In this document: positions 1 to 64,000 of the stretch, piece by piece
How positions within the stretch are numbered: position 1 is the stretch's first letter
Layout: each line of letters begins with the position of its first letter
Assembly: GCA_029258755.1 (NCBI GenBank)
Contig: JAPDKC010000009.1
Location: 46,967-110,966, forward strand
Reading direction: 5' to 3'
Length of the DNA stretch: 64,000 nt
Source of the DNA: an archaeon
GTDB taxonomy: Archaea > Iainarchaeota > Iainarchaeia > Iainarchaeales > DTGL01
Made by a program: the position numbers and the translations under genes
The notes under the pieces: generated by a model
Told to the model about the DNA's origin: nothing
What the model saw: the letters and a program-made list of their open reading frames with translations, nothing else
Database searches by the model: none

Positions 1-540
1 TATGCCATTTATCGAATTTGCCTCAAGCAAGTTTACATTGCCTATGCTGGGCACGCCTATAAATATAATAAAAAGCAGGCCAGCAACTTCAATTAAGGTT
101 ATAAAAGAAGCTACGCTTGCGGAAAGCTTTATACCAGCAAGCATAACTGTGGTGGAAAGTACGATGATTAGTATTGCTCCGTAAAGCCAGTTTATCCCTA
201 AAAACTTTTCCAAGTAATTCCCGAAACCAATAGCAACAGTTGCTGCTCCAACTATGGAAGCAAATATTACAAGCCAGCCAACAATAAATGCTGCTTTATT
301 TCCAAATGCATGCTTTGCAAAGTCGTATTCTGCTCCTGCTTTAGGATACATAGAGGAGAGCTCAGCATAGCTAAGCCCTGTTGTAGCTGCAATGACAGCT
401 GCTAAAGCAAAAGAAAGCCACAAAGCATTTCCTGCTAAAGCAGCTCCTTTACCAATAATTGCATATATGCCTGCGCCAACGATTATGCCAACTCCGCAAA
501 GCGTTAGTTCAAGCAATGAGAGCTCTCTTTTTAATGGCAT
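1..540 (-). CDS. Amino acid permease (APC family), N-terminal part; C-terminus lies beyond the window start
   Basis: Minus-strand ATG at 538-540 gives MPLKRELSLLELTLCGVGIIVGAGIYAIIGKGAALAG..., a typical APC-transporter N-terminus with multiple TM helices. There is no stop before the window edge. Confidence 0.55.
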   Translation of the reverse strand, partial: MPLKRELSLLELTLCGVGIIVGAGIYAIIGKGAALAGNALWLSFALAAVIAATTGLSYAELSSMYPKAGAEYDFAKHAFGNKAAFIVGWLVIFASIVGAATVAIGFGNYLEKFLGINWLYGAILIIVLSTTVMLAGIKLSASVASFITLIEVAGLLFIIFIGVPSIGNVNLLEANSINGI

Positions 541-602
541 GGTAAAAAATAGAGCATGAGTAAATTTATTTCTTGCGGATATCGCTTAAAAGACAGTTTT
601 GG

Positions 603-821
603 TTATTTATTTCCGGGCTCTTCTGGAACAATTATCCAAGCCGCTAGATAAAGAAGGATACCAGCACCCCAAACCAAGCATCCTAAAACCCAAAGTAATC
701 TGATAATGGAGGAATCGACATCAAGATATTTAGCAATTCCTCCACAAACTCCGCCGAGGATTCTATCATCTCGCGATCGATACAAACGTTTCTTTTTATT
801 ATTTTTCATTTTTAGCACCAC
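603..821 (-). CDS. PspC-domain membrane protein
   Basis: RSRDDRILGGVCGGIAKYLDVDSSIIRLLWVL is the PspC domain signature, followed by a TM helix. Confidence 0.7.
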   Translation of the reverse strand: MVLKMKNNKKKRLYRSRDDRILGGVCGGIAKYLDVDSSIIRLLWVLGCLVWGAGILLYLAAWIIVPEEPGNK

Positions 822-1050
822 GCTACCTCGCTAAGATTCTGCTTAATATTTTTGTGAAAAAACAGTATAAAAAATGTTTGTAGCGTTCTGAGCCTGCAAG
901 CGGGTATAGACACAGAAGAATTAGCACGCCCAGGCCGTGCCAGACCTTTGGAAATCTCCGCCCCAAGCCTTTATTATTCCGGTGCGATTACTAATAGTGC
1001 TAAACTCATATTTAATTCTTTTGTTCTATAAATAATTGTAAATATTAATT

Positions 1051-1671
1051 TTGGTAGTGAGCGAAATGGGAATTTATTCAATTGCTTTTATTCCCAAAGG
1101 TACAAACAGAGCACAGTTTGAAGCTCTTAAAGAGCAAATCACCACGCTTTGCAAAGGAAAGAAAAAGGCAATTCCTGTTCACATTTCAATAAGAGAAACG
1201 TTTGAAACAGAAAAAGTAGATAAGCTCATTCATGAGCTCACCCAGATATGTAAAAAATTCACCCCTTTCAGGATGACTCCAAAAAAGGTTCAAAGGTTGG
1301 GTCCGAACACAATTGCGCTTGTATTTATAAAAACTAAAAAATTGCAGCGATTCCACGAAATCATACTCAAACTTGTAGACAAATACAGAACTGATTACAT
1401 TCAGCCAAAATACTTGAAAAATCTGCAACAACTTCCAAAGAAACAAAAGGGTTATGTGCAACAGCATGGATACCCATACTGCTTAGAATATTATCTGCCT
1501 CATTTAACCCTTGCCTACGAGGCAAAACCTAGCATGATTAAAAAAAATGAAAAAAAACTGAAAAATATGGGAATCAAAAAAAGTTTTATTGTTTCAGAAG
1601 TAGCTGTGCTTGTAAAAAAAGGGGGAAAATGGGAAGTTAAAAAATTTTTAAAATTGAAGGCAAGCAAATAA
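1051..1671 (+). CDS. 2H phosphoesterase (LigT/ThpR-like 2'-5' RNA ligase family)
   Basis: Two H-x-T/S-x motifs (HISI ... HLTL) at the spacing typical of the 2H superfamily. Confidence 0.5.
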   Translation: MVVSEMGIYSIAFIPKGTNRAQFEALKEQITTLCKGKKKAIPVHISIRETFETEKVDKLIHELTQICKKFTPFRMTPKKVQRLGPNTIALVFIKTKKLQRFHEIILKLVDKYRTDYIQPKYLKNLQQLPKKQKGYVQQHGYPYCLEYYLPHLTLAYEAKPSMIKKNEKKLKNMGIKKSFIVSEVAVLVKKGGKWEVKKFLKLKASK

Positions 1672-1676
1672 AGAAT

Positions 1677-3101
1677 TCACTTTCTCAGCATCCGACGAAA
1701 TAACTTATGGCGCAATCTTCCCCCCTGTTTAATTTTGCGCAATTTTTCGATACTTTCTTTCCTATCCATGCCCCATAGGCTCCTATATTTTTTTATTACC
1801 TTCAGAGTTCTTGCAGAGACGTTAGGATTTCGAACAACATATAACCGAATATTTCTCCACTCTTGGCCGCGGTAAAGTTTTTTTAAATGTTCGGGAAGAT
1901 TAGAAGGAGGCACTACAAGTTTATGCAAGGTTTCAGGGGCCGCATTAGGATTTGTGGCCACTCTATACAAAACATACCAATCTCCAGGGTTGTTAGTGGC
2001 AATAAAATCTAACACATTTGGATCTTTAGTTCTTGCTCCACAAAGCATCTTAACAATTTGGTCAGAACTCTTCATGGCTTCAACTTCCACTTCTTTAGTA
2101 ACAGATGTTGAATAATCCAATAACTTTTTGATCAATTTCTTATTTTTATGCCTTGATGTCCTCACTATTTCTGGAATAATAAATTTTTGTTCGACACGCC
2201 CCAAAATAGAAAAAATCCTTTGCCTAGAAAGATTCAAGAGAGTTCTCAAAACCTCTTCCTTTATTTTTTCTCTTTTAGCGATCTCTTTTATTAAAGAAGA
2301 AGTAATTTTTGGGAACGGAGTTTTTTGTATTGTTTGCCCTCTTAACCTAAACCACAAAAGTACATCAGTAGCACGAATAATGTCCAAGCATTCCTTTTTA
2401 CTAATCACCCCTGCCTCAGCTAACTTTTTTGCCGCATCCTCAATTGTTACTAATCTTGGATCGAAGTCAAAGTAGTATTTTGCAAATTGAAACAAAAAGT
2501 GAGAAGCTCTTAAGCCCCCATAAACAAATTTAAAGTCTTTATCTCCCTTCAGAGCCCTCTGAGCTCTCCATTTATTTGTTGTAAAAATCTGAGCTAGTTC
2601 TCTAACATTACCGTATCTATCTAGCGTTATATTGGCTTCTCGTGTTTTGAAAAATTTATCTCGAACTTCTTCATCTCCACAGACAAAATGAGCTAAAGCG
2701 ACTGCTTGTCTATCGATGCCATTGGTTCTTGCAGCCGAGATAAGATTGTCTATATCGTGCCAAACTAGAAGATCAATCTTATTGTGAGGGAGCTGTTTCT
2801 TAATTTCTCTAATAAACTTTTTTAAAGCGGCTTTAAATTTGAGTCGGCCTTTTAGGGACATTTCGTTGAGATTTGTTACAACGATTATATCTAGGTCTGA
2901 CCTTGGACCCATCTCATAGCGACCGGTAGCCCCCCATGCAAACAGAGCTCCTTTAACATCCTTAAAAGATCCCCTAAAAGCTTTAGATAAATGAGATAGT
3001 GCATTTTCTGTCACATTATGAGCTTCTTTGAGGCCATTAAAGTTTCCTTCTTTGAAAATTTCTTTTGCTTGAGTGAAAACTTCGGAAAAGATGCCTCTCA
3101 C
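1677..3101 (-). CDS. Putative nucleotidyltransferase (GlnD/DUF294-like) with C-terminal LRV-type repeats
   Basis: GATGRYEMGPRSDLDIIVV nucleotidyltransferase motif, then a DUF294_C-like helical domain. The C-terminus repeats NPN..P.TL..L (ATNPNAAPETLHKL / VRNPNVSARTLKVI). Confidence 0.45.
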   Translation of the reverse strand: MRGIFSEVFTQAKEIFKEGNFNGLKEAHNVTENALSHLSKAFRGSFKDVKGALFAWGATGRYEMGPRSDLDIIVVTNLNEMSLKGRLKFKAALKKFIREIKKQLPHNKIDLLVWHDIDNLISAARTNGIDRQAVALAHFVCGDEEVRDKFFKTREANITLDRYGNVRELAQIFTTNKWRAQRALKGDKDFKFVYGGLRASHFLFQFAKYYFDFDPRLVTIEDAAKKLAEAGVISKKECLDIIRATDVLLWFRLRGQTIQKTPFPKITSSLIKEIAKREKIKEEVLRTLLNLSRQRIFSILGRVEQKFIIPEIVRTSRHKNKKLIKKLLDYSTSVTKEVEVEAMKSSDQIVKMLCGARTKDPNVLDFIATNNPGDWYVLYRVATNPNAAPETLHKLVVPPSNLPEHLKKLYRGQEWRNIRLYVVRNPNVSARTLKVIKKYRSLWGMDRKESIEKLRKIKQGGRLRHKLFRRMLRK

Positions 3102-3139
3102 CCGATACTTTTATTCTATCCTTTGTTATAATGCGCTAT

Positions 3140-3580
3140 CTATAAATATTTAGCCTCTATTTCCTCAATCTTTTCAAGTTTTCTTGCTGAATGTCCTCCT
3201 TTAAACTCCGCGTCTAGCCAGATATCTAGCAAAGTTTTCGCCAGTTCTGTCCCCACGATAAGCGCCCCCATTGTCATTATTTGGGCGTTATTACTAGCCC
3301 TAGACTTAAAGGCCGAGTAGGGATCATGGCACACTGTTGCCCTTACTCCTCGAACTTTATTTGCAGAAATGGCCATCCCCATACCAGTGCCACAGATAAG
3401 GATTCCCCTTTCACACGTTTTCTTCTTAATAGCGAGTGCTACCTTTATAGCTGCATCTGGATAATCTTCTTCCCCTTCGGGAGTGAAGTCAACTATTTCA
3501 TGGCCTTTCTCCACCAAGTATTTTTTTATAACTTCTTTAAGTTCAATCCCTGCTTTATCACAACCCAATCCAATTTTCAA
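3140..3580 (-). CDS. rpiB: Ribose-5-phosphate isomerase B
   Basis: 146 aa; GLGCDKAG...ICGTGMGMAISANK is the RpiB/LacAB signature. Confidence 0.9.
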   Translation of the reverse strand: MKIGLGCDKAGIELKEVIKKYLVEKGHEIVDFTPEGEEDYPDAAIKVALAIKKKTCERGILICGTGMGMAISANKVRGVRATVCHDPYSAFKSRASNNAQIMTMGALIVGTELAKTLLDIWLDAEFKGGHSARKLEKIEEIEAKYL

Positions 3581-3621
3581 TTAACTCACCCCTAAAAAGT
3601 GGTAGATTATATTTGAGTGTA

Positions 3622-4884
3622 CTACAATAATTCATGTAAAATGTCTGCCTTTTCACTAATTGATACTACCTCATACTCGCCCGCCTTGCCCTTGGGTCTT
3701 ACAATCGCGCTAGGTGCTGGTTTCTCAAATTTTTCGAAGGCTCGGCCAGTTATAATAAAGAAGATTTTGTCCTTCTTACTAATTTTTTTCTCTTTAGCCA
3801 ACTTTACCAATCCGGCGAATCCGATATAAGGAGCTTTTTCAAGTTCATGAGAAAGTTTGATTTTAAATTCCTCTAAAGAATCTTCAAAAACATCCTTGAT
3901 TTCTTCTACCTCTTTCGGACCGGCATCTGTTACAAGGCCCTGCGTAGCATTTAATATCTCTTCAATGAATGGGTAATTTTTGGCTGGATTGGAGCTTTGT
4001 AAAGTAGGCTCAAAGGGGGCTGCTGAACTTTTGCGTTCTGGCTTTGCAGATTTTCCCAAGTTATAAGTTTCCACGAAATAATTATTATCTTGCGATTGAA
4101 CACAAACGATTTTGGGAATATCGGATCTTTTTTCCAAATTATTTTCTACAAGCCTCTGGTGGCCCTTAAAAAAGCCTATTGCCCCGTAACCACTAGACAC
4201 CGTCTGAACATACATTGTTGCATCCGGTAGCTGTTCGAATTGTTCGTAAGCCAAGGTTGTATAAGGTTCAATCTTTTCATGAAATGTTGTAACAAATGTT
4301 AAATTGTTCTTTTTTGCAAAATTTTTTGCTATTGCAGATATCGTAGGAAAAGGCCCATCTACTGCTATAAAATGGTTGTTGCTTGTGATTAAGTCAGGAT
4401 TTATTTTATAAAAAGAATGTTTGGGAATAAAACAAAAAGATTGAATTCCAGCTTCTATAGCGTATGCAGTATAGGCTGCACCAGTATTCCCTGTTGAATG
4501 ATATACCAACCCATTATGCCCCAGTTCTTCATTTCTGCTAATAATTACTGAGCCCTCTCTACTCTTGAATGTCCCGGTTGGATTTTCAGAATCCACCTTA
4601 GCATAAAACTCAGCACCATTAAGATATTCTTCTAAACACTCTATTCTTTCTATCCGGGTAAAACCTTCACCCAAAGAAATAATATTTTCTTCTTTTTCTA
4701 CTGGAAGTAATTCAAAATATCTCCAGATATCTTCTCTATCTCGAAGCAATTTTTCAAAGCTCTCAATTCCTTTGTATATAAATTCCAGTGGACCTCCACA
4801 TTCACAATTGTTAAGCCTTTGGGTGCCTGGGAAAACACGGCCGCATTGTTTGCACCTTTGGAAAAATTTAACTCTTCCACTCAT
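3622..4884 (-). CDS. thrC: Threonine synthase
   Basis: N-terminal Zn-ribbon (CKQCG...CECGG), PLP-lysine motif NPTGTFKSR, and the Gly-rich loop SSGYGAIG of fold-type II PLP enzymes. Confidence 0.8.
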   Translation of the reverse strand: MSGRVKFFQRCKQCGRVFPGTQRLNNCECGGPLEFIYKGIESFEKLLRDREDIWRYFELLPVEKEENIISLGEGFTRIERIECLEEYLNGAEFYAKVDSENPTGTFKSREGSVIISRNEELGHNGLVYHSTGNTGAAYTAYAIEAGIQSFCFIPKHSFYKINPDLITSNNHFIAVDGPFPTISAIAKNFAKKNNLTFVTTFHEKIEPYTTLAYEQFEQLPDATMYVQTVSSGYGAIGFFKGHQRLVENNLEKRSDIPKIVCVQSQDNNYFVETYNLGKSAKPERKSSAAPFEPTLQSSNPAKNYPFIEEILNATQGLVTDAGPKEVEEIKDVFEDSLEEFKIKLSHELEKAPYIGFAGLVKLAKEKKISKKDKIFFIITGRAFEKFEKPAPSAIVRPKGKAGEYEVVSISEKADILHELL

Positions 4885-4921
4885 ACCATCACCTTAAGGA
4901 CCTTTAACGCTTAATCCACCA

Positions 4922-5599
4922 TCAACATATATTATCTGACCTGTGATATAATCTGACTGCTCTTTTGGAAAATTCCTTTAAATATCTCTGGCTTTTAAAT
5001 TTTTTTCTATTTCGCTCAACCACTATTGTTCCAGGAGCAATTGCGTTCACACAGATATTATACTTAGCCAGCTCAAGCGCCATAATCTTAGTTAGCATAT
5101 TTATGCCCCCTTTGGAACATGCATAAGCACATTGCCCCTCTATGGCAAATTCTCCGGAAATGGAACTTATATTGATTATTTTGCCTTTCCGTATTTTTAT
5201 CATTTCCCTTGCAACTCGTTGACCACACAAAAAGTAGCCTTTTAAGTTGGTATTAATGGTTCTATCCCATAGATCTTCAGGATAATCAAGGAACTTATGA
5301 TAAGGAACGATTGCAGCATTATTTATTAACACATCAATACGACCAAACTTTTTCATAACTTCTTTTACACCAACGTCCACTTGTTTTTTCTTCGAAACAT
5401 CTACTTTTCTGATAAAAAACGGCCTCTCTGGAGTTTCTGTTATTTGCCTTTTTATATCTCTCAAACCACGTTCGTCGATATCAAAAACAGCTACCAAATT
5501 ACCCAAATTAAAAAGTTTAAAAGCTAAAGCCCGCCCAATTCCATTTGCGCCACCAGTAATTAAAAAGACTTTTTTGTCTTCATTAAACTTTTCTTCCAT
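4922..5599 (-). CDS. Short-chain dehydrogenase/reductase (SDR); 3' end appears frameshifted
   Basis: TGGANGIGRA Rossmann motif and YACSK catalytic motif. The expected C-terminus ...SDYITGQIIYVDGGLSVKGP is encoded in another frame, ending at 4894. Confidence 0.75.
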   Translation of the reverse strand: MEEKFNEDKKVFLITGGANGIGRALAFKLFNLGNLVAVFDIDERGLRDIKRQITETPERPFFIRKVDVSKKKQVDVGVKEVMKKFGRIDVLINNAAIVPYHKFLDYPEDLWDRTINTNLKGYFLCGQRVAREMIKIRKGKIINISSISGEFAIEGQCAYACSKGGINMLTKIMALELAKYNICVNAIAPGTIVVERNRKKFKSQRYLKEFSKRAVRLYHRSDNIC

Positions 5600-5688
5600 C
5601 TTTCACCATCTTATTTTTTAAATTAAATGATAACTGCTATTTAAATAATTAATGTTTAGTAACGCCGGCGCTACTTGGCTAATTTTCA

Positions 5689-6837
5689 TCAGCAAACCCT
5701 AAAACCCGTGTATTCTCTCCTCTTTTCCGGGATCTCCCTTATGAACTCTTCCAGATACCTTTTAACCTGCAGCGCTTCATCTATGCTCTTTATCTGCTCC
5801 TTCGTTTTGAGGTTTATCAGCTTTGTTTGCTTGCCTCTTCCGATTTTGATCAAGAACTCCTCTTCAGCCTCGCCGTTTCCATTCTCTTCGAACTTCTCGA
5901 GCTTCCTCAACCGCTTCAGCAGTTTCCTCTTCTGCTCCTCCACTTTCTGGGTGAACACCTTAACAGGATCGAGGATGAAGTAGTTTCTCGGCGTTGTGTT
6001 TGAGCATCTTACCAATCCGCAGTTTATGAGCTCCTTCAGAACAGCGTAAACAGTTGCCTTGCAGATGCCGGTTTCGTCCATTATCTGCTTTGCGGTTTTG
6101 ACCTCGCTTGAAAGAAGGTTGCAGCGCTTCAGCTTCCTCATGCAGAGCTCTGCCCTTATGTCCAGCTGATTCAATGCAGTTTCTTTGTCTTTGAATGCTT
6201 TGGTATTGCATGGAACGACGATGTAGAATAGCCTGTTCCTAACAGCGTTTTCCTCAATGAAATCCTGAACGAACCTTTTGAAAGCCTGGAACTGCTCCCA
6301 TAATTTTTTCGACTTTCTCTTCTCAACTTCAAGCCCCAGATCAGCCAGATACTCATTGAGCGAGAGGTTCACGGTTCTCACAACTATCTGAATCGGGAAG
6401 CTCAATGCATTGAGAAAGTCGCGGAAAGCACTTATTACTGCTTTCTGCTCCATTGCGGAGAGCATGGAAAAGCTTATCGGCACCACCTGCAGAACAGCGC
6501 AGGCTTTGCCATCATCGAGGATTATCGCATCCCTTTCAACTCTCGAAACCCCTACAAAACGCCTAGCTTTCTCATCGAAGTAACCTGCTTTTGTGCCTGA
6601 GAGCTTGAACGAAACGATAGCTTTGAGCTTTTCAAAGAGGTTGAAGAATGCAAAGGAAACGCCGAGAGAGATCAAAACAAGGGAAAGCCCGACTTTTAGC
6701 TCAAAAAGCATTGCAGTTTTGAAGAATATTACTGCTGCAATGCCGGTAAATAAGCCTAACCAGAAAAGCTGCGGAAGGCTGAGCCCGAAGAGGATCTTTT
6801 CCTCATACTTAAGCTCTTTTGGAATCTCATAAGCCAT
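5689..6837 (-). CDS. PrgI/VirB3-like 2-TM domain plus VirB4-N-terminal-like domain plus C-terminal winged-HTH; no ATPase domain
   Basis: KELKYEEKILFGLSLPQLFWLGLF matches the PrgI/VirB3 family N-terminus, with two TM helices. The following region (DAIILDDGKACAVLQVVPISFSMLSAMEQKAVISAFRDFLNAL) resembles the VirB4/TrbE N-domain. The C-terminus is a wHTH (ETGICKATVYAVLKELINCGLV) plus coiled coil. No Walker A is present. Confidence 0.4.
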   Translation of the reverse strand: MAYEIPKELKYEEKILFGLSLPQLFWLGLFTGIAAVIFFKTAMLFELKVGLSLVLISLGVSFAFFNLFEKLKAIVSFKLSGTKAGYFDEKARRFVGVSRVERDAIILDDGKACAVLQVVPISFSMLSAMEQKAVISAFRDFLNALSFPIQIVVRTVNLSLNEYLADLGLEVEKRKSKKLWEQFQAFKRFVQDFIEENAVRNRLFYIVVPCNTKAFKDKETALNQLDIRAELCMRKLKRCNLLSSEVKTAKQIMDETGICKATVYAVLKELINCGLVRCSNTTPRNYFILDPVKVFTQKVEEQKRKLLKRLRKLEKFEENGNGEAEEEFLIKIGRGKQTKLINLKTKEQIKSIDEALQVKRYLEEFIREIPEKRREYTGFRVC

Positions 6838-6887
6838 TGCAAGACCTCGCAGAAAGGTTTAAATATTCCTGAAAGATAGTTTTAAGT

Positions 6888-7286
6888 ATGATAAAAAATA
6901 TTGCAAAACCATCAGGGGAAGAATCCAAAGGGAAATTTGACTGGGTTAAAAATTCTGCTTTAGCCGTGATCTTTTCCGCTGTCGCGCTTTGGGTTACTGC
7001 GTTCCCCTTTTTTATTAGAGGATTCTTCAAAGGGGCAAATAGGGAATTATTAGTCTTATTTGTTATTATCACGCAGTCCATTTTGGTTCCAGCTGTGCTT
7101 GTAGTCTCTTTGATAGGGCTAGCTTTGGGGGTTGTGGGGTTGATTTTAGAGCTTAGAAAGGCTGAAAAGGACCGCATCAGGCTGTTGACAGCAGTAATGG
7201 CCATTTGCGGTAATTTATTTGCTTTTATGGGCGCATTTGAAGTAGCGGCGCCGGTTTTTGTTCTTTCGTTTTGGAAGTATTTTTGA
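6888..7286 (+). CDS. Small multi-TM membrane protein (hypothetical); the strand call is uncertain
   Basis: 132 aa with 3-4 clear TM helices. The competing minus-strand ORF 6827..7294 is low-complexity (T/S/K/N-rich), as expected for an antisense reading of a hydrophobic gene. Confidence 0.3.
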   Translation: MIKNIAKPSGEESKGKFDWVKNSALAVIFSAVALWVTAFPFFIRGFFKGANRELLVLFVIITQSILVPAVLVVSLIGLALGVVGLILELRKAEKDRIRLLTAVMAICGNLFAFMGAFEVAAPVFVLSFWKYF

Positions 7287-7293
7287 TAGGCCA

Positions 7294-8256
7294 TTATATC
7301 ACGGCTCCTGTAACAGCTTTTGCAACAACCACAAGCTCGGGGTTCTGAGATGCAACCGAGGATAGGCCTTTCAATATTGCAATAACCAAAATTGCCGCAT
7401 TCACAACAGCCGCAACAATGAAGCCCACAGCAAGCGCGAATGTTCCAAAGTACTCAAGCGATGCAAACTGAGTTGTGAGCATGGAAATGCCTAAAAGCAA
7501 AGCGGCATCGATAACCTGCATGAACACGATTGCACCGAAGAAGTTCAGAATCACAGAATCCCAAGCGCGCAAAGGAATTATGAAGTAGAGGAAAATTCCT
7601 ATTGGGATGAAAATCACACCCAAAATCAAAAAGAGCTGGCGCAGTAAAAGGGTTATTGCAAGCAAGAGTGCTCCAAAAGCGTAAAAAACAATCCAGAGCA
7701 AATTCAGGGCATCGAGCTGAGCTATATCAAACAGCGAATCGAGCTTTTCAGTCCAGATTGTCAGAGCAACAGCAGAGCTGAGCTGGAGCATAAGAGAATA
7801 GAGCAGAAGAGAGGCGTTGACAGCAACCACAATAACAACAGCGTTTTTCAGCCACTCCTTTGCGCTTTTCCTCTGCACAGCATCGTACGAACCAAGAAGA
7901 AACTTCAAACCTGCAAAAACGAACAGCAAAAGGTAAAAGCAAGAGATTACTGAAACAATCACGAGCCACAGATCCTGAAAATCGTAAGGGTTTATGTTGT
8001 TCAGAACCATTGCTTTTATGAAATCGAGGATCGGAGCTACAAAGGAAACAACTGTGCCTTTGAAGGAGTCCAGAATCGCATTTGCAACGTTGCAGGCAGG
8101 TTCGAAACGGAATCCCAGAGGCCTGCGCTCGCGTTTGAGAGCAAAAGCACAAGAAACAAAAGCGGCATTAAGAAACGAGCTCTCACAGCAGACCACCCAG
8201 TACTTTTTTTGCTGCAAAAAGTGTTGCGAAGTAGAGCGAAACAAATATGCTTCCAT
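7294..8256 (-). CDS. Polytopic integral membrane protein (VirB6/CedA-like?)
   Basis: At least 6 TM helices across about 240 aa. It sits in the operon between the pilin-like and VirB3/B4-like genes. The true start may be the internal Met (MVLNNINPYDF...). Confidence 0.4.
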   Translation of the reverse strand: MEAYLFRSTSQHFLQQKKYWVVCCESSFLNAAFVSCAFALKRERRPLGFRFEPACNVANAILDSFKGTVVSFVAPILDFIKAMVLNNINPYDFQDLWLVIVSVISCFYLLLFVFAGLKFLLGSYDAVQRKSAKEWLKNAVVIVVAVNASLLLYSLMLQLSSAVALTIWTEKLDSLFDIAQLDALNLLWIVFYAFGALLLAITLLLRQLFLILGVIFIPIGIFLYFIIPLRAWDSVILNFFGAIVFMQVIDAALLLGISMLTTQFASLEYFGTFALAVGFIVAAVVNAAILVIAILKGLSSVASQNPELVVVAKAVTGAVI

Positions 8257-8443
8257 CGAAAGCGGTTTTTCCAGCTTTTTTGAGAGTAAACGAGAAAGTG
8301 CTTTGCTTTGGTGGTTCGGATATACTCAAAGCAACCGAACTCTGCGCGTATGGACCCTTCAGAATCCGAACTCAGGAATTCGGTTTTCGCTACGCCGTTT
8401 TCATCGGTTAGCGCTTTTATTCTCTGCCTGCCGTTGAAGAAAA

Positions 8444-9646
8444 CTATTTCCTTATTTGCAAGGGTTTTCCGTTTGAGGTGAGAACAGCGGTTGCAAGTAC
8501 ATAATCGTTCTCTGAAAAGCTGCCGGAATTGAGAGAAAGTGAGAGCTCTGCGGGCTTTGCTTCAATTAAACACTTATTGCTCAGATCGAACTCTTCGAAT
8601 GCGGAATAAAGCTTCATTTTGCAGGCAGGGGCTTTCGCAAAGCCAAGCTTAATGAGCTTTCTTTTTGGGCTGAGATTGGAATTAAGATCTATTAAGCCGC
8701 GCGCTGATTTTCCAAGAGCGCTTTTGCGGACCACGAAAAGAACACCGTAAGGCTTGAGTGTTGAAGCAATGTCGAAGTTTTCTTCGGAAAAGGAAAAGCT
8801 GTTCTTGCCAAAAGAAACTGTGAACTCATTTACCGGCATGGTTGATTCAATCATGTAGCGGGCTTCACTTATGCCATCTTTGAGCTCAACAGCGCTCGCG
8901 AGATTGAAGTCAAAGAAATAAGCCTTTGCTCTGAACTCATCGCTCAGCTTTAAGGAATCTGTTCGCTCTGTTGTTTTGTAGTAGTCGCATGAGGTCCAGC
9001 AGTAGATTGTGCATACCTCATTGCAGAACTGCGCGCAATGCGACTGCTTTCGAAAATGCTTTTCAATGAGCTTTGCTTTTATGAACAGCTCTGCTGAAAA
9101 ATTCAGATCTTTTTCTTTGCCTGCCGAGTAGCTTGAAACTTTTTGCGAGCCTATTTTTGAGCCATTGAGGAAAACGCTAAGATTGTCTGCAAGCACTTTG
9201 TAGGAGCGCTCTGTTTTGCAGTCGTGCTCTGCTGTGTCTTTTGGCAATACAATTTCAAAATTGCCTGCCACTAGCACCCTGCCGCTTGGCTCAGCATACC
9301 ATTGGTTGGAATCGAGATCAAAGAAAGATCTATCAATAGCAATTATCTTCAGCCAAGCGTTTTTTATTATGCCTGAGCTGTGCTGCTGCAAGTTAGCGGG
9401 CGCTTCGCTGAAATTGAGCGAGTTGTTCCAATTCCAAATGAAAGCATAATCCGGCAGTACGCCCTGCTTGCTTAGAAGGTTGAGATACAGATCCTCTTTT
9501 TGCTCAACGCTGAGGGATTCATCTGCAAGGATGTTCTCGCACTCTGACTTTTTCCAGCCGTTGAGATGATCGCAGTTGGCTGGCAGTATTGCTGAGTAAG
9601 CCGAGGTAATCAACAGTATGCAAAACAAAGCAACAAAGCCTTTCAT
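8444..9646 (-). CDS. Secreted cysteine-rich protein (signal peptide), hypothetical
   Basis: N-terminal signal MKGFVALFCILLITSAYSA and multiple Cys clusters (CDHLNGWKKSEC; HCAQFCNEVCTIYCWTSCDYY). No recognised domain. Confidence 0.45.
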   Translation of the reverse strand: MKGFVALFCILLITSAYSAILPANCDHLNGWKKSECENILADESLSVEQKEDLYLNLLSKQGVLPDYAFIWNWNNSLNFSEAPANLQQHSSGIIKNAWLKIIAIDRSFFDLDSNQWYAEPSGRVLVAGNFEIVLPKDTAEHDCKTERSYKVLADNLSVFLNGSKIGSQKVSSYSAGKEKDLNFSAELFIKAKLIEKHFRKQSHCAQFCNEVCTIYCWTSCDYYKTTERTDSLKLSDEFRAKAYFFDFNLASAVELKDGISEARYMIESTMPVNEFTVSFGKNSFSFSEENFDIASTLKPYGVLFVVRKSALGKSARGLIDLNSNLSPKRKLIKLGFAKAPACKMKLYSAFEEFDLSNKCLIEAKPAELSLSLNSGSFSENDYVLATAVLTSNGKPLQIRK

Positions 9647-9655
9647 GGAATCTCC

Positions 9656-9979
9656 TTAAGCTGCTGTTAAGAAGTTAACCAAGTATGGAGCGATCCAGAT
9701 TATGAGCAGGCCCATTACTGCATAAGAAAGCATCTGCTTGGCGCTTTCTCTTGCCTGTATGTTCTCGCCGGAAGCCATGAAGCGGAAGCCTGCAAATGTA
9801 ATAACCAAGACAGCAACAATGGAAATTAGTGTTTGCACAACCGTGTATATGCGCTCCAATGGCTCCTTTATTTTTTGCAGGTTCTCATCGCTGGTATCAG
9901 CTGCGTGCACAAAAGGCGCAGCTGAAAGCATAAAGAAAATCAAAGTCGGGACCAAAAGAGGAATTAAAGCTTCTTTCAT
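9656..9979 (-). CDS. VirB2/TrbC-like (CedA1-like) small 2-TM pilin-like protein
   Basis: 107 aa: a signal-like N-terminus ending AAPFVHA, then two hydrophobic helices separated by a short polar loop. An SD-like GGAGGTG lies 5 nt upstream of the ATG. Confidence 0.4.
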   Translation of the reverse strand: MKEALIPLLVPTLIFFMLSAAPFVHAADTSDENLQKIKEPLERIYTVVQTLISIVAVLVITFAGFRFMASGENIQARESAKQMLSYAVMGLLIIWIAPYLVNFLTAA

Positions 9980-10095
9980 AGCAGCACCTCCAAGGTTAAT
10001 TAAGGTGCTGTGCTGAACCGAAAATATATTAAAAAGAAGGGTGAAAAGAGTCTGTGGAAAAGGGCGACTATAAAATAAAAAGAGTGTAAAAAATA

Positions 10096-10923
10096 TTATT
10101 TTTCTAAATAGGCTATTGTTTTTTCTATTAGCTCAGATACTTCCAAAAATCTGCCTACTATAATCTTTTTTCGGAGAGCTTCTTCTGTTTCCTTAAAATC
10201 GGGATAACGTGCACCAACATATTTAACAAGCACCATTGACAGAACACTAAATATGAGCAAAAGAATATACGTCTTTTTCAGTGTTTTGTATAGAAAGTTA
10301 AAATTAAATCTTTTCTTATTAGCTAACTTAGCTTCTTTCAGCAAGCGACTTGAGGAAAATATGGAAGACTGTATCGCTAAAAGTTGAATAGAGTCTATCT
10401 TGGCCATTTTTTTGATACTTTTAATTAATTTAGGATACTCCTCAATCAAGTTTGCAATAGTTTCATCTTCAGAGCTTTTCAAAGAAATTTTATTAAGATT
10501 TAGGCTTTTAAGGTAATTTTTCACCTTTTTGATAGCACTTTTATCACATCCAGCGATTTTTAACGTGTAGCTTTCCAAAGAACTTAAATTGGAAAGCCAT
10601 TTATCCCTAAATGGTTTGAGCATTTTAATTAATTGATCTACCCAGTCATGGCCAAACTCTTTTAAAGAGTTAACTTTGAATTTTTCTAAACCAAATCTAC
10701 GTAAAAGCTCTTCATTCTCGTTTGAAAACACTTCTTGAGGCCATAAAAGGCCTATGTCTACAATCGCTCCTTTGCTGGCTTTCTCTACAGATTGTTGAAG
10801 AGCAAATAATGCCTGTGGGTAATATCTGTGAGCGTAGGCATACTTGGCCATTTCTAAGTCTCTCTTGGCGTACTCATACCATTTTTTTGAATCCAAACAA
10901 AGACAATGTTTAGAGTTCTTCAT
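10096..10923 (-). CDS. HEPN-domain protein with C-terminal TM segment
   Basis: The N-terminus YEYAKRDLEMAKYAYAHRYYPQALFALQQSVEKASKGAI resembles the HEPN fold. A hydrophobic segment (ILLLIFSVLSMVLV) lies near the C-terminus. Confidence 0.35.
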   Translation of the reverse strand: MKNSKHCLCLDSKKWYEYAKRDLEMAKYAYAHRYYPQALFALQQSVEKASKGAIVDIGLLWPQEVFSNENEELLRRFGLEKFKVNSLKEFGHDWVDQLIKMLKPFRDKWLSNLSSLESYTLKIAGCDKSAIKKVKNYLKSLNLNKISLKSSEDETIANLIEEYPKLIKSIKKMAKIDSIQLLAIQSSIFSSSRLLKEAKLANKKRFNFNFLYKTLKKTYILLLIFSVLSMVLVKYVGARYPDFKETEEALRKKIIVGRFLEVSELIEKTIAYLEK

Positions 10924-11061
10924 AAAATTTATTGTTTAAAGTAAAGCAGAAAAAAGGACCCTTGGCGTTATTTATATTAAGAGGGCAATCAATAGGATTT
11001 TATTTTTTATTAATAATAGATGTATTATGGCTAGAAAAAAACTTAGGGAAATGCCTAGACG

Positions 11062-11451
11062 TTGTCAAAAAAAATACTGGGCAGGGAAGAAGTACTACTT
11101 GTCAAAAGCAACACCAACCGTAAAAGTTTCAGGATATGTAAGAAAAAAGATGAGGCTTATAATACAATCATTCTAGACCGCACAATTAAATTTCTTGAGG
11201 CTCGTTTGATTGAAGCAGGCGTAGCACAAATTAGCCCGCAACTATATGTATGTATTAAGGTTATAGAAAAAATTAATGACCTCAAGGAAATTTTTGATGC
11301 AATTGAAAATGGCGAATCTGATAGGGCCCTTGCTCTGCTCGTGGAACGGGGCATATTTGAGAGTATAGAAAGTGCGAGAAGGAAGGAAGATATGTTTAGA
11401 AAAATAGAAACATATTATTGGGAAGAAATAGGGGGAACTTTAAGTGTATAA
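11062..11451 (+). CDS. Hypothetical protein
   Basis: ORF only. Its end overlaps the next ORF by 8 nt, suggesting an operon. Confidence 0.3.
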   Translation: MSKKILGREEVLLVKSNTNRKSFRICKKKDEAYNTIILDRTIKFLEARLIEAGVAQISPQLYVCIKVIEKINDLKEIFDAIENGESDRALALLVERGIFESIESARRKEDMFRKIETYYWEEIGGTLSV

Positions 11452-11746
11452 AGAACCTTTAGATCGTGATGCTCTAATAAAGGCAGTACTAAAATTTTTG
11501 TGTATAGATGATCTGCTGGCCAGCGAAAAGAAAAAGCTTAAAAAGGGAGAATTAGTTGAGTTTCTTAAAGAAGAACCCCAACTAAGAAATCTGCTCAATG
11601 AAGCATTCGAAAAAGGGTGCAAACCGTATTTAAAAAAGGAAATAATAGATAACAAAGAATTGGAACGAATCTACGGAGAGTGTATCTGGAGGATGCACTC
11701 TTACCTTAAACAGCTAGAAGAAGAAAAAGGAAAGATAAAGAAGTAG
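11444..11746 (+). CDS. Hypothetical protein (GTG start)
   Basis: ORF only; overlaps and is probably co-transcribed with 11062..11451. Confidence 0.3.
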   Translation: MYKEPLDRDALIKAVLKFLCIDDLLASEKKKLKKGELVEFLKEEPQLRNLLNEAFEKGCKPYLKKEIIDNKELERIYGECIWRMHSYLKQLEEEKGKIKK

Positions 11747-11750
11747 AATT

Positions 11751-12266
11751 TTAATAATCCTCCGGCTTCATAAATGTACAGCTGCAACCATCAAGCACAA
11801 CCCATATTCTGCCCTTTTCAATCACTCGTAATCTCATATATTCTGTATCTTCTGGATCCGGCTTCTTAAGAAGCTCAATTCCTTTCTTTACAATTTCCTT
11901 GTAATTGTCCTTTACTTCTTCGAATAGGTTCATTGTGAAAACTATTGGCTTTCCATTAGCAAATTCACCTACCTTTACCAGAACACCATCTTCAATCGCC
12001 TGCTCAAGCGGATAGCTGTCAATCACTTCGCCGAAGAATTCTTCTGGAGAAGGAGCGGCCGTTTTCTGGCCACTCCCGTTGTTTCTTATGCGCTTCACTT
12101 CGAACTCAAGGAACTGATTAAGTCTGTTTGTTAATTCCTGCTTTACCTCGAGCATGTCATCGGTTTCTTCAAGCGCAACAGTAGCACCAATGAGTATGCC
12201 TTTGCTTTCATAGTTGCCAAGGTTGATCTTTCTGGAAACGCTTACTGTGAGCTCTTTAAGCTTCAC
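11751..12266 (-). CDS. Hypothetical protein
   Basis: 171-aa ORF with no recognisable motif. Confidence 0.35.
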   Translation of the reverse strand: MKLKELTVSVSRKINLGNYESKGILIGATVALEETDDMLEVKQELTNRLNQFLEFEVKRIRNNGSGQKTAAPSPEEFFGEVIDSYPLEQAIEDGVLVKVGEFANGKPIVFTMNLFEEVKDNYKEIVKKGIELLKKPDPEDTEYMRLRVIEKGRIWVVLDGCSCTFMKPEDY

Positions 12267-12629
12267 CTGCGATCACCTCCTTTGTATTGGTTTCTGCAGC
12301 GCCAGTCAAGCGCTTCAGCCCAGCGAACAGGCTCAGGAAGCAGGTAGTCATAGCTCTGCTTTTCGCTGAGCTTAACCGAATTGAAAAAACTTTTTTGCAA
12401 GCGAGCCACCTCCTAAAAGTTTTTTCTGGAGGCGGTTTGTGGATTTTGGTGGTATTAAATCCTTTCCGAAAGGCGCGGAGCGTGCTTGCTTGCAAGCAAA
12501 AGGTTTAAACCAGCAAAAGCCAGGCCGGAAAGAAAAAACTGGAGGTGGCGAGCGAAAAAGTTGCAGAGAGGTTAAGCGGAAAGCGGCAGAGTACAGATTT
12601 TTCAATGTGGGCGGCCAAAAATAGTAAAA
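12267..12629 (+). ncRNA. Candidate structured ncRNA (possibly SRP/7S RNA); strand tentative
   Basis: This 360-nt intergenic block has much higher GC than its surroundings and only short overlapping ORFs of odd composition. There is long-range complementarity: GCCACCTCC (12405-12413) with GGAGGTGGC (12540-12548), and AGTTTTTT with AAAAAACT. The motif CCAGGCCGGAAAG resembles the SRP RNA helix-8 apex. Confidence 0.35.
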
Positions 12630-13316
12630 TTAACGTCTAGACGGCCATTTTTTCCTGTTTTCGTTAATAAATCTCGCGGGAGAAACTGCAATAATGGGTG
12701 GTTTAATATCCCCAGTACTTTTGCCAAATTTTTCTAATAATTCAGAATCATTAGTGATAAAATACTTACAACCTTGGTAAACTGCTTGGGCAAGCAGATG
12801 AGCATCATTGCATAATAAACCGTGTTCTGAAATAAAAACCCCTGCTATTCCAAATAATTCTTTACTTTCTCTTGCTATTTTTGCATGTTTTTTAAGTTTA
12901 TTAAAGTATTCTTTGTTTTTAAGATAAATATCAAGATAAGTTCCTTTGGGAAATTTTTCTTTTCTTAATCTATAAAACTCTTCAATGGGAATAAAATTTC
13001 TATCCATATATCTTAAAATGTATTTTTCAAAAAGGACACTTAGAACTTCGGTCATGACCAGAGGCGAATAATAAAATTCGAAACCTTTGTTTTCACGGCA
13101 GACAAAGTGTTCAACGAATTCATACGACTGATAAAAAGTTTTTATGTATTTGTTACTATTAGTCCTTTGTTGTTCAATAAAGTCATTCTTTTCTTTTGTT
13201 GTTTGTTTTTGTGCAAGCAACGAATGAAAAATCAGCCAGTTAGCAATTACATTTGAATCAATTAAAGATTTTATCACAATTCTTGCATTTCCTCCAACCT
13301 TTTTTACTGGAGGCAA
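12630..13316 (-). CDS. PIN-domain protein
   Basis: Acidic residues at PIN positions: LIDSNVI ... VMTEV ... ITNDSELL. Confidence 0.4.
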   Translation of the reverse strand: MPPVKKVGGNARIVIKSLIDSNVIANWLIFHSLLAQKQTTKEKNDFIEQQRTNSNKYIKTFYQSYEFVEHFVCRENKGFEFYYSPLVMTEVLSVLFEKYILRYMDRNFIPIEEFYRLRKEKFPKGTYLDIYLKNKEYFNKLKKHAKIARESKELFGIAGVFISEHGLLCNDAHLLAQAVYQGCKYFITNDSELLEKFGKSTGDIKPPIIAVSPARFINENRKKWPSRR

Positions 13317-13962
13317 ATTATTTCCTCCTCCTAATATAGAAAGACACTCTTTTGCCGTCCCTTGTTTTAAAACTAACTTTAATTCTCCTTTTCAGTTTTT
13401 TACTCTTCCTGGTTTTTCTTTTTGTTTTCCCCATTTTACTCTATTTTATAACGACTTTATCTTTATTAATTCTTTTTGTTCCTCGTTGCTGTTAACTTAT
13501 TTGGGATCTCATATCTGTTTGGCTTTTTAATTTAAGAATATGGATGTTTGGTACATGCAAAAGTTCCACATCCCTACTTAGTTAACATTACCTTGTTCCT
13601 CCAAGGCTTAAACGAAATAGAAGTATTTTAAAAGAGAGCTAACAAGAAAATAAGGGGCAAATATGTCCAATTCATCTTTCTTTATTATTTACCGAAATAG
13701 AAGTCTGCAAAATAAACATTAATTTTTCCAACATTGTATTATAAAGCGGGCAAAATTAAAAATAGAATTTTTTAAGGCGAAAAATTCGAAAAAACCCCTA
13801 CTTTAGCTTTAAAGCGAAAAACAAGCTGTTTAGGCGCTTCTTTTACTAGCCATAAAATTTATAAACACTACAAAGCGTATAATTATTATAGTGGGTAAGT
13901 CCAAGCCAGCTCGTGTACCGGATGGTGCACTTTGCCAATAGGCTGGCTTGGGTCCACAATTT

Positions 13963-14589
13963 CTATTTCCATAATATCATGTTTTCTTTGTTCTCAATTT
14001 TCTCTTCAATTATTCTGAAGTAGTGATCATCGCCGGCGTTGAATTTTCTGTTTATGCTCCATGCAACAAAATCCACCACCTGCAGCTCGTTGCTGGCAAA
14101 AGATGGCTTGTGGAATATCTCTATATCCAACTCCTTGCACTTTCTTTTCAGCTTCCTCTTAATATAGCCATTGAAGTCCTCTCTCACAAGAGTGTTTGTA
14201 TGTTTTTTATCTATTGTGATTATCACTTTTCCTTTGTCCAAATTGAGCTCGTTTAGCAGTATGCCACACAGGTAATTGTAAAGCTTGTTCTTCACATCGA
14301 AAAGATAATCTTTAATCTTGTTTTTCTCAACAACTATGGCAAAAATGCGGCAGTCTGTTCTCTTAATTCTTTCTAGCACATATTCTCTTATCCGTTGGTT
14401 AGACTTGTTCGCTTTGATTTCAGGCATTTGCTTTATGGTTTTCTTCAGCTTTATCTGTCTCAGCCTTTTGATTATTCTTGCTAATTTCTTCGGCTCATCA
14501 ACCAAAACAGCAGCAACTGTGAAATACTTTGAGCCGAACTTTCCCAGATCACCGCTCTCATCTATGCAAACATAGTTAAGCCAGCCCAT
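13963..14589 (-). CDS. DUF3800-family protein
   Basis: N-terminal YVCIDESGD motif characteristic of DUF3800. Confidence 0.5.
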   Translation of the reverse strand: MGWLNYVCIDESGDLGKFGSKYFTVAAVLVDEPKKLARIIKRLRQIKLKKTIKQMPEIKANKSNQRIREYVLERIKRTDCRIFAIVVEKNKIKDYLFDVKNKLYNYLCGILLNELNLDKGKVIITIDKKHTNTLVREDFNGYIKRKLKRKCKELDIEIFHKPSFASNELQVVDFVAWSINRKFNAGDDHYFRIIEEKIENKENMILWK

Positions 14590-14720
14590 GGGAAAACCTC
14601 TGGATACGCTTAGCCGTTAAAGAATTCCTGGTACTCTAACTTATTTAAAAGCAATGGTAGAGAATTTCCGCTGACTTTTTTCACCACACGTTTAAATAGC
14701 TGAAAAAGAGGGATTAATTT

Positions 14721-15138
14721 ATGGGGGCTGGTTGTATGCATGCAAAAGAGGACTCTCTATCGGATTCTGAAATAACAGCAAAGCTTCTGGAGTTCATGTT
14801 GAGGAACAGAAAGGAGCTGAAGTTTGTTTTTGAGGAGCTTGAAAAGTACAGAATGTTAAAAGCACGGGGTGGTGGTGTTGGAGTACAAGGATCTGAAGCA
14901 CTTCGAACAGGTGCACGGAAAGCTGTTTGTGTATCTCCTTGAAGAGCTGGATAAATTCATGAGGGGATCTGATGAGGGATCTGAGCCGGAGGAGATTCAA
15001 CTCAAATAATCCGCAGGCAAACTACATAAAAATTCAGGAGAGGATTGACTCTTTGGAGCACAGGTTGAGGGAATTGGACCAGCTTATAATTGAAGGGATG
15101 AGCAGAATAAGCGAGCTGGAGAATAAGTCGAATACGTG
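14721..15138 (+). pseudogene. Coiled-coil hypothetical gene broken into three successive reading frames
   Basis: Frame 1 covers 14721-14942, frame 3 from about 14868 to 15008, and frame 2 from about 14973 to 15138. Each picks up where the previous one stops. The first junction sits at an A4 run. Confidence 0.35.
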
Positions 15139-15193
15139 AAAAAGGTTCGGGTAAACGCCTGTTTTAAATTGCATTGGCACAGTTGGTAATCTT

Positions 15194-16600
15194 TTAAAAC
15201 CCCGGGGGTCTACGATGCTCATAACGTCCTTTGAATAATGTGCTTTTTTGTTTAGTAGATTTCCTTTGCCTCTTGCCTTGAACTTTTTGATAACCTCTCA
15301 CTCTCACGGGTTTTTTAGTCAGATTATTTTCCATTTGATAAAGCTGTTGCCTTGTTTTTATCTTTTTCTTGTATAAGCTTACAAATCTTGGAAGATCTGT
15401 TGCGAGGACAGCGACGGTTTCTTTTATTAAGTTCAAACCTAACATGGAAAAAATTGCAGGGGCTACCCTGTCATCACTGACCTCAGTGCATATTTCACTG
15501 CCGATATCTGGCCGAATTATTTTTAAATTATCTTTAATAATGTCCTCGATAGATTTTATCCAAAACTGCGAAATCCAATCCCCTAACAGGATTTTAAGCA
15601 ACCTAAAAATAAAAATTTTTAAAATTTCTTCATCAATTTTTTCAAGTGTCTCCCTCTTTTCTTCTAAAGACTTCATAAACTTACGTAGTCTATCGTCATG
15701 AATGTTCTCGATTGTTTCCTCCTCAGTTATTCTTCCAGAGAAAGAAAGGGAAGTAGTAATAAGTTGGCTTAAAATTTCAATGTCACTCTTGCTAGGTTCT
15801 TTACCCTCCCTCTCTTTCTGCAAGATACTTGCTGCCTTAAGACCTGCGTAGTAAAAAGCTTTTTTTGAAAGATAGGGGGTAGAATTTGCGCGTAGCTTTT
15901 CAAGCAGGTCTGCTTTAAATTCTTTAGTTGCATAGTTGGGAGCAAGGATTTTTTCAATGAACTTTTTATCCTCAAAGGGCAAGCTTGGGGATACCACGAA
16001 ATCGCCGTTGTTTATATCTTTTGAAAAAACATATACGGCAGATATCTCCGCAAATTTGCCATCTCTGCGCGACAACGTTTTATAGGTCTTGATCCATTTA
16101 GGCTGTAAACTCTCGTCACCGCCATCTTTTACAAAGAAAAATTTTGCCGAATCTCGCCCTTCTTCAAAATACCTCAAACTGAGTGTTATTTTTTCACTTA
16201 CATTTATCTCTAAAAAGACGATATATGGCCCAACTATTCCTTTTTTTGCCCTCCTTAAAGCATCGTACAGGGCATTCCAATCATGTTTCCCAAATTCCCA
16301 ACATAAGGTCTTCAAACCAGACGGTTTCTTATCTATCTTTAGTTCTTCGAGGGAAACGGTTTTAACTTCAACAAAAAATTCAGTGCCATCTAAAATTATC
16401 CTGTAGTCAGGAGTCTTGCTCGTGTGCTCTAAAGAAGGTTCGTATTCAATCTCATCCGCACCTTTATCTATGAAAAAGAACCCAACCTTAACTTCGGGAA
16501 GTGTTTGTCTAGGTCGCCTCTTTAAATTTTCAATCAATTTTTTATTATTTTTTATTGCATAAAGTCGCTCATCATTTAAAAGACTCTCAGTTTCGCTCAT
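15194..16600 (-). CDS. PD-(D/E)xK nuclease-fold protein, 468 aa (hypothetical)
   Basis: Textbook motif PDYRIILDGTEFFVEVKT (PD-x12-E-x-K) in the N-terminal third. A basic tail (KKPVRVRGYQKVQGKRQRK...) follows. Confidence 0.45.
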   Translation of the reverse strand: MSETESLLNDERLYAIKNNKKLIENLKRRPRQTLPEVKVGFFFIDKGADEIEYEPSLEHTSKTPDYRIILDGTEFFVEVKTVSLEELKIDKKPSGLKTLCWEFGKHDWNALYDALRRAKKGIVGPYIVFLEINVSEKITLSLRYFEEGRDSAKFFFVKDGGDESLQPKWIKTYKTLSRRDGKFAEISAVYVFSKDINNGDFVVSPSLPFEDKKFIEKILAPNYATKEFKADLLEKLRANSTPYLSKKAFYYAGLKAASILQKEREGKEPSKSDIEILSQLITTSLSFSGRITEEETIENIHDDRLRKFMKSLEEKRETLEKIDEEILKIFIFRLLKILLGDWISQFWIKSIEDIIKDNLKIIRPDIGSEICTEVSDDRVAPAIFSMLGLNLIKETVAVLATDLPRFVSLYKKKIKTRQQLYQMENNLTKKPVRVRGYQKVQGKRQRKSTKQKSTLFKGRYEHRRPPGF

Positions 16601-16665
16601 AACAATAACGGGCTACCAAAACATTTAATATTTAATTATCTCACACAGAATCCTGCAACAAATCC

Positions 16666-17895
16666 TTAAAGTTCCCTATTTTGCCCATCTAAAAGTAACT
16701 GCTGCTGCATTGAAGCCAAAATCTGCTGAACTCTGTCAGGATTCGCCTTTGAAAGGCTCTTGACCATATCTAACAGCTGAACCAGAACAATTGAGCTTTT
16801 CTCATCCAGATGCTTTATCTCGTCCACTTCGTATTGGGCTGAAGGTTTCAATGGAAGCCAGCACTTCTCGCAGTATTCAAAGGTGACATCGTTTACATGG
16901 CTACAGCGGGGGCACTTCAAAGGCTTCAGAATATCTTCTTTCTTTTCCTCCTTCTTCAGACCGTAGAGTTTCAGGATTGCATCGTCCATCTGCTTGCCGC
17001 TCAAGTGCACATAGCGAGCTGCCATATCCGAATCGCGGACCCATCCAAAGTATTCTTTCATCTGCGCTTCCGTCAAGAACTGCGCCAAGTAGGTTGCTCT
17101 GGAGTGTCTGAAGTTGTGCGGGTTCACAGGTTTTTTCAGGCCTACCCTTCTTGCAATTTTGTGAAGCTGGAGCCTTAGTGCATCATAAGTCATCAAAGAA
17201 ACTTTGTCCACATTTGTGCTGACCCAGAGAGGCGCTTCCGGATCCTCTCTTCTGGGATGGTGGTTTATCCACTCCAGAAGGTAAAGAGCAGCACTAACCA
17301 GGCGGATTCTTCGCATGCCTGTTTTTCCGTTTATTGTGATCTTACAGCCAAATTCATCAAAGGCGACATGCTTTATTTTCATTGTTCCGATTTCGCCAGC
17401 TCTCGCACCGGATTCCCAGAGGACCGCAACAAGCGCTTTGTCCCGTTTGTTCTCGCAGAATTTGAGAAGAAGCTTTACATCCTCTGGTGTGAGCAGCTCC
17501 TCAGGAAGCTTCTTGATTCGGTTTTCCTTGACACGCATCCAAGCAACACATTCTGGGTACTCGTTGTTGCCGTTGAGCCACTTGTGGAACACTTTAAGGA
17601 CCTTGATGTAGGTGTGCACGGTTTCTTGAGATAGCCCCCTTCTCTTGAGCTCTGCTATGAATTTCATGTAATCTTCCTTTGTGGCTTTATCAAAGTCTTT
17701 ACCCAAAGCGATAGCAACAATTTTCAGAATATTTGTTTGTCTTGATATTCTCGCAACACTGAGATCTCTGGCAAAGTTGTAGTCGTGGAATTTGAGAATC
17801 AGCTCTTTGTTGTGCTTCGATATCTTTTTGGATTTTTTAATGGATTCTATTTCCTTATCTAAAAGCTTCTTATAATCGTGGAATTTTTCATACAT
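16666..17895 (-). CDS. Tyrosine-type site-specific integrase/recombinase
   Basis: C-terminal catalytic region contains R (WESGARAGE), HNFRHSRATYL and ARYVH. An N-terminal SAM-like core-binding domain is present. Confidence 0.85.
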   Translation of the reverse strand: MYEKFHDYKKLLDKEIESIKKSKKISKHNKELILKFHDYNFARDLSVARISRQTNILKIVAIALGKDFDKATKEDYMKFIAELKRRGLSQETVHTYIKVLKVFHKWLNGNNEYPECVAWMRVKENRIKKLPEELLTPEDVKLLLKFCENKRDKALVAVLWESGARAGEIGTMKIKHVAFDEFGCKITINGKTGMRRIRLVSAALYLLEWINHHPRREDPEAPLWVSTNVDKVSLMTYDALRLQLHKIARRVGLKKPVNPHNFRHSRATYLAQFLTEAQMKEYFGWVRDSDMAARYVHLSGKQMDDAILKLYGLKKEEKKEDILKPLKCPRCSHVNDVTFEYCEKCWLPLKPSAQYEVDEIKHLDEKSSIVLVQLLDMVKSLSKANPDRVQQILASMQQQLLLDGQNREL

Positions 17896-17955
17896 TTAAC
17901 TACGCCCTCCTGCACCGAAAAATTTAAAAAGGCAAGAGGCGGAGGGCGCCGAACA

Positions 17956-18096
17956 AAAAAGCCAACGCCCAGGCCGGGATTCGAACCCGGATCGCAGCCT
18001 TCCTGCAATTTGCTGAATATTAGCAGCGGGTTGCTGGGGATAATAAGGACCCGCTGGAGGTCCTTATTTCGACAGGGCTGCATCCTAACCCTTAGA
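17956..18096 (-). tRNA. tRNA-Asp(GTC) with a 69-nt intron in the anticodon loop
   Basis: Minus-strand read: acceptor GCCCAGG/CCTGGGC, T-arm CCGGGTTCGAATCCCGG, anticodon stem CAGCC/GGCTG with loop CT-GTC-G...A. The intron forms strong hairpins (AATAAGGACC/GGTCCTTATT). No CCA is encoded. Confidence 0.6.
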
Positions 18097-18156
18097 CTAC
18101 CTGGGCACAGCTTAATAAATTATAAGTTAGGTGCAAGGTTTAAAAAATAATTACTT

Positions 18157-19311
18157 TCAGAGAGGCTCAAGAACATATATCAGGCGCTCGATTTTGTGCC
18201 ATTCTTCTTTGTAAAGAAAAGGAACGCTTACACCTATAGGCAAAGCTTCAGTTGCATTAAAAATTCTAAAACCATGCTTTTTCATTATTTTGTTCATATC
18301 GATTGTAAAAACTCTTGAGCTTTTCGTTCTAAATTGAGGGATAACAATTACAATCTTTCCGTTTTCCTTTAAAACAAACCTTGCCTCATTGAAAAATTTT
18401 TCGTAGAGGGTTTGTAGCTTATTGCATATATATTTTGCTTCTTTTTCCGTAGGTAACGACTTTAGCAGCGGCCCAAGTTCTGGCTCAGTAACGATAGCAT
18501 CGAAGCTTTCTCTTCCAAAATACTTCGAAAGCTTTGTAGCATCGCCTTTCTTTATCTCAAAGCTTTGTTTTATCCCATATTTTTTCTTTACCCATTCTAG
18601 GTTTGCGATGCTTTTTCTTACTCTTGCTTCACTAATCTCTAATCCTTTAACATTAAAACCGCTCAGCATCGCTTCTTGCAAAATAGTGCCTATACCACAA
18701 AAAGGATCCAGCATAGTTGCCTTTGGTCTAACACAACTTAAATTTACTAATATTCTTGCAATTCTTATAGAGCTCATTATTTCTGGCTCTTTAAATGGTC
18801 TGCATTCATCACGCTCCTTGAATTTGTACGGATCTGAACAAGCAATAGTTTTGCCAATCCAATATTTTTGCTCTTTCACTGCAATTATATCTAAGCAGTT
18901 ATGCAATCTTTTAGCCAAAGTATGCGGCGCTAATCTCTTGCGCACGGCTTTCAGTCGATAATCCTTAAATATTTTCTTTAGAGTTCCTCTTATTTCTGCT
19001 TCATTAGTGTTGTAGGTGCTTATAGAGTAAATAAGTTTATTCGAGCTGCTTTCATAGAGCTCTTCCTGAGCGAGTTTTCGTTTTAGCTCTTCAGCTTTGC
19101 ATCTAAATAATACCTTTGCGATTTTGACAGTACCTGCAAGCTCATTTATAACTTCGCTAGCATCTATTGTTTCTACTCTTGCAATAACCCCTTCCCTGAA
19201 CCATATCAATGGCTTGAAGCCCATGTTTCTGGCCTTAAAATAGCTTACTAATTCCAAATAAGAAAGCTTTGGGTTTCTTCCAAATAGAAATATATATTGC
19301 AAGCAGGGCAC
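18157..19311 (-). CDS. THUMP-domain tRNA (guanine-N2)-methyltransferase (Trm14/Trm11 family)
   Basis: An N-terminal THUMP-like region, then class I MTase motif I LDPFCGIGTIL and motif IV AIVTEPELG. Confidence 0.5.
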   Translation of the reverse strand: MPCLQYIFLFGRNPKLSYLELVSYFKARNMGFKPLIWFREGVIARVETIDASEVINELAGTVKIAKVLFRCKAEELKRKLAQEELYESSSNKLIYSISTYNTNEAEIRGTLKKIFKDYRLKAVRKRLAPHTLAKRLHNCLDIIAVKEQKYWIGKTIACSDPYKFKERDECRPFKEPEIMSSIRIARILVNLSCVRPKATMLDPFCGIGTILQEAMLSGFNVKGLEISEARVRKSIANLEWVKKKYGIKQSFEIKKGDATKLSKYFGRESFDAIVTEPELGPLLKSLPTEKEAKYICNKLQTLYEKFFNEARFVLKENGKIVIVIPQFRTKSSRVFTIDMNKIMKKHGFRIFNATEALPIGVSVPFLYKEEWHKIERLIYVLEPL

Positions 19312-19318
19312 CGCTAGC

Positions 19319-21088
19319 TTATTTAAAAGCCTCTATAGCCTTTCTATAGTGCTCAATTATTTTAGCTTGTTCTTCTTTGGAAAGCTTTCTCTCATATTTA
19401 TCATCGCTTAGCTTTTTTCCTGTGCGCTTTTCCCATTCACGGGCAGGAATAGAATATTCGCGCTGTACTGAATCTCTGTAAAGCTCAGGAATAACATTAA
19501 ATGCGCAAAATGGAACTATCTTGCCGTTAGGCATCGCATAATGAATACAGCAGCGCTCAACGCGGTCAACATCATAGTTGTAAGTATCCATGAAGTGCAT
19601 CATACCTATAAAGAGCGAGCGATAATGGAACTCTTTTAAGCCGTCGTAAGAGCCGCTTATAAGCGCCTGCCTAATCATTCTAGCTAAATTGAGCCCTTTA
19701 GGTTGCTTATCTTTGTAGATAAAAGAATCGAGCTTTGCCAAAAGCTTGCCAGCACTTATTATTGTCTTTAGTTTTTTAACTCTGCTGTTTTTTATCTCCA
19801 TAGCAAGTTCCTCTAAGTATTCAAACAAACCCTCAACATCTACAAAGCGTGTTATTGGAACAAAGCGCTTACCATCTAAGAAAATATAAGTAGCAGCACC
19901 GCATGCAAAGTGGGTAGAAAACCTATATTGCGGCCTTCCCTTTATAGCTTCAACAAAATCGCTTATAGCGCTTACGCAAGGAACACAATAGAAATCCTCT
20001 AAAGCAATTTGCCCATCTGTCTGTTCCTCAATACACTTTATAACCTTTGGGATAGTAACTCTTTGCTTTTCCCTTTCCTTTCTTGGCATCATGCCTACCA
20101 AAGAAACTGGCTGGAAGTTCACGCCTCTAACAACGTCAATATTGTAGGCGGCATACCTTATAATATCGCCAAGCTCATGTGTATTGTAGCTGCCTATCAC
20201 TGTTGGCACTAAAACTATGCCTGCTTTGCGCGTTTTTCTTACATTCTCTATGGCTTTTGGGACTTCCCAAAAATTTTTTGGATTCGTTTCCGGTGTAACG
20301 CCATCAAAGCTCATATAGATTACGTTAGCGCCAGCTTCCACAATTCTTTTTACAAGCTCAGGATCCCGGCTAAATCTTATGCCATTCGTGTTAAATTGAA
20401 CGTGCTCAAAGCCTTCTTCGCGGCACATTTTTATAATCTCTACAATATCATCCCTTATTGAAGGTTCCCCTCCTGTAAGCTGAACAGCATTGCATGCTAC
20501 TGGCCTTTCATTTTTAAGCATCCTTAGCATTTCCCTTATTTGCTCCAAACTTGGCTCATATACTGGCTCATCTCTTTTTTGATAGAAGAAGCAGTACCAG
20601 CACGAAAGATCGCAGCGATTGGTTACAACTATGTTTGCCAACGCTGTGTGGCTCTTGTGCTGCTTGCACAAGCCGCAATCATTTGGACAAACAATTTCGT
20701 TTAGCTCTTTTTCCACCTGCGGATTTTCAAGTTCTATACCTGGAGAAGCAAACTTCATCTGCTTGAAGTAATAATTCGCATCTTCCCAGTAGTGATCAAC
20801 CCATAAACCATGCCTCGGGCATTCTTTGCGCAAAGAGATCTTTCCGTCCTTTTCAAATACAAGCGCCGGAATAAGCATTGCTTGCCATCTTTTTTCTTCA
20901 GCACAGGCAGGGCATAAACTCATTATAAGCCTTACCGGCCTCTCTCCTTTGCGAATAAGCTTCTTAATTATTTTTTTGCATTCTTCTTCATTAAGCTTTA
21001 CATTAGCGCTTATAGTAACCGTCCAATCTCTAAAAGCCAGGGTTCTGTCTCCGGAATATATCTTCCGCAAAAGCATACTTTTAGGCAT
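19319..21088 (-). CDS. Radical SAM protein with N-terminal Cys-rich (zinc-ribbon-like) region; function unknown
   Basis: CDLSCWYCF is a CxxxCxxC radical SAM cluster motif. Additional upstream Cys pairs are present (CPACAEE; CPNDCGLC). 589 aa. Confidence 0.6.
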   Translation of the reverse strand: MPKSMLLRKIYSGDRTLAFRDWTVTISANVKLNEEECKKIIKKLIRKGERPVRLIMSLCPACAEEKRWQAMLIPALVFEKDGKISLRKECPRHGLWVDHYWEDANYYFKQMKFASPGIELENPQVEKELNEIVCPNDCGLCKQHKSHTALANIVVTNRCDLSCWYCFFYQKRDEPVYEPSLEQIREMLRMLKNERPVACNAVQLTGGEPSIRDDIVEIIKMCREEGFEHVQFNTNGIRFSRDPELVKRIVEAGANVIYMSFDGVTPETNPKNFWEVPKAIENVRKTRKAGIVLVPTVIGSYNTHELGDIIRYAAYNIDVVRGVNFQPVSLVGMMPRKEREKQRVTIPKVIKCIEEQTDGQIALEDFYCVPCVSAISDFVEAIKGRPQYRFSTHFACGAATYIFLDGKRFVPITRFVDVEGLFEYLEELAMEIKNSRVKKLKTIISAGKLLAKLDSFIYKDKQPKGLNLARMIRQALISGSYDGLKEFHYRSLFIGMMHFMDTYNYDVDRVERCCIHYAMPNGKIVPFCAFNVIPELYRDSVQREYSIPAREWEKRTGKKLSDDKYERKLSKEEQAKIIEHYRKAIEAFK

Positions 21089-21177
21089 TTGTATCCCCAG
21101 ACGCTTATTAAAATAAGTTAGTAAAACATTTAAAATGTTTAATTTTTAAACCTTCTTAGAGGAGTTTTTATATAGCT

Positions 21178-21262
21178 GGTGGGGTGGCCCAGTGGTCCAC
21201 GGCGGCAGCCTGCTAAGCTGCTGGGCGTAATGCCCGCCCGGGTTCGAATCCCGGCCCCACCG
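21178..21262 (+). tRNA. tRNA-Ser(GCT)
   Basis: 85 nt with a type II layout: acceptor GGTGGGG/CCCCACC, a 3-bp D-stem, anticodon loop CT-GCT-AA, a long variable arm (GGGC-GTAAT-GCCC) and T-arm CCGGGTTCGAATCCCGG. Confidence 0.85.
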
Positions 21263-21351
21263 CTTTCGAGTTTTTAATAATAAACCAACTAATTCGCTTT
21301 TTTGACAGAAACGAAAAAAATAAATACAAGCTTACATACATACTTCATACA

Positions 21352-22215
21352 ATGAGAATGCACAAGCGAGGCAAAGAAAGCGATCTTCTTTCAGAGAAAA
21401 ACAAACAAAAGCTAAAGGAGATAGGTTTTACTGAAGCACAGATCGCACGCAGAGCTAAGCAACCTGGCTGGAATGTAATTTTAAGGATTGATTCAAGACA
21501 GTTGGAAGAGATAATTTCGTATGCAAAAAGACATTTGGGCGAAGAAGGAGCTCGTATTCTTCTTGGCAAACTCGCCCATCCAAAATTTCAAAAAGAATAC
21601 AAAGAAAAAAGAGGCAGAGCTGTACCAAAACCAGAAGAACTCGAATCAGCAGTACTACAAGCCGGCGAAGTTGCACGAGAATGGAAACTTCCAGAAGGCC
21701 TAAGAGGGGCTTTTGTGCTAGATAATCTCACTTTTTTCCTATTGCATCGGCTGCCTAAAGCAAAAATTCTTGCTGCAAAAAAACTGCTTGGTAAAAAATA
21801 TGATTTTTTGCGCCAGCATAGTTTTAGAGAGAGTGAAATTCTAACGCTTCTTAGGACACCTAAAGGCTCAGAATGGCTTCGCTTATTAGATGTTCGAAGA
21901 TTTCAAGGATTGAAAGATGTGCTATCTCGTTACAAGCTGGGTTCATTGTTTCCCGTGGTATTAAGAGCTGACTTACACGGGAGGCTTCGCCTAAAAACAG
22001 CGAGGGATCTCAAAGAGAAAATAGGAAGAATCTTCGCTATAGGTGTAAGGTATGGAGTACCTCAAGAGAAGATAAAAGCTTTGCTTAGGAGGAAGCCACA
22101 CCTGCTCATTCACCCATGCAAAACATTCGAAGGTTTTCTACGACTTTCTTTAAAGCTTAGGCCTTCGATAACTGGGCAGAAAAGAGCTAAACGAAGGAGT
22201 CCAAAGCCAAGGTAA
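21352..22215 (+). CDS. Basic (Arg/Lys-rich) hypothetical protein
   Basis: 287-aa ORF between two tRNA genes with no recognisable catalytic motif. Confidence 0.4.
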   Translation: MRMHKRGKESDLLSEKNKQKLKEIGFTEAQIARRAKQPGWNVILRIDSRQLEEIISYAKRHLGEEGARILLGKLAHPKFQKEYKEKRGRAVPKPEELESAVLQAGEVAREWKLPEGLRGAFVLDNLTFFLLHRLPKAKILAAKKLLGKKYDFLRQHSFRESEILTLLRTPKGSEWLRLLDVRRFQGLKDVLSRYKLGSLFPVVLRADLHGRLRLKTARDLKEKIGRIFAIGVRYGVPQEKIKALLRRKPHLLIHPCKTFEGFLRLSLKLRPSITGQKRAKRRSPKPR

Positions 22216-22261
22216 AAGAATTTGATATTTTTTTAATCCTTTTTCAAATAGAAATAAGATT

Positions 22262-22630
22262 ATGGGAATATTGAAATTACTGGAAAGAAAGGAGAAGAAG
22301 CCCCTTGGTGTTTGTATCCCAGAGCATCAAAAAAGAAGAATAGAAGAACTTTCAAAAAAAGAGCCTAAGATAAAAGCGAGCGGTGATGCGAGCTTTGAGG
22401 TCACAGAATACTTCCAAATACATGAGTTTGCAATAATAAAAGGAAACGTCCTTAAAGGGATTGTAACAAATAAGGATAAACTCTTAATTGGCGGCAAGAA
22501 GATTAAGATTGCGGAGCTCTGGATGAACAACAGAAAGGTGTGTATGTTAAACGAGGGCGATTCTGGAGCAATATTCATAAATACCAAAGGTTTGCGCTTG
22601 CAGCCAGGGGAAGTTTTGCAGATAGAATAA
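22262..22630 (+). CDS. Hypothetical protein with beta-barrel (EF-Tu domain-2-like) C-terminal region
   Basis: 122-aa ORF that ends 6 nt before tRNA-Leu. Confidence 0.35.
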   Translation: MGILKLLERKEKKPLGVCIPEHQKRRIEELSKKEPKIKASGDASFEVTEYFQIHEFAIIKGNVLKGIVTNKDKLLIGGKKIKIAELWMNNRKVCMLNEGDSGAIFINTKGLRLQPGEVLQIE

Positions 22631-22636
22631 CCTAAA

Positions 22637-22720
22637 GCAGGGGTACCGAAGCGGCCAAACGGACCAGGCTCAAGACCTGGTGGCTTAGTGCCTTCGGCGG
22701 TTCGAATCCGCCCCCCTGCA
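22637..22720 (+). tRNA. tRNA-Leu(CAA)
   Basis: 84 nt: acceptor GCAGGGG/CCCCTGC, anticodon stem CCAGG/CCTGG with loop CT-CAA-GA, a long variable arm and T-arm GGCGGTTCGAATCCGCC. Confidence 0.85.
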
Positions 22721-22753
22721 TTTAGAAAATGCTGATAAAAATGCAAAAGGAAG

Positions 22754-23056
22754 TTACAATTCAATTCCTAATTTTTTTCTCGCTTCAGCACTTATTCTTT
22801 CTGGCGTCCAAGCAGGCTCAAAAACAAGCTCAACCCTGCATTTTTGCACATCTGGTAGCTTAGAAACAGTCTCTTCAACCTGGGATTTTAAATATCCTTG
22901 GAGAGGACATTGGGGATTTGTCAAAGTCATCTTTACTACGACTTCTGAGCCTTTAATCTTCACTTCATAGATGAGTCCTAAATCCACTACACTGAGACCT
23001 ATCTCAGGATCTGTAACGCTGGCTAAAGCTTTCCATACTGCTTTTTCTTCAATCAT
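22754..23056 (-). CDS. DUF59/MIP18-family Fe-S cluster assembly protein (SufT-like)
   Basis: DPEIGLSVVDLGLIYEV is the DUF59 signature; 100 aa. Confidence 0.8.
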   Translation of the reverse strand: MIEEKAVWKALASVTDPEIGLSVVDLGLIYEVKIKGSEVVVKMTLTNPQCPLQGYLKSQVEETVSKLPDVQKCRVELVFEPAWTPERISAEARKKLGIEL

Positions 23057-23061
23057 AAAAA

Positions 23062-23283
23062 CTACTCTTTAATATGTATACAGTTTACTGGACAATTTCC
23101 TTCAGCTTGCTTTGCGCATTCTTGCTCTTCGGCGGTAAACTCCTTTTCGAGCACCATGTTGCTGCCTTCAGCAGCAGCTCCTTTTAGCTTTGCTTTAGCA
23201 CCTTCCATTTCGAAAAGAGCCGGACATAAAGCTGCGCAAGTGCCACAACCAATGCATTTTTCAACCTCGTGCACAACCTTCAT
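23062..23283 (-). CDS. 4Fe-4S ferredoxin
   Basis: CIGCGTCAALCP plus a distal CPVNC; 73 aa. Confidence 0.8.
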   Translation of the reverse strand: MKVVHEVEKCIGCGTCAALCPALFEMEGAKAKLKGAAAEGSNMVLEKEFTAEEQECAKQAEGNCPVNCIHIKE

Positions 23284-23304
23284 CCCATCACGCTCCGTAG
23301 TTTT

Positions 23305-24438
23305 TTAACATTGCCCGCTTCCAGCCCCTGTTTCGGAGCTCAGCTCCTCAGAGCATTCTTCAGGTGCTTCTTTAAACGCAGAACATATCGCCTTCTTAAA
23401 ACTTTCAGGCGATCTATTGCCTGAATATTCCACATCGTTTATGAAAATTGTTGGCGAACCTCTAACACCATACTTTTCGTTTAGTTCAACCTCCTTTTCA
23501 AGCAAAGCTATTGCTTCATTGTTGAAGCATTCCTCTATTTTTGCAACATCTATGCCCACTGCTTCCGCTTGTTCCTTCCAGCACGTGTCTATATTGTTTA
23601 AATTACAGTTTCCCTGATAGATTTTCTCAACATAGGGCCAAAACTTATCTGGCTCATATTTCCATATGCATAGCTGCCTCACATCTTCGCGTAGCTCAGC
23701 TATGCCGTGCATCGAGCAGTAGTTGGCATTTTCATCTATGCAGTAATCTGGATATGTATAACCATATTTCCCAGAGTATATTACATAGTGGGGCTCGAAA
23801 TCTATCTTATCTCCAAGAAGCTCTACAGCTGGTTTGAGCCCCTTCTCAGCTTGCTGACCAAACGGGCAGAAGCTCATAACAAACATAAGAACTTTAGGCC
23901 TGTCGCTTTTTGGATATTCTTTTGCAGGCTCTTTGGGCTTTTCAAACTTGAGGGGCTCGTTCAGATCGTAAATAGGGCCAAATATTATCTTCTTTCCATC
24001 CTTTGTAGCATATATAGGTGATGAAGGAAGCTTTCCCTGATCAGTAGTTACTTCCGCCTCTATTGAATATAGACAATCATCATATGACTCTACTTTGTTT
24101 ATCTTCAAATCCTTGAGTTCTACATTTATGCTTTTAAGATAGCTATCATAGGTTTCATAGAGGAACTTTCTAACTTTTTCCCTAACCTTGTCTTTACTTA
24201 AAGGTTCCATACAAACCATGCCTGTAGCTTCTCCCGAAGGTTTTATACTTGGTGCTTCAGCAGAGGGTTGTTTCTCACCTACAAGTTGAGTCGGATAGAA
24301 GGAAAGCATTATTATAATTCCCAACATCACGCCAAAGAGGCAGGAAAGCATCAAAAAAAGCGCTGTAAGGACTTTATTTTGAGCAAAATTTATTTTTAGT
24401 GCTTTTTTCTTTGCTTCTTTGTTCTCCTTCTTTGCCAT
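23305..24438 (-). CDS. Membrane-anchored extracytoplasmic protein, hypothetical
   Basis: Lys-rich N-terminus, one TM helix, a Cys-rich extracellular domain, and a C-terminal Gly/Ser tail ending in C. Confidence 0.4.
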   Translation of the reverse strand: MAKKENKEAKKKALKINFAQNKVLTALFLMLSCLFGVMLGIIIMLSFYPTQLVGEKQPSAEAPSIKPSGEATGMVCMEPLSKDKVREKVRKFLYETYDSYLKSINVELKDLKINKVESYDDCLYSIEAEVTTDQGKLPSSPIYATKDGKKIIFGPIYDLNEPLKFEKPKEPAKEYPKSDRPKVLMFVMSFCPFGQQAEKGLKPAVELLGDKIDFEPHYVIYSGKYGYTYPDYCIDENANYCSMHGIAELREDVRQLCIWKYEPDKFWPYVEKIYQGNCNLNNIDTCWKEQAEAVGIDVAKIEECFNNEAIALLEKEVELNEKYGVRGSPTIFINDVEYSGNRSPESFKKAICSAFKEAPEECSEELSSETGAGSGQC

Positions 24439-24628
24439 GAGAAAACACCTTAAGAAATAAAATAAAGGAATGTTTTTAAATGTACTTTAATTGTTCGAAA
24501 AATAAATAAAAGTTTTTAAGTTTGCTTAAAAGGTTTTTTACAAATAAATCAACAAAACGAATTTTAAGGAAAAAAGCAAAAAAGATATTATCGGCTGCTA
24601 AGAGGGTTGGCTGGCTTCTATGCCAGCC

Positions 24629-24976
24629 CTACAAACTTTTTAGCAGTTCTTTCCCTTTCGCTCCAATGCGCTTTGTAACGCGGGCAGCACGTGCTTTTTC
24701 ATAGCCGATAATTTTTGCGAGTTCTTCAAAGCTAAGCTTATCTTCAATAAATTTGTCTAGGGCTTTTTTATCTATATTTCTTTCCTCTATAATTCGATCA
24801 AATGAATCTTTAAGTATTTCGTTTATAAATTCGTCTCTTTTTTTATCTTCCACCTTAGCCGCAACTTCCAATCTTTTAACAAGGTTTTCTTCCAACATTA
24901 TAAAGCATTTCTTCATCTTAGGCATCTTAACCCACCAAATAAAGAAGAGTTTTTCTAATTTAAAGGTTTTGTTCAA
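24629..24976 (-). CDS. Ribbon-helix-helix (CopG-like) small DNA-binding protein, hypothetical
   Basis: KKCFIMLEENLVKRLEVAAKV fits an RHH beta-strand plus helix. The likely true start is an internal Met at 24925 or 24916. Confidence 0.35.
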   Translation of the reverse strand: MNKTFKLEKLFFIWWVKMPKMKKCFIMLEENLVKRLEVAAKVEDKKRDEFINEILKDSFDRIIEERNIDKKALDKFIEDKLSFEELAKIIGYEKARAARVTKRIGAKGKELLKSL

Positions 24977-25004
24977 GTTTTGCCTTTGAAGCCATGCTTT
25001 CTTG

Positions 25005-25775
25005 TTACCTATAAAAACGCATTAAAACCCTGGATTCAAAGAATGTTTTTTCCAACTCTCGTAGAAAACTAAAAGATTCGCTCTCCTTCCCGATTTGGTT
25101 AAGATATTTGTAAAACAGATTTTTGATTTCACTTAGGGTTCTTGGAGCCCTTTTCTCAAGCCATTTCAAAGAAACCCTCCTGTTTTTCAAATCTTTTTCA
25201 ATGAGCTTTTTTTCTTCAGGATATTTTGTTAGAAAAGAAACAAAAAAGTTCAAATTCCGGCCATAATCCAGGTGAAGGTCTCGAATATCATCTGCTATTT
25301 GGGCAGCTAATGCCCAATTACGTAGTGCTTTGCCTGCAAGTTCTGCATCTTTTTCTGAAAGACCATTCAAAAGAGCTATAATATTACCAAAATCTTCAAA
25401 TGCCCTTCCCGTGGTATTTTCCTTCCATGCAATAACTTTTTCTGGAGCTGCAAAATAACCAAGCTTCATTTCCTCTAAATACTCTTTAAATACCGCCCTT
25501 CTCATCTCAGCAAAAATTTTTATAATTCGCTTCTTTGTTTTTTTGTCCAAAGGCATTCTAACAACGAAGGAGGTAAATCTTTCTGCCGCTTGTTTTGCTT
25601 TTTCATTCTCTTTTAGTTGTCTAAGCTTCTCAAGTTTCTTTTCCCTCACAAGCTTCTCAGCTTCATCGTCAAATGCTCGCATCCATGTATAGATAAGGCT
25701 TAGCGCTTTTACAGATTCTTTACGTTTGAATTTGCCCCCCTTCTCGCGTACAAAGTTTTCAAGTATATCAAGCAT
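25005..25775 (-). CDS. Squalene/phytoene synthase family (head-to-head isoprenoid synthase) protein
   Basis: First Asp-rich motif YTWMRAFDDEAE and second motif AAQIADDIRDLHLDYGRN match the SQS/PSY family. Confidence 0.55.
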   Translation of the reverse strand: MLDILENFVREKGGKFKRKESVKALSLIYTWMRAFDDEAEKLVREKKLEKLRQLKENEKAKQAAERFTSFVVRMPLDKKTKKRIIKIFAEMRRAVFKEYLEEMKLGYFAAPEKVIAWKENTTGRAFEDFGNIIALLNGLSEKDAELAGKALRNWALAAQIADDIRDLHLDYGRNLNFFVSFLTKYPEEKKLIEKDLKNRRVSLKWLEKRAPRTLSEIKNLFYKYLNQIGKESESFSFLRELEKTFFESRVLMRFYR

Positions 25776-26048
25776 TAAATAGTAGTGTACCTTTGGTTTT
25801 GTGCCTAAGCGTAAAAGTTCTCTTCGCTCACGGAGATTTAAGAACCTATTAAAAGCTGCTTTTGTGACGGTTCTTGCAACTTTTTTTGTGAAATGCTAAT
25901 CTGGACTTCGACAAGCGCAAAGGCATAAAAACATAGATTGGCTGGCTATTTAAATTGTTTTCGTTTCTTTTACTCTGAAACCTTCTTCTTTATAGTTTTC
26001 TAAACAGACCCTTGCGAAAGTTTTAAATAAATAAAAAACTTTTTTTCT

Positions 26049-26705
26049 GTGATGTCCAGCGTAAAAAGGACTGTCACGTTTCTTTTTTTGTTACTGATTA
26101 TGATGCCTGTTGCTTTTGCAGACCTGATTGGCCCCAACTATTTAATTGATTTTCCCCTGATCACATTCTTTTTTCTCTTTGTAAATTTTGCATGGAACCT
26201 ATTAGTGGTCTTTTCTATCCAGAGAATTTTCCTAAAGGACTTTCTTTCTAAAATGCATTTCTCTGAAATTTTAAACCTTCTTGCAATGATTACCTTCTTC
26301 GGGCTTGTGGGAGACGCCATCTGTGTGCTTGGTGGCTTGAATTTGGAACCAGCATTTTTCTCTTACCTTTTCTGTGCTTTACCTATTGTTATCCTTGAAT
26401 TCAATTATCTGGCAAGAAAAACAACTATAAAAAACGCAGGAATTCTAGCTCTGTCGCTCGGTTTGCTAGCCAATCCCATACTCGGAATAACTGTTTTGGA
26501 ATCCTTGAGTGTGCAGTTTCAGGTGAATATAGCAATGGTTTTGTTTGGCCTACTCATAGTCATTCTAGCAGCAGCAGTTCTTTACCATCTGTGGAAAAAA
26601 GAAAAGCAACCTGAAAAAAGCAAACAGGCCCTTTTGTGGCTTACAATTGCTTTGATTGTGTTTGTGCTCTCAGCAATCTTTTTATTGTTTACCAGCGCGG
26701 GATAA
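26049..26705 (+). CDS. Integral membrane protein, hypothetical
   Basis: 218 aa with about 6 TM helices. Confidence 0.45.
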   Translation: MMSSVKRTVTFLFLLLIMMPVAFADLIGPNYLIDFPLITFFFLFVNFAWNLLVVFSIQRIFLKDFLSKMHFSEILNLLAMITFFGLVGDAICVLGGLNLEPAFFSYLFCALPIVILEFNYLARKTTIKNAGILALSLGLLANPILGITVLESLSVQFQVNIAMVLFGLLIVILAAAVLYHLWKKEKQPEKSKQALLWLTIALIVFVLSAIFLLFTSAG

Positions 26706-27440
26706 GACAAGGGCTAAGGAGCCATAAAATTATCATAGCTGGAATCGACCACTAACTATCATAAAATCAGAAATACTATCCATAACAACATCACCACTAT
26801 ACGGCACTCCAATACTGGCATATATTGCGAATTGGTTGATAACAACAACATCAACTAAAAAGAAAGGGGTAGAGAAGGAAAGGGTTCATCATCATAGATA
26901 GAAGGGGGTTTGATAGAGTAGCCGGGAGCAATGAAAGAATAACGGCTCGTTTCCGAGGGAATTTAAATTTGTATTTTAAGAGAAGATGTTCAAATACAAA
27001 AGTTAGAACAATATTAAAATGACTGAACCAAGAGAAAATAGAATAACAGTCATGAAAAGGGTTGAAATTATGGCCACAACAGGCAGAGAAGCCATTCCTA
27101 TGAATAAATCCATCACTTTTTCTGCTGGAAATTTTTTCAGAAAATTGTGCGGCTTTGCATCAAAATCGCAGCTACTCATAGCTACCTAAATAAGGATTAA
27201 ATATTCGCATAGTTTTAGGGTGGTGAGGTTAGAAAAATAGAACCGAAAATCTGTGCAAAGTTATTTGTAAAGCCTTTGACGCATAAAACTTGCTGGAAGA
27301 AGGCAGGAGGTTCTTGCAAGGATTGTTCTGCACAATTTCATGCAGCTTGTTGTTGCGCATTATGAAAGCAGAGTGAAACTGGAAATTTTGTTAGGAAAAA
27401 TAATTATGACACAAAGCCACACCCATTGCTTTCACGCCAC

Positions 27441-28328
27441 CTATCCAGAAACCTTGCTTAGGATAAATTCCATCATCTTTTTTGGCACGATATTGCCTAA
27501 GAATTTTCTGAAAGGTCCCGGCTGAAAGTTTGCCTCAATAACCGCAAAGCCCTGCTTTGTTAGGTTCGTTTCTATGAAATCTATCGCGCATATATCAAAC
27601 CCTAAAACGCGAGCAGCTTTCACAGCACACTTTTCCATCTTCTCGTTTCCTTCGATTATCTCTGCTTTGCCACCCCTGCTTATGTTTGCACGCCAATCAC
27701 CTGGCTTGCCAGTTCTTCTTACGCTAAGCACCTCATCTCCAAAAACATAGCACCTTATATCGGTATTCCTTCCAGGAACAAAGCGCTGTGCAGCAATATA
27801 ATCCTCGAAAAGATGCACAGTATCGAGAATGGAAAGAAGCTGTTTTTTGTCCCTTACAAGCATCACTCCTTTTCCAGCAAATCCGCTTATAAGCTTTAAC
27901 ACAACCGGGAAGCCGAAAGCTTTTACAATGCTTTCTGTTGCTTGAGGGGATGCGCTAAGCGATGTAAGCAAGCAAGGGATCTTATTTTCAGCGAGCCTTT
28001 TTATGGTATAATACTTATGGTTTGAGATTTGGTAGCCTCTAAGAGAAACTGGTGTATAAATTTTTGCGCTATCCAAAATTCTAAGCACGGCTTCTCCCAT
28101 AAAGAAATCGCTCGAACCAAATCTTGGATAGCAAGCATCAAAATCAAGTATGTTTGTATCTTTGTAGAGTATTTTCGATGAACCGCTTTCATGTACTATG
28201 CGGAGCTTATTTATCGGAACAAAAAGCACTTTATCAAAGAGCTTCTCCGCTTCTTTGAGAAGCAATCTATTGTTTGCCTTATGGTATCGCGTAGCTGCAA
28301 TTATAGCAATACTTGCCATCTCAAGCAC
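27441..28328 (-). CDS. RimK-like ATP-grasp ligase
   Basis: ATP-grasp fold motifs (FPVVLK, GKGV, DIRCYVFGDEV, DFIETN...GFAVIEAN). Confidence 0.7.
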   Translation of the reverse strand: MLEMASIAIIAATRYHKANNRLLLKEAEKLFDKVLFVPINKLRIVHESGSSKILYKDTNILDFDACYPRFGSSDFFMGEAVLRILDSAKIYTPVSLRGYQISNHKYYTIKRLAENKIPCLLTSLSASPQATESIVKAFGFPVVLKLISGFAGKGVMLVRDKKQLLSILDTVHLFEDYIAAQRFVPGRNTDIRCYVFGDEVLSVRRTGKPGDWRANISRGGKAEIIEGNEKMEKCAVKAARVLGFDICAIDFIETNLTKQGFAVIEANFQPGPFRKFLGNIVPKKMMEFILSKVSG

Positions 28329-29160
28329 CAGAGATTTTTTCCTTAAATAGTTCGGCTACCTCCTCAAAAAGGTTCTGCCCAGTTCTTTTCGTGAATGTAA
28401 GCATGTTCACATAGGGCTTTACTTTAAGCACAAATCCTTTGCACATCTTTACCATGGCAATATCGCAGCCGCATACGCTTGCAGCTTGTATAGCTAACTC
28501 TTCCTCCGCTTTAGACAATTTTGCTGGCAAAGCTTTTTTCAATGGCTGCAAGCTGCCGTCTTCTTTGACCAACCTTCTCAAGTTATAAACCTTTTCCCCT
28601 ATAACAGCGCAGTGGTCTACTTCGCCAACTATATAATCCCTTATAAGCGCATTATCAGCTTGTATTCCTTCTGACAGGGAAAGCAATGTTTTTTCATCCT
28701 TTGCTATGAAGCTATGGATCTTTTTCCCTTTAACGTAAAACTTAACAAGCACGGGATAGCTAAACTTTTCAGCAGCTGCTTTAATCTGCTCGGGGCTTCC
28801 TACTATCATTGTTCGCGGTACTTTTATATTGTATTCATTCAATACGCTTATCTGAAGAAGTTCGTTGCTTCCGATATAAAAAGAGCCCTTTTTCAGCTGA
28901 CAGTATATACCGCGCCTTTCGATTTCATCTAACAGGGGCTCAACGAACTGCGTTAGCTCCAGCGGTGTTTCCAGATAGACGGCTTTTGTTTTGGTAAGAG
29001 CCAAGCCCGAATTTTTAATTCTTGAGCCAGACATATCGCTGAAAAGTGTTAGCTCCCTCACATGAATCGTTTTAACATCAAAGCCCCTTTCCTTGAAGGC
29101 ATCCTTCAGCAAACCAAAGCGTTTCTTCTCGCCTTCAACAGCCATTATTAATTTTTCCAT
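28321..29160 (-). CDS. RimK-like ATP-grasp ligase (second copy)
   Basis: Start taken at MEKLIMAVEG (29160) rather than the ORF-track start, to avoid overlapping the convergent protease gene. Motifs YPVLVKF and ATP-grasp C-terminal region. 8-nt overlap with the downstream RimK-like gene. Confidence 0.65.
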   Translation of the reverse strand: MEKLIMAVEGEKKRFGLLKDAFKERGFDVKTIHVRELTLFSDMSGSRIKNSGLALTKTKAVYLETPLELTQFVEPLLDEIERRGIYCQLKKGSFYIGSNELLQISVLNEYNIKVPRTMIVGSPEQIKAAAEKFSYPVLVKFYVKGKKIHSFIAKDEKTLLSLSEGIQADNALIRDYIVGEVDHCAVIGEKVYNLRRLVKEDGSLQPLKKALPAKLSKAEEELAIQAASVCGCDIAMVKMCKGFVLKVKPYVNMLTFTKRTGQNLFEEVAELFKEKISGA

Positions 29161-29209
29161 CCAAACCCCCGATAGGATAATAACATAAGACCTCTTCTTT
29201 AAAAATTTT

Positions 29210-29689
29210 TTGATTTTTCCAACTTTTGTTATGTCGCAAAAAAGGGCCTTACTCAAGGCCCTGCAAGAAAAAAAGATAGTTGGCTTGGTAGAGCCCGTAA
29301 AAATAATCGGAAAGAAACGTACTGTTGAAACCTTGGCTTTATTAGATACTGGAGCAACACGCTCAAGTGTTGATCTGAAAATAGCTGCAAAAGCCGGCTT
29401 AGGCCCCATAACAAGGGTTGCTAGGGTGAAAAGCAAAACAGAGCCAAAGGGCTACACCAGAAGAGCTGTTGTTTTGGGAGAGATAGAGATAGCAGGCATA
29501 AGAAAGAAGGTTCATTTTACGCTTGCTGATCGCTTAGGCATGCGGTATGCGGTGCTTGTTGGCAGGGATGTTTTGCATGATGGCTTTGTTGTGGATATAG
29601 GAAAAACGCACAATGGATTCAAACTTGATGATATAAAGAAGGATGTTTTGCAAAATGTTGAAGATAAAAATAAGAAAAGTAAAAAATGA
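29210..29689 (+). CDS. Retropepsin-like aspartic protease (RimK-associated 'ATP-dependent zinc protease' family, PF05618-like)
   Basis: LALLDTGATRSSVD contains the DTGA aspartyl protease motif. The size and the RimK neighbourhood match the family. Confidence 0.6.
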   Translation: MIFPTFVMSQKRALLKALQEKKIVGLVEPVKIIGKKRTVETLALLDTGATRSSVDLKIAAKAGLGPITRVARVKSKTEPKGYTRRAVVLGEIEIAGIRKKVHFTLADRLGMRYAVLVGRDVLHDGFVVDIGKTHNGFKLDDIKKDVLQNVEDKNKKSKK

Positions 29690-30113
29690 GGATGCAAGCG
29701 CTTTAGCCGCATTATTTCCTCACTGGGACGCAGAGATAACAAAAAAAAGAGTTGAAAGAGCCCCAAAAAGCAAGCGCGAAGCAAGGTACGTTGCAGAGAT
29801 AGAAGACAAAGTTGTAGCGCACCTGCTTGTAAGATTTGGTGCAGGATGGCAGAGCCACATAGCAACTTTTTACTCTTTAGTAGTCCATCCTGATTACAGG
29901 CGCAAGGGCATAGCCACAGAACTTATAAAATACGCAATTAAAAACATGCCCAAGCACATAGAGATCGTTAATGCCCAGGTTCAGCACGATAATAAGGCAT
30001 CTTTAGCCCTTTTTTCCAAGCTCGGCTTTGAGGTTTATGGAAGATTAAAGGACGGTTGGAAGAAAGAAGGCGTATACAAAGACCTAATCCTTCTGATGAA
30101 AAGGATAAGATAG
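29643..30113 (+). CDS. GNAT-family N-acetyltransferase
   Basis: Acetyl-CoA binding motif RRKGIATELI. The likely start is MLKIKIRK at 29655. Confidence 0.7.
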   Translation: MFCKMLKIKIRKVKNEDASALAALFPHWDAEITKKRVERAPKSKREARYVAEIEDKVVAHLLVRFGAGWQSHIATFYSLVVHPDYRRKGIATELIKYAIKNMPKHIEIVNAQVQHDNKASLALFSKLGFEVYGRLKDGWKKEGVYKDLILLMKRIR

Positions 30114-30560
30114 CTAAATTTCTTCTATACCAAGATCTATGGCTAAGCGCTTCTTTATCAAGGAGCTTTTAAACCTTTTAGGCATATATGCTCTTAAGCG
30201 AACCACCTTCGCCTTTACAGAATGCTCCTTAAGAAATCGCTCCAATGTTTTTTTGCTGATATTGTGATCATAGCCCAAAGCGACAATATCGGGCTTATAC
30301 TTAAGAATCACTGCAAGTTTATCCTTCTTCGAGCCAAGAATTGCTTTGTCCACAAATTTTAAGGAGTTTATTATCGCTACTCTTTGCCTTTCATCTTTTA
30401 ATGGCAAGCTCCCCTTTTCCTTCAAAACATTTTCATCCCTTGCAACCACAACCAGAAGCTTATTGCCAAGCGCCTTTGCTTTTTTAAGATAATAGATATG
30501 CCCCAAATGCAATATGTCAAAGCAACCAAAAGCCATCACAAGTTTTTCTCTTTTCATCAC
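30114..30560 (-). CDS. Cytidylyltransferase-like nucleotidyltransferase (possibly FAD synthase RibL)
   Basis: MAFGCFDILHLGHIYYL is the (H/T)xGH motif of the nucleotidylyl transferase superfamily. The 148-aa size is typical of archaeal RibL. Confidence 0.5.
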   Translation of the reverse strand: MMKREKLVMAFGCFDILHLGHIYYLKKAKALGNKLLVVVARDENVLKEKGSLPLKDERQRVAIINSLKFVDKAILGSKKDKLAVILKYKPDIVALGYDHNISKKTLERFLKEHSVKAKVVRLRAYMPKRFKSSLIKKRLAIDLGIEEI

Positions 30561-30622
30561 TTTTTAAATTATAAGAGTTAAGTTTAAATAGATGTAAAGT
30601 TAAAAACTTAATTGGTGAACAC

Positions 30623-31339
30623 ATGCAGATTAATCCATTATTCATATTTGCACACCCGGTGAAAACGCTTCAGGATGCTATAGAAAAACCGGATTTTAAC
30701 AAAGCCTTCTTTATAGTCATGATTCCCACAATCCTTTTTGTATCCTTCAATCTGTTAGCAGGGCTCAAGCTTGATATGTTCACTGTAGCCAGGCATGCTG
30801 GCCTACATTACCTAAGCTGGATTATCGCAAGCTCGGTGTTTTATTTCTTTGCATTTCTTGTTGCTGGAAAAACCATTAAAGGGAAGTTCCTTTCTATAAT
30901 GTGTGCTCTTTCATATCTTTGGATTTTTTTGGCTATAATGATGCTTGTTTCCTTCCTGCTTTTAATGGGTTCGCCCAAATTTATCGAGATTCAGCAAATA
31001 GTTAGGAAAAAGTCGCTTACCGCAGATGAAGTAGAAACCTTGTACAACATCCTCACCAGAAATGACTCAGAGGCCCTAGAAAACTTTGAGAAGGTGCACG
31101 ATATAAGAACGGATCTGAGCAAATATATGCTTACGAAAGAAGAAGTAGCTACCATAAATAATATAAGTGCCTTTGGTTTTATTTCTGGCACAATCCTTCT
31201 ATTTTATATGCTCTTCCTTTATCCATTTATAACCCTTAAACTTTTGGTGAAAAAAGGGTCTGCAGCGGTATTTATTTTATATATCATTGCTGGCACAGTA
31301 ACGCTTTATACTATTTCGGCTCCTTTTAAGCTCTTCTAA
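30623..31339 (+). CDS. Yip1-like multi-TM membrane protein, hypothetical
   Basis: 238 aa with about 5 TM helices. Confidence 0.4.
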   Translation: MQINPLFIFAHPVKTLQDAIEKPDFNKAFFIVMIPTILFVSFNLLAGLKLDMFTVARHAGLHYLSWIIASSVFYFFAFLVAGKTIKGKFLSIMCALSYLWIFLAIMMLVSFLLLMGSPKFIEIQQIVRKKSLTADEVETLYNILTRNDSEALENFEKVHDIRTDLSKYMLTKEEVATINNISAFGFISGTILLFYMLFLYPFITLKLLVKKGSAAVFILYIIAGTVTLYTISAPFKLF

Positions 31340-31800
31340 GGTTTTCTTCGGATTATGGCCAAAATTCCGAAAGCAACTAAGATAATAAAGCTCGGAGGAA
31401 GCTCATCTATATTAACTCCGCTAATATCCCTTGGAACAACAAAGAAGCGTATTAGTCTGCAAGTACCGCTTGGATCGCAGCTTGAAGAAATTTCGGCCAA
31501 AACAGCATATTTTCCAGGAGAAAGGGGCTGCGAAAGAGAGAAACTTTGAATAGTGTTGCAGTGCACATTTATGAGAGAAGAGCCTATCTGGGTCTTTGGC
31601 TCAGTTTCCCAGTCATAGAGAGTTAGATTCACTGTTCCAGAGCTTGGGTTGCCAGAGGCATCATAGCATTCAACATACACTCTAGGCATGCCATTTAGAA
31701 GAGAGATATTCATATCCGTTATGGAATATTGAGCATGCACAGCATACAAAAGCACCAAACAAGCTAGAAGGAATGTTGCAGAGCGAAGCATAAAAACCAT
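31336..31800 (-). CDS. Secreted protein with C-terminal TM anchor plus basic tail (PGF-CTERM-like sorting signal?)
   Basis: Signal peptide MVFMLRSATFLLACLVLLYAVHA. The C-terminus is LPPSFIILVAFGILAIIRRKP. Confidence 0.45.
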   Translation of the reverse strand: MVFMLRSATFLLACLVLLYAVHAQYSITDMNISLLNGMPRVYVECYDASGNPSSGTVNLTLYDWETEPKTQIGSSLINVHCNTIQSFSLSQPLSPGKYAVLAEISSSCDPSGTCRLIRFFVVPRDISGVNIDELPPSFIILVAFGILAIIRRKP

Positions 31801-31824
31801 AATAATGAAAACTAAAAGGTATTA

Positions 31825-32283
31825 TTAAATCTTATCGGTTGTCTCTAGAAGCTCGGTAAATATTTGCATAAGAAGCTTTGGCAACTGCGAGCGTATCATT
31901 TTGCCATCAGATAGGGCACAGCCGATTATCTTTCCTCTAAACTTTAAAGCAACATAGCCAGCTTCCATACTTTTTTCTAAGGGTTTGCCTTTTATTAAAT
32001 CCAAAAGTTCTCTTTCATTTACCGAACATATGCGTTTTTTTATATAAGGTGCAAAAAACTGTAATGCAAAGCTTGTTGGTTTAAGCCCCCACTTTGTAGT
32101 ATGTAAGATTCTTAAGCCGAACGTTTGGATGTTAAATCCCTCTACTTTTTTAAGGTCTTTTGAAACAAGCCATATAGAGCTACCTCTCTCCAAAAACTCA
32201 AAGTGCTTGAAGGCTTTCTTTGGAATGCCGAATTGAGCAAAGTATTCCTCAACCTTTTTTCTTAAGTTTTGCAATAAAGGCAC
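31825..32283 (-). CDS. PUA-like / RsmF-C-terminal-like domain protein (may belong with the upstream Nop2/Sun gene)
   Basis: 152 aa. It overlaps the 3' end of the methyltransferase gene by 35 nt in a different frame. Confidence 0.4.
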   Translation of the reverse strand: MPLLQNLRKKVEEYFAQFGIPKKAFKHFEFLERGSSIWLVSKDLKKVEGFNIQTFGLRILHTTKWGLKPTSFALQFFAPYIKKRICSVNERELLDLIKGKPLEKSMEAGYVALKFRGKIIGCALSDGKMIRSQLPKLLMQIFTELLETTDKI

Positions 32284-33145
32284 CTCCCGAATTTAGGTGA
32301 TGAGGATAAATCCTTATGGCTTTTTTTAGTTCTTCTCCATAGAATTCCTTTCCAAAGCTTTCGAGCCCTTTCTCATGCGGCACGCTAATACCTATTTTTT
32401 CAATCTTTACTTCCTGTTCTTCTAATATAGCAGCAACGACCCTCTCGTTCTCTTCTGGAGCAAACGTGCATGTGCAATAAACTATTGTTCCATTCGGCTT
32501 TGTCAGCTCGCAAGCTTTTTTCAGCAAAGCTTTCTGCAAACTGCTTAGCGTTTCCCTAGTTTCTCTGGGCATTAGTGTTATTTTGTTTTGCAAGTTTCCT
32601 TCAGCCGTGCACGGAGCATCAACAAGCACATAATCAAATCGCTCTGAGGTATCCAACTTGGTTGCATCATTCCAGCTTACAATAACGTTTACGCAAGCTA
32701 AGCGCGAAACGTTAGCAACTAAGCTTTTGAGCCTTGCTATTGCTTTATCGTTAGCAACAACGGTGCCGGTATTTTCCATAAGAGCGCTAAGCTGTGTTGT
32801 TTTCCCACCAGGAGCTGCGCACATGTCCAAAACAAGCGAATGCTTTTTAGGCGCTAAGGCAAGAGCAGCAGCCATCGCTGACTCTTCTTGAATATAATAG
32901 TGGCCTAGAGCATGGTAAAGGGTTTTTCCTGGCTTTTCAACATAACCTAAGCGAAAGCCATCTTTATACCAAGAAATTGATTCAACATGGGCAAAGCATT
33001 CTTTTAGCTCTTCTATAAGCTCCTTTCTAGCTACTTTATGAGGATTCCAACGAACAGTGGTTATGCGCCTGCTTTTTATTGCTTGTAAAAATGTATCAAA
33101 ATCAGGAATAATATCCTTATATCTATACAGCGTTTCTTTGACCAT
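32249..33145 (-). CDS. NOL1/NOP2/Sun family RNA (cytosine-C5)-methyltransferase
   Basis: DMCAAPGGKT (motif I), DAPCT (motif IV Cys) and YCTCT (motif VI Cys). Confidence 0.85.
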   Translation of the reverse strand: MVKETLYRYKDIIPDFDTFLQAIKSRRITTVRWNPHKVARKELIEELKECFAHVESISWYKDGFRLGYVEKPGKTLYHALGHYYIQEESAMAAALALAPKKHSLVLDMCAAPGGKTTQLSALMENTGTVVANDKAIARLKSLVANVSRLACVNVIVSWNDATKLDTSERFDYVLVDAPCTAEGNLQNKITLMPRETRETLSSLQKALLKKACELTKPNGTIVYCTCTFAPEENERVVAAILEEQEVKIEKIGISVPHEKGLESFGKEFYGEELKKAIRIYPHHLNSGGAFIAKLKKKG

Positions 33146-33178
33146 AATCTAAAACTAATGCTGATTTGTTTTAAAACG

Positions 33179-34450
33179 CTATTCGTAGAATGGAAACTGC
33201 TTGCAAAGTTCTTTGATTTCAGCTTTAACCTTTTCTATCACTGCTTTGCTCTTTGGGTTTTCAATTATGCGATTTATGAGATATGCAAGAAATACCATCT
33301 CAGATTCTTTCATGCCTCGTGTTGTCACTGCCGGCGTCCCTAAGCGGATTCCGCTAGGATCCCAGGGCTTTCTCTTATCATAAGGAATCGTGTTTTTATT
33401 GCAATATATTCCTGCCTTTTCCAAAGCTTTTTCTGCTTCAAGCCCCGTTGTCCCTTTGGAAGTAACATCAACAAGCAATAGATGCGTATCCGTGCCGTTG
33501 GAAACTATTCTGTTCCCTAAAGAAGCGAGCTCTTCAGCAAGTACGCGAGCGTTCTTTACAACTTGCTTTGCATAACGCTTAAAGCTTGGTTGCAAAGCTT
33601 CTTTAAAAGCAACTGCTTGTGCAGCGATCACATTTTCGTGCGGGCCACCCTGCAAGAAAGGAAACACAGCTTTATCGATTGCCTCAGCAAATTCCTTCTT
33701 GCACATTATTGCAGCACCTCTCGGGCCGCGAAGCGTTTTGTGTGTTGTGGTTGTGACAACATCGAAGTATGGCACAGGGTTTTCGTGCATGCCGGTACAG
33801 CATAAGCCGGCTATATGTGCTATGTCTGCCATGGCGTAAGCACCGACAGAATCAGCAATTTCCCTAAATCGCTTAAAATCTATTGCTCTAGGGTAAGCGG
33901 TATAGCCAGAAAGAAGCAAGGAGGGCTTTTCCTTTTTAGCAAGCCTTTCGATTGCGTCATAATCCAATAGCTCAGTTTTGGGATCGACACCATAATGCAC
34001 AACTTTGAAAAGCACCCCAGAAAAATTCACTTTGTGGCCATGCGTTAGATGGCCGCCCATATCGAGGCGCATAGCCATAAATTTTTCTCCCGGCTTTAGG
34101 AACGCAAACAAAGCAGCCATGTTTGCTGGCGAACCGCTTAGTGGCTGAACGTTTGCATGTTCTGCCTCAAAAAGCTTTTTTAACCTGTTTATTGCCAACA
34201 ATTCTATTTTATCTATTATTTCATTACCACCATAGTAGCGCTTGCCTGCATAGCCCTCGCTGTATTTATTTGTTGGCACCGTTGCCAAAGCTTCAAGAAC
34301 CGCTTGACTTACAAGATTTTCGCTTGGAATAAGCTCTACACCCTGCATTTGCCTTTCCTTTTCTTGAATTATGAGAGAATAAAGCTTTGGATCAACTTCT
34401 TTTAGAGCTTCAAGATGCATTCGGTGCTTTTTCATACGCATCAAAAACAC
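33179..34450 (-). CDS. glyA: Serine hydroxymethyltransferase
   Basis: SHMT signatures: LIPSEN, YSEGYAGKRYYGG, and PLP-Lys region TTTTHKTLRGPRG. Confidence 0.9.
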   Translation of the reverse strand: MFLMRMKKHRMHLEALKEVDPKLYSLIIQEKERQMQGVELIPSENLVSQAVLEALATVPTNKYSEGYAGKRYYGGNEIIDKIELLAINRLKKLFEAEHANVQPLSGSPANMAALFAFLKPGEKFMAMRLDMGGHLTHGHKVNFSGVLFKVVHYGVDPKTELLDYDAIERLAKKEKPSLLLSGYTAYPRAIDFKRFREIADSVGAYAMADIAHIAGLCCTGMHENPVPYFDVVTTTTHKTLRGPRGAAIMCKKEFAEAIDKAVFPFLQGGPHENVIAAQAVAFKEALQPSFKRYAKQVVKNARVLAEELASLGNRIVSNGTDTHLLLVDVTSKGTTGLEAEKALEKAGIYCNKNTIPYDKRKPWDPSGIRLGTPAVTTRGMKESEMVFLAYLINRIIENPKSKAVIEKVKAEIKELCKQFPFYE

Positions 34451-34546
34451 CTTTCATAGCACAAAAACCGGGAAGAGTTTAAAAAGATAATTCCCAAAGC
34501 AAATCTTTTTTATTTAAAACCGTGCCAAATATTATAAGGGTTAGCA

Positions 34547-35938
34547 ATGGTAGTAATTCACAACACCCTTGGCGATAAGAAGCAAGAATTTGTGCCTGAA
34601 AAAAAAGGCTTAGTGCGCATGTATGTCTGTGGCCCTACTGTATATGGGCCTGCGCATATAGGGCATGCTAGAACTTATATAGCATTTGATGTAATAAGAC
34701 GATACTTCGAGTATAAAGGATTTGAGGTAAAGCTTGTTATAAATATCACAGATGTGCACGATGATATGATAGAAGAAGCAAATAAGCTAAATACAACTAT
34801 TTTTGAATTAGGAGATCGTTATACAAAACGCTTTTTTGAGGATATGAAAGCTTTACGTGTAAAGCCAGCAAGTGCTTACCCAAGGGTAACAAAGGAGATT
34901 GATGCTATAATAGAAACAATAAAGCTTCTTTACGAAAAAGGCTTTGCTTATGAAACCAATGATGGTGTCTACTACGATATAAGCAAATTTCCCGAGTATG
35001 GAAAGCTTTCTGGTATAAAGCCAAACAAAAGCATTACAGGCACTAGAGTTGATACTGATAAGTATGAGAAGAAGAAAGCGCAGGACTTCGCACTTTGGAA
35101 GAAGGCAAAGCCAAATGAACCATATTGGCCTAGTCCCTGGGGCGATGGAAGACCCGGCTGGCATATAGAATGCTCGACAATGAGCACAAAATATTTAGGC
35201 TTGCCTATAGATATACATGGCGGCGCGGTAGATCTTATATTCCCGCATCATGAAAATGAGATAGCTCAAAGCGAAGCTGCATACGGAATTAAACCTTTTG
35301 TGAAGTATTGGATGCATACTGGCTTTCTTACCATTCGCGGTCAGAAGATGAGCAAGTCCTTAGGCAACTTTATAACAGTTCCAGAATTATTGCAAAAGTA
35401 TGATGCCAGAGTGTTCAGATTCTTTATCGTAACTAAACATTACAGAAGCCAAATAGATTTTTCAGAGGAAGCGATGGAGCAAGCGAAAAATAGTTTAAAA
35501 CGCTTGGATGAGTTTATTCAGCGCTTATATGAAGTTGAGCTTCAAGGCAACGCAAGCGTTGTTGAGCCAATTTTAAGCGAAACTAAGGTTTCGTTTGAAA
35601 AAGCCATGGATAACGACTTCAATGCACCTGCGGCTTGGAGCGCAATCTTTAAGCTGGAAACAGAAGTAAACAAACTCATGAACGAAAATAAGATGACTAG
35701 AGAAGCTGCGCAAGCTGTTATAGAATTTTTAAAGAAGATTGATTCCGTCTTTGACGTGCTTTCCTTCAAAAAACCTGAGCAAAAGCTTACCGCTGAACAG
35801 GAGAAGCTTATTAAACTGAGAGAACAATTGCGGAGGGAAAAGAAGTTTGAGGAAGCCGACAAGATAAGAGAGCAACTGGCGCAGCAAGGAATTATCCTTA
35901 TAGATACTCCACAAGGTACTAAATGGCGAAAAGTATGA
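34547..35938 (+). CDS. cysS: Cysteinyl-tRNA synthetase
   Basis: HIGHARTY (HIGH) and KMSKS motifs. Zn-binding Cys residues at CGPT and WHIEC. Confidence 0.95.
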   Translation: MVVIHNTLGDKKQEFVPEKKGLVRMYVCGPTVYGPAHIGHARTYIAFDVIRRYFEYKGFEVKLVINITDVHDDMIEEANKLNTTIFELGDRYTKRFFEDMKALRVKPASAYPRVTKEIDAIIETIKLLYEKGFAYETNDGVYYDISKFPEYGKLSGIKPNKSITGTRVDTDKYEKKKAQDFALWKKAKPNEPYWPSPWGDGRPGWHIECSTMSTKYLGLPIDIHGGAVDLIFPHHENEIAQSEAAYGIKPFVKYWMHTGFLTIRGQKMSKSLGNFITVPELLQKYDARVFRFFIVTKHYRSQIDFSEEAMEQAKNSLKRLDEFIQRLYEVELQGNASVVEPILSETKVSFEKAMDNDFNAPAAWSAIFKLETEVNKLMNENKMTREAAQAVIEFLKKIDSVFDVLSFKKPEQKLTAEQEKLIKLREQLRREKKFEEADKIREQLAQQGIILIDTPQGTKWRKV

Positions 35939-36954
35939 ACGAACAACAAGTACTGCTTTTTCTCATAATATTCGGAATTACTTTATGCTCTATCATGATA
36001 GAGCGCAACACTCTTTACGATTTGCAGCCTTCAAAGAGCTATGTTGAATATGCGATTAGAAAAGGGTTAAATTTCTTGTACCTCAAACAACGTTTTTGGG
36101 GGGAATTTGCCACTTACAGATGCAAGCAAAACTATTGCTATTTTGATAGCTCACCATTTGTTACTACCTTCGTTCTGTACTCTCTTAAAGATATAAACCA
36201 CTATAAAGCAAGGCGTATGATTAGTAAGGGGGTCTCCTTTCTATTAAGCGAAAAAGAGCCTGGTGGAATATGGCGTTATTGGAGCTCGCATAATAGCAAA
36301 ACATTGCCTCCTGATTTAGATGATACTGCAGTTGCATCATTCATTCTAAAACACTATAGACATTATTTTGAAGACAATCTTAATGTTTTTCTGAACAATC
36401 GTGATGAAAAGGGGCTATTTCAAACCTGGTTATGGGCTGATTCTAAAATCCGCTCTAATGATACAGATTGTGTAGTAAACGCCAATGTTTTACTCTATTT
36501 AGGAGATAGGCCAGAAACTGCAGCAGCATGCAAATTCATTAATGATGCCATTAAAAAAGAGCTTGACTGTTCCGTTTATTATCCGAATCGTCTTGTGTTT
36601 TACTATATGGTTTCAAGGGCCTATGCAAATGGGACAACCTGTTTAAAAGAAAGCAAAGAGAAAATAATTAAGGACACGCTTAAGCGTATGAAAAAAGACG
36701 GTTCGTTTGGCGATGAACTCAACACTGCCCTAGCAATTAATATCATATACAATTTGGATTCTAATTATAGAAATCTTGGAGATTCCATTAAATATCTGCT
36801 TAGAACCCAGAAGGCGGATGGCTCATGGGCCAGAGGAGTATTCTTTATAGACCCGGGAAGATATGAATATGGTTCTGAAGAGCTTACAACAGCCCTTGTA
36901 TTGGAAGCTCTGCAAAAATATTTGATGTCAAAAAGCATAACAATTATAAATTAA
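35923..36954 (+). CDS. Prenyltransferase/terpene-cyclase-like (alpha-alpha toroid, QW-type repeats) protein
   Basis: Repeated DGSW / DGSFG motifs (KKDGSFGDE; QKADGSWARG) and PGGIWRYW. Confidence 0.45.
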   Translation: MAKSMNEQQVLLFLIIFGITLCSIMIERNTLYDLQPSKSYVEYAIRKGLNFLYLKQRFWGEFATYRCKQNYCYFDSSPFVTTFVLYSLKDINHYKARRMISKGVSFLLSEKEPGGIWRYWSSHNSKTLPPDLDDTAVASFILKHYRHYFEDNLNVFLNNRDEKGLFQTWLWADSKIRSNDTDCVVNANVLLYLGDRPETAAACKFINDAIKKELDCSVYYPNRLVFYYMVSRAYANGTTCLKESKEKIIKDTLKRMKKDGSFGDELNTALAINIIYNLDSNYRNLGDSIKYLLRTQKADGSWARGVFFIDPGRYEYGSEELTTALVLEALQKYLMSKSITIIN

Positions 36955-36969
36955 AATTTCCTATTCAAT

Positions 36970-38784
36970 TTGAGCTCTATGAGTGTGCTGAACAACATTT
37001 CGTTCAACCTAGTTTGGGAGCTTGGGTTAATTATAGTTGTTGCTGCAATATTCAATTATATTGCAAAAAGATTGAGGCAGCCCACTCTTTTAGCCTATAT
37101 AATCGCGGGCATAGTGATAAGCCCCCACTTTTTGGATTTTCTTTCCACTCAATTCTCAATAGATCTTACCTTTTTGAGTATAGCAAATACGCGTGACATA
37201 GGTTTGCTATCAAACTTAGGCGTAGCTTTCCTCCTCTTTTCTGTTGGCATAGAATCGGATTTTTTGAAGCTTAAGGACTTTGGTAAGCTCGCTGTTTTAG
37301 GCGGCTGCTTGCAAGTAGCCCTTACCGCACTTTTTACCTATGTTCTGTCTTTTTACACAGGAATACTCAACTTTACCGAAGCGATATATCTGTCAGCGAT
37401 ACTTGCCTTTTCCTCCACAATGATTGTCGTTAAGCTTCTTTCAGATAGCTTTACTATAGATACGCTGCACGGCAGAATAATGCTCGGCTTCCTCTTGGTG
37501 CAGGATGTTCTTGTTGTTCTGGTTATGCCTATACTTGCCAAGCTTAGTTTTATATTGGACGTGCATAGCTTGTTGAACTTTGCAGTTGCCGGCGCTTCGC
37601 TTATGATTCTTGCTTTGTTAGCAAGCAGGTTTTTATACCCTAAGATATTTGGCTTTTCAGCAAAAGGTACAGAGATGCTCTTTTTAGGTTCACTTTCAAT
37701 ATGTTTCATCTTTATGTTTTTGGCTGATTATTTAGGTATTTCCATAGCGATAGGTGCATTTATAGCTGGCTTAAGCCTATCTGTTCTGCCCTATAACTTT
37801 GAAATATATGATGAAATTCGTGGCGTGCGCGACTTCTTTGTTACGATATTCTTTGTCACATTAGGAATGCAGCTAAACATATTCCAACTTTCAAACAACT
37901 TTGCACTCTTAGCTATCTCGCTTTTGATAGTTTTCTTCATAAAGCCGCTTATCTTTTACCTCTTATGTTTGCTTGCTGGCTACGGGAGAAATATTTCACT
38001 TATGGTTGCTTTAGGCCTAAGCCAGGTTTCTGAGTTTTCATTTCTTTTGGTTGGTCAGGGCTTAGCTCAGCAGATGGTATCGCAAAACTTTTACTCCACA
38101 GTTATCTTCGTAATAGGCCTTTCTATGGTTGTTACTCCGTACTTTTTCAAGTATAGGGAGGTTTTCCTTGATTTGGGGGAAAGGTTTGCGGCAATGGTTC
38201 CAATAAAGCTGAAGAAAGAGTTCTTCAATAAAAAGGTTAAGCCATTGGAAGAAGTTGCAGAGCAAAAGGGCCATATAGTTATTGTTGGCGGTGGCGTAGT
38301 AGGCGCTTCCATTGCAAGGTTTTTGAAGGGCGAGCCACTTATAATAGTTGACCATGATCCCGATGTTGTTGCCATGCTAAGAAAGGAAGGTTTTAATTCT
38401 GTCTATGGTGAAGCTGAAAATAAGACACTTTGGAGCAAGCTCAATCTGAAGGAAGCAAAGATGCTTGTGTTAGCGATACCTCAGTTTGAAGCAACCATGC
38501 GCTTGCTTAACTATGCAAGGCAGCTTAATCCAAAGCTTGCGATATTTGCAAGAGCGCATACATATGAGGAAGCAAAACAGCTTTATGAAAACGGTGCCGA
38601 TTTTGTATGTATGCCAGAAGCCGCGGGCTCGAATGTTTTGATAAGGGAGATTGCAGAGTATTTAAATACAGGTTCTTTGAGGCATGTTCGCGCACTTAAA
38701 GATGAACTACTCAAACATCTTGAAGAAGCGGCAAAGAAACAGCCAAAGAAGAAGCCCTATAACGCTAAGCACCACTTCATTTAG
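36970..38784 (+). CDS. CPA2 (Kef-type) cation/proton antiporter with C-terminal TrkA-N/RCK domain
   Basis: About 12 TM helices, then the Rossmann motif GHIVIVGGGVVGASIARFL. Confidence 0.8.
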   Translation: MSSMSVLNNISFNLVWELGLIIVVAAIFNYIAKRLRQPTLLAYIIAGIVISPHFLDFLSTQFSIDLTFLSIANTRDIGLLSNLGVAFLLFSVGIESDFLKLKDFGKLAVLGGCLQVALTALFTYVLSFYTGILNFTEAIYLSAILAFSSTMIVVKLLSDSFTIDTLHGRIMLGFLLVQDVLVVLVMPILAKLSFILDVHSLLNFAVAGASLMILALLASRFLYPKIFGFSAKGTEMLFLGSLSICFIFMFLADYLGISIAIGAFIAGLSLSVLPYNFEIYDEIRGVRDFFVTIFFVTLGMQLNIFQLSNNFALLAISLLIVFFIKPLIFYLLCLLAGYGRNISLMVALGLSQVSEFSFLLVGQGLAQQMVSQNFYSTVIFVIGLSMVVTPYFFKYREVFLDLGERFAAMVPIKLKKEFFNKKVKPLEEVAEQKGHIVIVGGGVVGASIARFLKGEPLIIVDHDPDVVAMLRKEGFNSVYGEAENKTLWSKLNLKEAKMLVLAIPQFEATMRLLNYARQLNPKLAIFARAHTYEEAKQLYENGADFVCMPEAAGSNVLIREIAEYLNTGSLRHVRALKDELLKHLEEAAKKQPKKKPYNAKHHFI

Positions 38785-39232
38785 CTTTGCTTTTTTCAAT
38801 GATGAGTTCTAGCACGCCGTTATTGAAGCTTCTTTTCGTCGATTCTGGCTTTACGGTGCATTTTAGAGGAATCTCTTTATAGTACCTAGCATAATCTTCA
38901 TCGGCAGCAATTCTAACCCAATCAGGCCTTACATCAACAATAATGCTTTCTTCCTTTACGCCAGGAAGCATCGCTAAAATATGAACGCAATCCTTTTCGT
39001 ATCTCACCTCATAGAAGGGCTTTACCCCAAAACGAATTCTCTTTCTACAAGGCCTGCTTTTTCTGGGTTTTCTACCAGGTCCAAACTTTATCGTAAAGCC
39101 CATAGCGAATGGCTTTGAATGATGCAAAGCATTCTGTAGCTCAGGCATATCTAGGAAAAATTCATTTATTATATTTGCAAGCTTTCGCTGGAACTTTTCC
39201 ATATTATTTGTTTTCTTCCTTTTGCGATGCAC
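38777..39232 (-). CDS. Hsp20/alpha-crystallin family small heat-shock protein
   Basis: C-terminal NGVLELIIEKS motif and a central beta-sandwich region. The likely start is MEKFQRK. Confidence 0.55.
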   Translation of the reverse strand: MHRKRKKTNNMEKFQRKLANIINEFFLDMPELQNALHHSKPFAMGFTIKFGPGRKPRKSRPCRKRIRFGVKPFYEVRYEKDCVHILAMLPGVKEESIIVDVRPDWVRIAADEDYARYYKEIPLKCTVKPESTKRSFNNGVLELIIEKSKAK

Positions 39233-39897
39233 TAAAAATCACCCAAAGTTTTTTGCAACATCTTATCGAGCGCTTTAATATTTGGCTGCCAGTATATTCT
39301 TGCACATTCTGGCAGTTTTGAATGCTCTGCCACCCATTTTTGCACAAATCTTTGGGTTAGCGGATCGTGCCAATAGCCAGAGCCTAGCTCGCCATATTTT
39401 TTCTTTAGTTTTTCTATCTCTGCATCGCGAGCAACTTTTGCTATAATTGATGCAGCACTTACTATTGCATGCTCTTTATCAGCGAAATGCTGAGCCCTAA
39501 TAATTAGGTTGAAGGGAAGATATTTTTTAATTCTTTGTGCGAAGTTGTTTGCGATAATGTCTGGTGAGTCAACTATAAGCAAAGCTGGCTTTTTTTCGAG
39601 CTTTTGGATAAGCTTAGCTGCTTTCATTGCTTCAATCTCATTTAACGATTTCCTTGGCATAAGTTCGTTTAGCTCGTTCACTTCGATCTTTTCTACAGCG
39701 CACTTTTCGGCAATGTTTTCTATCTCTTTAGCTAAGCGCAAACGTTCCTTTTTGCTCAGCTCCTTTGAATCCTTTACGCCAAGCTCCATTAGCTGTTCTT
39801 CTTGCTCCTTATCTGCTAAAACAGCAGCCATAACCAAAGGGCCTAAAGCGGAGCCCCTGCCGGCTTCATCAATGCCTGCTAAAAATATTTTCTCCAT
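39232..39897 (-). CDS. rnhB: Ribonuclease HII
   Basis: GIDEAGRGSALGPLVMAAV active-site motif and DSK. Confidence 0.9.
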   Translation of the reverse strand: MEKIFLAGIDEAGRGSALGPLVMAAVLADKEQEEQLMELGVKDSKELSKKERLRLAKEIENIAEKCAVEKIEVNELNELMPRKSLNEIEAMKAAKLIQKLEKKPALLIVDSPDIIANNFAQRIKKYLPFNLIIRAQHFADKEHAIVSAASIIAKVARDAEIEKLKKKYGELGSGYWHDPLTQRFVQKWVAEHSKLPECARIYWQPNIKALDKMLQKTLGDF

Positions 39898-39959
39898 CGA
39901 AAAACTTCAATTAGAATAAATTTAAAAATGCTTCATTAAAGAATTATTTTAAACTGCTT

Positions 39960-40229
39960 TTGGTGATTGTTGTGGAAGGGGTTATAAAAAATTATAGAAG
40001 AGGTAGGCATACGCAAAATACGAAGCAAGCGATAATAGAAATCCCCGGCGTTGATAGCAGAGCCAAGGCATTTTCGCTTATAGGAAAAAAAGTACAATAC
40101 AAAACGCCTAGTGGCAAAATAATAACCGGAAAAATAACAGCAGCTCATGGCAATAGTGGTGCTGTGAGGGCACGCTTTTCAAAGGGCTTGCCTGGCCAAG
40201 CCATTGGCTCAAAAGTTCAGATTCTGTGA
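39960..40229 (+). CDS. rpl35ae: Ribosomal protein L35Ae
   Basis: HGNSGAVRARFSKGLPGQAIGSKV closely matches archaeal L35Ae. Confidence 0.85.
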   Translation: MVIVVEGVIKNYRRGRHTQNTKQAIIEIPGVDSRAKAFSLIGKKVQYKTPSGKIITGKITAAHGNSGAVRARFSKGLPGQAIGSKVQIL

Positions 40230-40510
40230 GGAAACGCCCTATTTACTATATCCACTTCCTTATTGCAAGCGTTGCATTTTTGCTTCAGGTCCATGCAAAA
40301 TCTCTTAAGCTCAAGGGCTTTTTTAATATCGCTTGCTTGAGCATTCTTAGCCCTAAGCTCGTTATAAAGGTTTTCATAATGAGCTATTAGCTTTTCTAGA
40401 ATTTCTTGCACCTGGCTTTTTTCATTTCCTTCAAATAGGTCTTTGCGGCCAAAGCAGAGCAAGCATTTACGTTTTGCCTGCATAACCAACTGTTCAGCGA
40501 TATTTTCCAT
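40217..40510 (-). CDS. Hypothetical small protein
   Basis: 97-aa ORF, helical, with several Cys. Confidence 0.3.
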   Translation of the reverse strand: MENIAEQLVMQAKRKCLLCFGRKDLFEGNEKSQVQEILEKLIAHYENLYNELRAKNAQASDIKKALELKRFCMDLKQKCNACNKEVDIVNRAFPHRI

Positions 40511-40550
40511 AAGATTACTTATTAATTAAAAGAATAAAAAGGTAGCAGCT

Positions 40551-41468
40551 TTAAGCTGCTACATCTATACCAAGTTCCTTCTTAAGCTCGCGGTATCTGT
40601 TACGAATTGTTACTTCTGTAACGCCGGCAACATTTGCTACCTCTTTCTGGGTTCTGCGCTCGCCCATAAGCAAGCTAGCTATATAGACAGCCGCTGCAGC
40701 AACACCTGTTGGACCTCTGCCACTTATAAGACCTTTCTTTATTGCCTTCTCTATAATCTCTCTGCCTTTTTCCTGCACCTCGCCGCTCAAGTTAAGCTCG
40801 GTTGCAAACCTTGGAATGTAGTGTATCGGATTTGTAAGCGGCACATCAAGCTTTAGCTCTCTTACCAAGAACCTGTAAGTTCTGCCAATCTCTTTCTTCG
40901 TAAGCCCGGAAGCTTCTGCCATCTCATTGAGGGTTCTAGGCACTTGGTAAGTTCTGCACACGGCATACAGTATTGCGGCTACAACCGCTTCAATAAGCCT
41001 GCCTCTAATAAGGCCTTTCTCAACTGTTTTTCTGTAAAGCAAAGCCGCTGCTTCTACCAGGGACTCAGGAATGTTCAAATAGCTAGCTATTCTGCGCATT
41101 TCCGTAAGCGCTATGCTCAGGTTTCTTTCCATTGAAGAGCTTACAGAGGCTCTCTTATGCCACTTTATAAGCCTGTACATCTGCGCCTTGCCCGTATTTG
41201 AAAGCTTATTTCCGCGCAAGTCACGACCTTTGCGATCTATCATGGTTACTAGGCCTTTGTTAAGCTTTACATACTTCTTAGGTGAACCCGTTCTGGCACG
41301 CTGCTCAAACTGTTCAGAATCAAAAGAGCGCCATTCTTTGCCCAAATCCACCATATCTTCTGTAATTACTAGACCGCATTTTTCACAGACAATCTCACCT
41401 CTAGAAGAATCTTTTCTAAGCTTTTTGGAACCACATTCTGGGCATTTAGCCACATTCATAAAAACCAC
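40551..41468 (-). CDS. tfb: Transcription initiation factor IIB (TFB)
   Basis: N-terminal Zn-ribbon CPECGS...CEKCG, then two cyclin-fold repeats. Confidence 0.95.
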   Translation of the reverse strand: MVFMNVAKCPECGSKKLRKDSSRGEIVCEKCGLVITEDMVDLGKEWRSFDSEQFEQRARTGSPKKYVKLNKGLVTMIDRKGRDLRGNKLSNTGKAQMYRLIKWHKRASVSSSMERNLSIALTEMRRIASYLNIPESLVEAAALLYRKTVEKGLIRGRLIEAVVAAILYAVCRTYQVPRTLNEMAEASGLTKKEIGRTYRFLVRELKLDVPLTNPIHYIPRFATELNLSGEVQEKGREIIEKAIKKGLISGRGPTGVAAAAVYIASLLMGERRTQKEVANVAGVTEVTIRNRYRELKKELGIDVAA

Positions 41469-41744
41469 CCTCCCTAACTAAAAATTTAGATGCAAAGAGC
41501 AAGCCTCTCGCCATTTTTTTGCCTGAGAAAAAAAGATACCTTTATATAATTAACTGTTGCTTTTCTACTATTTAAACCTTTCGGTTAAGCGTTGCTGTCA
41601 AGTTATTAGGGCTTTAAATCTATAATGTTTTAATTTTTAAAAACGACGGCTTTTAGCGTATAAAGAATTCCCTAGCAATAACTTGGCATTGTTCCGAAAA
41701 CGTTAGAATTAAAAAAAGTTTAAACTATTTGTTGTAAGATTCTT

Positions 41745-43175
41745 ATGCCAGCAGATCTTAAACAAGCAATAGTTAATTTAGAGCATTATCTCAACTCATG
41801 GAAAGACTTTGCTCATGGACTCCACACTTACATAATTACACCGCGCTGTATGGAACTTGCCGTAATAGCTCCCGACAGTGTTTCACAGGCAGCGCTTATA
41901 ATGGGTCATCTAAACCTCTATGAGAAAACCTCTAACAATAAGTATTTGGAAGAAGCTATGAAAGAGGCGGAATACCTTGTAAATAACTATTTGTGGGAAG
42001 TAAGTTTCTATCACAACTCCTGCTTTGAGCAAAAGCCAGCAGGCAGAGAAGCGTATACAACGCTATTCGGCAATGCTTATGCAACGCTTGCCCTATTCAG
42101 ATTATGTAGAATTCTTAAAGGAAAAGACATCACTTACACTACCTTCTTTAATGTTGCAAAAAATAACATAGAGCGCTTCATAATGGGAAAGTGCTGGGAC
42201 GATAAGAAAAGCTTTTTAGAATACAGCTATGGAAAGCAGGTTTTTAACCTAAGTTCGGCGAGCTTTGCTATAAGAGCACTAATTGAATATGCAAAGCTCA
42301 TTGAAAACGATTCTTTAATAGAACGCTACTGCAAACCTGCCGCCTACCAAATACTGCGCTTCCAGTACAAAAACGGTTGCTTCACATACGATGAAAGGGA
42401 CGAGATAGCCCCACTATTCCACTGTGCATTGACCATAAGGGGACTTATGGAGTTATATAGAATAACAAAAGATGAAAAACTGTTTGTGAATGCTAGGGAT
42501 GCTGCTGCTTTTATCTCCCGCAAGATGCACCCAAAAGAGAAGCTTTTCTACTATGGCTATCGTGGAGAGCGCTTCTTGAGGTTTCCCCTCTACGTAGCTC
42601 AAAGCGCCGTTATAGCTTCTGTACTTAAAGAGTTCTCGAACTATAAGTCCAAATTTGAGGCAGCTGATGAAGTGTTGAAAAGCGTCCTTTCTTGCCAATA
42701 TTCAAATGGTGCCTTGCCATCATTTAATACATACTATAACATCTTCGAAAAAACTGAGAGTGCTAAAGCCAAAGAGAAACGCTGGCAGGATGTTTTACCA
42801 TGTCCCTGTTGGAATGCCTTAGCATTTGAATATTTGACAGAGCTTATCCCGCAAGGCGCGAAAATGCCCATGGTAAGCGCTCTATTTCCTTGCGAGTATG
42901 AATCAAGCAGGTATACAATAAAAGAACGTGAAGCCACTTTGGTATTTTTTGAGAGGGATGGCTCTCTAGCAGCAAAATGGTTCAAAAAGCAGGACATATG
43001 GCGATTTGGCAAGCTTTATGTGGGCGCTAGGAAAAGAAGAAGTAAAGCTTCTAAGAGAGCAATGCGTAAAGCAGAAAAAATAGAAGTATCAGTAAAAAAA
43101 GAAGAAAAGCCAGTAAAGAAAGCGTTGCCTAAGAAAAAAAAGAAGCCGTTTTTAAGCCTCCTATTTAAGAAGTAG
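41745..43175 (+). CDS. Hypothetical protein (helical repeat / toroid-like) with Lys-rich C-terminal tail
   Basis: 476-aa ORF with no catalytic motif recognised. The C-terminus is KKKKKPFLSLLFKK. Confidence 0.4.
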   Translation: MPADLKQAIVNLEHYLNSWKDFAHGLHTYIITPRCMELAVIAPDSVSQAALIMGHLNLYEKTSNNKYLEEAMKEAEYLVNNYLWEVSFYHNSCFEQKPAGREAYTTLFGNAYATLALFRLCRILKGKDITYTTFFNVAKNNIERFIMGKCWDDKKSFLEYSYGKQVFNLSSASFAIRALIEYAKLIENDSLIERYCKPAAYQILRFQYKNGCFTYDERDEIAPLFHCALTIRGLMELYRITKDEKLFVNARDAAAFISRKMHPKEKLFYYGYRGERFLRFPLYVAQSAVIASVLKEFSNYKSKFEAADEVLKSVLSCQYSNGALPSFNTYYNIFEKTESAKAKEKRWQDVLPCPCWNALAFEYLTELIPQGAKMPMVSALFPCEYESSRYTIKEREATLVFFERDGSLAAKWFKKQDIWRFGKLYVGARKRRSKASKRAMRKAEKIEVSVKKEEKPVKKALPKKKKKPFLSLLFKK

Positions 43176-43208
43176 CGTTTTGAATAATATCTTCTTTAGG
43201 TATCATGG

Positions 43209-43781
43209 ATGGACAGGGTTGAATTTGTCTTAACCAATGCTCGCGGAAAAATCCTCGATGTAGGTTTTAATGCTTGCTCTCTTCACGAAAAGATTTTGAA
43301 GAGGTTTGGGAAGAGCAAGGTTTTTGGCATAGATATAGTGATTGAAAAGCATTATAGAGGAAACTATGTAAAGGCAGATGCACAGGCAATGCCGTTTAAG
43401 AATGAGGCCTTTGATTGCATTGTTGCAGGCGAACTAATAGAGCATCTTGAGAAGCCCGAACTTTTTGTACAGGAAGCCAAACGCGTGCTTAAGGAAGGGG
43501 GTACTCTTATAATCACTACCCCCAACAAAAACAGCTTAATAAATAGGCTCTTTCATTCTTATGAAGCACCTTTGCACTACTCTTTATTTTCCAAGGAAGA
43601 GCTCTTCCAAATGCTAAAAAAGAGTGGATTTAAAGTGGTTAAGTTCGTATGCTTTCCTTATACTGAAGAAAGTAGCTCTGGCTCAAGGCATAAAAAGCTT
43701 TTCTTTTTAAGAAAACTCTTGCATAGGTTTTTACCACAATGCTTGCAAGAAAATATGTGTGTGGTTGCGGTAAAGCAATAG
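43209..43781 (+). CDS. Class I SAM-dependent methyltransferase
   Basis: ILDVGFNACS motif I region and the MT-11 type motif DCIVAGELIEHL. Confidence 0.6.
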   Translation: MDRVEFVLTNARGKILDVGFNACSLHEKILKRFGKSKVFGIDIVIEKHYRGNYVKADAQAMPFKNEAFDCIVAGELIEHLEKPELFVQEAKRVLKEGGTLIITTPNKNSLINRLFHSYEAPLHYSLFSKEELFQMLKKSGFKVVKFVCFPYTEESSSGSRHKKLFFLRKLLHRFLPQCLQENMCVVAVKQ

Positions 43782-43787
43782 CTGTCT

Positions 43788-44190
43788 TTATAATTTCTGT
43801 AAAAATTCCTTCGCAGTTATAATTGGAATTCCTCTAAATTTCTTCAACTTCAGCAGATGCTTATCTCCAGTTATGATAAACTCTGCGCCAGCGGCTATTG
43901 CACATTCTAAAACCTTGTTATCTGCTGGGTCATCTTTAATTATTGTAATTTTTTTCTTTAGGCACAACAACGCGGGTAATTAAACACCAATCTAGTAGAG
44001 CGTTCTCAATCTCCTCTTTTCCAATTTTATTTTGGAATTTTCGCTCAAGAACGAGTTTTAATTCCTTTAATATTTCCATACTTGTATATGCTACAATTTT
44101 TCCCTCTAAAATGTGTCTTAACAACCTGTATTCATTCCCTCTCCAGAACATTGCAGAGATCATAACATTGGTGTCTAAAACGACCTTCAT
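43788..44190 (-). pseudogene. vapC: VapC-like PIN toxin, interrupted by a frameshift
   Basis: N-terminal part MKVVLDTNVMISA (43936..44190) and C-terminal part ...EFIITGDKHLL (43788..43970) are in different frames. They overlap at a T7/A7 homopolymer. Confidence 0.6.
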
Positions 44191-44194
44191 TACA

Positions 44195-44449
44195 TCACTC
44201 TGCTCGAATTTCTGCTATCGCTTTTTCCACATCCTTCCTCGTGAGCCCTGCCTTCTTTACTTTCTTCCTTATTTTAGCAAAATCGGCAAGAATTTTTTCT
44301 TTACTCAATTTTCTCAAAACGATTGTTTCCCTATCAAGAGCCACAACTGTAAAAATACTATCTTCATTTACATTTAGAAACTCGCGTATCCGCTTGGGAA
44401 TCACCACCTGGCCGCGAGTACTCATTTTTGTAGTTTCCACAACCACCAT
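44195..44449 (-). CDS. vapB: AbrB/SpoVT-family antitoxin (VapB-like)
   Basis: MSTRGQVVIPKRIREFL is the SpoVT/AbrB swapped-hairpin signature. It sits 5 nt upstream of vapC. Confidence 0.7.
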   Translation of the reverse strand: MVVVETTKMSTRGQVVIPKRIREFLNVNEDSIFTVVALDRETIVLRKLSKEKILADFAKIRKKVKKAGLTRKDVEKAIAEIRAE

Positions 44450-44515
44450 CGAATCACCTATATGATGCTAAATAGAAAAGTTAATAAGATTTTCTTATTT
44501 GTAAGAAAAGCACAA

Positions 44516-45049
44516 TTATGTCCTTTTAAAAGATTCTTTTTCGAAAAATCCCCTGTGTTTATAAAACATCAGTATGAAAATAAGGGAAAGGGCTAAGTTG
44601 AAGATTGGAAATCCCACTAAAAAATAAAAGATGGGGTTAGCACCCAGTGCAGATTCCAACTCGTTGACCAACCTTATGGCAAAAGGTATCAAAAGCAGCT
44701 TATCTATAAAGACGAATGTACAAAAAGCGATACCAAATTTCCATGCCCAGCTGTGACATCGGTATATTAGGTATAAGAGAATCACCGCAACAGCAATTTG
44801 TATTAAAAATATTAAAACCGCCATTTGGCCAGAAACTATCTGACCTAACACAAAGATAGTGCTTTCAGAACTGAAATCGGATGAATATAATACCCAACCC
44901 AAACTAAACGCAATCCAAAAAAAGCAAAACTTAATTGAAAGGGGCAGTCGGTTAAAGGCTGTATCTTTAGACATAAAAAACCACCGCTTTTTGCTGTATT
45001 GCACAATTATTCCTTTTCCCAGCAGTATCTCCAACCATATTACACTCAT
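44516..45049 (-). CDS. Integral membrane protein, hypothetical
   Basis: 177 aa with about 5 TM helices. Confidence 0.4.
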   Translation of the reverse strand: MSVIWLEILLGKGIIVQYSKKRWFFMSKDTAFNRLPLSIKFCFFWIAFSLGWVLYSSDFSSESTIFVLGQIVSGQMAVLIFLIQIAVAVILLYLIYRCHSWAWKFGIAFCTFVFIDKLLLIPFAIRLVNELESALGANPIFYFLVGFPIFNLALSLIFILMFYKHRGFFEKESFKRT

Positions 45050-45206
45050 TCTTTAAATAAAAAGTTAACGCTCGTGAGAGTTATGCAACACAGCACTGTA
45101 CATTGTAATGTATAAATATTTATAAAGGTTTATACAGCCAGGTGTATAAGTATTTCGCATAGAGGATTGTTCACCAAAAACTCTTCATTTTTAATCATTT
45201 CCTTAA

Positions 45207-46172
45207 ATGGTTTTCTTGATGAAGAAGCTGTTAGCGCTTGTTGGCATAGCTTTGTTTGCACTTATTTTGCTCAGTATAGATTTGAATAAAATGCTAGCGT
45301 TTCTATCGAAAGCGGATCTAACGCTTATTGCTTTTGCAGTATTTATTTTGATCTTAACCATCGCGATCAGATGCGCAAAATGGTTTTTAATACTGAGGCA
45401 ACAGGGCATTGAGCTTAGCTTCTGGAAGGCGTTCAAATATTATTACATTGGGATTGTTTTAGGCACGTTCACGCCTGGGCGCATAGGGGATTTTATAAAA
45501 GCGCTTTACCTGAAAGAGCATGGCTTAGCAAAGGTTTTCGCTTGCGTGCTTGTAGATCGCTTAGCGGATATAGGCGTATTATTTTTTACAGGAATATTTG
45601 CTAGCATGCTTTTCTCCCTTTATTTCGGCATCGAAATCTTTTCCTCTGCAATGCTCCTGCTGCTCATTGTGCTGTTCTGCCTTGCAGCTTACATTTTCCT
45701 CAACGAACCTCTCTTAAAGAAGCTCCTCAAACCGTTCTATAACTACCTAGTTCCTGCAAGATTTAAGGGGCAGTTAAAGCAGGGCTTTGGTTCCTTTATG
45801 GAAACGAGTTATTCGATTCTGAAATCAAAGAGGTTGATAATTGCTGTGGTAGCAATAAGCTTCGCTTCTTGGGCGCTCTCAATCTATGCTGCTTACCTAA
45901 TAGCCCTAGCTCTAAACCTAAATGTTTCTTTAAGCTTTCTCTTCCTTGTAATCCCAGTCGTTATGCTTGTTATATTGATTCCGATAAGTATTTCAGGAAT
46001 AGGCACAAGGGACGCTAGCACAATACTTCTGTTTTCACTTATTGGAATTGCAGCAGAACAAGCGTTAGCGTTCTCGCTACTTTTCTTCTTTTCCTCTCTT
46101 GTTGTAGCTGCTTTAGGAATACCGCTTTTTATGAGCGAAAAAATAGAACTAAATATTTTTGCCTCGACCTAA
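45207..46172 (+). CDS. UPF0104 / lysylphosphatidylglycerol-synthase-TM-like (flippase-like) membrane protein
   Basis: About 8 TM helices and the conserved TPGRIGDF motif. Confidence 0.5.
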   Translation: MVFLMKKLLALVGIALFALILLSIDLNKMLAFLSKADLTLIAFAVFILILTIAIRCAKWFLILRQQGIELSFWKAFKYYYIGIVLGTFTPGRIGDFIKALYLKEHGLAKVFACVLVDRLADIGVLFFTGIFASMLFSLYFGIEIFSSAMLLLLIVLFCLAAYIFLNEPLLKKLLKPFYNYLVPARFKGQLKQGFGSFMETSYSILKSKRLIIAVVAISFASWALSIYAAYLIALALNLNVSLSFLFLVIPVVMLVILIPISISGIGTRDASTILLFSLIGIAAEQALAFSLLFFFSSLVVAALGIPLFMSEKIELNIFAST

Positions 46173-46223
46173 TCAGGAATCTTAACAAGCAATGTATAAA
46201 ATTTTAACCCTCTTGCAATTTAT

Positions 46224-47750
46224 ATGCACGCTATAGCTGTTTTAGATTTTGGGGGCCAGTACGCACATCTCATCGCAAGGAAGATTAGGGAGCTTGGCGT
46301 TTATTCCTTTGTTATAGAAGGGGATTGTAAAAAAGAAAAGCTTGCCGAAATACAAGGGCTCAAAGGGATTGTTCTTTCTGGCGGTCCAGCTTCCGCTAGC
46401 GACAAAAATGCCCCTAAAATCGATAGGGAAATACTAAAATTGCATGTGCCGATTCTTGGCATCTGCTATGGCCACCAATTGTTAGCGAAGCTTTCTGGCG
46501 GAAAGGTAGCTAAAGGGAAAAATGCCGAATATGGGAAAACAGAGCTTAAAGTTCTAAATAAAAGCTTGTTGCTAGCTGGACTTAAAGAAAGAGAGATTGT
46601 TTGGATGAACCATAGAGATACTGTTGTAAAGCTGCCTTCAAGCTTCAATATATTGGCATCAACACAAAACTGCAAAATTGCAGCTTTCGAAAACAGAGAA
46701 AAAGGATTATATGGCTTGCAATTCCATCCGGAGGTAAGCCATACCATCAAAGGTAAAAGGATATTAGCAAACTTCGTTTTCAATATTTGTAAGGCGGAAC
46801 CATCTTACAAAGAAAAGGATATAATAAATAAAATTGTAGAAGAAGCAAAGCAAACAATAGGAAACAAAAAAGCCATAATTGGCTTATCCTCTGGTATAGA
46901 TTCATCCACAGCAGCAATGCTTGTACACAAAGCTATTGGAAAAAATTTGCTTGCTGTTTATATTGACACCGGTCTAATGCGCTATCGCGAAACAGAGCTT
47001 GTGAAAAGAGTGTTTAGCAAGCTTGGGCTAAATTTGCGTATCGTGAACGCAAAAAAACGATTCTTCGCTGCGTTAAAAAATGTGAAAAATCCGGAAAGAA
47101 AAAGGCACATTATAGGAAAGCTTTTCATTAAGATATTTGAGGAAATCGCCAAAAAAGAAAAAGCCGAATTTTTGGTACAAGGCACTATATATTCCGACCG
47201 CATAGAGAGTGGCATAACAAAGTATTCAGCAAGGATAAAGAGCCATCATAACGTTGCTGCTTTACCAAAGCGCATGCGCTTAAAGCTTTATGAACCGTTA
47301 AGAAATCTGTACAAAGATGAGGTAAGGAGGATAGCAAAAAAGCTTGGCCTACCTAAAGAGCTTATAAAAAGGCATGTTTTTCCCGGTCCTGGTTTAGCTA
47401 TTCGTGTAGCTGGTGAAGTAACACCGAAAAAAGTAGCCATAGTGAGAAAAGCAAGCTATATAGTAGAGGAAGAACTCAAAAAAGCAAAGCTTTATGATAA
47501 GGTCTGGATGGGCTTCGCGATTCTTTTGCCCGTTAAAAGCGTTGGTATCCAAGGAGACGCAAGAACTTATAAGTATGCGGTTGTAGTAAGGATTGTTTGC
47601 TCTGAAGATGCTATGACTGCAAACTTCGCCAAGCTTCCTTTCAGCGTGCTAGAAAGAATCTCTACTAGAATTACCAATGAGATAGCTGAAGTGAATCGCG
47701 TACTTTATGATATCACAAATAAGCCGCCAGCTACGATGGAATGGGAATAG
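46224..47750 (+). CDS. guaA: GMP synthase (glutamine-hydrolysing), fused GATase and ATP-PPase domains
   Basis: GICYGHQ (GATase Cys), SGGIDSS (PP-loop) and a C-terminal dimerisation domain. Confidence 0.9.
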   Translation: MHAIAVLDFGGQYAHLIARKIRELGVYSFVIEGDCKKEKLAEIQGLKGIVLSGGPASASDKNAPKIDREILKLHVPILGICYGHQLLAKLSGGKVAKGKNAEYGKTELKVLNKSLLLAGLKEREIVWMNHRDTVVKLPSSFNILASTQNCKIAAFENREKGLYGLQFHPEVSHTIKGKRILANFVFNICKAEPSYKEKDIINKIVEEAKQTIGNKKAIIGLSSGIDSSTAAMLVHKAIGKNLLAVYIDTGLMRYRETELVKRVFSKLGLNLRIVNAKKRFFAALKNVKNPERKRHIIGKLFIKIFEEIAKKEKAEFLVQGTIYSDRIESGITKYSARIKSHHNVAALPKRMRLKLYEPLRNLYKDEVRRIAKKLGLPKELIKRHVFPGPGLAIRVAGEVTPKKVAIVRKASYIVEEELKKAKLYDKVWMGFAILLPVKSVGIQGDARTYKYAVVVRIVCSEDAMTANFAKLPFSVLERISTRITNEIAEVNRVLYDITNKPPATMEWE

Positions 47751-47777
47751 CATTTCTTTTACAAGCTTTTCGAAAAA

Positions 47778-47835
47778 TTTGTAACTAAAATAGTTACAAA
47801 TATTTTTTAAATTTTTTGTAACTAAAATAGTTACA
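47778..47835 (+). promoter_or_regulatory. Two direct copies of a 21-nt element, each an 8-3-8 palindrome (TGTAACTA-aaa-TAGTTACA): putative AbiEi operator
   Basis: TTTGTAACTAAAATAGTTACA sits at 47778-47798 and again at 47815-47835. The second copy overlaps the ATG of the downstream gene. Confidence 0.6.
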
Positions 47836-48464
47836 TGAATAAAAAGTTGAAAATATATGCCTACTTGTGGAAATTGTTTGCAGATGAAGTATTTTCAATA
47901 AGAGAGTTTGAACAGGCATTCTATGCCCCAAATGCGAGAAAAACATTATGTGATTTGTGTAAAGAAGGGTTTGTTATAAGGGTAGGCAGAGGACATTACA
48001 AAGCGGCAAAACCTGTTGAGTTTTTAAACAATTTAATCTGCCAAAAAAACCCATACGATTTGCCAAACAAAAGCAATTTACCATATGCATTTGCTGATAA
48101 GGATGCTGTTGTTATCTGGAGCAATGGCTACTACTGGACAGGTTTTAAAGCAGGTTTTTTGCCAATTATTATTGAGGTAAGGCAAAGGGATTTGAAAAAA
48201 TGGCAGGAATTTTTTAAGAAAAATCGTGCTGAATATTTTGTTGAGGGTGAAAAACCTAAGGAAACATTTGTTGGCACTGTGTATATTTTAAGGCCTGTAA
48301 AAGAGGTTGAAGCGGAAAAAAGAGGGGCTTATTCAGTAATGCCCTTGAAAAAAACTATCGAATTCTGCAAAAGAAACAAGTACTTATTTGAACCAGTGTT
48401 AGAATATTTAAGCAAGAAGTATCGCATGCGTTTAGCAAAGCAATATAGCTATATTAATAGGTGA
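47835..48464 (+). CDS. abiEi: AbiEi-like antitoxin (wHTH transcriptional regulator) of a type IV TA system
   Basis: N-terminal wHTH with RVGRGHY, a 4-nt overlap with the downstream nucleotidyltransferase, and the operator repeats upstream. Confidence 0.5.
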   Translation: MNKKLKIYAYLWKLFADEVFSIREFEQAFYAPNARKTLCDLCKEGFVIRVGRGHYKAAKPVEFLNNLICQKNPYDLPNKSNLPYAFADKDAVVIWSNGYYWTGFKAGFLPIIIEVRQRDLKKWQEFFKKNRAEYFVEGEKPKETFVGTVYILRPVKEVEAEKRGAYSVMPLKKTIEFCKRNKYLFEPVLEYLSKKYRMRLAKQYSYINR

Positions 48465-49165
48465 TGCGTTTGTTTCTGGGGCTTTTGAAAAGAGAAAAAG
48501 AAATAATGAAGCTTTTGAAAGAGATTGTAAAAAGAAAAAGTTTTGTTGTAATTGGTGGCTATGCGGTAAATGCATTCACCCAGCCAAGATTTTCTCTTGA
48601 TCTGGATATCGTTGTCGATAAAGAAGATTCTGCATTTTTTCGAAAGTTTTTGAGAGAGAAGGGTTTTTCAAAAGTAGCGGAGTTTAAGGAACTTCCTTAT
48701 AAAGGAACTTTTGAAAGATTTGAGAAAAAGCTGGAAACTGGCAGCATTTCGGTAGATTTGCTTATCGGAGAGGTAGCAAGCAGGCAAACCGGAGCGAGCT
48801 ATTCTTACGAATATTTGAAAAAATACAGCAGGGTGAGAAACATTATAGGCATGTCTGAACGTGTCAGAGCGCGCGTAGCTGATGCAGAGTTGCTGATCGC
48901 ATTAAAGATAAACTCTGCTAGAAATGTGGATATAAGAGATGTATTTATGTTAGCAGGTACGAAGGTGCGACTGGAGATAATAAAAAAACATTTGGAAAAA
49001 GTGAATAAGAAAAAGCTGAAAGAGAATCTGAAGAAAATAAAAAAGGCAATTAACGAAAAGCGATTCAGAGATTCTTTGCAAGGATGCTTTGGCATTGTTG
49101 ATGATAAAACATTTGAAAGAAACAGGAAAAAGCTCATGAGAATTCTAAACGCGCTCTCCACTTAA
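48461..49165 (+). CDS. abiEii: AbiEii-like nucleotidyltransferase toxin
   Basis: VIGGYAVNAFTQPRFSLDLDIVV matches the AbiEii/DUF1814 motif (GG.A......R.S.DlD). Confidence 0.55.
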   Translation: MMRLFLGLLKREKEIMKLLKEIVKRKSFVVIGGYAVNAFTQPRFSLDLDIVVDKEDSAFFRKFLREKGFSKVAEFKELPYKGTFERFEKKLETGSISVDLLIGEVASRQTGASYSYEYLKKYSRVRNIIGMSERVRARVADAELLIALKINSARNVDIRDVFMLAGTKVRLEIIKKHLEKVNKKKLKENLKKIKKAINEKRFRDSLQGCFGIVDDKTFERNRKKLMRILNALST

Positions 49166-49166
49166 A

Positions 49167-49664
49167 CTATTTTCCTACACTGGACCAAGGATAAACAACC
49201 CAGCCGTCAGCTATTTCAGCATAATAATCGGGCTTAAACTTCGACCATGGTTTATAATGCACTGTCAAAAAGCGAGCTTCCTTTGGCTTAAGCGATTCTA
49301 TGTACTTTTTAACAGCTAAGCCGGTAGCACCGCTATCCGTCACTTCATCCACAACAAGCACGCGCTTACCTTCTATACTTTTATCCAATTTCTGCACAAT
49401 TTTGGGCTTTGCATTCTTTTTCATATCCGCTTTAGCAACATCATCTTTATAGTATTCAACTTTTATCACATACAATTCGTTGTTCTTTAGTGCATGTGAA
49501 ATTATTTGTGCAGGCACTAAGCCGCCCCTACTAACAGCAACAATAACATCCGGCTCAAAGCGATCTTTTTGCAGTTGCTCAACAAGCTTTTTGCAAAGCT
49601 TATCTAGCTTTTCCCAAGAAATAAATAGCTTTTTTTCTAAATTTTGCTTAGCTATTCGAGCCAT
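49167..49664 (-). CDS. Purine phosphoribosyltransferase (hpt/gpt-like)
   Basis: PRPP-binding motif RVLVVDEVTDSGATG. Confidence 0.75.
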   Translation of the reverse strand: MARIAKQNLEKKLFISWEKLDKLCKKLVEQLQKDRFEPDVIVAVSRGGLVPAQIISHALKNNELYVIKVEYYKDDVAKADMKKNAKPKIVQKLDKSIEGKRVLVVDEVTDSGATGLAVKKYIESLKPKEARFLTVHYKPWSKFKPDYYAEIADGWVVYPWSSVGK

Positions 49665-49725
49665 ATAATATCCATTAGAAAAAGTAATAAAAAACTATAA
49701 CACAATTTTAAGAACCAATGCCATG

Positions 49726-51411
49726 CTATCGAATCTTATAGAGCTTTATACTTCCATACTCAAGTACTGGCTTTTCTTTTAACTTAACTGGGAAATATTT
49801 CTCGTCAATTACCACGTATTCTACATTCAAATCATATATGCATTCCACACATTTCGTTTGCAGGATTTTTTCACGTAATTGTTTTTTTCTCAGCACTTCT
49901 TGCCAAGCTGCATTATGCCAAACGATATGCTTAACAGCTGGCAAAAAGAAACCACGAGTAACATCAAATGGAATCTTATTGGAAAATTCTGCTATCTTTG
50001 AAGAGCCTGTCGTAAGGAAAAGCGTTTCCTTAAGAGCTACGTCGTACTCCTTAAATCTAAAAGCAAAGCTAGCCTGCTCTGCTGAAATCTTGCTTCCAAA
50101 TCTAAGTTTAGTGAGATAGCCAGAAGAAAAAAACGCAAGCAAACAAAGAATAACAATAAGTACTTTTACCCACTTCTCAAATTCTTTGGTTTTGAATTGA
50201 ATTTCGGAAAGAGTTAAGCCACCAAACAGGACTGCACCCAAACCAGCAAACTCCATTGGAACATTGGAAGAAGGATACTTCTTTAGGAAAAGGTAGAAAT
50301 AAAGTAGTATAAAAACAATAATTATTGTTAACGCAAACAATTTTTGCTTTGAGTAATTCCTTTTATTAAGCATCCAAAAGAACCCAATAACAACAACAGC
50401 CAGCGGAACCCAACCAAGCCATAAAGCGACAGAAATTAATTCTTTACATAAGAGGGTTAGCGTTACTTCAGCAAGCTTGCTTTGAGCAAAAAGACCTGAA
50501 AAAGAAACAGAATAAACTATCATAAAGGAAGGTACCGCTAACACGAGCGCTGGCAGAGTTTTCAATATTGGAATAAACTTTTCCCTATAGAACAAAATAT
50601 AAATCAGGGAAAAAATTGCAGCATTGAAAAATATGCCTGCATGTACTATAGCGAGCGCTGGCAGGAAAAGCAAACAGAGCTTATTTTTCCTTAAAAAGAA
50701 AATAAAATAAAAGAAAAACAAGGTTGTTGCTAGCAGTCTTGGCCAAATACCAAAAAACATTTCTTGATAAACCATCTTGGTGCCAACAAAGAGCAATGCT
50801 GAATAAAGCCCAGCTTTTTCAGAGGCAAAAAGTTCCCTTGCAAAAAAATAAATTAAAATAACTTGTAGTGATGCGAAGAAAACACCAAAAAACCAAAGCA
50901 CTAAATAATCTGGAACAAAGAAAAATATATCTACAAAAAGCTTTGCAAACAAATGAAAACCAAAATTGTAGGTGAACGATATTCCTGAATACGGCTCAAA
51001 TGTTTGAGGTATTTTCTCGTTCATCTGAAGGACACGCACCATAATTGTGTGAAAAGCATCATTTGAAGCTGGGTAAAAGGGGTGGAGCAAAAGCAAGGGA
51101 TGTGCACAGAGCATTGCAACAATAATTGAAAGCAAAAAAACTTCCCCGCACGGTTTTTCAATTTTGCCTAAAAAGTTTTTAATTAAAAAATAAGAAATAA
51201 CACACGAAGTGATGAGAATTATAGGCGTGTTTAGAAAAAACAGACCTAGCCAAACTGAAGAAACAACAACAACACCAGTAAATACTAAAAACCAGAAAAC
51301 TATTTTTAGTAAAACTTTATCAATATTCCTCAACTTAATAGACATAAATTCCGCCTGCGCAAACGTTTTCTTCCCTAAGCAAAACGAACCTGCCCAAAGG
51401 AGGTATCTCAT
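49726..51411 (-). CDS. Large polytopic membrane protein, GT-C-like glycosyltransferase candidate
   Basis: 561 aa with at least 12 TM helices and a C-terminal soluble domain. Its neighbourhood is glycan-biosynthesis genes. Confidence 0.35.
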
Positions 51412-52558
51412 TAAAGTTTTCTAGCACTAATGCTTTGTCACATTCTATAAGCACTTTGCCAACCTCCGTTTCGTTAAGCGTTTTGGCCTCTTTTTCTATT
51501 ACTCTTAAATCAGCTGAATCTATGCGTTCATAAATGCGCTTTATTTTGCATACTCTTTCCTGGGTTGCACATCTTAAGCAAAGCTCTTTATTAATCTGTA
51601 AAGGCTCTCTGGCAAGCCAAAATATGTTTGCAACAAATTCCTTTTTTATTTCTGGCTTCTTTCCTGAGCAAGCAATTTCGCCTCTAGAAACGCTTGCGTT
51701 AGTTGTTACGCCTATGCTTTCGCCAGCAACTGCTTTGCTTTGCGTTTTACCGAAAACCTCTATAGAAAGTATTTTTGCCTCTATGCCTGAGGGATAAAAT
51801 GTTACTTGTTGACCTGCAAAAATCGTACCTGATTCAACTCTTCCTATAAAAATTTTTTTGCCCGCTCTTTCTAAAACGCCTTGCACAGCATATCTCAAGC
51901 TTTTATCTGCAAGCGTCTCCGAAACTTGCAAAGAATCCAACGCTTCAAGCAAAGTAGGGCCTTCAAACCAAGTCATGTTTTCAGAGGATTTCACTACATT
52001 ATCTCCAAGCTTTGCAGATATTGGAATATAGTAGCTTGCATGCAGCCCCAGCTTTGAAAGTAGGTTTTTAGTTTCCCCTAGTACTTCAACATACTTTTCT
52101 TTTTTGTATGAGACTAAATCCATTTTATTTAGAGCAACTATTATGTTCTTTAGTCCAAGCATCGCTAACATATAAGCGTGCCTTTTTGTTTGTTCCTCAA
52201 CACCTTTACTTACATCTATTATGAGTACTGCCGCTTGCGCTTGCGCAGCGCCTGTAATCATATTGCGGATAAATTCTTTGTGCCCGGGAGCATCGATTAT
52301 AGTATAGCAAGCTTTTGGAGTTTTGAAAAAAAGCTGTGCTGTATCAATAGTCATTTCCTGTTCGCGTTCTTCTTTAAGATGGTCCATCACAAACGCATAC
52401 TCAAAAGTTTTACCAAGCTTTTTGCATGTCTCTTTGATTTCTTCTATCCTTTCTTTCGGTAATGAACCTGTATCATAGAGGAGTCTACCTATAAGCGTGG
52501 ATTTCCCATGATCTACATGGCCTACAATTACTATAGGCATGCTTTTCATTTCAAACAC
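51335..52558 (-). CDS. cysN: Sulfate adenylyltransferase subunit 1 (CysN-type GTPase)
   Basis: [19 protein letters not shown] and NKMDLV. The RRH-like motif and NKMDLV favour CysN over EF-1alpha. It lies directly upstream of cysD. Confidence 0.6.
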
Positions 52559-53389
52559 CTACATATAACCTAAAGAACGCAACTTTTGCATCATATAAGC
52601 TTGTTCTTTATCTTGAGCTCTGCCTGCGCGCTCAGCTTCCTTAGTGTGCTTTAACTCTTCAATAATCTCATCTATTGTGCTAGCATTAGATTCTATTGGC
52701 TTTGTACAAGGCATACAGCCAAGGCTTCTATAACGCTTGCCATTCTTAGCGAAATACATTGGATTCACAGGAATCTGCTCGCGCTTTATATATTCCCATA
52801 TATTGAGCTCTGTCCAATGCAACATTGGATGCACTCTTATATGTGTTTCGCCATCGGCTTGAGTATTAAACTGATCCCAGAGTTCTGCAGGCTGTTCTTT
52901 ATAGTTCCACCTAAAGCTTGCATCCCTAGGGCTGAAATACCTTTCCTTAGCTCTAATGCCATGCTCATCTCTTCTTATACCAAGAAGCAAAGCCTTAAAT
53001 CCATACTTTTTTATTGCTTGCTTAAGCGCTTCTGTTTTTAGTGCTGTACAACAGGCAAGCTTTCCTTTGCTCGGATTCATACCTTGCTTCAGAGCCTCTT
53101 CATTCCTAGCTACAATAAGATTCAGGTTCCACTCTTTCGCTAAGCGATCTCTAAACTCATACATTTCCTTAAATTTAAAGGTTGTATCTATATGAAGAAC
53201 TGGGAAAGGTATTTCGCCATAAAACGCTTTTCTGCAAAGATAAAGCAAGGTTGTTGAATCCTTGCCAACACTCCAAAGCATTGCTATGCGCTTAAATCTT
53301 TCATATGCTTCTCTAATTATATATATGCTCTTGCTTTCCAGCTCATCCAAATAATCCATGCTATCACCTAAGCAAGGATGTTCCATCAA
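52559..53389 (-). CDS. cysD: Sulfate adenylyltransferase subunit 2
   Basis: PP-loop SVGKDSTTLLYL of the PAPS-reductase/CysD family. Confidence 0.8.
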   Translation of the reverse strand: MMEHPCLGDSMDYLDELESKSIYIIREAYERFKRIAMLWSVGKDSTTLLYLCRKAFYGEIPFPVLHIDTTFKFKEMYEFRDRLAKEWNLNLIVARNEEALKQGMNPSKGKLACCTALKTEALKQAIKKYGFKALLLGIRRDEHGIRAKERYFSPRDASFRWNYKEQPAELWDQFNTQADGETHIRVHPMLHWTELNIWEYIKREQIPVNPMYFAKNGKRYRSLGCMPCTKPIESNASTIDEIIEELKHTKEAERAGRAQDKEQAYMMQKLRSLGYM

Positions 53390-55112
53390 GCTGTTCGAAA
53401 GGAATATTAAAGTAATGCAAAGCTGTTGGCGTTAAGTCAAGGATGCTAGCGTTTTTTAGAGCTAGCGGCTCTGAGCAGAATATTATACCAGCGTTATGTT
53501 CAGGCAAAAATGGGCCAATATGGTCAGCGCTCCATTTGTTTTTATTGTCATAAATAATTTCATTTGAAGAAACGCTAGCGATAGCTGTTTCTCTCGATGC
53601 TCTGAAGCCTGGCCTATATATAGGCACTAAATCCGGCATATCTTTATTACCTTCATAAGCTTCCTCGTTGGTTTTCACATCAATAAATGGTTTCATATGA
53701 TCGAAGCTGAATTTCAGTAATGCTTGCTTAATGTCTTCCTTAATGCTTTCCGCATCCTTTTCGCTTACTATGCCGTATCTTTCCCTGCCTTTTAAATTGA
53801 TATAAATGGAACCGAATCCTAAAGCATACGCTTGAGTGCGACTCCAATCGATATCCGCAAAGCTGCCACATTCAGCTTTATCTTTAAATGCTAAAAATCC
53901 TTCCTCAAGCAGTATTTTATTAACCTGTACGCTTTTTCTGTAAGTTTGGAACCCATGATCAGAGATTACAAAAAGCAAAGCATCGCTAAGCAGAGGCATT
54001 AATTCAGCAAGCTTTTCATCAAGCCAAATATATGTTTTTTCAATTAGTTCAGCATAGTCACTTTCTTCATACATCGCATGCTCTTTATCTATAAAACGCC
54101 AAAATAAATGCTGCACGCGATCCACTGGAAAGAAATCTATTGCAAAGTAGTTCCATTTAGTTTTTTGGAGTAGGTGCTTCGCTATCCTAAATCTTGTTTC
54201 GAATGTATAGCGCATATCCTCAAGCCAGGTTTGTTCATCAATAAGCTCTTCTTTCAGCCCATAAACATCCGACTCAAAGCTTAAGCTTTTAAATACACCA
54301 AATTGTTCTGCAAGCTTTTTAGCAAGTGTTTCAGGATAGGCTATGCTAGCTGCCGGGTTAAAAGGAGAATAAGCTATTGGTGAAAGATAAACAGTTAGCT
54401 CGTTTTCATTGTTTTTAAGGATCTTAAATCTGCAAACTCCTTCTACATTAGCAAACTTAACTCTAAACCATTTGCTCCAGCAACCTTCTTTCAGCATATC
54501 TTTCTGTCCTTGTAATTCTATTACAATCTTCTCTCCTTTTCTTTCCAAAACTGCTTGTACTGTTTCATTATCCGGCCCTTCTATTGCCACAACAATTCTT
54601 TCTGCAAGTTCTATTTTCTTAACATCTGCCTTTTGTTCATCGCTTGCGGTTGAATATATTGTAGGCAAGCCTTGCGTGCCCCTCAAATCAGGCGTACCCA
54701 TGCCGCTAAGCACAACCCCCTTTATTTCTTCAGCTGGAAATGTAACTGGGATGAAAAGCGCTAGCGAAAAAAGCTTAGCTTCGCTTAGGTAATGCCAGCA
54801 AGCCTTTCCTTTGATCCTCTTTTCAAAAACTTTTTTGCCGGAAACAATTTTTTCATTAACCATTCCTATATCAAGCTGCATTGTTTCTGGATCACGAACA
54901 ATGAAGTCAAATATGTAATGCTTCGCTGGTGTTAAACCAGTTTGAAAAGAGCTCCAAGCAACAGGGCTTTGCGATACCAAAGTTGTGTTAAGCTTTGAAT
55001 ATGCTCCCTTATCTTTTAGCTCCGCTAACGTTGGCAGATTCCCTTCTTTAAGCAATTTATCCACTATACTTGGCTCTGCGCCATCTATACCAATTACTGC
55101 AAACCTTTTCAT
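53364..55112 (-). CDS. Alkaline-phosphatase-superfamily enzyme (type I phosphodiesterase/nucleotide pyrophosphatase, PF01663-like)
   Basis: ISDHGF metal-binding motif; 582 aa. Confidence 0.6.
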   Translation of the reverse strand: MKRFAVIGIDGAEPSIVDKLLKEGNLPTLAELKDKGAYSKLNTTLVSQSPVAWSSFQTGLTPAKHYIFDFIVRDPETMQLDIGMVNEKIVSGKKVFEKRIKGKACWHYLSEAKLFSLALFIPVTFPAEEIKGVVLSGMGTPDLRGTQGLPTIYSTASDEQKADVKKIELAERIVVAIEGPDNETVQAVLERKGEKIVIELQGQKDMLKEGCWSKWFRVKFANVEGVCRFKILKNNENELTVYLSPIAYSPFNPAASIAYPETLAKKLAEQFGVFKSLSFESDVYGLKEELIDEQTWLEDMRYTFETRFRIAKHLLQKTKWNYFAIDFFPVDRVQHLFWRFIDKEHAMYEESDYAELIEKTYIWLDEKLAELMPLLSDALLFVISDHGFQTYRKSVQVNKILLEEGFLAFKDKAECGSFADIDWSRTQAYALGFGSIYINLKGRERYGIVSEKDAESIKEDIKQALLKFSFDHMKPFIDVKTNEEAYEGNKDMPDLVPIYRPGFRASRETAIASVSSNEIIYDNKNKWSADHIGPFLPEHNAGIIFCSEPLALKNASILDLTPTALHYFNIPFEQLDGTSLLR

Positions 55113-55120
55113 AATAGCAC

Positions 55121-55366
55121 CTACTTCTTGCCAGCTAAATAGGGCAGCGTAACAATAGCTTTGCCTGTTTTTGCACTAGCGATTGCCTGCCTCAAAACAT
55201 ACCGTATCCATTCGCTAGGGCTTGAAAAGCCCGTTCCTTTTATTTCCTCCTTTATCTGCTCATAAAGCTCTTTTGGAATAGTAATAGTTACCTTTTCCTT
55301 TACCATAAGAGGAATTAAATGCAAACACTTTAAATAACTTATGTTTGAATTGCAATAACAATGCAA
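55121..55366 (-). CDS. Ribbon-helix-helix DNA-binding protein
   Basis: KVTITIPKELYEQIKEEI ... SEWIRYVLRQ. The likely start is MVKEK. Confidence 0.45.
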   Translation of the reverse strand: MHCYCNSNISYLKCLHLIPLMVKEKVTITIPKELYEQIKEEIKGTGFSSPSEWIRYVLRQAIASAKTGKAIVTLPYLAGKK

Positions 55367-56608
55367 TTATAATGAATATGCGGTTTTATTCTTTTTCTCG
55401 CACATTGCGAGTATCTCTTTTACTCCGAAAACCTTCATGTTTTTTGGCTTTTCTGGAACGATTTTCTTGTCTGGTACAATGAGCACTTTTTCGCACCTCT
55501 TAAAATTCGCCATTTTCTCCTCAATTGCATACAGCTCCTTCTTTCCCAATTTATTTTTCCATTTCACCTCAGCAACCAAAGTAAGCTTTTTGAAATCTCC
55601 AAGTGCAATATCAACCTCCAAATGCGGTTTATTTATAATAAAACATCTTTTTTTGTATAGCTTGGATAAAAGCTCTCTAAAAAAGTTTTCGATATGGAAA
55701 GGCAGTTTTTCAAAAAAGTATTTCTCATCCAATTCACTTTCAGAAAAGTTATATTTTTCATCTAGGTAGTAGTACAGATCAATCATAGGAGATGATACAA
55801 AATAGGAGTATCTTCTGCTTCCGTATTCTGGGATTCTCTTTATTAAACCCATGTCCAAAAGAGTTTTGATATAAGGGGTTATCTTTCCGTGCTCGCTTGT
55901 TTTAATGATGTTTTTGGAGTGTAAAAAATCAGCTATTTTCCCTATATGCCGCTTTCCCACGGCAATGGCTCTAATAATACCCTCATACTTTTCGCTCAGA
56001 GTTCTCTCTTCTTCTTCAAATATTTCCCCAACCAAGCTCGGAACAGTCAGCTTAAATTCGTTAATTATATTTGCCAAGTTTCTGCCCAAAAAACCTAGCA
56101 AAATCGGCTCTCTGAGATAAACGGAATATTCGACAAGCTTTTTTGGGTCTTTTATATATTTGCTTAAATTTACTAAAATATCCCTTTCATCAATGGGATT
56201 TATTCTGAGTTCATGTACGAGGCCAAGAATAGGTGATTTTCGTCCCATTATTTTTTTTGCAAGATGAAGTGTAGAGGTAACCAAAATAATCTTCTCCGGG
56301 CTCCTGTAATGGAGAAAATCTAAAAACTCATCTGGCAATCTGTGGAATTCATCCACCACAACAATTCTTTTTTCTTCTATGAGTCTATCCAGAATTGCGA
56401 TGAAAACATCATAATCCAGGCTTTTTTTAGCATTCTCATAGAATACGCCACCGCCTCTTTTTACAAAAAAATAATGGGCTTTTTTGAAATAATTTTTAAC
56501 CAAAAAAGTCTTCCCCGTTTTCCTTCGCCCATATATGAGAATCCTCCTAGGAAGCTCGGATAGTTTGCGTATTTCCGTGTTTCTAATTATGATAATTTTA
56601 TTTATCAT
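55367..56608 (-). CDS. Archaeal ATPase (PF01637-type AAA plus DUF234)
   Basis: Walker A GRRKTGKT, Walker B VVVDEF, and a DUF234-like C-terminus. Confidence 0.7.
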   Translation of the reverse strand: MINKIIIIRNTEIRKLSELPRRILIYGRRKTGKTFLVKNYFKKAHYFFVKRGGGVFYENAKKSLDYDVFIAILDRLIEEKRIVVVDEFHRLPDEFLDFLHYRSPEKIILVTSTLHLAKKIMGRKSPILGLVHELRINPIDERDILVNLSKYIKDPKKLVEYSVYLREPILLGFLGRNLANIINEFKLTVPSLVGEIFEEEERTLSEKYEGIIRAIAVGKRHIGKIADFLHSKNIIKTSEHGKITPYIKTLLDMGLIKRIPEYGSRRYSYFVSSPMIDLYYYLDEKYNFSESELDEKYFFEKLPFHIENFFRELLSKLYKKRCFIINKPHLEVDIALGDFKKLTLVAEVKWKNKLGKKELYAIEEKMANFKRCEKVLIVPDKKIVPEKPKNMKVFGVKEILAMCEKKNKTAYSL

Positions 56609-56634
56609 AACTTAAATTATCAAATACAATATTT

Positions 56635-58020
56635 TTAATATTTTCCGCCCCTAGAACAAACCCCTAACACAATTCTCTTCACAGCTCTCTTAAAAACAGA
56701 GGCAAAAAATCGCAAATCCTTAAAGCGCGGAATTATTTCTATTTGTAAGCCAACACTTCTCTGTTTAAAGTAGAGGAAGGCTCCAGCAAGCAAATTGGTT
56801 ATTACGCGCACTATAAGCAAGCCATAAATGGAATAATTTGCTATCAAAAAATAACCAAACGAAAGTGTAACAAAAAACGTTAGAAATAAACTTTTTGCAA
56901 TCATGTCAGCTCTATTAATGCTTCTGTATGCGTTATTTAAGAACTGAATACTAGAGCTAAGGAAAAGGACTATGAATAAAGGAAGTAAGGGATAGGCGTT
57001 AATAAAATTTGGGAAAAGAACGATCAACAATATTTTTCCAATAACCAAAATTACCAAGCCCAAAAGCAAACCCAATATAAGCGAGAATTTAATGCTCAGT
57101 GAAACAAGCCTACTTAAAGCTTTTTTATTGCTTGCTTTCTCGCTTGCAAAAGGAAGCATAGTTTCGCTTAGAGCGGCGATAGGCATCTCCACAGCATATG
57201 AAACAATACGCTCAGCAATATAATACAGACCTATTAGCACATTAGAAACAAAAAGAGCCATATAGAAGAGAAGCACCTGCATATTAAGCTTCTTCAGCAA
57301 GCTAACCACAAATATGTTTTTCACATATTTCTTCACTTCTTTGCCAGCAACTTTTTTATCCTCAAACGCGCAGCTATGGAAAAAATAATAAAGGTAGAGC
57401 AAAGAAGCTAGCGCTAGTGAAAACACTTTGGCAATTATTAAAGCTTCCACTCCTTGATGCAATATAAGAACAAAAAATGACGCTAAGCTCAAATTTGCAA
57501 AACTTTCAACAAGTGAAACTTTGAGCACTTTACCGAAGCTTTTTAATCCTTTAAAAAGGGCTTCGAAGAGTAAAAACAGGGGAAATACAAGGAACAAAAA
57601 AGCAGCATACCTAAAAATAGCCAGATTTCCTTTTTTAAGCAATAAAAAAATCCATTGGGGAAAGAAAAAGAACAGCGCAAAAAGGATGAAAAAAAGTCCT
57701 AACAGAATCTTTATAAATTTAACAAAAAGCTTCTTTGCTCTATACTTAGGAACAAAAACGATTAAGGTATTTCCTAAAGGCTCCGTACCAAAAAGGTAAA
57801 CAAGATTGCCTACAAACGCCAGCACAAACATAGCTAAGCCATATTTTGCAGGTCCTAGAGCATTAGCAACTATATATGTGTAAAGAAAACCAAATATAAG
57901 CAGAGCTAGCCTTTTACTATAAGAGTACACACTACTTTTAAAAAATAACCAGGAAGTCTCCGCTAGCATGAGATCACTCAATAAAAAGACACTTCCAGTA
58001 TTAAAAACATGTTGGTGCAA
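56635..58020 (-). CDS. Polysaccharide biosynthesis flippase (Wzx/MOP family)
   Basis: 461 aa with 12-14 TM helices and the typical flippase size, in a glycosyltransferase cluster. Confidence 0.5.
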   Translation of the reverse strand: MHQHVFNTGSVFLLSDLMLAETSWLFFKSSVYSYSKRLALLIFGFLYTYIVANALGPAKYGLAMFVLAFVGNLVYLFGTEPLGNTLIVFVPKYRAKKLFVKFIKILLGLFFILFALFFFFPQWIFLLLKKGNLAIFRYAAFLFLVFPLFLLFEALFKGLKSFGKVLKVSLVESFANLSLASFFVLILHQGVEALIIAKVFSLALASLLYLYYFFHSCAFEDKKVAGKEVKKYVKNIFVVSLLKKLNMQVLLFYMALFVSNVLIGLYYIAERIVSYAVEMPIAALSETMLPFASEKASNKKALSRLVSLSIKFSLILGLLLGLVILVIGKILLIVLFPNFINAYPLLPLFIVLFLSSSIQFLNNAYRSINRADMIAKSLFLTFFVTLSFGYFLIANYSIYGLLIVRVITNLLAGAFLYFKQRSVGLQIEIIPRFKDLRFFASVFKRAVKRIVLGVCSRGGKY

Positions 58021-58035
58021 AGTTCTTCTAGTTTT

Positions 58036-58629
58036 TTATTTACGAGCAATCACAAATAGTTCTGGGGCAAAATCCAAGTTAGTGAAGTAGGAAATAAATT
58101 TTTTGAATATATTAAACTTACTTGGCGAAATTCTTAGGACATCAATCTTCTTAAAGCCAGAGAGCTTTAGTAACGCATATAATGTTCTTGGTGTATACGC
58201 TTGCTTATGCGTAACATCATCAAAAAAGAATCCTATCGGGAAAAAGGGGTTATTTGTTGTAAGAATAAAGTTGTTTGTTATGGTGGCGATTTTTTTAAAA
58301 TAGCTCAGCGCTTCATCCAAAGATAAATGCTCAATCACTGCAAACATAACAACCCAATCAAATTTTTCATTTATTTTGTGTATATCATAATAATCATGCT
58401 TATATGTTTTGTCTACGTCCATAGATTTATAAACGCATTTTTTAGCCTTTAACTCTTTTCCAAACCAGCGATTTCCAGCACCAATATCCAAAACTTTAGC
58501 CTTTTCTGGAATTATTTCTAAAGCCAATTCAAGCGATTTTTTGTTTGTAAGGGGGACTTTTCGGAAATCAAGCCAATCCAAGACTTCTTGCCTATACTTA
58601 TTATACTCCGCCCATTTCATTAACACCAC
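58036..58629 (-). CDS. Class I SAM-dependent methyltransferase
   Basis: VLDIGAGNRWFG motif I and MFAVIEHL motif. Confidence 0.6.
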   Translation of the reverse strand: MVLMKWAEYNKYRQEVLDWLDFRKVPLTNKKSLELALEIIPEKAKVLDIGAGNRWFGKELKAKKCVYKSMDVDKTYKHDYYDIHKINEKFDWVVMFAVIEHLSLDEALSYFKKIATITNNFILTTNNPFFPIGFFFDDVTHKQAYTPRTLYALLKLSGFKKIDVLRISPSKFNIFKKFISYFTNLDFAPELFVIARK

Positions 58630-59746
58630 CCAAACCCTTTATTAATTTAAGCGCTCTTTTTAGAAGCAAGTTCCTTTCATATCTTCTCTTTATAAACTCT
58701 TGTCTCATTTTACGACTTTTCCTTAGCTTTTTAATGTTTTGTATGCTGTGCGCTAAAATACGTTGAAATTTATACCAACTATAAGCATAAGCCCCTATAA
58801 AAGAATTCTTTCTATAAAACTCCCTTAACGCTCCTTTTCTAGGCCCTTTTATAAGTACCCAAAGTCCACAAGCCAAATAATCAAAAATCTTTACGGGCAA
58901 ACTTGTATAATATTTTTCAGGCCAAGGAACAATGCCTATATCGCCTGCGGAAAGATAGCGATACATCCTATTATAAGGAACATTTTTAACAACCCGTATT
59001 CTTTCGCGCTTCTTTGCTTTTTTTAACATTTCTTCTAACTGCCATTCGTTTGCTTTCTCAATAGAAATCACTAGCAAAAGGAAAACATCTTTTTTATTGA
59101 GCTTATCAAAAGCTTTAATCAGTTTGTCTATTTCTTCATCTCCAACGCTACCAGCATATATAAGCACGGTTGCATTTGCTGGAATGCCCAATTCTTTTCT
59201 CGTTTCTTTTCTCGCTTTTTCAGAGTAATAAATGATATTTGAGTCAGAACCATTTGGAACTAAAATACATTTTTTCGGATTCAGATTATAACGTTTTATT
59301 TCTAACTTTCTATCCCACTCAGTCAAGAAAAAAAGTAAATCGGCATGCTTATATGTGAATGCCCTCAGCAAAAAATAAATTCTTCTTTTTATTCCTTTTA
59401 TTGAGAATAGGCTTGGCAAAGGTTCGAATACAAAAGGGTCATCCTTTGCGTCCAAAACAAATCTTTTACCTGAAAGCTTACATGCAACGAGAACAAAGAA
59501 ATTATGGGTCAATGGTGGTGATGTGCCTAAAACAACATCGAAATTACCAGCGAAAATGCGCTTTATTAGCTCAAATATACTACCGTACCGGTAAATCCCT
59601 TTTACTTTTTTAACTCCTGCCCGCTTAGGAGCAAAAATTTTTACCTTACAGCCCTTTTCTTCAAAATAATCTCTAAATGCATTTACTCTTATTACTGCTG
59701 CTCCCCTTTCGGGATCGGCATAAGGCGTTACTATTGCGATCTTCAT
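58601..59746 (-). CDS. Glycosyltransferase (GT4-like)
   Basis: The C-terminal half has a GT-B fold with an EX7E-like region. Confidence 0.5.
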   Translation of the reverse strand: MKIAIVTPYADPERGAAVIRVNAFRDYFEEKGCKVKIFAPKRAGVKKVKGIYRYGSIFELIKRIFAGNFDVVLGTSPPLTHNFFVLVACKLSGKRFVLDAKDDPFVFEPLPSLFSIKGIKRRIYFLLRAFTYKHADLLFFLTEWDRKLEIKRYNLNPKKCILVPNGSDSNIIYYSEKARKETRKELGIPANATVLIYAGSVGDEEIDKLIKAFDKLNKKDVFLLLVISIEKANEWQLEEMLKKAKKRERIRVVKNVPYNRMYRYLSAGDIGIVPWPEKYYTSLPVKIFDYLACGLWVLIKGPRKGALREFYRKNSFIGAYAYSWYKFQRILAHSIQNIKKLRKSRKMRQEFIKRRYERNLLLKRALKLIKGLGGVNEMGGV

Positions 59747-60696
59747 TTTTGATCCTGTCTGTTTTTCTTATACCACTCAATAAACTGCTTTATTCCTTCC
59801 TCGATACTTACTTTTGGTTCCCAACCAAGCAGGCGTTTAGCTTTGCTTATATCTGCATACGTAATTGGCACATCCCCTTTTGGAACAGGCTTTTCAATAA
59901 TCTTTGCTTTCTTGCCAAGATTCTGCTCAATGAGCTCTATAAGCTTATTTAACTGAACTGGCCTGCTGTTGCCAAGATTTATTATCTCAAAATCTAAAGG
60001 CCTTTCTAGCGCAAGCATTATCCCTTCTACTATATCATCAACATAGGTGAAATCTCTTTGCATATTGCCTTTTCCATAGCGTTCGATCGCTAAACCTTTT
60101 GCAATTTTGTCTGTAAATTTGTAAACAGCCATATCTGGTCTGCCACGAGGCCCATAAACAGTAAAAAGCCTCAAGCAAGTAGTTGGTATAGCATAATTGC
60201 AAGCATAAACTTGGCATAATAGTTCTGCAGAGCGCTTTGAAGCAGCGTAAGGGGAAATAATATTAGCTATTGCTTGCTCCTCGCTAAAAGGCGGTTTATT
60301 TAAGCCATATACGCTAGAAGAAGAAGTAAAAACAAACTGTTCAACATTATGTGCTTTAGCTAGCGCGAGCAGATTAAGCGTGCCTAAAACATTTACGTCA
60401 AAATAAAGTTCTGCTTGTTCAAATGAGGCTCGAACGCCTGCACGTGCAGCTAAATGAACAATTTTCTCTACATTGTATTCTTCAAAAATTTTTTTCATCT
60501 CCTTTTTATCTCTTATATCAGCCTCTATAAGAGTAAACCGCTCATCTTTAAGTGCCTGTGAAATATTTTCTCTCTTTATTGCAGGATCATAATAATCGTT
60601 AAAATCATCCACGCCAATAACTTCATGACCGTTAGCTAATAAGCGTTCGGTTAGGTGCGAACCTATAAAGCCTGCACAGCCGGTAACAAGAATCAT
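59743..60696 (-). CDS. NAD-dependent epimerase/dehydratase (UDP-sugar 4-epimerase/decarboxylase family)
   Basis: ILVTGCAGFIGSHL Rossmann motif and YAASK catalytic motif. Confidence 0.85.
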   Translation of the reverse strand: MILVTGCAGFIGSHLTERLLANGHEVIGVDDFNDYYDPAIKRENISQALKDERFTLIEADIRDKKEMKKIFEEYNVEKIVHLAARAGVRASFEQAELYFDVNVLGTLNLLALAKAHNVEQFVFTSSSSVYGLNKPPFSEEQAIANIISPYAASKRSAELLCQVYACNYAIPTTCLRLFTVYGPRGRPDMAVYKFTDKIAKGLAIERYGKGNMQRDFTYVDDIVEGIMLALERPLDFEIINLGNSRPVQLNKLIELIEQNLGKKAKIIEKPVPKGDVPITYADISKAKRLLGWEPKVSIEEGIKQFIEWYKKNRQDQK

Positions 60697-60706
60697 GCTA
60701 AAAACC

Positions 60707-61831
60707 TCATTTAATTAATTCATTATATATCTTTAAAACCTTCTCTGCGCTTCTTTTCCAGCAGAGCTGTTTAGCTTTTAGCTTTGCATTTTTACTAAAT
60801 CTTGCTCTTAGCTTTCTATCCTTTAGTTTTCCCAGAGCTTCTTTTAGCTCTTTAACACTTCTTTTCCTCACCAAAAACCCATTGAAACCATTTTCAATTA
60901 TTTCCTCTGCTCCAGTTCCTTTGCACGCAATACAGGGCAAGCCAAAGCAGCAGGCTTCCGCATATACTAAACCAAAACCCTCATAAAGGGAAGGCACACA
61001 TAATATATCTGCCATACTATAGTATTTTGTCAGTTTATGTCTATTAAGATAACCTGTAAACATAACTCTATTGGGAAGTTTTGCAAGCGTTTCAGTTTGT
61101 GTATTTAAACCCACTACAATTAATTTTGCTTCAGGTAACTTGCATAACGCCTCAGTTAAATAGCTCAAACCTTTTAGCCAAGCAGAGTTGCCAACCCAAA
61201 GCACAATAAAATCGCTCGCGTTAAAGCCGAGCTGTTTCCTTACTGCAATTTTATTAAACTTTTTGAATTCCTTGCAATCAACAGCATTTGGTACTACTAC
61301 AGCATCAATGCCATAAAACTTTTTGGCTTCTTTTTTAACGGTCTTTGAAACGCATGTAAAGGTATCAGCCAGCTTTATAGCAAACCAATTCTTAAAGATT
61401 GAAGCTTTAAGATAAAGGAATGTAGTGAGGCTAAAGCTTGTTCTTTTTAACTTTAGCTCTTTCTTCCATTCTTCATAGATCGCTTTATCTAGGCCGTGTA
61501 AGTGCACTACTATCTTGTATTTTTTGCGCAATAATAGACGAGCTATCACAGCATCAAAAGCTGCTTCTGGTGTATGCGAATGCACAATATCATAATCCTT
61601 ATCTTTGATAAAATTGGCGAAAAACAAAGCTGTTAATGGTGTGTGATGTAAAAAATGCAACGTGCCTTTTAAAGGCTGGAGATAATTAAACATCGCTTGC
61701 GGCGCATCATAGCCAAAAGCATAATCTACTTGCACACCTTTTTCTTCAAGAGCTTTGCCTAAGGAGAGCACAACTCTGCTTACGCCAGCACTTTTAGAAT
61801 AAGCACCATTGTAATGCATAAGAACGCGCAT
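60707..61831 (-). CDS. Glycosyltransferase family 4 (GT-B)
   Basis: C-terminal PSLYEGFGLVYAEACCFGLPCIA is the GT4 EX7E motif region. Confidence 0.8.
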   Translation of the reverse strand: MRVLMHYNGAYSKSAGVSRVVLSLGKALEEKGVQVDYAFGYDAPQAMFNYLQPLKGTLHFLHHTPLTALFFANFIKDKDYDIVHSHTPEAAFDAVIARLLLRKKYKIVVHLHGLDKAIYEEWKKELKLKRTSFSLTTFLYLKASIFKNWFAIKLADTFTCVSKTVKKEAKKFYGIDAVVVPNAVDCKEFKKFNKIAVRKQLGFNASDFIVLWVGNSAWLKGLSYLTEALCKLPEAKLIVVGLNTQTETLAKLPNRVMFTGYLNRHKLTKYYSMADILCVPSLYEGFGLVYAEACCFGLPCIACKGTGAEEIIENGFNGFLVRKRSVKELKEALGKLKDRKLRARFSKNAKLKAKQLCWKRSAEKVLKIYNELIK

Positions 61832-61877
61832 AATAATCTATTCTAACCGCGATTTAAAAAACGGTTTGGTACAAGAC

Positions 61878-63092
61878 TCAGGTTTTATGTAGGAGCCATT
61901 TCCATAGAGGAATAACTTTTATTATTCTTCCATCATCTCTAATTGTTTCTTCTGTATCCCAAGTAACAATGGTTGGTGTTCTAATTTTAAATCTTTTCAT
62001 CGCCTCTCGCAAGGTTTTTTTCTTTTCTTCCGTATCTTCATACGTAACTTCAAGCAGATGTTTTTCACCATTTTTAGATGCTAAAAAATCTATCTCATTC
62101 CCTTTCTTATCCATATAATAATTTACCTTAAATCCTCTGCGCAGAAGCTCGATGAATACTATATTTTCCATTTTTCTACCTATATCAAGGGTTTTTTCAA
62201 ATAGATGAGCAAAACATGTATCAATTAAATATATCTTTTTTGGGGAAACCATTCTCTCTTTCACCGAATAAGAAAACTTCTCTACAACAAAAGCTAAGAA
62301 CGAGCTTTCGATAGCACGAATATATTTTATAATAGTTTTGGTATCGATGTTCACCCCTAAAGAGCTAAATGTTCTTTTTAGAGAATTATAGGTCATTCTG
62401 TTTGAATAGTTTGCCAAAACAAAATAGAAAACCTCCTGCAAGTCCTCTAGGCCTTTGACTCTGAATTTCTCGGCGATATCCCTGTAAAACACAGTTTCCA
62501 AAATAGATACAATTTTTTCCCTAGATTTATAAAGCCACACCTCTGGAAAACCTCCCCAACGCAAATACTTCTCTAAAAGATTGAACATCTTGCCCCTCTC
62601 TCTGAAAGTTTTCAACTCAAAATTAATAATTTCTCCAAAGGATATGGGAAGAACGAGCTTGGAAAGATATCTCCCCCTTAACCTATAAGGAATCTCTGAG
62701 GAATATAACGCAGAAGAAGAACCTGAAACAAAAATATAAAAATCTTTAACATCGTGCAACCATCTGAGGTTGGCATCCCAATCTTTCCATTCTTGCACTT
62801 CATCAAGGAAAAGATTTATTCTTCCTTCAGGGTATGCTTTTTTCGCTAGTTCAGCAAGTTTTCTTGCTTTAACCTCTCTAAACCCGGGTTCATCAAAAGA
62901 TATATAAAGAGCTTGCTTCCGATTTTCCAGAAGGGTTTTAACTTTTTTGAGCATTAAAAAAGTTTTTCCCACGCGCCTTGGCCCTAAAAGAGCCACAATA
63001 TCCGGTGCTTGTCTTAAGGAGATTTCTCTTTTTATTTCTTTTACATATTTTAAAGCACCTATATATTCTTCTGTAATCTCTTTTAGATCCAT
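61878..63092 (-). CDS. AAA ATPase (PF13173) with DUF4143 domain
   Basis: Walker A LLGPRRVGKTF, Walker B LFLDEVQ, and a DUF4143-like C-terminus. Confidence 0.7.
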   Translation of the reverse strand: MDLKEITEEYIGALKYVKEIKREISLRQAPDIVALLGPRRVGKTFLMLKKVKTLLENRKQALYISFDEPGFREVKARKLAELAKKAYPEGRINLFLDEVQEWKDWDANLRWLHDVKDFYIFVSGSSSALYSSEIPYRLRGRYLSKLVLPISFGEIINFELKTFRERGKMFNLLEKYLRWGGFPEVWLYKSREKIVSILETVFYRDIAEKFRVKGLEDLQEVFYFVLANYSNRMTYNSLKRTFSSLGVNIDTKTIIKYIRAIESSFLAFVVEKFSYSVKERMVSPKKIYLIDTCFAHLFEKTLDIGRKMENIVFIELLRRGFKVNYYMDKKGNEIDFLASKNGEKHLLEVTYEDTEEKKKTLREAMKRFKIRTPTIVTWDTEETIRDDGRIIKVIPLWKWLLHKT

Positions 63093-63118
63093 TTATGGAT
63101 TTGTAATCCACAAGTTAG

Positions 63119-64000
63119 TTAAACAAGCAAATGCTTGTTTCCTATCTCAACGTTTTCTAAGCCGGCTTTTTTGCATACCTGCAGGCACTTTAATGCGAAT
63201 TCTTTTGATGTAAAACCCATATCGCTGAACTTATACTCTGGATGAAACGCCAACAGTATGTAAGGAATTGATTCATCTAAGCTTGCTATAAAGCTGGCGA
63301 TATTCTTTATCTCTTCCAAGGTTACATAGTGTGGCACTAGCAAGGTTGATGCATACAGAAAGTAAGGCTCCCTTCTTTCTTTATGAAACTCTGCAAGCAT
63401 CTCGAAGTTTTTATAGCTTACCTTATTTGATATGCCAGTTATCGCAATGTTTAGCCTTTCATCCCAAAACTTTAGATCTATCTTTATGCAACCTCCACTC
63501 TGCATGCTTAACTCAGCAAATCTTTTTAGAAGTGCTGGATTAGCGTTCCCATTGCTTTCCATACAAATCCTTAAAACAGGTTTTTTAAGCTCTATCATAA
63601 GCTCGCTTGCCTTAATTGCATGCATTATTTGCACATCCGGCGTGCCACCAAAGAAGCATACACAATTTACATCGCTTCTCATGGCGGCTTCTGCAAGTGA
63701 GCTAGCAGAAACTAAAGGCCCAAGCTTTTTTGTGAGATTCTTAAAGAACCAGTTCTGGCAGAACAAACAATTGAAGTTGCATGCGCCATAGAAAACAGCC
63801 AGGTTATAACCTCTCTCAGAGCTCGCTGGGCAGAAGTGGCTGGCTACGCAATTGGTGGGCAGTGGATCATAATAGTATTCAAGCAGTCCTTTTTCAGGTG
63901 TTCCTGCAAGCCTAATTAGTTTGTTGTTTGAATTCTTTACCAAACCACAATAGCCAAATGAATTTTTAGGTATTTTACATTCGTTTCCACAAGTATTGCA
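63119..64000 (-). CDS. Radical SAM activase-like protein (PflA / AmmeMemoRadiSam-type); N-terminus runs past the window end
   Basis: CNFNCLFCQN is the CxxxCxxC motif. The ORF-track start at 63943 is a TTG. The reading frame stays open to position 64000, encoding an N-terminal Cys-rich stretch (...CGNECKIPKNSFGYCGLV). Confidence 0.55.
   Translation of the reverse strand, partial: CNTCGNECKIPKNSFGYCGLVKNSNNKLIRLAGTPEKGLLEYYYDPLPTNCVASHFCPASSERGYNLAVFYGACNFNCLFCQNWFFKNLTKKLGPLVSASSLAEAAMRSDVNCVCFFGGTPDVQIMHAIKASELMIELKKPVLRICMESNGNANPALLKRFAELSMQSGGCIKIDLKFWDERLNIAITGISNKVSYKNFEMLAEFHKERREPYFLYASTLLVPHYVTLEEIKNIASFIASLDESIPYILLAFHPEYKFSDMGFTSKEFALKCLQVCKKAGLENVEIGNKHLLV

Follow-up and report, generated by a model that had tools for sequence, protein, structure and literature searches.

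A GC-rich island in an archaeal contig is most probably a recently inactivated T4SS-like operon

Which kind of system is encoded by a GC-rich archaeal island whose genes resemble parts of a type IV secretion system (T4SS) but which contains no VirB4-type ATPase? An earlier note on this DNA had left two answers, a decayed conjugative or DNA-uptake element and a repurposed envelope apparatus without the VirB4/CedB ATPase. We analysed the island within the window, that is the whole stretch of 64,000 nt (Table 1). The region 5689-10070 is most probably a recently inactivated copy of a pilus-type T4SS-like operon. Operons of this type occur widely among DPANN archaea and are akin to the T4SS of Patescibacteria (CPR). 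The locus would then be mobile DNA in ordinary decay and not a new ATPase-free machine.

Table 1. Positions of the features discussed in the text
Feature	Coordinates	Strand	Remarks
3' part of chimeric ORF: TrmB-family regulator without its first ~32 codons	5689..6117	-	Pfam TrmB 35.7 bits
Deletion junction, 12-14-nt microhomology CCTTCTTTC(A/G)AGCG	6105..6118		three-way comparison
5' part of chimeric ORF: VirB3 (PrgI, 2 TM) + VirB4-N	6105..6837	-	residues 1 to ~244
451-nt insertion between TrbL-like and PrgI genes	6839..7289		gap in L002 and L008 alignments
Antisense 132-aa ORF with 4 TM, within the insertion	6888..7286	+	also called as a gene in L090
TrbL/VirB6-like (putative) polytopic membrane gene, frameshifted	7294..8186	-	1 nt lost at ~8091 in comparison with L002
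Surface-protein pseudogene	8183..9646	-	intact form 487 aa: signal peptide, Ig-like/beta-sandwich, C-terminal TM anchor
Pilin gene, intact, TrbC/VirB2-like	9656..9979	-	107 aa; signal/TM + 2 TM
Conserved stretch upstream of the operon, on its promoter side	9980..10070	-	homology to L002 and L090
171-aa ORF	11751..12266	-	GC3 0.436, moderately raised; synteny with the operon also in a second strain
Tyrosine integrase, 409 aa, Zn ribbon	16666..17895	-	Pfam Phage_integrase 68 bits
Intron-containing tRNA gene	17966..18106	-	Rfam tRNA 48.9 bits; missed by ARAGORN

The block 5689-9979 is compositionally foreign. Its GC content is 0.446 against 0.382 in the remainder of the window, and among all 4.3-kb windows of the stretch (mean 0.387, sd 0.019) it is both the GC maximum and the one with the largest tetranucleotide distance from the remainder. 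A scan in 500-nt segments gave 0.42-0.47 across 5751-10000 and 0.31-0.39 in the flanks; the sharp rise described earlier is real, but the figure of 46-50% was too high. The GC3 of the block genes is 0.48-0.65 vs 0.361+/-0.055 for the other ORFs (n=46), so amino-acid composition is not the cause of the rise. On recalculation the profile was thus not uniform, and the earlier claim of a foreign composition was right on GC, GC3 and tetranucleotide distance. DNA homology to relatives places the right-hand edge at 10063 (L002) or 10070 (L090), beyond which the flanks diverge, and it confines the left-hand edge to 5599-5720.

Relatives of the locus with 90-98% DNA identity were found. In its intact form, the operon consists of a TrbC/VirB2-like pilin, a 487-aa surface protein, a TrbL/VirB6-like protein, a VirB3(PrgI)::VirB4-N protein, a 59-62-aa protein, a VirB4 ATPase of about 750 aa and TrmB. 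L002 and L008 (90-92% nucleotide identity) contain undamaged and close-packed genes of 107, 487, 297 and 308 aa. In L001 and L006 the 308-aa gene is followed by a 62-aa ORF and then by a VirB4-type ATPase (Walker A GSSGCGKS), while L091 has TrbL, PrgI/TraC, a 59-aa ORF, a 757-aa ATPase and TrmB on a single strand. In most relatives, operon and host agree in GC content (mean difference +0.008). The earlier statement that such a module is not described for this kind of archaeon does not hold, as the databases contain more than 500 loci with the operon in DPANN archaea and CPR bacteria.

Of the related loci with room for it, nearly all (72 of 75) have the ATPase immediately downstream and on the same strand. 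It belongs to a split VirB4: on the 894-position mycoplasma-ICE VirB4 model, the 308-aa protein covers positions 3-284 and the ATPase 293-893, and unsplit forms of about 900-1100 aa also exist. In the 64-kb window, a Walker A scan and tblastn with two family ATPases found no VirB4/HerA-type ATPase, which bears out its reported absence.

The pilin gene is the sole undamaged gene of the locus. Its product exceeds the cut-offs of two Pfam models, TrbC (44.1 against 27.9 bits) and T4SS_pilin (41.5 against 26.6 bits), in agreement with the VirB2-like pilin proposed earlier, and it matches the NCBIfam Mbov_0395 pilin-like model under its cut-off (E 1e-5). It is 99% identical to the pilin of L002 with a dN/dS of 0.02. 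Ahead of the ATG there are an AT-rich TATA-like stretch and GGAGGTG, which suggest a promoter-side role for this region.

The next gene was listed as an ORF of 400 aa (8444-9646). A secreted protein is indeed encoded here, but the ORF is only the truncated product of a 487-aa gene. Relative to L002 there are a 1-nt deletion at about 8462 and a 1-nt insertion at about 8266, and the missing C-terminus is still legible in the shifted frames. Undamaged homologues of 487-493 aa are found in P0102-P0109, L008 and L002. The AF2 model (pLDDT 75.5) gave Foldseek matches only to generic multi-Ig adhesin/macroglobulin folds. The polytopic membrane protein, which has 6-7 hydrophobic segments, is also present. 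In the listed 320-aa ORF (7294-8256), however, the N-terminus is spurious, as the true start and signal peptide are out of frame. The frame-1 translation still gives VRARFLMPLLFLVLLLSNASAGLWDSVSNLP, matching L008. Profile searches of Pfam, NCBIfam and PDB gave no match for this protein, and its putative VirB6 homology comes from precomputed Pfam TrbL_3 matches of its homologues.

The 451-nt insertion is shared with L090, and L001 and L006 have another insert at the same site. The small TM protein which had been suspected does exist, with 132 aa and 4 TM, but it lies on the plus strand, so the genes are not all co-oriented as the earlier note had it; the minus-strand 155-aa ORF at the insertion is without a TM segment. 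The 132-aa ORF had no family match in profile searches and shows weak similarity (E 3e-4) to a 172-aa antisense membrane ORF of L006.

The last ORF (5689-6837, 382 aa) contains PrgI at residues 5-70 (Pfam PrgI 31.9 bits), a VirB4-N-like region and a TrmB HTH at residues 241-291, and all three parts read in it earlier were thus recovered. The VirB4-N region matches positions 3-270 of 894 of NCBIfam VirB4_plasma (E 3.4e-7) and also TrsD; it is the N-terminal domain of a split VirB4 (TraC-like/TrsD-like), short of about 65-70 C-terminal residues. The AF2 model of the 5' part has a pLDDT of 79, and its top 12 Foldseek PDB matches, though weak, are all TrwK/VirB4. PF12666 and PF26593 occur together in 99 homologues of the VirB3::VirB4-N protein, which span just the first 65-81% of the chimeric ORF and include no TrmB fusion (0 of 99). 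The TrmB residues 241-291 align to positions 17-67 of the Pfam profile, and this part shares 93% identity with the intact TrmB of L007 (171 aa) over residues 30-169 of the latter. In L091, the TrmB directly after the ATPase is 60% identical to residues 240-363 of the chimeric ORF. We compared the window with the TraC side of L001, L002, L006 and L008 and with the TrmB side of L007. Homology to the former ends at 6105-6107 and homology to the latter starts at 6118, and the two ranges overlap at 6105-6118. The winged HTH at the end is therefore the result of an in-frame fusion at about codon 33 of a 5'-truncated TrmB, a by-product of a deletion and not a designed domain.

We propose that a deletion between two copies of the 12-14-nt microhomology took the last ~70 codons of VirB3::VirB4-N, the small ORF, the entire ATPase and the first ~32 codons of TrmB, leaving an in-frame chimeric 382-aa ORF. 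Its length would be about 2.8 kb or more, as judged, like the place of TrmB directly after the ATPase in the ancestor, from L091 at 60-73% protein identity; upstream of TrmB, L007 has no ATPase but roughly 900 nt of DNA that is rich in AT and poor in ORFs. Two 1-nt indels shorten the surface protein from 487 to 400 aa with loss of the membrane anchor, and a 1-nt deletion puts the start codon and signal peptide of the VirB6-like protein out of frame with the rest. The decay of the locus is very recent. VirB4 is required in all T4SS; with no VirB4 motor and a damaged VirB6-like channel, the locus alone presumably cannot build a pilus or translocon. The conserved intact pilin and the still-open chimeric ORF may keep a residual function.

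Could the frameshifts and the fusion be sequencing or assembly artefacts of a MAG whose real locus is intact? Short contigs and MAGs are error-prone, and 2 of the 3 indels fall within short stretches of A (A5 vs A4, A2 vs A3). However, L090, which was assembled independently from another run (SRR22214790) and is 98% identical, agrees with the window in the 400-aa and 320-aa ORFs and likewise in the three indels, the insertion and the junction, so these are not assembly errors. The 400-aa form also occurs in protein cluster P0101 and the 12-14-nt repeat is too short for an assembly join, which leaves an artefact scarcely credible. The substitutions between the window and L090 (2 in the TrbL part, 0 in the PrgI part) are too few to show relaxed selection. 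A functional, repurposed envelope apparatus working without the ATPase is very improbable as well. Five ORFs are still open and the window does lack the ATPase, but its loss is a mapped deletion which also truncates the two flanking genes, two further genes have lost a membrane anchor or a signal peptide through frameshifts, 72 of 75 related loci keep the ATPase adjacent, and the 99 homologues lack the TrmB fusion. Between the two earlier alternatives, the mapped deletion and three frameshifts thus support the decayed element and contradict the apparatus. A remnant that is partly in use deserves more weight, although we regard it as unlikely. A second intact operon could provide ATPase and channel in trans, with the pilin here as a variant, and the chimeric membrane-tethered HTH protein might serve. 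This would suit the intact, strongly conserved pilin and its conserved upstream region; two-copy genomes are known, namely SMAG_U8115 (L018, L027) and ERP019367_co1_71 (L042, L044), and CPR genomes often have arrays of variable pilin genes (PMC12102498). On the other hand, no second copy is present within the 64-kb window, and the pilin conservation mostly reflects the history before the very recent decay.

The order of the genes had also been likened to the Ced system. The Ced/Ted DNA-import systems of Sulfolobales and Thermoproteales are reduced archaeal derivatives of T4SS and combine a VirB2-like pilin with a VirB6-like channel and a VirB4-like ATPase (PMC9905601), parts which the operon and its relatives share in general. 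The VirB2, VirB3/PrgI and VirB4-N homologies proposed earlier stand, but the Ced likeness goes no further: the relatives' ATPase reaches just 55.6 bits on CedB (cut-off 700), whereas conju_CD1110 gives 323 bits and the mycoplasma-ICE model VirB4_plasma 277, the pilin and membrane proteins match no Ced model (CedA and CedA1 included) at E<=1, gene order differs with additional components, and the PrgI/VirB3::VirB4-N protein is absent from the component list in PMC9905601. Membership in Ced/Ted is therefore extremely unlikely, and the system belongs with the T4SS of MPF-FATA/Patescibacteria. MPF-FATA models from monoderm bacteria and mycoplasma ICEs are the best-scoring curated ones for the relatives' ATPase, for VirB4-N (E 1.8e-11 in L002, 3.4e-7 as above in the window) and for the pilin, with every score under the equivalog cut-off. 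Unlike MPF-FATA systems, VirB4 is split here into two genes, of which the first is fused to VirB3 and the ATPase half is missing in the window. The Patescibacteria T4SS, for example SEML1_0006-0019 of Ca. Southlakia epibionticum (PMC10633639; survey PMC12102498), has the same parts, that is VirB2-like pilin(s), PrgI/VirB3, TrsD-like VirB4-N, a VirB6-like protein and a VirB4 of MPF-FATA ancestry, and its surroundings likewise contain neither a relaxase nor a coupling protein that can be recognised; the loci we examined showed no relaxase or T4CP either. Moreover, the PrgI/TraC-like family of the window directly recovers CPR loci with the ATPase adjacent. In contrast, TFB, Tes and the intron-containing tRNA mark the present host as an archaeon, the archaeal operons add the 487-aa Ig-like protein and TrmB and fuse PrgI to VirB4-N, and the window copy, with the ATPase deleted and three frameshifts, is presumably non-functional. 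No VirB3-VirB4 fusions are reported in the CPR survey (PMC12102498).

The block and the integrase beside a tRNA gene at 16.7-18.1 kb are probably parts of an eroded integrative element, as judged from synteny in three other genomes and from composition. The integrase is XerA-like (110 bits, short of the 220-bit cut-off) with an island-like GC3 of 0.527. The 3' end of the tRNA gene, a candidate integration site, abuts it, and the pair lies about 7 kb from the block. Integrase homologues precede the operon by 2-3 kb in L018 (51% identity), L017 (41%) and L015 (34%), accompanied by DUF3800 in L018 and an ArdC-like anti-restriction gene in L017. The foreign composition, the integrase abutting the tRNA and its adjoining the operon elsewhere resemble tRNA-associated integrative elements (ICE-like or integrated archaeal plasmids). 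Unlike these, the window has no att-like direct repeat of the tRNA elsewhere in its 64 kb and no identified relaxase or replication genes, and AT-rich defence-type cassettes are interspersed. The 171-aa ORF is probably part of the same element as the operon. Positions 1-329 of L090 match 12078-11750 of the window at 89%, and the cassette between this ORF and the pilin consists of RusA in L090 and of HEPN and 2 small ORFs in the window. Besides, an N-terminal homologue of the ORF lies downstream of the operon in L017.

The GC-rich block of the window (about 5689-10070) is a genuine compositional island. In 500-nt windows the GC content is 0.42-0.47 across about 5750-10000 and 0.31-0.39 on both sides, so the rise described in the earlier note holds after recalculation of both GC and tetranucleotide frequencies, although its figure of 46-50% was somewhat high. 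The segment 5689-9979 reaches a GC of 0.446, the top value among all 4.3-kb windows of the 64 kb (mean 0.387, sd 0.019), and its tetranucleotide distance from the remainder is the largest in the window. Since GC3 itself is raised in the island genes (0.48-0.65; 0.361+/-0.055 in 46 other ORFs), the high GC is not an effect of amino-acid composition.

The ORFs listed in the earlier note, namely a VirB2-like pilin, a 400-aa secreted protein, a polytopic membrane protein and an ORF running from PrgI to a winged HTH, were all found as described (Table), and the proposed T4SS homology is real. In Pfam the pilin scores above the thresholds of both TrbC/VirB2 and T4SS_pilin, the PrgI domain of the 382-aa ORF scores 31.9 bits in Pfam (cut-off 27) and contains two hydrophobic helices, and a VirB4 N-terminal (TraC-like/TrsD-like) domain is present in the locus, so that pilin, PrgI and VirB4-N are all matched by Pfam or NCBIfam profiles. 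The small TM protein suspected in the operon does exist, with four hydrophobic segments in 132 aa, but it lies on the opposite strand, while the co-oriented 155-aa ORF between the TrbL-like and PrgI genes has no hydrophobic segment. No VirB4/HerA-type ATPase was detected by ORF scan or tblastn in the 64-kb window. The presence of TFB, of the tetraether lipid synthase Tes and of an intron-containing tRNA marks the host as archaeal. From these matches and the comparisons below, the island is best read as a decayed representative of an already known T4SS, the MPF-FATA-derived CPR/DPANN type.

Table. Features of the island and its surroundings (window positions)
Feature	Position	Strand	Description
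Pilin		-	107 aa; above the Pfam gathering cut-offs for TrbC (44.1 bits) and T4SS_pilin (41.5 bits)
Secreted ORF		-	400 aa; signal peptide; no family match
Polytopic ORF		-	320 aa; 6-7 TM segments
Chimeric ORF		-	382 aa; PrgI at residues 5-70, TrmB winged HTH at 241-291
Fusion junction	6105-6118		within the chimeric ORF
Insertion	6839-7289		451 nt, between TrbL-like and PrgI genes
Antisense ORF	6888-7286	+	132 aa; 4 TM
1-nt deletion	~8091		TrbL-like gene
1-nt insertion	~8266		surface-protein gene
1-nt deletion	~8462		surface-protein gene
Cassette	10096-11746		HEPN and two small ORFs, between 171-aa ORF and pilin
171-aa ORF	11751-12266		syntenic with the operon in L090
Apparently non-coding stretch	12267-12629		GC ~0.47
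Apparently non-coding stretch	14590-15193		GC ~0.43; GC skew +0.2 to +0.3
Tyrosine integrase	16666-17895		409 aa; C-terminal zinc ribbon; XerA-like below cut-off; GC3 0.527
Intron-containing tRNA	17966-18106		found by Rfam only, missed by ARAGORN
Tes	19319-21088	-	full length; NCBIfam 714 bits (cut-off 450)

To describe the undamaged state, we compared the island with its relatives. The 382-aa ORF belongs to a family of proteins of about 280-330 aa carrying PF12666 PrgI and PF26593 'TraC-like' (4071 cluster representatives at E<=1e-3), whose members come mostly from Diapherotrites/Iainarchaeota-type MAGs and cover just the first 65% of the window ORF. Two loci with 90-92% DNA identity to the island, L002 and L008, retain an intact and tightly packed operon, which encodes a 107-aa pilin, a 487-aa protein that carries a signal peptide and is anchored by a C-terminal TM segment, a 297-aa TrbL_3-like protein, also with a signal peptide, and a PrgI/TraC-like protein of 308 aa. 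Downstream of the PrgI/TraC-like gene, L001 and L006, which are among the closest relatives, have a 62-aa ORF and next to it a VirB4-type ATPase with the Walker A motif GSSGCGKS. The next closest lineage (L091) has TrbL, PrgI/TraC, an ORF of 59 aa, an ATPase of 757 aa and TrmB in this order on a single strand, and its 153-aa TrmB is 60% identical to residues 240-363 of the window ORF. Our survey covered 86 loci by tblastn, 80 from a genome-collection scan, and the operon family was found in Iainarchaeota, Micrarchaeota, Woese-, Pace- and Nanoarchaeia as well as many Patescibacteria. The order pilin, Ig-like protein, TrbL-like protein, VirB3::VirB4-N, small protein, VirB4 ATPase and TrmB is conserved in many DPANN lineages, and our literature search found no paper describing this operon in Iainarchaeota- or Woesearchaeota-type archaea. 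Besides, L008 (JAGHAI010000127.1) is titled 'MAG: bacterium isolate AUK226', yet its archaeal-type operon has 92% nucleotide identity to the window, and the taxonomic label of this MAG is probably wrong.

Measured against L002, the window carries several lesions. The two indels in the surface-protein gene shorten its product from 487 aa to 400 aa, which drops the membrane anchor and part of the last Ig-like domain, and the deletion in the TrbL-like gene puts the true start and signal peptide out of frame with the body. These lesions are recent, because the lost segments are still legible in shifted frames. The insertion that splits the TrbL-like from the PrgI gene is absent from L002 and L008. 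The antisense ORF it carries has no family match and is also present in L090, a contig with the same lesions; at the same site L001 and L006 have another insert, whose antisense 172-aa membrane ORF is weakly similar (E 3e-4).

The lesion that matters most is at 6105-6118. Four relatives on the TraC side (L001, L002, L006, L008) align with the window as far as 6105-6107, and from 6118 the match is to L007, whose TrmB gene is intact (171 aa). At the join, the window, the TraC side and L007 have CCTTCTTTC(A/G)AGCG in common; therefore the 382-aa ORF is a chimera. In it, VirB3::VirB4-N residues 1 to about 240 are joined in frame to TrmB from residue about 33 onward. The TrmB part starts at codon ~33 of the L007 homologue, corresponds to profile positions 17-67 of 68, and is not a free-standing regulator of about 150-170 aa, as its N-terminal wHTH is incomplete and fused behind a membrane protein. 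So the domains of the PrgI-to-HTH ORF noticed earlier are present, but the terminal HTH is not a new architecture. The ATPase is missing because of the deletion at this junction. Assuming an L091-like ancestor, the deleted segment would be about 2.8 kb and would comprise the small ORF, the complete ATPase gene and the intergenic spacer, along with the adjoining 3' part of the TraC-like gene and 5' part of TrmB; it may be longer, because AT-rich DNA precedes TrmB in L007. Microhomology-mediated deletion and frameshifts in a foreign, accessory gene cluster account for the odd features of the island, the missing ATPase and the terminal wHTH.

The earlier note left two explanations, a decayed element or a repurposed apparatus working without an ATPase, and compared the gene order with those of the Ced systems and of bacterial virB2..virB3-virB4. 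The deletion and the three frameshifts speak for decay and against a new ATPase-independent apparatus. An ATPase-independent apparatus would agree with the lack of an ATPase in the window, but this loss goes back to the microhomology deletion, and of the 75 surveyed loci with at least 1.5 kb of room, 72 have an ATPase immediately downstream in the same orientation. Nor is the locus a Ced homologue: the downstream ATPase of L003 reaches only 55.6 bits with CedB NF041017 (cut-off 700; positions 159-519 of 590), far below its scores with conjugative VirB4 models, the window has no ATPase, and neither the pilin nor the membrane proteins gave a match to any Ced model. With respect to assembly error, L090 comes from an independent assembly of another run (SRR22214790), is 98% identical to window 10070-6037, and repeats the 400-aa and 320-aa ORFs, the antisense insert and the fusion junction, while contig L089 reproduces the HEPN-pilin flank. 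On these matching contigs, the lesions are not an artefact. For the window our result is mainly a correction, with no new architecture: the apparent ATPase-less T4SS is a deletion-and-frameshift relic, and therefore should not seed a new family or functional hypothesis.

Among the surveyed loci, L041 and L049 (labelled Altiarchaeota) are the only two in which no ATPase at all was detected although plenty of downstream sequence is available. Their match is limited to the soluble TraC-like part (query residues 80-236), and they may represent a truly different, ATPase-unlinked use of this domain.

As for the intact system, the 308-aa protein of L002 (VirB3 fused to a VirB4 N-terminal domain) matches positions 3-284 of the 894 in VirB4_plasma, a model of mycoplasma ICE (E 1.8e-11), and also TrsD in NCBIfam, and the window ORF matches positions 3-270 (E 3.4e-7). 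The L003 ATPase covers the complementary positions 293-893 of the same model (277 bits) and positions 191-752 of 752 in conju_CD1110 (323 bits, cut-off 325). Because the two stretches of VirB4_plasma are complementary, the gene pair is a split VirB4 with VirB3 fused to its first half; the parts also occur fused in a single chain of about 900-1100 aa. The curated NCBIfam models place these parts with monoderm-type (MPF-FATA) conjugation machinery. A PDB-sequence profile search with the VirB4-N family gave no match. The predicted structure of the 487-aa protein has tandem beta-sandwich/Ig-like domains and a C-terminal TM helix, like an adhesin; since a structure search matched generic multi-Ig folds alone and no specific T4SS component, no role as VirB5, VirB8 or PrgB can be assigned to it. 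The TrbL-like gene, frameshifted in the window, fits the VirB6/TrbL type by its operon place and 6-7 TM segments, and precomputed Pfam TrbL_3 matches exist on its homologues, some of them weak; the protein itself had no match in Pfam, NCBIfam, or a 23-sequence profile search against PDB sequences, and the precomputed PF26593 and PF19590 matches were likewise missing from a separate Pfam search. No T4CP (VirD4) or relaxase was found among the scanned window ORFs with general family profiles, nor recognised beside the operon in L003-L005, L018 and L017 in a non-exhaustive inspection. This gene set, with VirB2-like pilins, PrgI, TrsD-like, putative VirB6 and VirB4 proteins and without T4CP or relaxase, is the one described for the Patescibacteria T4SS, without which Ca. 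Southlakia epibionticum cannot grow as an epibiont (PMC12102498; PMC10633639). Judging by homology to this CPR system, the archaeal operon, when intact, most likely encodes a surface pilus or translocon powered by VirB4, for cell-cell interaction or macromolecule transfer.

In the 34 relatives with long flanks, the operon is usually at host GC (mean difference +0.008) and clearly GC-richer in a few. MAG SMAG_U8115 has two copies, one host-like in GC (L027, -0.007) and one GC-rich (L018, +0.069) beside an integrase and DUF3800, which are a resident and an acquired copy. A tyrosine integrase is the neighbour of the operon in some genomes, where the operon forms a second copy of foreign composition. 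Two copies also occur in MAG ERP019367_co1_71 (L042 and L044). In the window, 70 nt separate the integrase, whose GC3 is like that of the island genes, from the tRNA 3' end. Homologues of the integrase precede the operon by 2-3 kb in L018 (51% identity), L017 (41%) and L015. DUF3800 accompanies the integrase homologue in L018 as in the window, and the L017 element adds an ArdC-like gene. The cassette of the window, whose HEPN flank is shared with L089, is replaced in L090 (345-830) by a RusA resolvase gene, so the interval from the 171-aa ORF to the pilin resembles a hot spot of AT-rich genes with accessory or defence roles. The window differs in its flanks from L002, L007 and L090 alike, and a repeat search and blastn-short found no att direct repeats: the tRNA region is not repeated near 5.6-5.7 kb or elsewhere beyond chance. 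Taken together, these observations point to a putative integrative element, eroded and mosaic, which would extend between the tRNA with its integrase and the remnant of TrmB (about 5.7-18.1 kb). A broader scenario, in which the operon is a mobile, integrase-borne DPANN version of the relaxase-less, pilus-bearing T4SS of CPR epibiosis, horizontally exchanged among DPANN lineages as an accessory second copy, and in which the window shows its turnover with the intact pilin (possibly also the membrane-tethered TrmB chimera) kept for a resident system, seems improbable to us.

Several minor observations remain. Between the window and L090 the surface-protein gene (8444-9646) differs by 35 substitutions (dS 0.083), the TrbL-like gene by only 2, and the PrgI/TraC part by none. 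Outside the surface-protein gene they are too few for dN/dS to give a signal of relaxed selection, and this mosaic divergence suggests recombination confined to the surface-protein gene. The two apparently non-coding stretches, located among PIN, DUF3800 and unknown genes, had no Rfam match even at E<=1. What's more, the lipid-modifying enzyme Tes is unexpected in a reduced archaeon, and the T4SS-like genes of this genome are closest to those of DPANN-type MAGs.

Follow-up and report, generated by a model that had tools for sequence, protein, structure and literature searches.

TrsD, a component of the pGO1/pSK41-type MPF-FATA systems, has been described in a study of the T4SSs of Patescibacteria as a small protein with remote homology to the N-terminal portion of VirB4, usually encoded beside virB4; the study reports no VirB3–VirB4 fusions in Patescibacteria (PMC12102498). 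The TrsD/PrgI/VirB4/VirB6/VirB2 set of Patescibacteria (PMC12102498) is the same minimal gene set as that of a module found in archaea, in which, in contrast to those systems, TrsD is joined to PrgI/VirB3. Members of this archaeal family, known as 'PrgI family protein' (PF12666 plus PF26593) from the T4SS-like clusters of Diapherotrites/Iainarchaeota, possess two transmembrane helices and a putative TrsD-like fold, and are encoded after a VirB6-like gene, with a VirB2-type pilin gene further upstream. Short TrmB-family proteins of ~153–172 amino acids (P0100–P0110) are encoded 3′ of the archaeal VirB4 gene and, as a subfamily, all lack the sugar-binding domain present in the true TrmB sugar sensors of ~340 amino acids. 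In the literature consulted, the paper on the Patescibacteria T4SS was the only relevant one, and no account was found of the archaeal module or of a fusion such as the one described below.

The 64 kb window analysed here (the whole stretch of 64 000 nucleotides) contains a single open reading frame in which a PrgI/VirB3 segment and a TrsD-like VirB4 N-terminal domain (residues 1–243) run directly into a cut-down TrmB-like regulator (residues ~241–382). The chimera shares with the archaeal PrgI family the two transmembrane helices, the putative TrsD-like fold and the position of its gene in the cluster, but differs in that the last 40–65 residues of the family are absent, no VirB4 ATPase gene follows and the C-terminal 139 residues are foreign; compared with TrsD of the pGO1/pSK41-type and Patescibacteria systems, the copy in the window is not only joined to PrgI/VirB3 but also truncated. 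The VirB3–VirB4 fusions of Mycoplasma ICEs, such as Mbov_0397, align with the chimera through their N-terminal part, whereas the ATPase half is a separate gene in the archaeal lineage and is absent from the window. The best fold matches of the chimera are to R388 TrwK/VirB4, but it has neither the P-loop domain nor the Walker A motif of the VirB4/TraC/TrbE ATPases. Its TrmB part, in contrast to P0100–P0110, is without a separate start and promoter. The chimera is most probably the accidental in-frame product of a deletion of ~2.8 kb within a small MPF-FATA-like T4SS module carried by an integrated element. The reading frame and its parts are the following:

5689..6837, minus strand: chimeric open reading frame, 382 amino acids, ATG start
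6628..6825, minus strand: PrgI/VirB3 segment with two transmembrane helices (residues 5–70, PF12666)
6109..6570, minus strand: TrsD-like / VirB4 N-terminal (TraC-like) domain (residues ~90–243)
6107..6118, minus strand: putative deletion junction with the 12-nt microhomology CCTTCTTTCAAG (read on the minus strand), placed by the L001/L002 versus L008 matches
5965..6117, minus strand: TrmB-type winged helix–turn–helix (residues 241–291, PF01978)
5692..5967, minus strand: charged long helix (residues 291–318) and small C-terminal region, from the TrmB-like gene

The two halves of the chimeric protein

The original prediction for this reading frame had placed a PrgI/VirB3 segment at the N-terminus, followed by a region resembling the VirB4/TrbE N-domain and, with no ATPase domain in between, by a winged helix–turn–helix (wHTH) and a charged coiled coil, a layout that profile searches and modelling bear out, the last part being modelled as a charged helix. 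The Pfam PrgI profile (PF12666) matches residues 5–70 (E = 2e-7; 31.9 bits, gathering score 27); the hydrophobic helices at residues ~21–40 and ~45–64 are modelled by AF2 with a pLDDT above 90, and hydropathy windows scoring above 1.6 begin at residues 15 to 53. The NCBIfam VirB4_plasma profile, an 894-position model of Mbov_0397-type VirB3–VirB4 fusions, matches residues 5–244 over its positions 3–270 only (E = 3.4e-7), and the NCBIfam TrsD/TraD profile gives a weak match to residues 103–237 (E = 0.009); the protein stays below the curated whole-protein cut-offs, since the N-terminal part alone exists. AF2 confidently predicts an α/β domain up to residue 240, and when this model was searched with Foldseek, each of the top eight PDB matches was either an R388 TrwK/VirB4 chain or a complex containing VirB4, matches that are weak but consistent (probability 0.80–0.99, E 0.02–0.08, ~160–206 aligned columns and low TM-scores). 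No Walker A motif and no match to any P-loop NTPase family was found in the protein with Pfam, NCBIfam and a motif scan. The sole hhhhD[DE] match, AIILDD at residue 104, falls in the TrsD-like domain, with no Walker A motif to pair with it.

For this family it is normal, and no sign of truncation, that VirB3 and the N-terminal part of VirB4 occur together with no ATPase domain attached. Searched against 5.8 billion proteins, the N half retrieved 99 homologues, 210–350 amino acids long (mostly 280–330), all of which carry precomputed PF12666 and/or PF26593 'TraC-like' assignments and align to query residues 1 to ~250 only; several of them are annotated as 'PrgI family protein' from Ca. Diapherotrites. 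Identity over residues 1–243 is ~95% to the closest, P0001 and P0002, and 45–60% to many others. The contigs of these homologues share the gene order pilin, TrbL_3/VirB6-like, PrgI plus TraC-like, often an open reading frame of 40–59 amino acids, and an ATPase of 750–766 amino acids with DUF87, P-loop_TraG and AAA_10 domains. The ATPase gene lies beside the PrgI/TrsD gene in L003, L005, L006, L009 and L091, and partial ATPase reading frames, cut by the contig ends, are present in L002 and L007. On the CD1110-type VirB4 model, residues 92–270 of the homologue P0013 occupy positions 2–181 (E = 9.5e-10) and the neighbouring ATPase occupies positions 191–752; on the VirB4_plasma (Mbov_0397) model, the two proteins cover positions 3–285 and 293–893, respectively. 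Since their profile coordinates are complementary, the pair corresponds to a split VirB4; P0013 also matches the TrsD model (E = 3.4e-6). VirB4 is natively split in this archaeal lineage, PrgI plus the VirB4 N-domain being encoded by an ordinary stand-alone gene for ~280–330 amino acids and the ATPase (~750 amino acids) by the next large gene, and unsplit PrgI–VirB4 proteins of 880–1100 amino acids also occur. The earlier reading of the protein as a product of truncation and fusion is thus correct in essence, but not as a pseudogenised VirB4, since the ATPase is natively a separate gene: the polypeptide itself has lost only the last 40–65 residues of PrgI/TrsD, and the whole separate ATPase gene has gone as well.

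When used alone, residues 236–382 retrieve stand-alone TrmB-family proteins of 153–172 amino acids. The Pfam TrmB profile (PF01978) matches residues 241–291 (E = 7.9e-9; 35.7 bits, gathering score 25.6), and this region is followed by the charged helix modelled by AF2 at residues 291–318, with ten Lys/Arg and nine Asp/Glu among residues 291–330. The NCBIfam TrmB and TrmBL1 models (338–349 positions) are matched by this subfamily over their first ~100 positions only. In the best relative, P0100 (171 amino acids), residues 29–170 are 89% identical to residues 241–382 of the chimera, which lacks the first 28 residues of the TrmB-like family, comprising helix 1 and the YSDLIxGFGxNH motif. The lost segment contains eight nearly invariant positions (YSDLIxGFGxNH…Y) of the 171-residue family, and the PF01978 match extends over profile positions 17–67 of 68 in the chimera compared with positions 5–67 in intact P0100. 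The recognition helix, the wing, the long charged (dimerisation) helix and the C-terminal region are all kept. Mean AF2 pLDDT values over ten-residue blocks are 42–60 for residues 241–300 of the chimera against 82–92 for the wHTH core of P0100 (residues 21–70), a difference that gives a hint and no proof, as the underlying alignments are shallow and differ from each other. The wHTH and the helix that follows it correspond to the 3′ five-sixths of the neighbouring TrmB-like gene.

The junction and the ancestral gene order

The break point lies at residue 243, corresponding to positions 6107–6118, as located by protein alignment A1 and by the DNA matches of L001, L002 and L008. In the alignment, homology to the PrgI/TrsD family ends at residue 243 (…LKRCNLLS), beyond which the sequence typical of the family, KRLNSEELISLLASFFNGF…, follows in P0001 and P0002, and SEVKTAKQIMDETGICKATVY… in the reading frame of the window. 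Unlike the chimera, P0001 and P0002 keep the normal C-terminus of the family, whose conserved segment KRLxTxELVSLLASFFxGF... is missing from the chimera, with TrmB sequence in its place. At the nucleotide level, L001 and L002 (~92% identity) match the window down to positions 6105–6107 and then stop, and L008, which carries the P0100 locus (88% identity), matches it from position 6118 downwards. The 12 nucleotides CCTTCTTTCAAG occur both in L002, a relative on the T4SS side, and in L008, a relative on the TrmB side, an overlap that we interpret as the probable signature of a microhomology-mediated deletion.

The two sides of the junction belong to one cluster in the relatives. In L009, the genes for a VirB6-like protein, PrgI/TrsD (P0004), a 59-residue protein, an ATPase of 757 amino acids and a TrmB-like protein (P0108) follow one another on one strand, and L091 likewise has, on one strand, genes for a pilin, a VirB6-like protein, PrgI/TrsD, a 59-residue protein, an ATPase of 758 amino acids and a TrmB-like protein of 171 amino acids (P0102). 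The stretch missing from the window amounts to ~2.75–2.83 kb in L009 and L091 coordinates. Searching the 64 kb window by tblastn with four ATPase sequences gave nothing (best E = 0.15), so that the remnants of the ATPase domain anticipated in other frames near 5600–5690 did not materialize. With the 59-residue reading frame, the full PrgI/TrsD and the full TrmB sequences as queries, the same type of search of the 64 kb window returned only the two parental halves, and neither the lost C-terminus of PrgI/TrsD nor the lost N-terminus of TrmB was found there. The GC content is alike in the TrmB part (46.9%), the T4SS genes (44.6–45.1%) and the integrase gene (44.5%), but differs in the flanks (36.5–37.4%), and the junction therefore lies within one element. 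A gene for 228 amino acids located 5′ of TrmB in L092 was checked as a candidate ATPase remnant and ruled out.

The ancestral order, on one strand, would have been a VirB2-like pilin, a secreted protein of 487 amino acids, a VirB6/TrbL-like protein, PrgI(VirB3) plus the TrsD-like domain, the 59-residue reading frame, the VirB4 ATPase (~750 amino acids) and the TrmB-like protein of 171 amino acids. Recombination or replication slippage between two 12-nt copies of the microhomology (CCTTCTTTCAAG) may have caused the deletion, which would have removed the last 40–65 codons of PrgI/TrsD, the 59-residue reading frame, the entire ATPase gene and, from the TrmB-like gene, 28 codons at the 5′ end together with the promoter. 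If made, the product would be a membrane protein with two transmembrane helices, a cytoplasmic TrsD-like domain and a wHTH deprived of its first helix. The intact, in-frame state of the chimera speaks somewhat against a mere accident, since an in-frame outcome is expected from one third of random deletions.

Uniqueness, selection and alternative origins

No family with the same architecture emerged from the searches of 5.8 billion and 1.84 billion proteins. In the first of these, a word-indexed search, no protein spanned both halves, but its listing contained no TrmB-only relatives, so that its selection of candidates was not exhaustive; in the second, an exhaustive search of 1.84 billion representatives, none of the best 150 matches did so, relatives of both kinds being listed. 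The matches of the exhaustive search cover either query residues 1 to ~250 or residues ~240–380. None of the nine matches of 361–520 amino acids has an HTH: six are PrgI proteins with or without TraC_F_IV (one with the start of an ATPase in addition), and the other three have no Pfam match at E ≤ 0.001. P0121 (947 amino acids) is an unsplit PrgI–VirB4 protein. No exact-pattern match to the junction sequence was obtained in the genome and metagenome contig collections, and the exact 382-residue protein is absent from the collections searched.

Relaxed selection was sought through dN/dS, with no sign of decay within the reading frame in either half (0.06–0.07 in the N half and 0.08 in the TrmB half), and the amino-acid changes unique to each lineage show no excess in that of the window (four, compared with six in L001 and five in L002). 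Such low values fit either a very recent event or a retained function, and would mostly reflect the history before the fusion. The most economical interpretation of the low dN/dS in both halves is that, measured against the time since the relatives diverged (dS ~0.35–0.8), the deletion is recent.

Three other accounts of the locus have to be weighed against an internal deletion. In the original prediction, a membrane-tethered DNA-binding protein built from conjugation parts had been offered as the second reading; this finds no support, as no other protein with such an architecture was found, the wHTH is incomplete and it is modelled with low AF2 confidence. A neo-functionalized regulator, in which the fusion has been kept for use, for example in tethering element DNA or in regulating the remaining genes of the cluster, would be in keeping with the intact reading frame and with the low dN/dS of both halves, although the latter mostly predates the event. 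In the T4SS structures that have been solved, the PrgI/VirB3 and VirB4 N-terminal domains are on the cytoplasmic side, the best PDB matches of the chimera being to the R388 inner-membrane complex, and the HTH would thereby be on the DNA side of the membrane, anchored in the manner of ToxR/CadC-type regulators. The recognition helix, wing and dimerisation helix of TrmB have indeed been retained, but helix 1 and the eight nearly invariant positions have not, and AF2 is far less confident on this wHTH than on that of the intact relative. Moreover, the fusion is a singleton among 5.8 billion and 1.84 billion proteins, and the closest relatives (92% nucleotide identity) are unfused. We consider retention of the fusion as a regulator of this kind to be quite unlikely, and it is very unlikely that the chimera is expressed and now acts as a membrane-anchored DNA-binding regulator or DNA tether, newly assembled from a VirB3/VirB4-N membrane module and a TrmB-type HTH; if true, a membrane-bound transcription factor would have been caught in the making in a DPANN archaeon.

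The join might also have been produced by the assembler or by a chimeric read, the real genome having a complete cluster. The window probably derives from a metagenome assembly, the exact protein and junction are absent from all of the collections searched, and nearby single-nucleotide indels could be read errors. The short repeat at the junction might likewise raise suspicion, but 12 nt is too short beside the k-mers that assemblers usually employ, which are normally longer than this. The two sides of the join adjoin in intact relatives in the right order and orientation, as expected of an internal deletion and not of a random chimera, and the GC content is continuous over the join (45.1% and 46.9% on the T4SS and TrmB sides, respectively). 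The integrase gene, split in the related contig L008, is intact in the window, which gives no sign of a generally error-prone assembly. An assembly or amplification artefact is quite unlikely. Finally, a T4SS fragment extending from the pilin to the middle of prgI/trsD could have recombined beside a resident TrmB-like gene with no internal deletion. Such a partial acquisition has been judged highly improbable: a single deletion is simpler, the TrmB part shares the GC content of the T4SS genes, and a TrmB-like gene lies directly 3′ of the ATPase gene in L009, L091 and probably L010, even though the closest TrmB gene (88% nucleotide identity) is found in an integrase-linked island in L008, with no T4SS gene called within 10 kb on either side, and the homology of the T4SS segment in the window has sharp limits at ~6105 and 10060–10095. 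The chimeric protein would be the same either way.

An accidental deletion product thus remains the preferred explanation, and the result matters mainly as a negative one: the striking combination of domains is a deletion scar and does not warrant an entry among new protein architectures. Its value is modest, as a well resolved case of gene fusion through microhomology and of a conjugation-type module falling into decay on an integrated element of a DPANN archaeon with a reduced genome. More noteworthy than the chimera is the family from which it derives, with its conserved module of pilin, VirB6-like, PrgI–TrsD, 59-residue, split VirB4 ATPase and TrmB-like genes in Iainarchaeota-like archaea, which parallels the T4SS lately described in Patescibacteria.

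Probable decay of the cluster; the integrated element and its host

The genes upstream of the chimeric reading frame also show signs of decay. The features of this region are as follows:

9656..9979, minus strand: TrbC/VirB2-type T4SS pilin gene, 107 amino acids (PF04956, E = 2.4e-11; PF18895, E = 1.4e-10)
8183..9646, minus strand: homologue of the gene for the 487-residue signal-peptide protein of L001 (open frame 8444–9646, 400 amino acids)
about 7294–8256 (8186 also given as the end), minus strand: polytopic TrbL/VirB6-like gene, whose relatives carry PF19590 (TrbL_3)
6839..7286, plus strand: segment of 448 bp that L001, the closest relative, does not have, with the 9-nt repeat ATGGCYTAY at both flanks
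6888–7286, plus strand: open reading frame within the 448-bp segment, 132 amino acids, hydrophobic

The pilin gene is apparently intact. Compared with L001, the homologue of the gene for the 487-residue protein is interrupted by two indels, −1 at ~8463 and +1 at ~8270, and the frame of 400 amino acids that remains does not include VFVSLYFATLFAA, a hydrophobic segment at the C-terminus that may anchor the protein in the membrane. In the VirB6-like gene, a −1 frameshift at ~8092 separates the rest of the protein from its native N-terminus VRARFLMPLLFLVLLLSNASAGLWDSVSNLPA, which lies in another frame that ends at a stop. Over 2.8 kb the window is 90% identical to L001 at the nucleotide level, with three single-nucleotide indels within genes; short runs of A surround two of them, and the frameshifts in these neighbouring genes could be sequencing errors. 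The 448-bp segment stands between the VirB6-like gene and the chimeric reading frame, and its product of 132 amino acids is probably a membrane protein.

Within the window, the minimal MPF-FATA-like T4SS set is therefore reduced to an intact pilin, the ATPase being absent, the VirB6-like gene frameshifted and PrgI/TrsD truncated; an ATPase gene could still lie in a part of the genome beyond the window. Lacking an ATPase partner, and with frameshifts in the genes for the VirB6-like and 487-residue proteins, the module would no longer work in secretion or conjugation, and the chimera is most likely to be a remnant without function that is in the course of being lost.

An integrase gene and an adjoining tRNA gene are probably linked to the element:

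16666..17895, minus strand: tyrosine integrase, 409 amino acids, adjoining an intron-containing tRNA gene; GC content 44.5%
17966..18106, minus strand: tRNA gene with an intron, 141 nt (Rfam RF00005, 48.9 bits)

The integrase is likely to be that of the element that brought the cluster, and the intron-containing tRNA gene is its likely integration target. A search for att sites gave a single 12-nt match, between the 3′ end of the tRNA gene and position 926, against a chance expectation of ~0.3, and as an att site this match is suggestive at best. Downstream of the chimeric reading frame, the window contains ordinary metabolic genes, including an SDR-like open reading frame at 4922–5599. The tRNA intron and a tetraether lipid synthase (Tes) are markers of an archaeal host, and the cysteinyl-tRNA synthetase (CysRS) encoded in the window is nearest to those of Candidatus Iainarchaeum MAGs (DPANN), with up to 64% identity, pointing to an Iainarchaeota/Diapherotrites-like DPANN archaeon as the probable host.

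A compact T4SS-like module in archaea

A compact conserved module, composed of a VirB2-type pilin, a TrbL/VirB6-like protein, a PrgI(VirB3)-TrsD fusion, an ORF of 40-59 aa and a VirB4 ATPase without its own N-domain, is present in Iainarchaeota/Diapherotrites-like archaea (contigs L003, L005, L006, L009 and L091), with partial copies in L001, L002 and L007. It is often followed by a short TrmB-like regulator, and an integrase is often located close to it. The module has its parallel in the minimal T4SS that has been reported from Patescibacteria (PMC12102498); no description of such a module in DPANN was found in the literature.

Window counterpart of the module and features within it
5689-10095: counterpart of the archaeal T4SS-like module
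6839-7286: 448-bp segment, missing from the closest relative, L001
6888-7286, + strand (opposite to the cluster): ORF for a 132-aa hydrophobic protein

A cassette-like segment and single-base indels

The 448-bp segment lies upstream of the chimeric ORF and is bordered on both sides by a 9-nt repeat (ATGGCCTAT / ATGGCTTAT), a duplicate of the start of the prgI-like gene. The protein that it encodes is probably a membrane protein. The counterpart of the segment in L002, the other close relative, is strongly diverged, sharing only a near-identical 31-nt end and approximately 47% identity over 30 aa. The segment may represent a small mobile or exchangeable cassette.

Relative to L001, three single-base indels (at 8463, 8270 and 8092) break the gene for the 487-aa secreted protein and the VirB6-like gene, and the N-terminus of the listed 320-aa ORF (7294-8256) is therefore artefactual; the native start of the VirB6-like gene is at about 8186, in a frame that differs from that of this ORF. 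These indels could reflect true pseudogenization or, alternatively, sequencing errors.

The integrase and a possible variable region

Features at and near the integrase
10096-10923: HEPN-domain protein
12630-13316: PIN-domain protein
13963-14589: DUF3800 protein
16666-17895: intact integrase, 409 aa
17966-18106: tRNA gene with an intron of ~70 nt (Rfam; not detected by ARAGORN)

The window has an unbroken copy of the integrase, whereas the copy in L008, the contig with the closest TrmB-like gene, is split into two ORFs (145 and 171 aa; L008 6279-7322) in a region 95.6% identical to the window, which suggests that the same integrated element is decaying independently in a sister lineage. An intergenic block of 110 nt (914-1023) is 90% identical to L008 16092-16199, a block at the far end of the integrase-linked variable region of that contig. 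The block in the window includes 12 nt (926-937, ACGCCCAGGCCG) that exactly match the intron-containing tRNA at its 3' terminus (17965-17976). The two copies may constitute an att pair delimiting a variable region of ~17 kb, the 12-nt match being by itself not significant (~0.3 expected by chance).

The interval that separates the T4SS remnant from the integrase (10096-16600) has a low GC content (36.5%). Besides the HEPN, PIN and DUF3800 proteins, this stretch contains several further ORFs without annotation, and has the appearance of an island of the toxin/defence type, inserted into the older element or beside it.

Follow-up and report, generated by a model that had tools for sequence, protein, structure and literature searches.

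Conjugation-type pilins were long regarded as a trait of diderm bacteria, to which Crenarchaeota (Ced/Ted) and Patescibacteria are recent exceptions. In Ced and Ted, the pilin is accompanied by a membrane protein of VirB6-like type and by a VirB4-like ATPase. The account of Beltran 2023 (PMC9905601) describes Ced and Ted, found in Sulfolobales and Thermoproteales, as reduced archaeal T4SS derivatives with a VirB2-like pilin that import DNA between archaeal cells. For the Patescibacteria (CPR), T4SS clusters are reported to combine PrgI/VirB3, VirB6 and VirB4 with VirB2-like pilins recognised by the same two Pfam models as the pilin studied here; as reported, these clusters are mostly without a relaxase and their hosts are ultrasmall with reduced genomes (Quinonero-Coronel 2025, PMC12102498; Wang 2023, PMC10633639). 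Epibiotic Patescibacteria are stated to need a T4SS with VirB2-like pilins for growth (PMC12102498).

We analysed a 64-kb stretch of archaeal DNA (64,000 nt, hereafter the window) that carries relatives of these genes. We are confident, short of certainty, that the locus is a decaying T4SS-pilus operon, headed by a VirB2/TrbC pilin and lying in a DPANN integrated mobile element, that has lost its motor ATPase. Related loci are referred to by L numbers. The features of the window are the following.

10021..10035, minus strand: TATA-like box TTTTTAATATATTTT, candidate archaeal promoter, ~49 nt upstream of the pilin ATG (read from the sequence)
9656..9979, minus strand: TrbC/VirB2-type T4SS pilin gene, intact, 107 aa (Pfam, hydropathy, family alignment)
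8444..9646, minus strand: truncated surface-protein ORF, 400 aa, corresponding to residues 1-396 of a ~487-aa protein
8183..8462, minus strand: remainder of the surface protein, out of frame, with the remaining Ig-like sequence and the TM anchor of the C-terminus (alignment to L005)
7294..8186, minus strand: gene for a polytopic membrane protein of VirB6/TrbL-like type, disrupted at ~8092 by the loss of 1 nt
6838..7287, no strand assigned: ~450-bp insertion, absent from intact relatives (alignment breaks against L005 and L007)
5689..6837, minus strand: chimeric 382-aa ORF, a PrgI/VirB3-like TM region and VirB4 N-terminal domain fused to a TrmB-family HTH
16666..17895, minus strand: tyrosine integrase (Pfam Phage_integrase)
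17966..18106, minus strand: tRNA gene with an intron, adjoining the integrase (Rfam tRNA, 48.9 bits, 141-nt span)

The first-pass annotation had drawn attention to two minus-strand ORFs of 107 and 400 aa, 9 nt apart, and the coordinates 9979..9656 and 9646..8444 agree with this. An SD-like motif lies upstream of each ORF (GGAGGTG at 9986-9992 for the pilin), and the TATA-like stretch at 10021..10035, conserved in L005, is a candidate archaeal promoter element. The signal-like N-terminus and two hydrophobic helices described for the shorter protein were confirmed by Kyte-Doolittle hydropathy: the hydrophobic N-terminus ends AAPFVHA and further hydrophobic segments lie at residues ~41-72 and 82-107. 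The predicted topology is therefore a signal peptide ending VHA and cleavable before the next A, followed by two TM helices, which are linked by a conserved loop, SG(D/E)NIQARE.AK. The A-x-A-like end of the first hydrophobic segment is kept in 10 orthologues, and 17 columns are invariant when the pilin is aligned with 9 orthologues.

The protein scored 44.1 bits against Pfam TrbC (PF04956; curated gathering cut-off 27.9) and 41.5 bits against Pfam T4SS_pilin (PF18895; cut-off 26.6). Together with the conserved pilin-VirB6-VirB3-VirB4 operon, these matches uphold the earlier proposal of a VirB2/TrbC-type pilin. At least 555 related clusters were found, and both Pfam domains were present in all 120 that were listed. 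Several relatives in DPANN MAGs, including members of the Diapherotrites and Micrarchaeota, carry the NCBI names 'pilin' or 'TrbC/VirB2 family protein'. Searches of the PDB with phmmer and a profile gave no match between solved pilin structures and the window or DPANN pilin, and tblastn against the 72,556 plasmids of PLSDB gave no match to the pilin. That the 107-aa protein polymerises into an extracellular pilus is a prediction.

The 400-aa ORF encodes a signal peptide, a three-helix N-terminus with an invariant KEDLYL motif, then beta-sandwich domains and the first part of an Ig-like domain; its single hydrophobic segment is N-terminal. Intact relatives are 487 aa long and 88-89% identical to the window protein. 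The ~487-aa family has a signal peptide, a beta-sandwich ectodomain, one invasin-like Ig domain and a C-terminal membrane anchor. Intact relatives have both the Ig-like domain and the TM anchor with its basic tail, as do nearly all of ~100 full-length representatives. The window ORF is without the anchor and most of the Ig domain, owing to a frameshift at ~8462. Alignment to the intact L005 locus revealed a 1-nt deletion at ~8462 and a 1-nt A insertion at ~8270. The deletion ends the ORF early, and the lost C-terminus is still legible in other frames down to 8183, where frame-by-frame translation recovers the Ig-like remainder (...LANKEIVFFNGRQRIKALTDENG...) and the TM anchor (...TAFDGSIFVSLYFATLFAAKKVLGGLL, followed by a stop). 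This truncation, and the finding that the pair is the start of a longer T4SS operon, were absent from the first-pass annotation.

As had been noted earlier, the 400-aa protein has no known domain: no homology was detected between it, or the ~487-aa family, and any Pfam or NCBIfam family. Pfam Big_1 scored 15-18 bits on the Ig domain against a cut-off of 34.9, and PF26589 (DUF8186) had a weak precomputed match on two relatives. Fold searches returned generic beta-sandwiches. A word-indexed profile search found no new family members, and an exhaustive search added some. The earlier count of at least 14 cysteines in clusters was too high, since the protein has 11 (10 after the signal peptide) with one true cluster, C204-x3-C-x3-C-x3-C-x3-C220, and only ~6 are conserved across the family. 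In the family alignment of residues 1-396, K50-L55, C36, C143 and C220 do not vary, and C25, C342 and C359 are almost invariant. The VirB5 pilus-tip adhesin, VirB8 and F-plasmid TraN were considered as identities and rejected, because the characteristic fold of each (helical bundle, NTF2-like and Cys-rich OM protein, respectively) was not seen. Judged from architecture and gene order, the most likely role of the surface protein is contact or adhesion, or support of the pilus base, in mating-pair or cell-cell contact.

The decay of the operon was read against the intact loci L005, L006 and L007, which are 90-92% identical at the nucleotide level. The window was placed taxonomically by its nearest relatives, L006 (a Ca. 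Iainarchaeum MAG, 92%) among them, and by the tRNA gene with an intron. The decay comprises three coding indels, an insertion and a breakpoint. The deletion at ~8092 divides the VirB6-like gene between two frames, and the listed 320-aa ORF (8256..7294) has a spurious N-terminus; over residues 31-297, the window protein is 94% identical to the 297-aa protein of L005. The precomputed TrbL_3 match on the VirB6-like orthologues is weak in L005 and L017 and unmarked in L020 and L021. L017 is an independent assembly from another sample (run SRR22214790), 98% identical to the window at the nucleotide level. The insertion carries a plus-strand 132-aa multi-TM ORF (6888-7286), which is 100% identical in L017. 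In the chimeric ORF, the VirB3/VirB4N part occupies aa 1 to ~250 and is joined in frame, at ~6105-6117, to the C-terminal part of a TrmB protein. The ORF matches Pfam PrgI and TrmB and positions 3-270 of the 894-position NCBIfam VirB4_plasma profile; its similarity to L005 stops at 6105, and its TrmB-like part matches positions 16771-17307 of L008. Three VirB4 queries used in tblastn detected no VirB4 ATPase domain in the 64-kb window and matched just an N-terminal fragment, at 6837-6088. L018 is a further decayed copy of the pilin operon, besides the window and L017. The intact 90%-identical relatives and the degraded window copy form a natural before-and-after series of element decay.

Related operons were found at 12 distinct loci, in DPANN archaea (Iainarchaeota/Diapherotrites, Micrarchaeota) and on one Methanosarcinales contig. 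The surface-protein gene directly follows the pilin gene in all those loci in which the upstream sequence is present, and is followed in turn by the VirB6/TrbL-like gene, the VirB3+VirB4 N-terminal (PrgI/TraC-like) gene and the VirB4 ATPase gene; the surface protein is missing from the L020 and L021 pilin operons. The ATPase is 738-752 aa long, with P-loop_TraG, AAA_10, DUF87 and CagE_TrbE_VirB domains, and a 1002-aa Methanosarcinales protein corresponds to an end-to-end fusion of the two DPANN genes. The pilin occurs with VirB6, VirB3 and VirB4 homologues in L008, L011, L012, L013, L016 and L020, while the window keeps only damaged VirB6 and VirB3 homologues. Since the pilin gene alone is intact, VirB4 is missing and VirB6 is frameshifted, the locus cannot build a pilus alone.

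A homologous integrase often lies upstream of the pilin operon in the related loci, and the order in L020 is integrase, pilin operon, PolB. These integrases belong to the same family as the window integrase, which is 31-41% identical (E 1e-57 to 1e-80) to those of L001, L012, L018 and L020/L021. The adjoining tRNA gene, which ARAGORN missed, is the probable integration target. Direct-repeat and tRNA-fragment searches of the window revealed no att repeat or other element end (attR). The operon lies in a GC island (5700-10050) of 43-49% compared to 31-37% in the flanks. Neither a relaxase nor a VirD4-type coupling protein turned up when neighbouring genes were scanned in the window, L001, L008, L011, L013, L016 and L020; many of those genes are without a Pfam match. 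With neither protein seen, conjugation as the purpose of the operon is something that we infer.

An intact operon of this family would be ordered pilin, surface protein, VirB6-like, VirB3+VirB4N and VirB4 ATPase. We propose that the pilin would be exported by its signal peptide, cut behind VHA and kept in the membrane as a hairpin of two helices, until a VirB6/VirB3/VirB4 machine extracts it and polymerises it into a conjugation-type pilus. The ~487-aa protein would be exported, stabilised by disulfides and tethered to the cell by its C-terminal TM helix. Such operons would be carried on integrated elements that are common in DPANN archaea, bear an integrase and are associated with tRNA genes. 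In the window, the surface and VirB6-like genes have been frameshifted, the insertion has parted VirB6 from VirB3, and a deletion has taken the VirB4 ATPase and joined the VirB3-like gene to the TrmB regulator.

The operon would really be intact if the frameshifts and the fusion were sequencing or assembly artefacts. The extra A at ~8270 sits in an A-run and is absent from L017, and that one indel could be an error; however, the deletions at ~8462 and ~8092, the 450-bp insertion and the 6105 junction all recur in the independent L017 assembly, neither deletion lies in a long homopolymer, and the other long genes of the window are intact, so that an artefact is very improbable. A different explanation accepts the damage and supposes that the pair still functions, with the pilin and perhaps a soluble truncated surface protein serving a second, intact T4SS elsewhere and gene conversion maintaining the 5' part of the operon. 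The pilin dN/dS is 0.02-0.04, also between the two degraded copies (window and L017), which points to strong purifying selection on the gene and could mean continued use, perhaps by another T4SS encoded somewhere else in this genome. The dN/dS of residues 1-396 of the surface protein is ~0.2, and both ORFs retain their SD motifs. In addition, 73 of the 76 mismatches between the window and L017 are located within or upstream of the pilin gene or in that half of the surface gene which encodes the N-terminal part, a clustering that marks, on our reading of the alignment, a recombination tract ending at ~9000-9050. The synonymous-biased differences could, however, have arrived with the recombined segment instead of being selected in place, and because the differences sit in this tract, in-place selection on the truncated ORF is inseparable from imported variation. 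No second T4SS gene was found within the 64-kb window, which is part of a 115-kb contig, and the truncation has cost the surface protein two conserved features of its family, the TM anchor and the greater part of the Ig domain. We consider a still-functional pair unlikely. The earlier idea of a pilus or adhesin pair was thus largely right as to kind, in that the genes belong to a T4SS pilin operon; a working pair encoded here is unlikely, as the surface ORF is a pseudogene-like truncation inside a degraded, ATPase-less operon.

What the intact operons do could also be read differently, namely as a host-contact or uptake apparatus, not conjugation, in which the Ig-like anchored protein binds the host. 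The gene set is minimal (VirB2, VirB6, VirB3, VirB4), with no relaxase or coupling protein seen nearby, and parallels the reported Patescibacteria T4SS (PMC12102498) and the Ced/Ted systems as described (PMC9905601). DPANN archaea are, like Patescibacteria, reported to be ultrasmall and ectosymbiotic (PMC11420986), and members of the pilin family are very common across DPANN MAGs. On the other hand, archaeal conjugative plasmids are also without recognisable relaxases (PMC12857230). The operons adjoin tyrosine integrases and, in L020, PolB; their gene content is patchy, the surface protein being missing in L020 and L021; and they have decayed repeatedly (window, L017, L018). This is the behaviour of mobile-element cargo and not of an essential host-interaction organelle, and a host-contact apparatus is quite unlikely. 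Equally doubtful, and offered as speculation, is the fuller proposal that the intact operon is the DPANN counterpart of the Patescibacteria T4SS, a pilus device for host contact and for exchange of DNA or other molecules, in which the surface protein would bind the host and the recombining pilin/N-terminal segment would reflect changes of host specificity. A viral reading, a variant of which the first-pass annotation had raised, would assign both proteins to the envelope or capsid of a cryptic archaeal virus resembling fuselloviruses. Its sole support is a generic topology, in which a secreted protein is encoded after a small protein with two TM segments, and an integrase within 7 kb. The pilin, however, exceeds the T4SS pilin HMM cut-offs and its neighbours are VirB6, VirB3 and VirB4 homologues. 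In PHROGs no structural family was matched: the pilin hit just a family of unknown function (E 4e-5), and the surface protein hit none. The BFVD search of viral predicted structures gave nothing beyond generic Ig/FN3 decoration domains at TM-scores of <=0.2, and no capsid, portal or terminase genes lie nearby. A viral capsid or envelope identity (e.g. fusellovirus VP1/VP3) is effectively refuted.

The window locus represents a known type of system in decay and matters little in itself; its operon family is more useful. This compact operon (pilin, optional Ig-like anchored protein, VirB6, VirB3+VirB4N, VirB4) is widespread in DPANN archaea, occurs also on one Methanosarcinales contig, and usually lies beside a tyrosine integrase. 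No paper describing the family was found in the searchable literature and it seems undescribed, the pilin being already labelled by automated annotation. Its members are candidates for DNA exchange or host contact in uncultivated, host-dependent archaea. The ~487-aa partner family is uncharacterised and open to testing, and the intact relatives and degraded copy can be used as a decay series for such elements.

The window pilin resembles the TrbC/VirB2 conjugative pilins (Agrobacterium VirB2, RP4 TrbC) in its HMM matches, long signal peptide, two TM helices and short charged loop, and in heading an operon with VirB6, VirB3 and VirB4 homologues. It differs in that its host is an archaeon with a single membrane, the operon has no VirB5, VirB7-11 or VirB1, and the pilin matches no solved pilin or PLSDB plasmid. 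With MPF-FATA systems (PrgH/PrgI/PrgJ; adhesins such as PrgB) the operon shares a PrgI match, a VirB4 of P-loop_TraG/AAA_10 type and a cell-anchored surface protein encoded with the machinery. In contrast, MPF-FATA systems are described as being without VirB2 pilins (PMC12102498), whereas the DPANN operon has one, and the DPANN surface protein is without Pfam or NCBIfam homology and is anchored by a C-terminal TM helix. Unlike the invasin/intimin Big_1 adhesins, it has one such domain, which scores below the Big_1 cut-off, and lacks the beta-barrel anchor and the C-type lectin tip; the frameshift has removed most of the domain from the window copy.

Ced and Ted are likewise reduced archaeal T4SS with a VirB2-like pilin, but belong to other lineages; the DPANN pilin profile matches no solved pilin structure, and the DPANN operon has a PrgI/VirB3 module and the ~487-aa surface protein and is located in integrase-bearing elements. 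Compared to the CPR T4SS, the DPANN system is archaeal, has a single pilin gene instead of arrays and a split VirB4, and is integrase-associated. It also has an Ig-like, C-terminally anchored protein, whereas no adhesins are described as detected in the CPR dataset (PMC12102498), and essentiality of the DPANN operon is not indicated, as the window copy is decaying. What the CPR and DPANN systems share is a monoderm-type PrgI/VirB3-VirB6-VirB4 set that is, unusually, combined with VirB2-like pilins.

The window encodes two consecutive ORFs on its minus strand, separated by a 9-nt gap as the first-pass annotation had stated, and a Shine-Dalgarno-like motif lies ahead of each. These ORFs and the surrounding features are as follows.

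Features of the window (coordinates, strand where assigned, description)
5689-6837, minus strand: chimeric ORF, VirB3/VirB4 N-terminal region (aa 1 to ~250) joined to a TrmB-family HTH protein, junction at ~6105-6117
6838-7287: 450-bp insertion between the VirB6-like and VirB3-like genes
6888-7286, plus strand: 132-aa multi-TM ORF within the insertion
9646-8444, minus strand: 400-aa ORF, truncated surface protein
9979-9656, minus strand: 107-aa ORF, predicted pilin
10096-10923: HEPN gene
12630-13316: PIN gene
13963-14589: DUF3800 gene
16666-17895: integrase gene
17966-18106, minus strand: intron-containing tRNA (141 nt)

In the 107-aa protein, AAPFVHA closes the hydrophobic N-terminus and two more hydrophobic stretches follow, as had been noted. 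The protein scored 44.1 bits against Pfam TrbC/VirB2 (cut-off 27.9) and 41.5 bits against Pfam T4SS_pilin (cut-off 26.6). These scores bear out the initial VirB2/TrbC reading and, judged by its sequence, the protein is a type IV secretion pilin. The alternative of a virion or capsid protein, raised in the same annotation because of the shared topology, was unsupported by PHROGs and by a BFVD fold search. An alignment of nine orthologues from related loci contained 17 invariant positions, and the aligned pilins have in common a signal peptide with small residues at its end, an I..P(L/V).KIY motif, TM1, the loop SG(D/E)NIQARE.AK and TM2. Related clusters numbered at least 555 in a profile search. 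Among those listed, both Pfam domains were present in 120 of 120 clusters, and several are already named 'pilin' or 'TrbC/VirB2 family protein' by NCBI's automated annotation, in Candidatus Diapherotrites (Iainarchaeota), Micrarchaeota and unclassified archaea. No solved pilin structure was detectable from the 107-aa protein by sequence or profile, and no PLSDB plasmid encodes a relative.

The 400-aa protein has a single, N-terminal hydrophobic segment and 11 Cys rather than the 14 or more first counted, five of them forming a C-x3-C repeat at residues 204-220. Only 11 proteins are close relatives; the ones sharing 88-89% identity have 487 aa and the more distant ones 487-493 aa. Intact members begin with a signal peptide and three helices bearing an invariant KEDLYL motif, continue with beta-sandwich domains that include a hairpin with ~30-residue strands, and end with an Ig-like domain and a TM helix that carries a basic tail (AF2 models, with a pLDDT of 68 over the full length and 81 over the N-terminal part). 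When 1.84 billion representatives were searched exhaustively with a profile, 1611 matched at E < 1e-3 (428 at < 1e-10), many of them giant Ig-repeat proteins aligned by the Ig domain only. Of the best 150 of the 1611, ~100 are full-length (380-560 aa), and nearly all of these have a hydrophobic N-terminus, a hydrophobic C-terminal segment and 4-16 Cys. Only ~6 Cys are conserved across the family, the C-x3-C cluster being confined to the close subgroup. In both AF2 models the C-x3-C x5 motif (window 8987-9037, aa 204-220) lies at the turn of the ~30-residue beta-hairpin, where distant members have an aromatic or hydrophobic tip, e.g. FWAGGIFPHY. The idea of a surface partner for the pilin is reasonable. 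The 400-aa ORF itself is a frameshift-truncated copy.

Scanning a single genome for every species and looking up contigs together identified 12 distinct loci with the surface-protein gene, mostly in Ca. Iainarchaeum and Micrarchaeota MAGs. The pilin gene immediately precedes it wherever upstream sequence exists. The surface-protein gene is followed by genes for a 275-304-aa polytopic membrane protein (precomputed TrbL_3 match, VirB6-like), a ~310-aa protein that combines a PrgI (VirB3) region with a precomputed 'TraC-like' domain, and a 738-752-aa VirB4 ATPase (P-loop_TraG, AAA_10, DUF87/HerA and CagE_TrbE_VirB in the DPANN loci L008, L011, L012 and L013). In L016, a Methanosarcinales contig, the genes follow the same order, but one 1002-aa protein (12052-15060) covers both VirB3 and VirB4; its residues 1-240 align with the ~310-aa and 252-960 with the ~745-aa DPANN proteins. 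VirB4 has therefore been split in two in the DPANN lineages (L008 12319-15891; L011 12313-15612; L012 9346-12726; L013 12164-15547). L020, a 788-kb DPANN contig, carries in this order an integrase, three small genes, pilin, VirB6-like, VirB3-like and VirB4 genes, followed by DUF4145, SRAP, VRR_NUC, PolB and TrmB genes. The surface-protein gene is absent from L020, which makes its product an accessory component.

The window integrase is 31-41% identical to integrases upstream of pilin operons in other loci (L001, L012, L018 and L020/L021). Directly upstream of its gene, Rfam detected the tRNA, which ARAGORN (bacterial mode) missed; this suggests that the genome is archaeal and that the tRNA is an integration site. 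GC content is 43-49% in the T4SS segment (5700-10050) and 31-37% in the flanks. Together with the L020 gene order, these observations point to a family of integrated mobile elements. The genes between integrase and pilin operon (10096-14589) look like defence or toxin-type cargo, and since L017, a degraded copy from an independent assembly, has a RusA gene in place of the HEPN block, they constitute a variable region of the element. On the 985-kb DPANN contig L018 (10001-10891), another pilin gene lies near a homologous integrase with only two small ORFs after it and a 1120-aa DUF87 protein 2 kb off, which suggests that operon decay or rearrangement is recurrent. A contig binned as Candidatus Falkowbacteria (L015, 8210-10351) encodes a DPANN-type pilin (61% identical) and a 131-aa surface-protein fragment. 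A neighbouring protein has the N-terminus MNFRAQASLEYLMTYGWALILIVVV, which resembles an archaeal class III signal peptide. Mis-binning of an archaeal contig is the probable explanation of L015; an exchange of genes between CPR bacteria and DPANN archaea is less likely.

The window copy itself is decaying. Relative to intact L005 (90% nucleotide identity), the surface-protein gene has a 1-nt deletion near 8462, which causes the stop codon at 8444, and a 1-nt insertion near 8270 that restores the original frame. Three-frame translation recovered the missing sequence, including ...LANKEIVFFNGRQRIKALTDENG... and the C-terminal anchor TAFDGSIFVSLYFATLFAAKKVLGGLL. In the VirB6-like gene, a 1-nt deletion near 8092 cuts the first 32 codons off the remainder. 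The 450-bp insertion is absent in intact L005 and L007; its 132-aa ORF is 100% identical in L017 and gave no family match. Intact relatives resemble the VirB3-like gene only as far as 6105, beyond which the ORF stays in frame and encodes the C-terminal two-thirds of a TrmB-family protein whose L008 homologue lies ~3.5 kb further downstream, past VirB4. This chimera arose when a deletion took out the VirB4 ATPase gene, and no VirB4 ATPase sequence was found anywhere in the 64-kb window. L017, from another sequencing run and 98% identical over 10070-6037, has both deletions, the insertion and the fusion junction, so these lesions are real and inherited; only the extra A at ~8270 is peculiar to the window.

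Of the 76 mismatches between window and L017, 73 lie between ~10199 and ~9000, a tract that runs from upstream of the pilin gene through that gene and takes in the N-terminal half of the gene for the surface protein; only 3 lie in the remaining 3 kb. Given this clustering, with a sharp boundary between otherwise near-identical degraded copies, one lineage has swapped the 5' segment by recombination. Pilin dN/dS was 0.02-0.04 across all comparisons. The pilin could still be used, for instance by another T4SS encoded elsewhere in the genome, or the variation could simply have been imported from functional copies.

In intact elements, the pilin would be exported and cleaved, and the VirB6/VirB3/VirB4 machine would extract it from the membrane and build a conjugation-type pilus, while the anchored Ig-like protein may promote contact between cells or be located at the base of the pilus. 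The operon most likely serves transfer of the integrated element, although it might instead be a device for importing DNA or contacting hosts. The scanned neighbourhoods showed no relaxase or coupling protein, but many of the neighbours are unannotatable; archaeal conjugative plasmids likewise have no recognisable relaxases (PMC12857230), and most Patescibacteria T4SS clusters have none (PMC12102498).

Because it is a decaying example of an already known type of system, the window locus is of modest interest; the DPANN operon family and its accessory surface protein deserve a survey of their own. Full-text literature searches found no paper describing such a system in DPANN, Micrarchaeota or Iainarchaeota. 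The closest described systems are the monoderm-type T4SS of Patescibacteria, whose VirB2-like pilins were found by the same two Pfam models (PMC12102498), the archaeal Ced and Ted DNA importers (PMC9905601), and the MPF-FATA conjugation systems of monoderm bacteria, which use surface adhesins and lack pilins. The DPANN operon differs from all three in combining a single pilin with a PrgI-type VirB3, in its split VirB4, in its uncharacterised, C-terminally anchored Ig-like accessory protein and in its linkage to an integrase.
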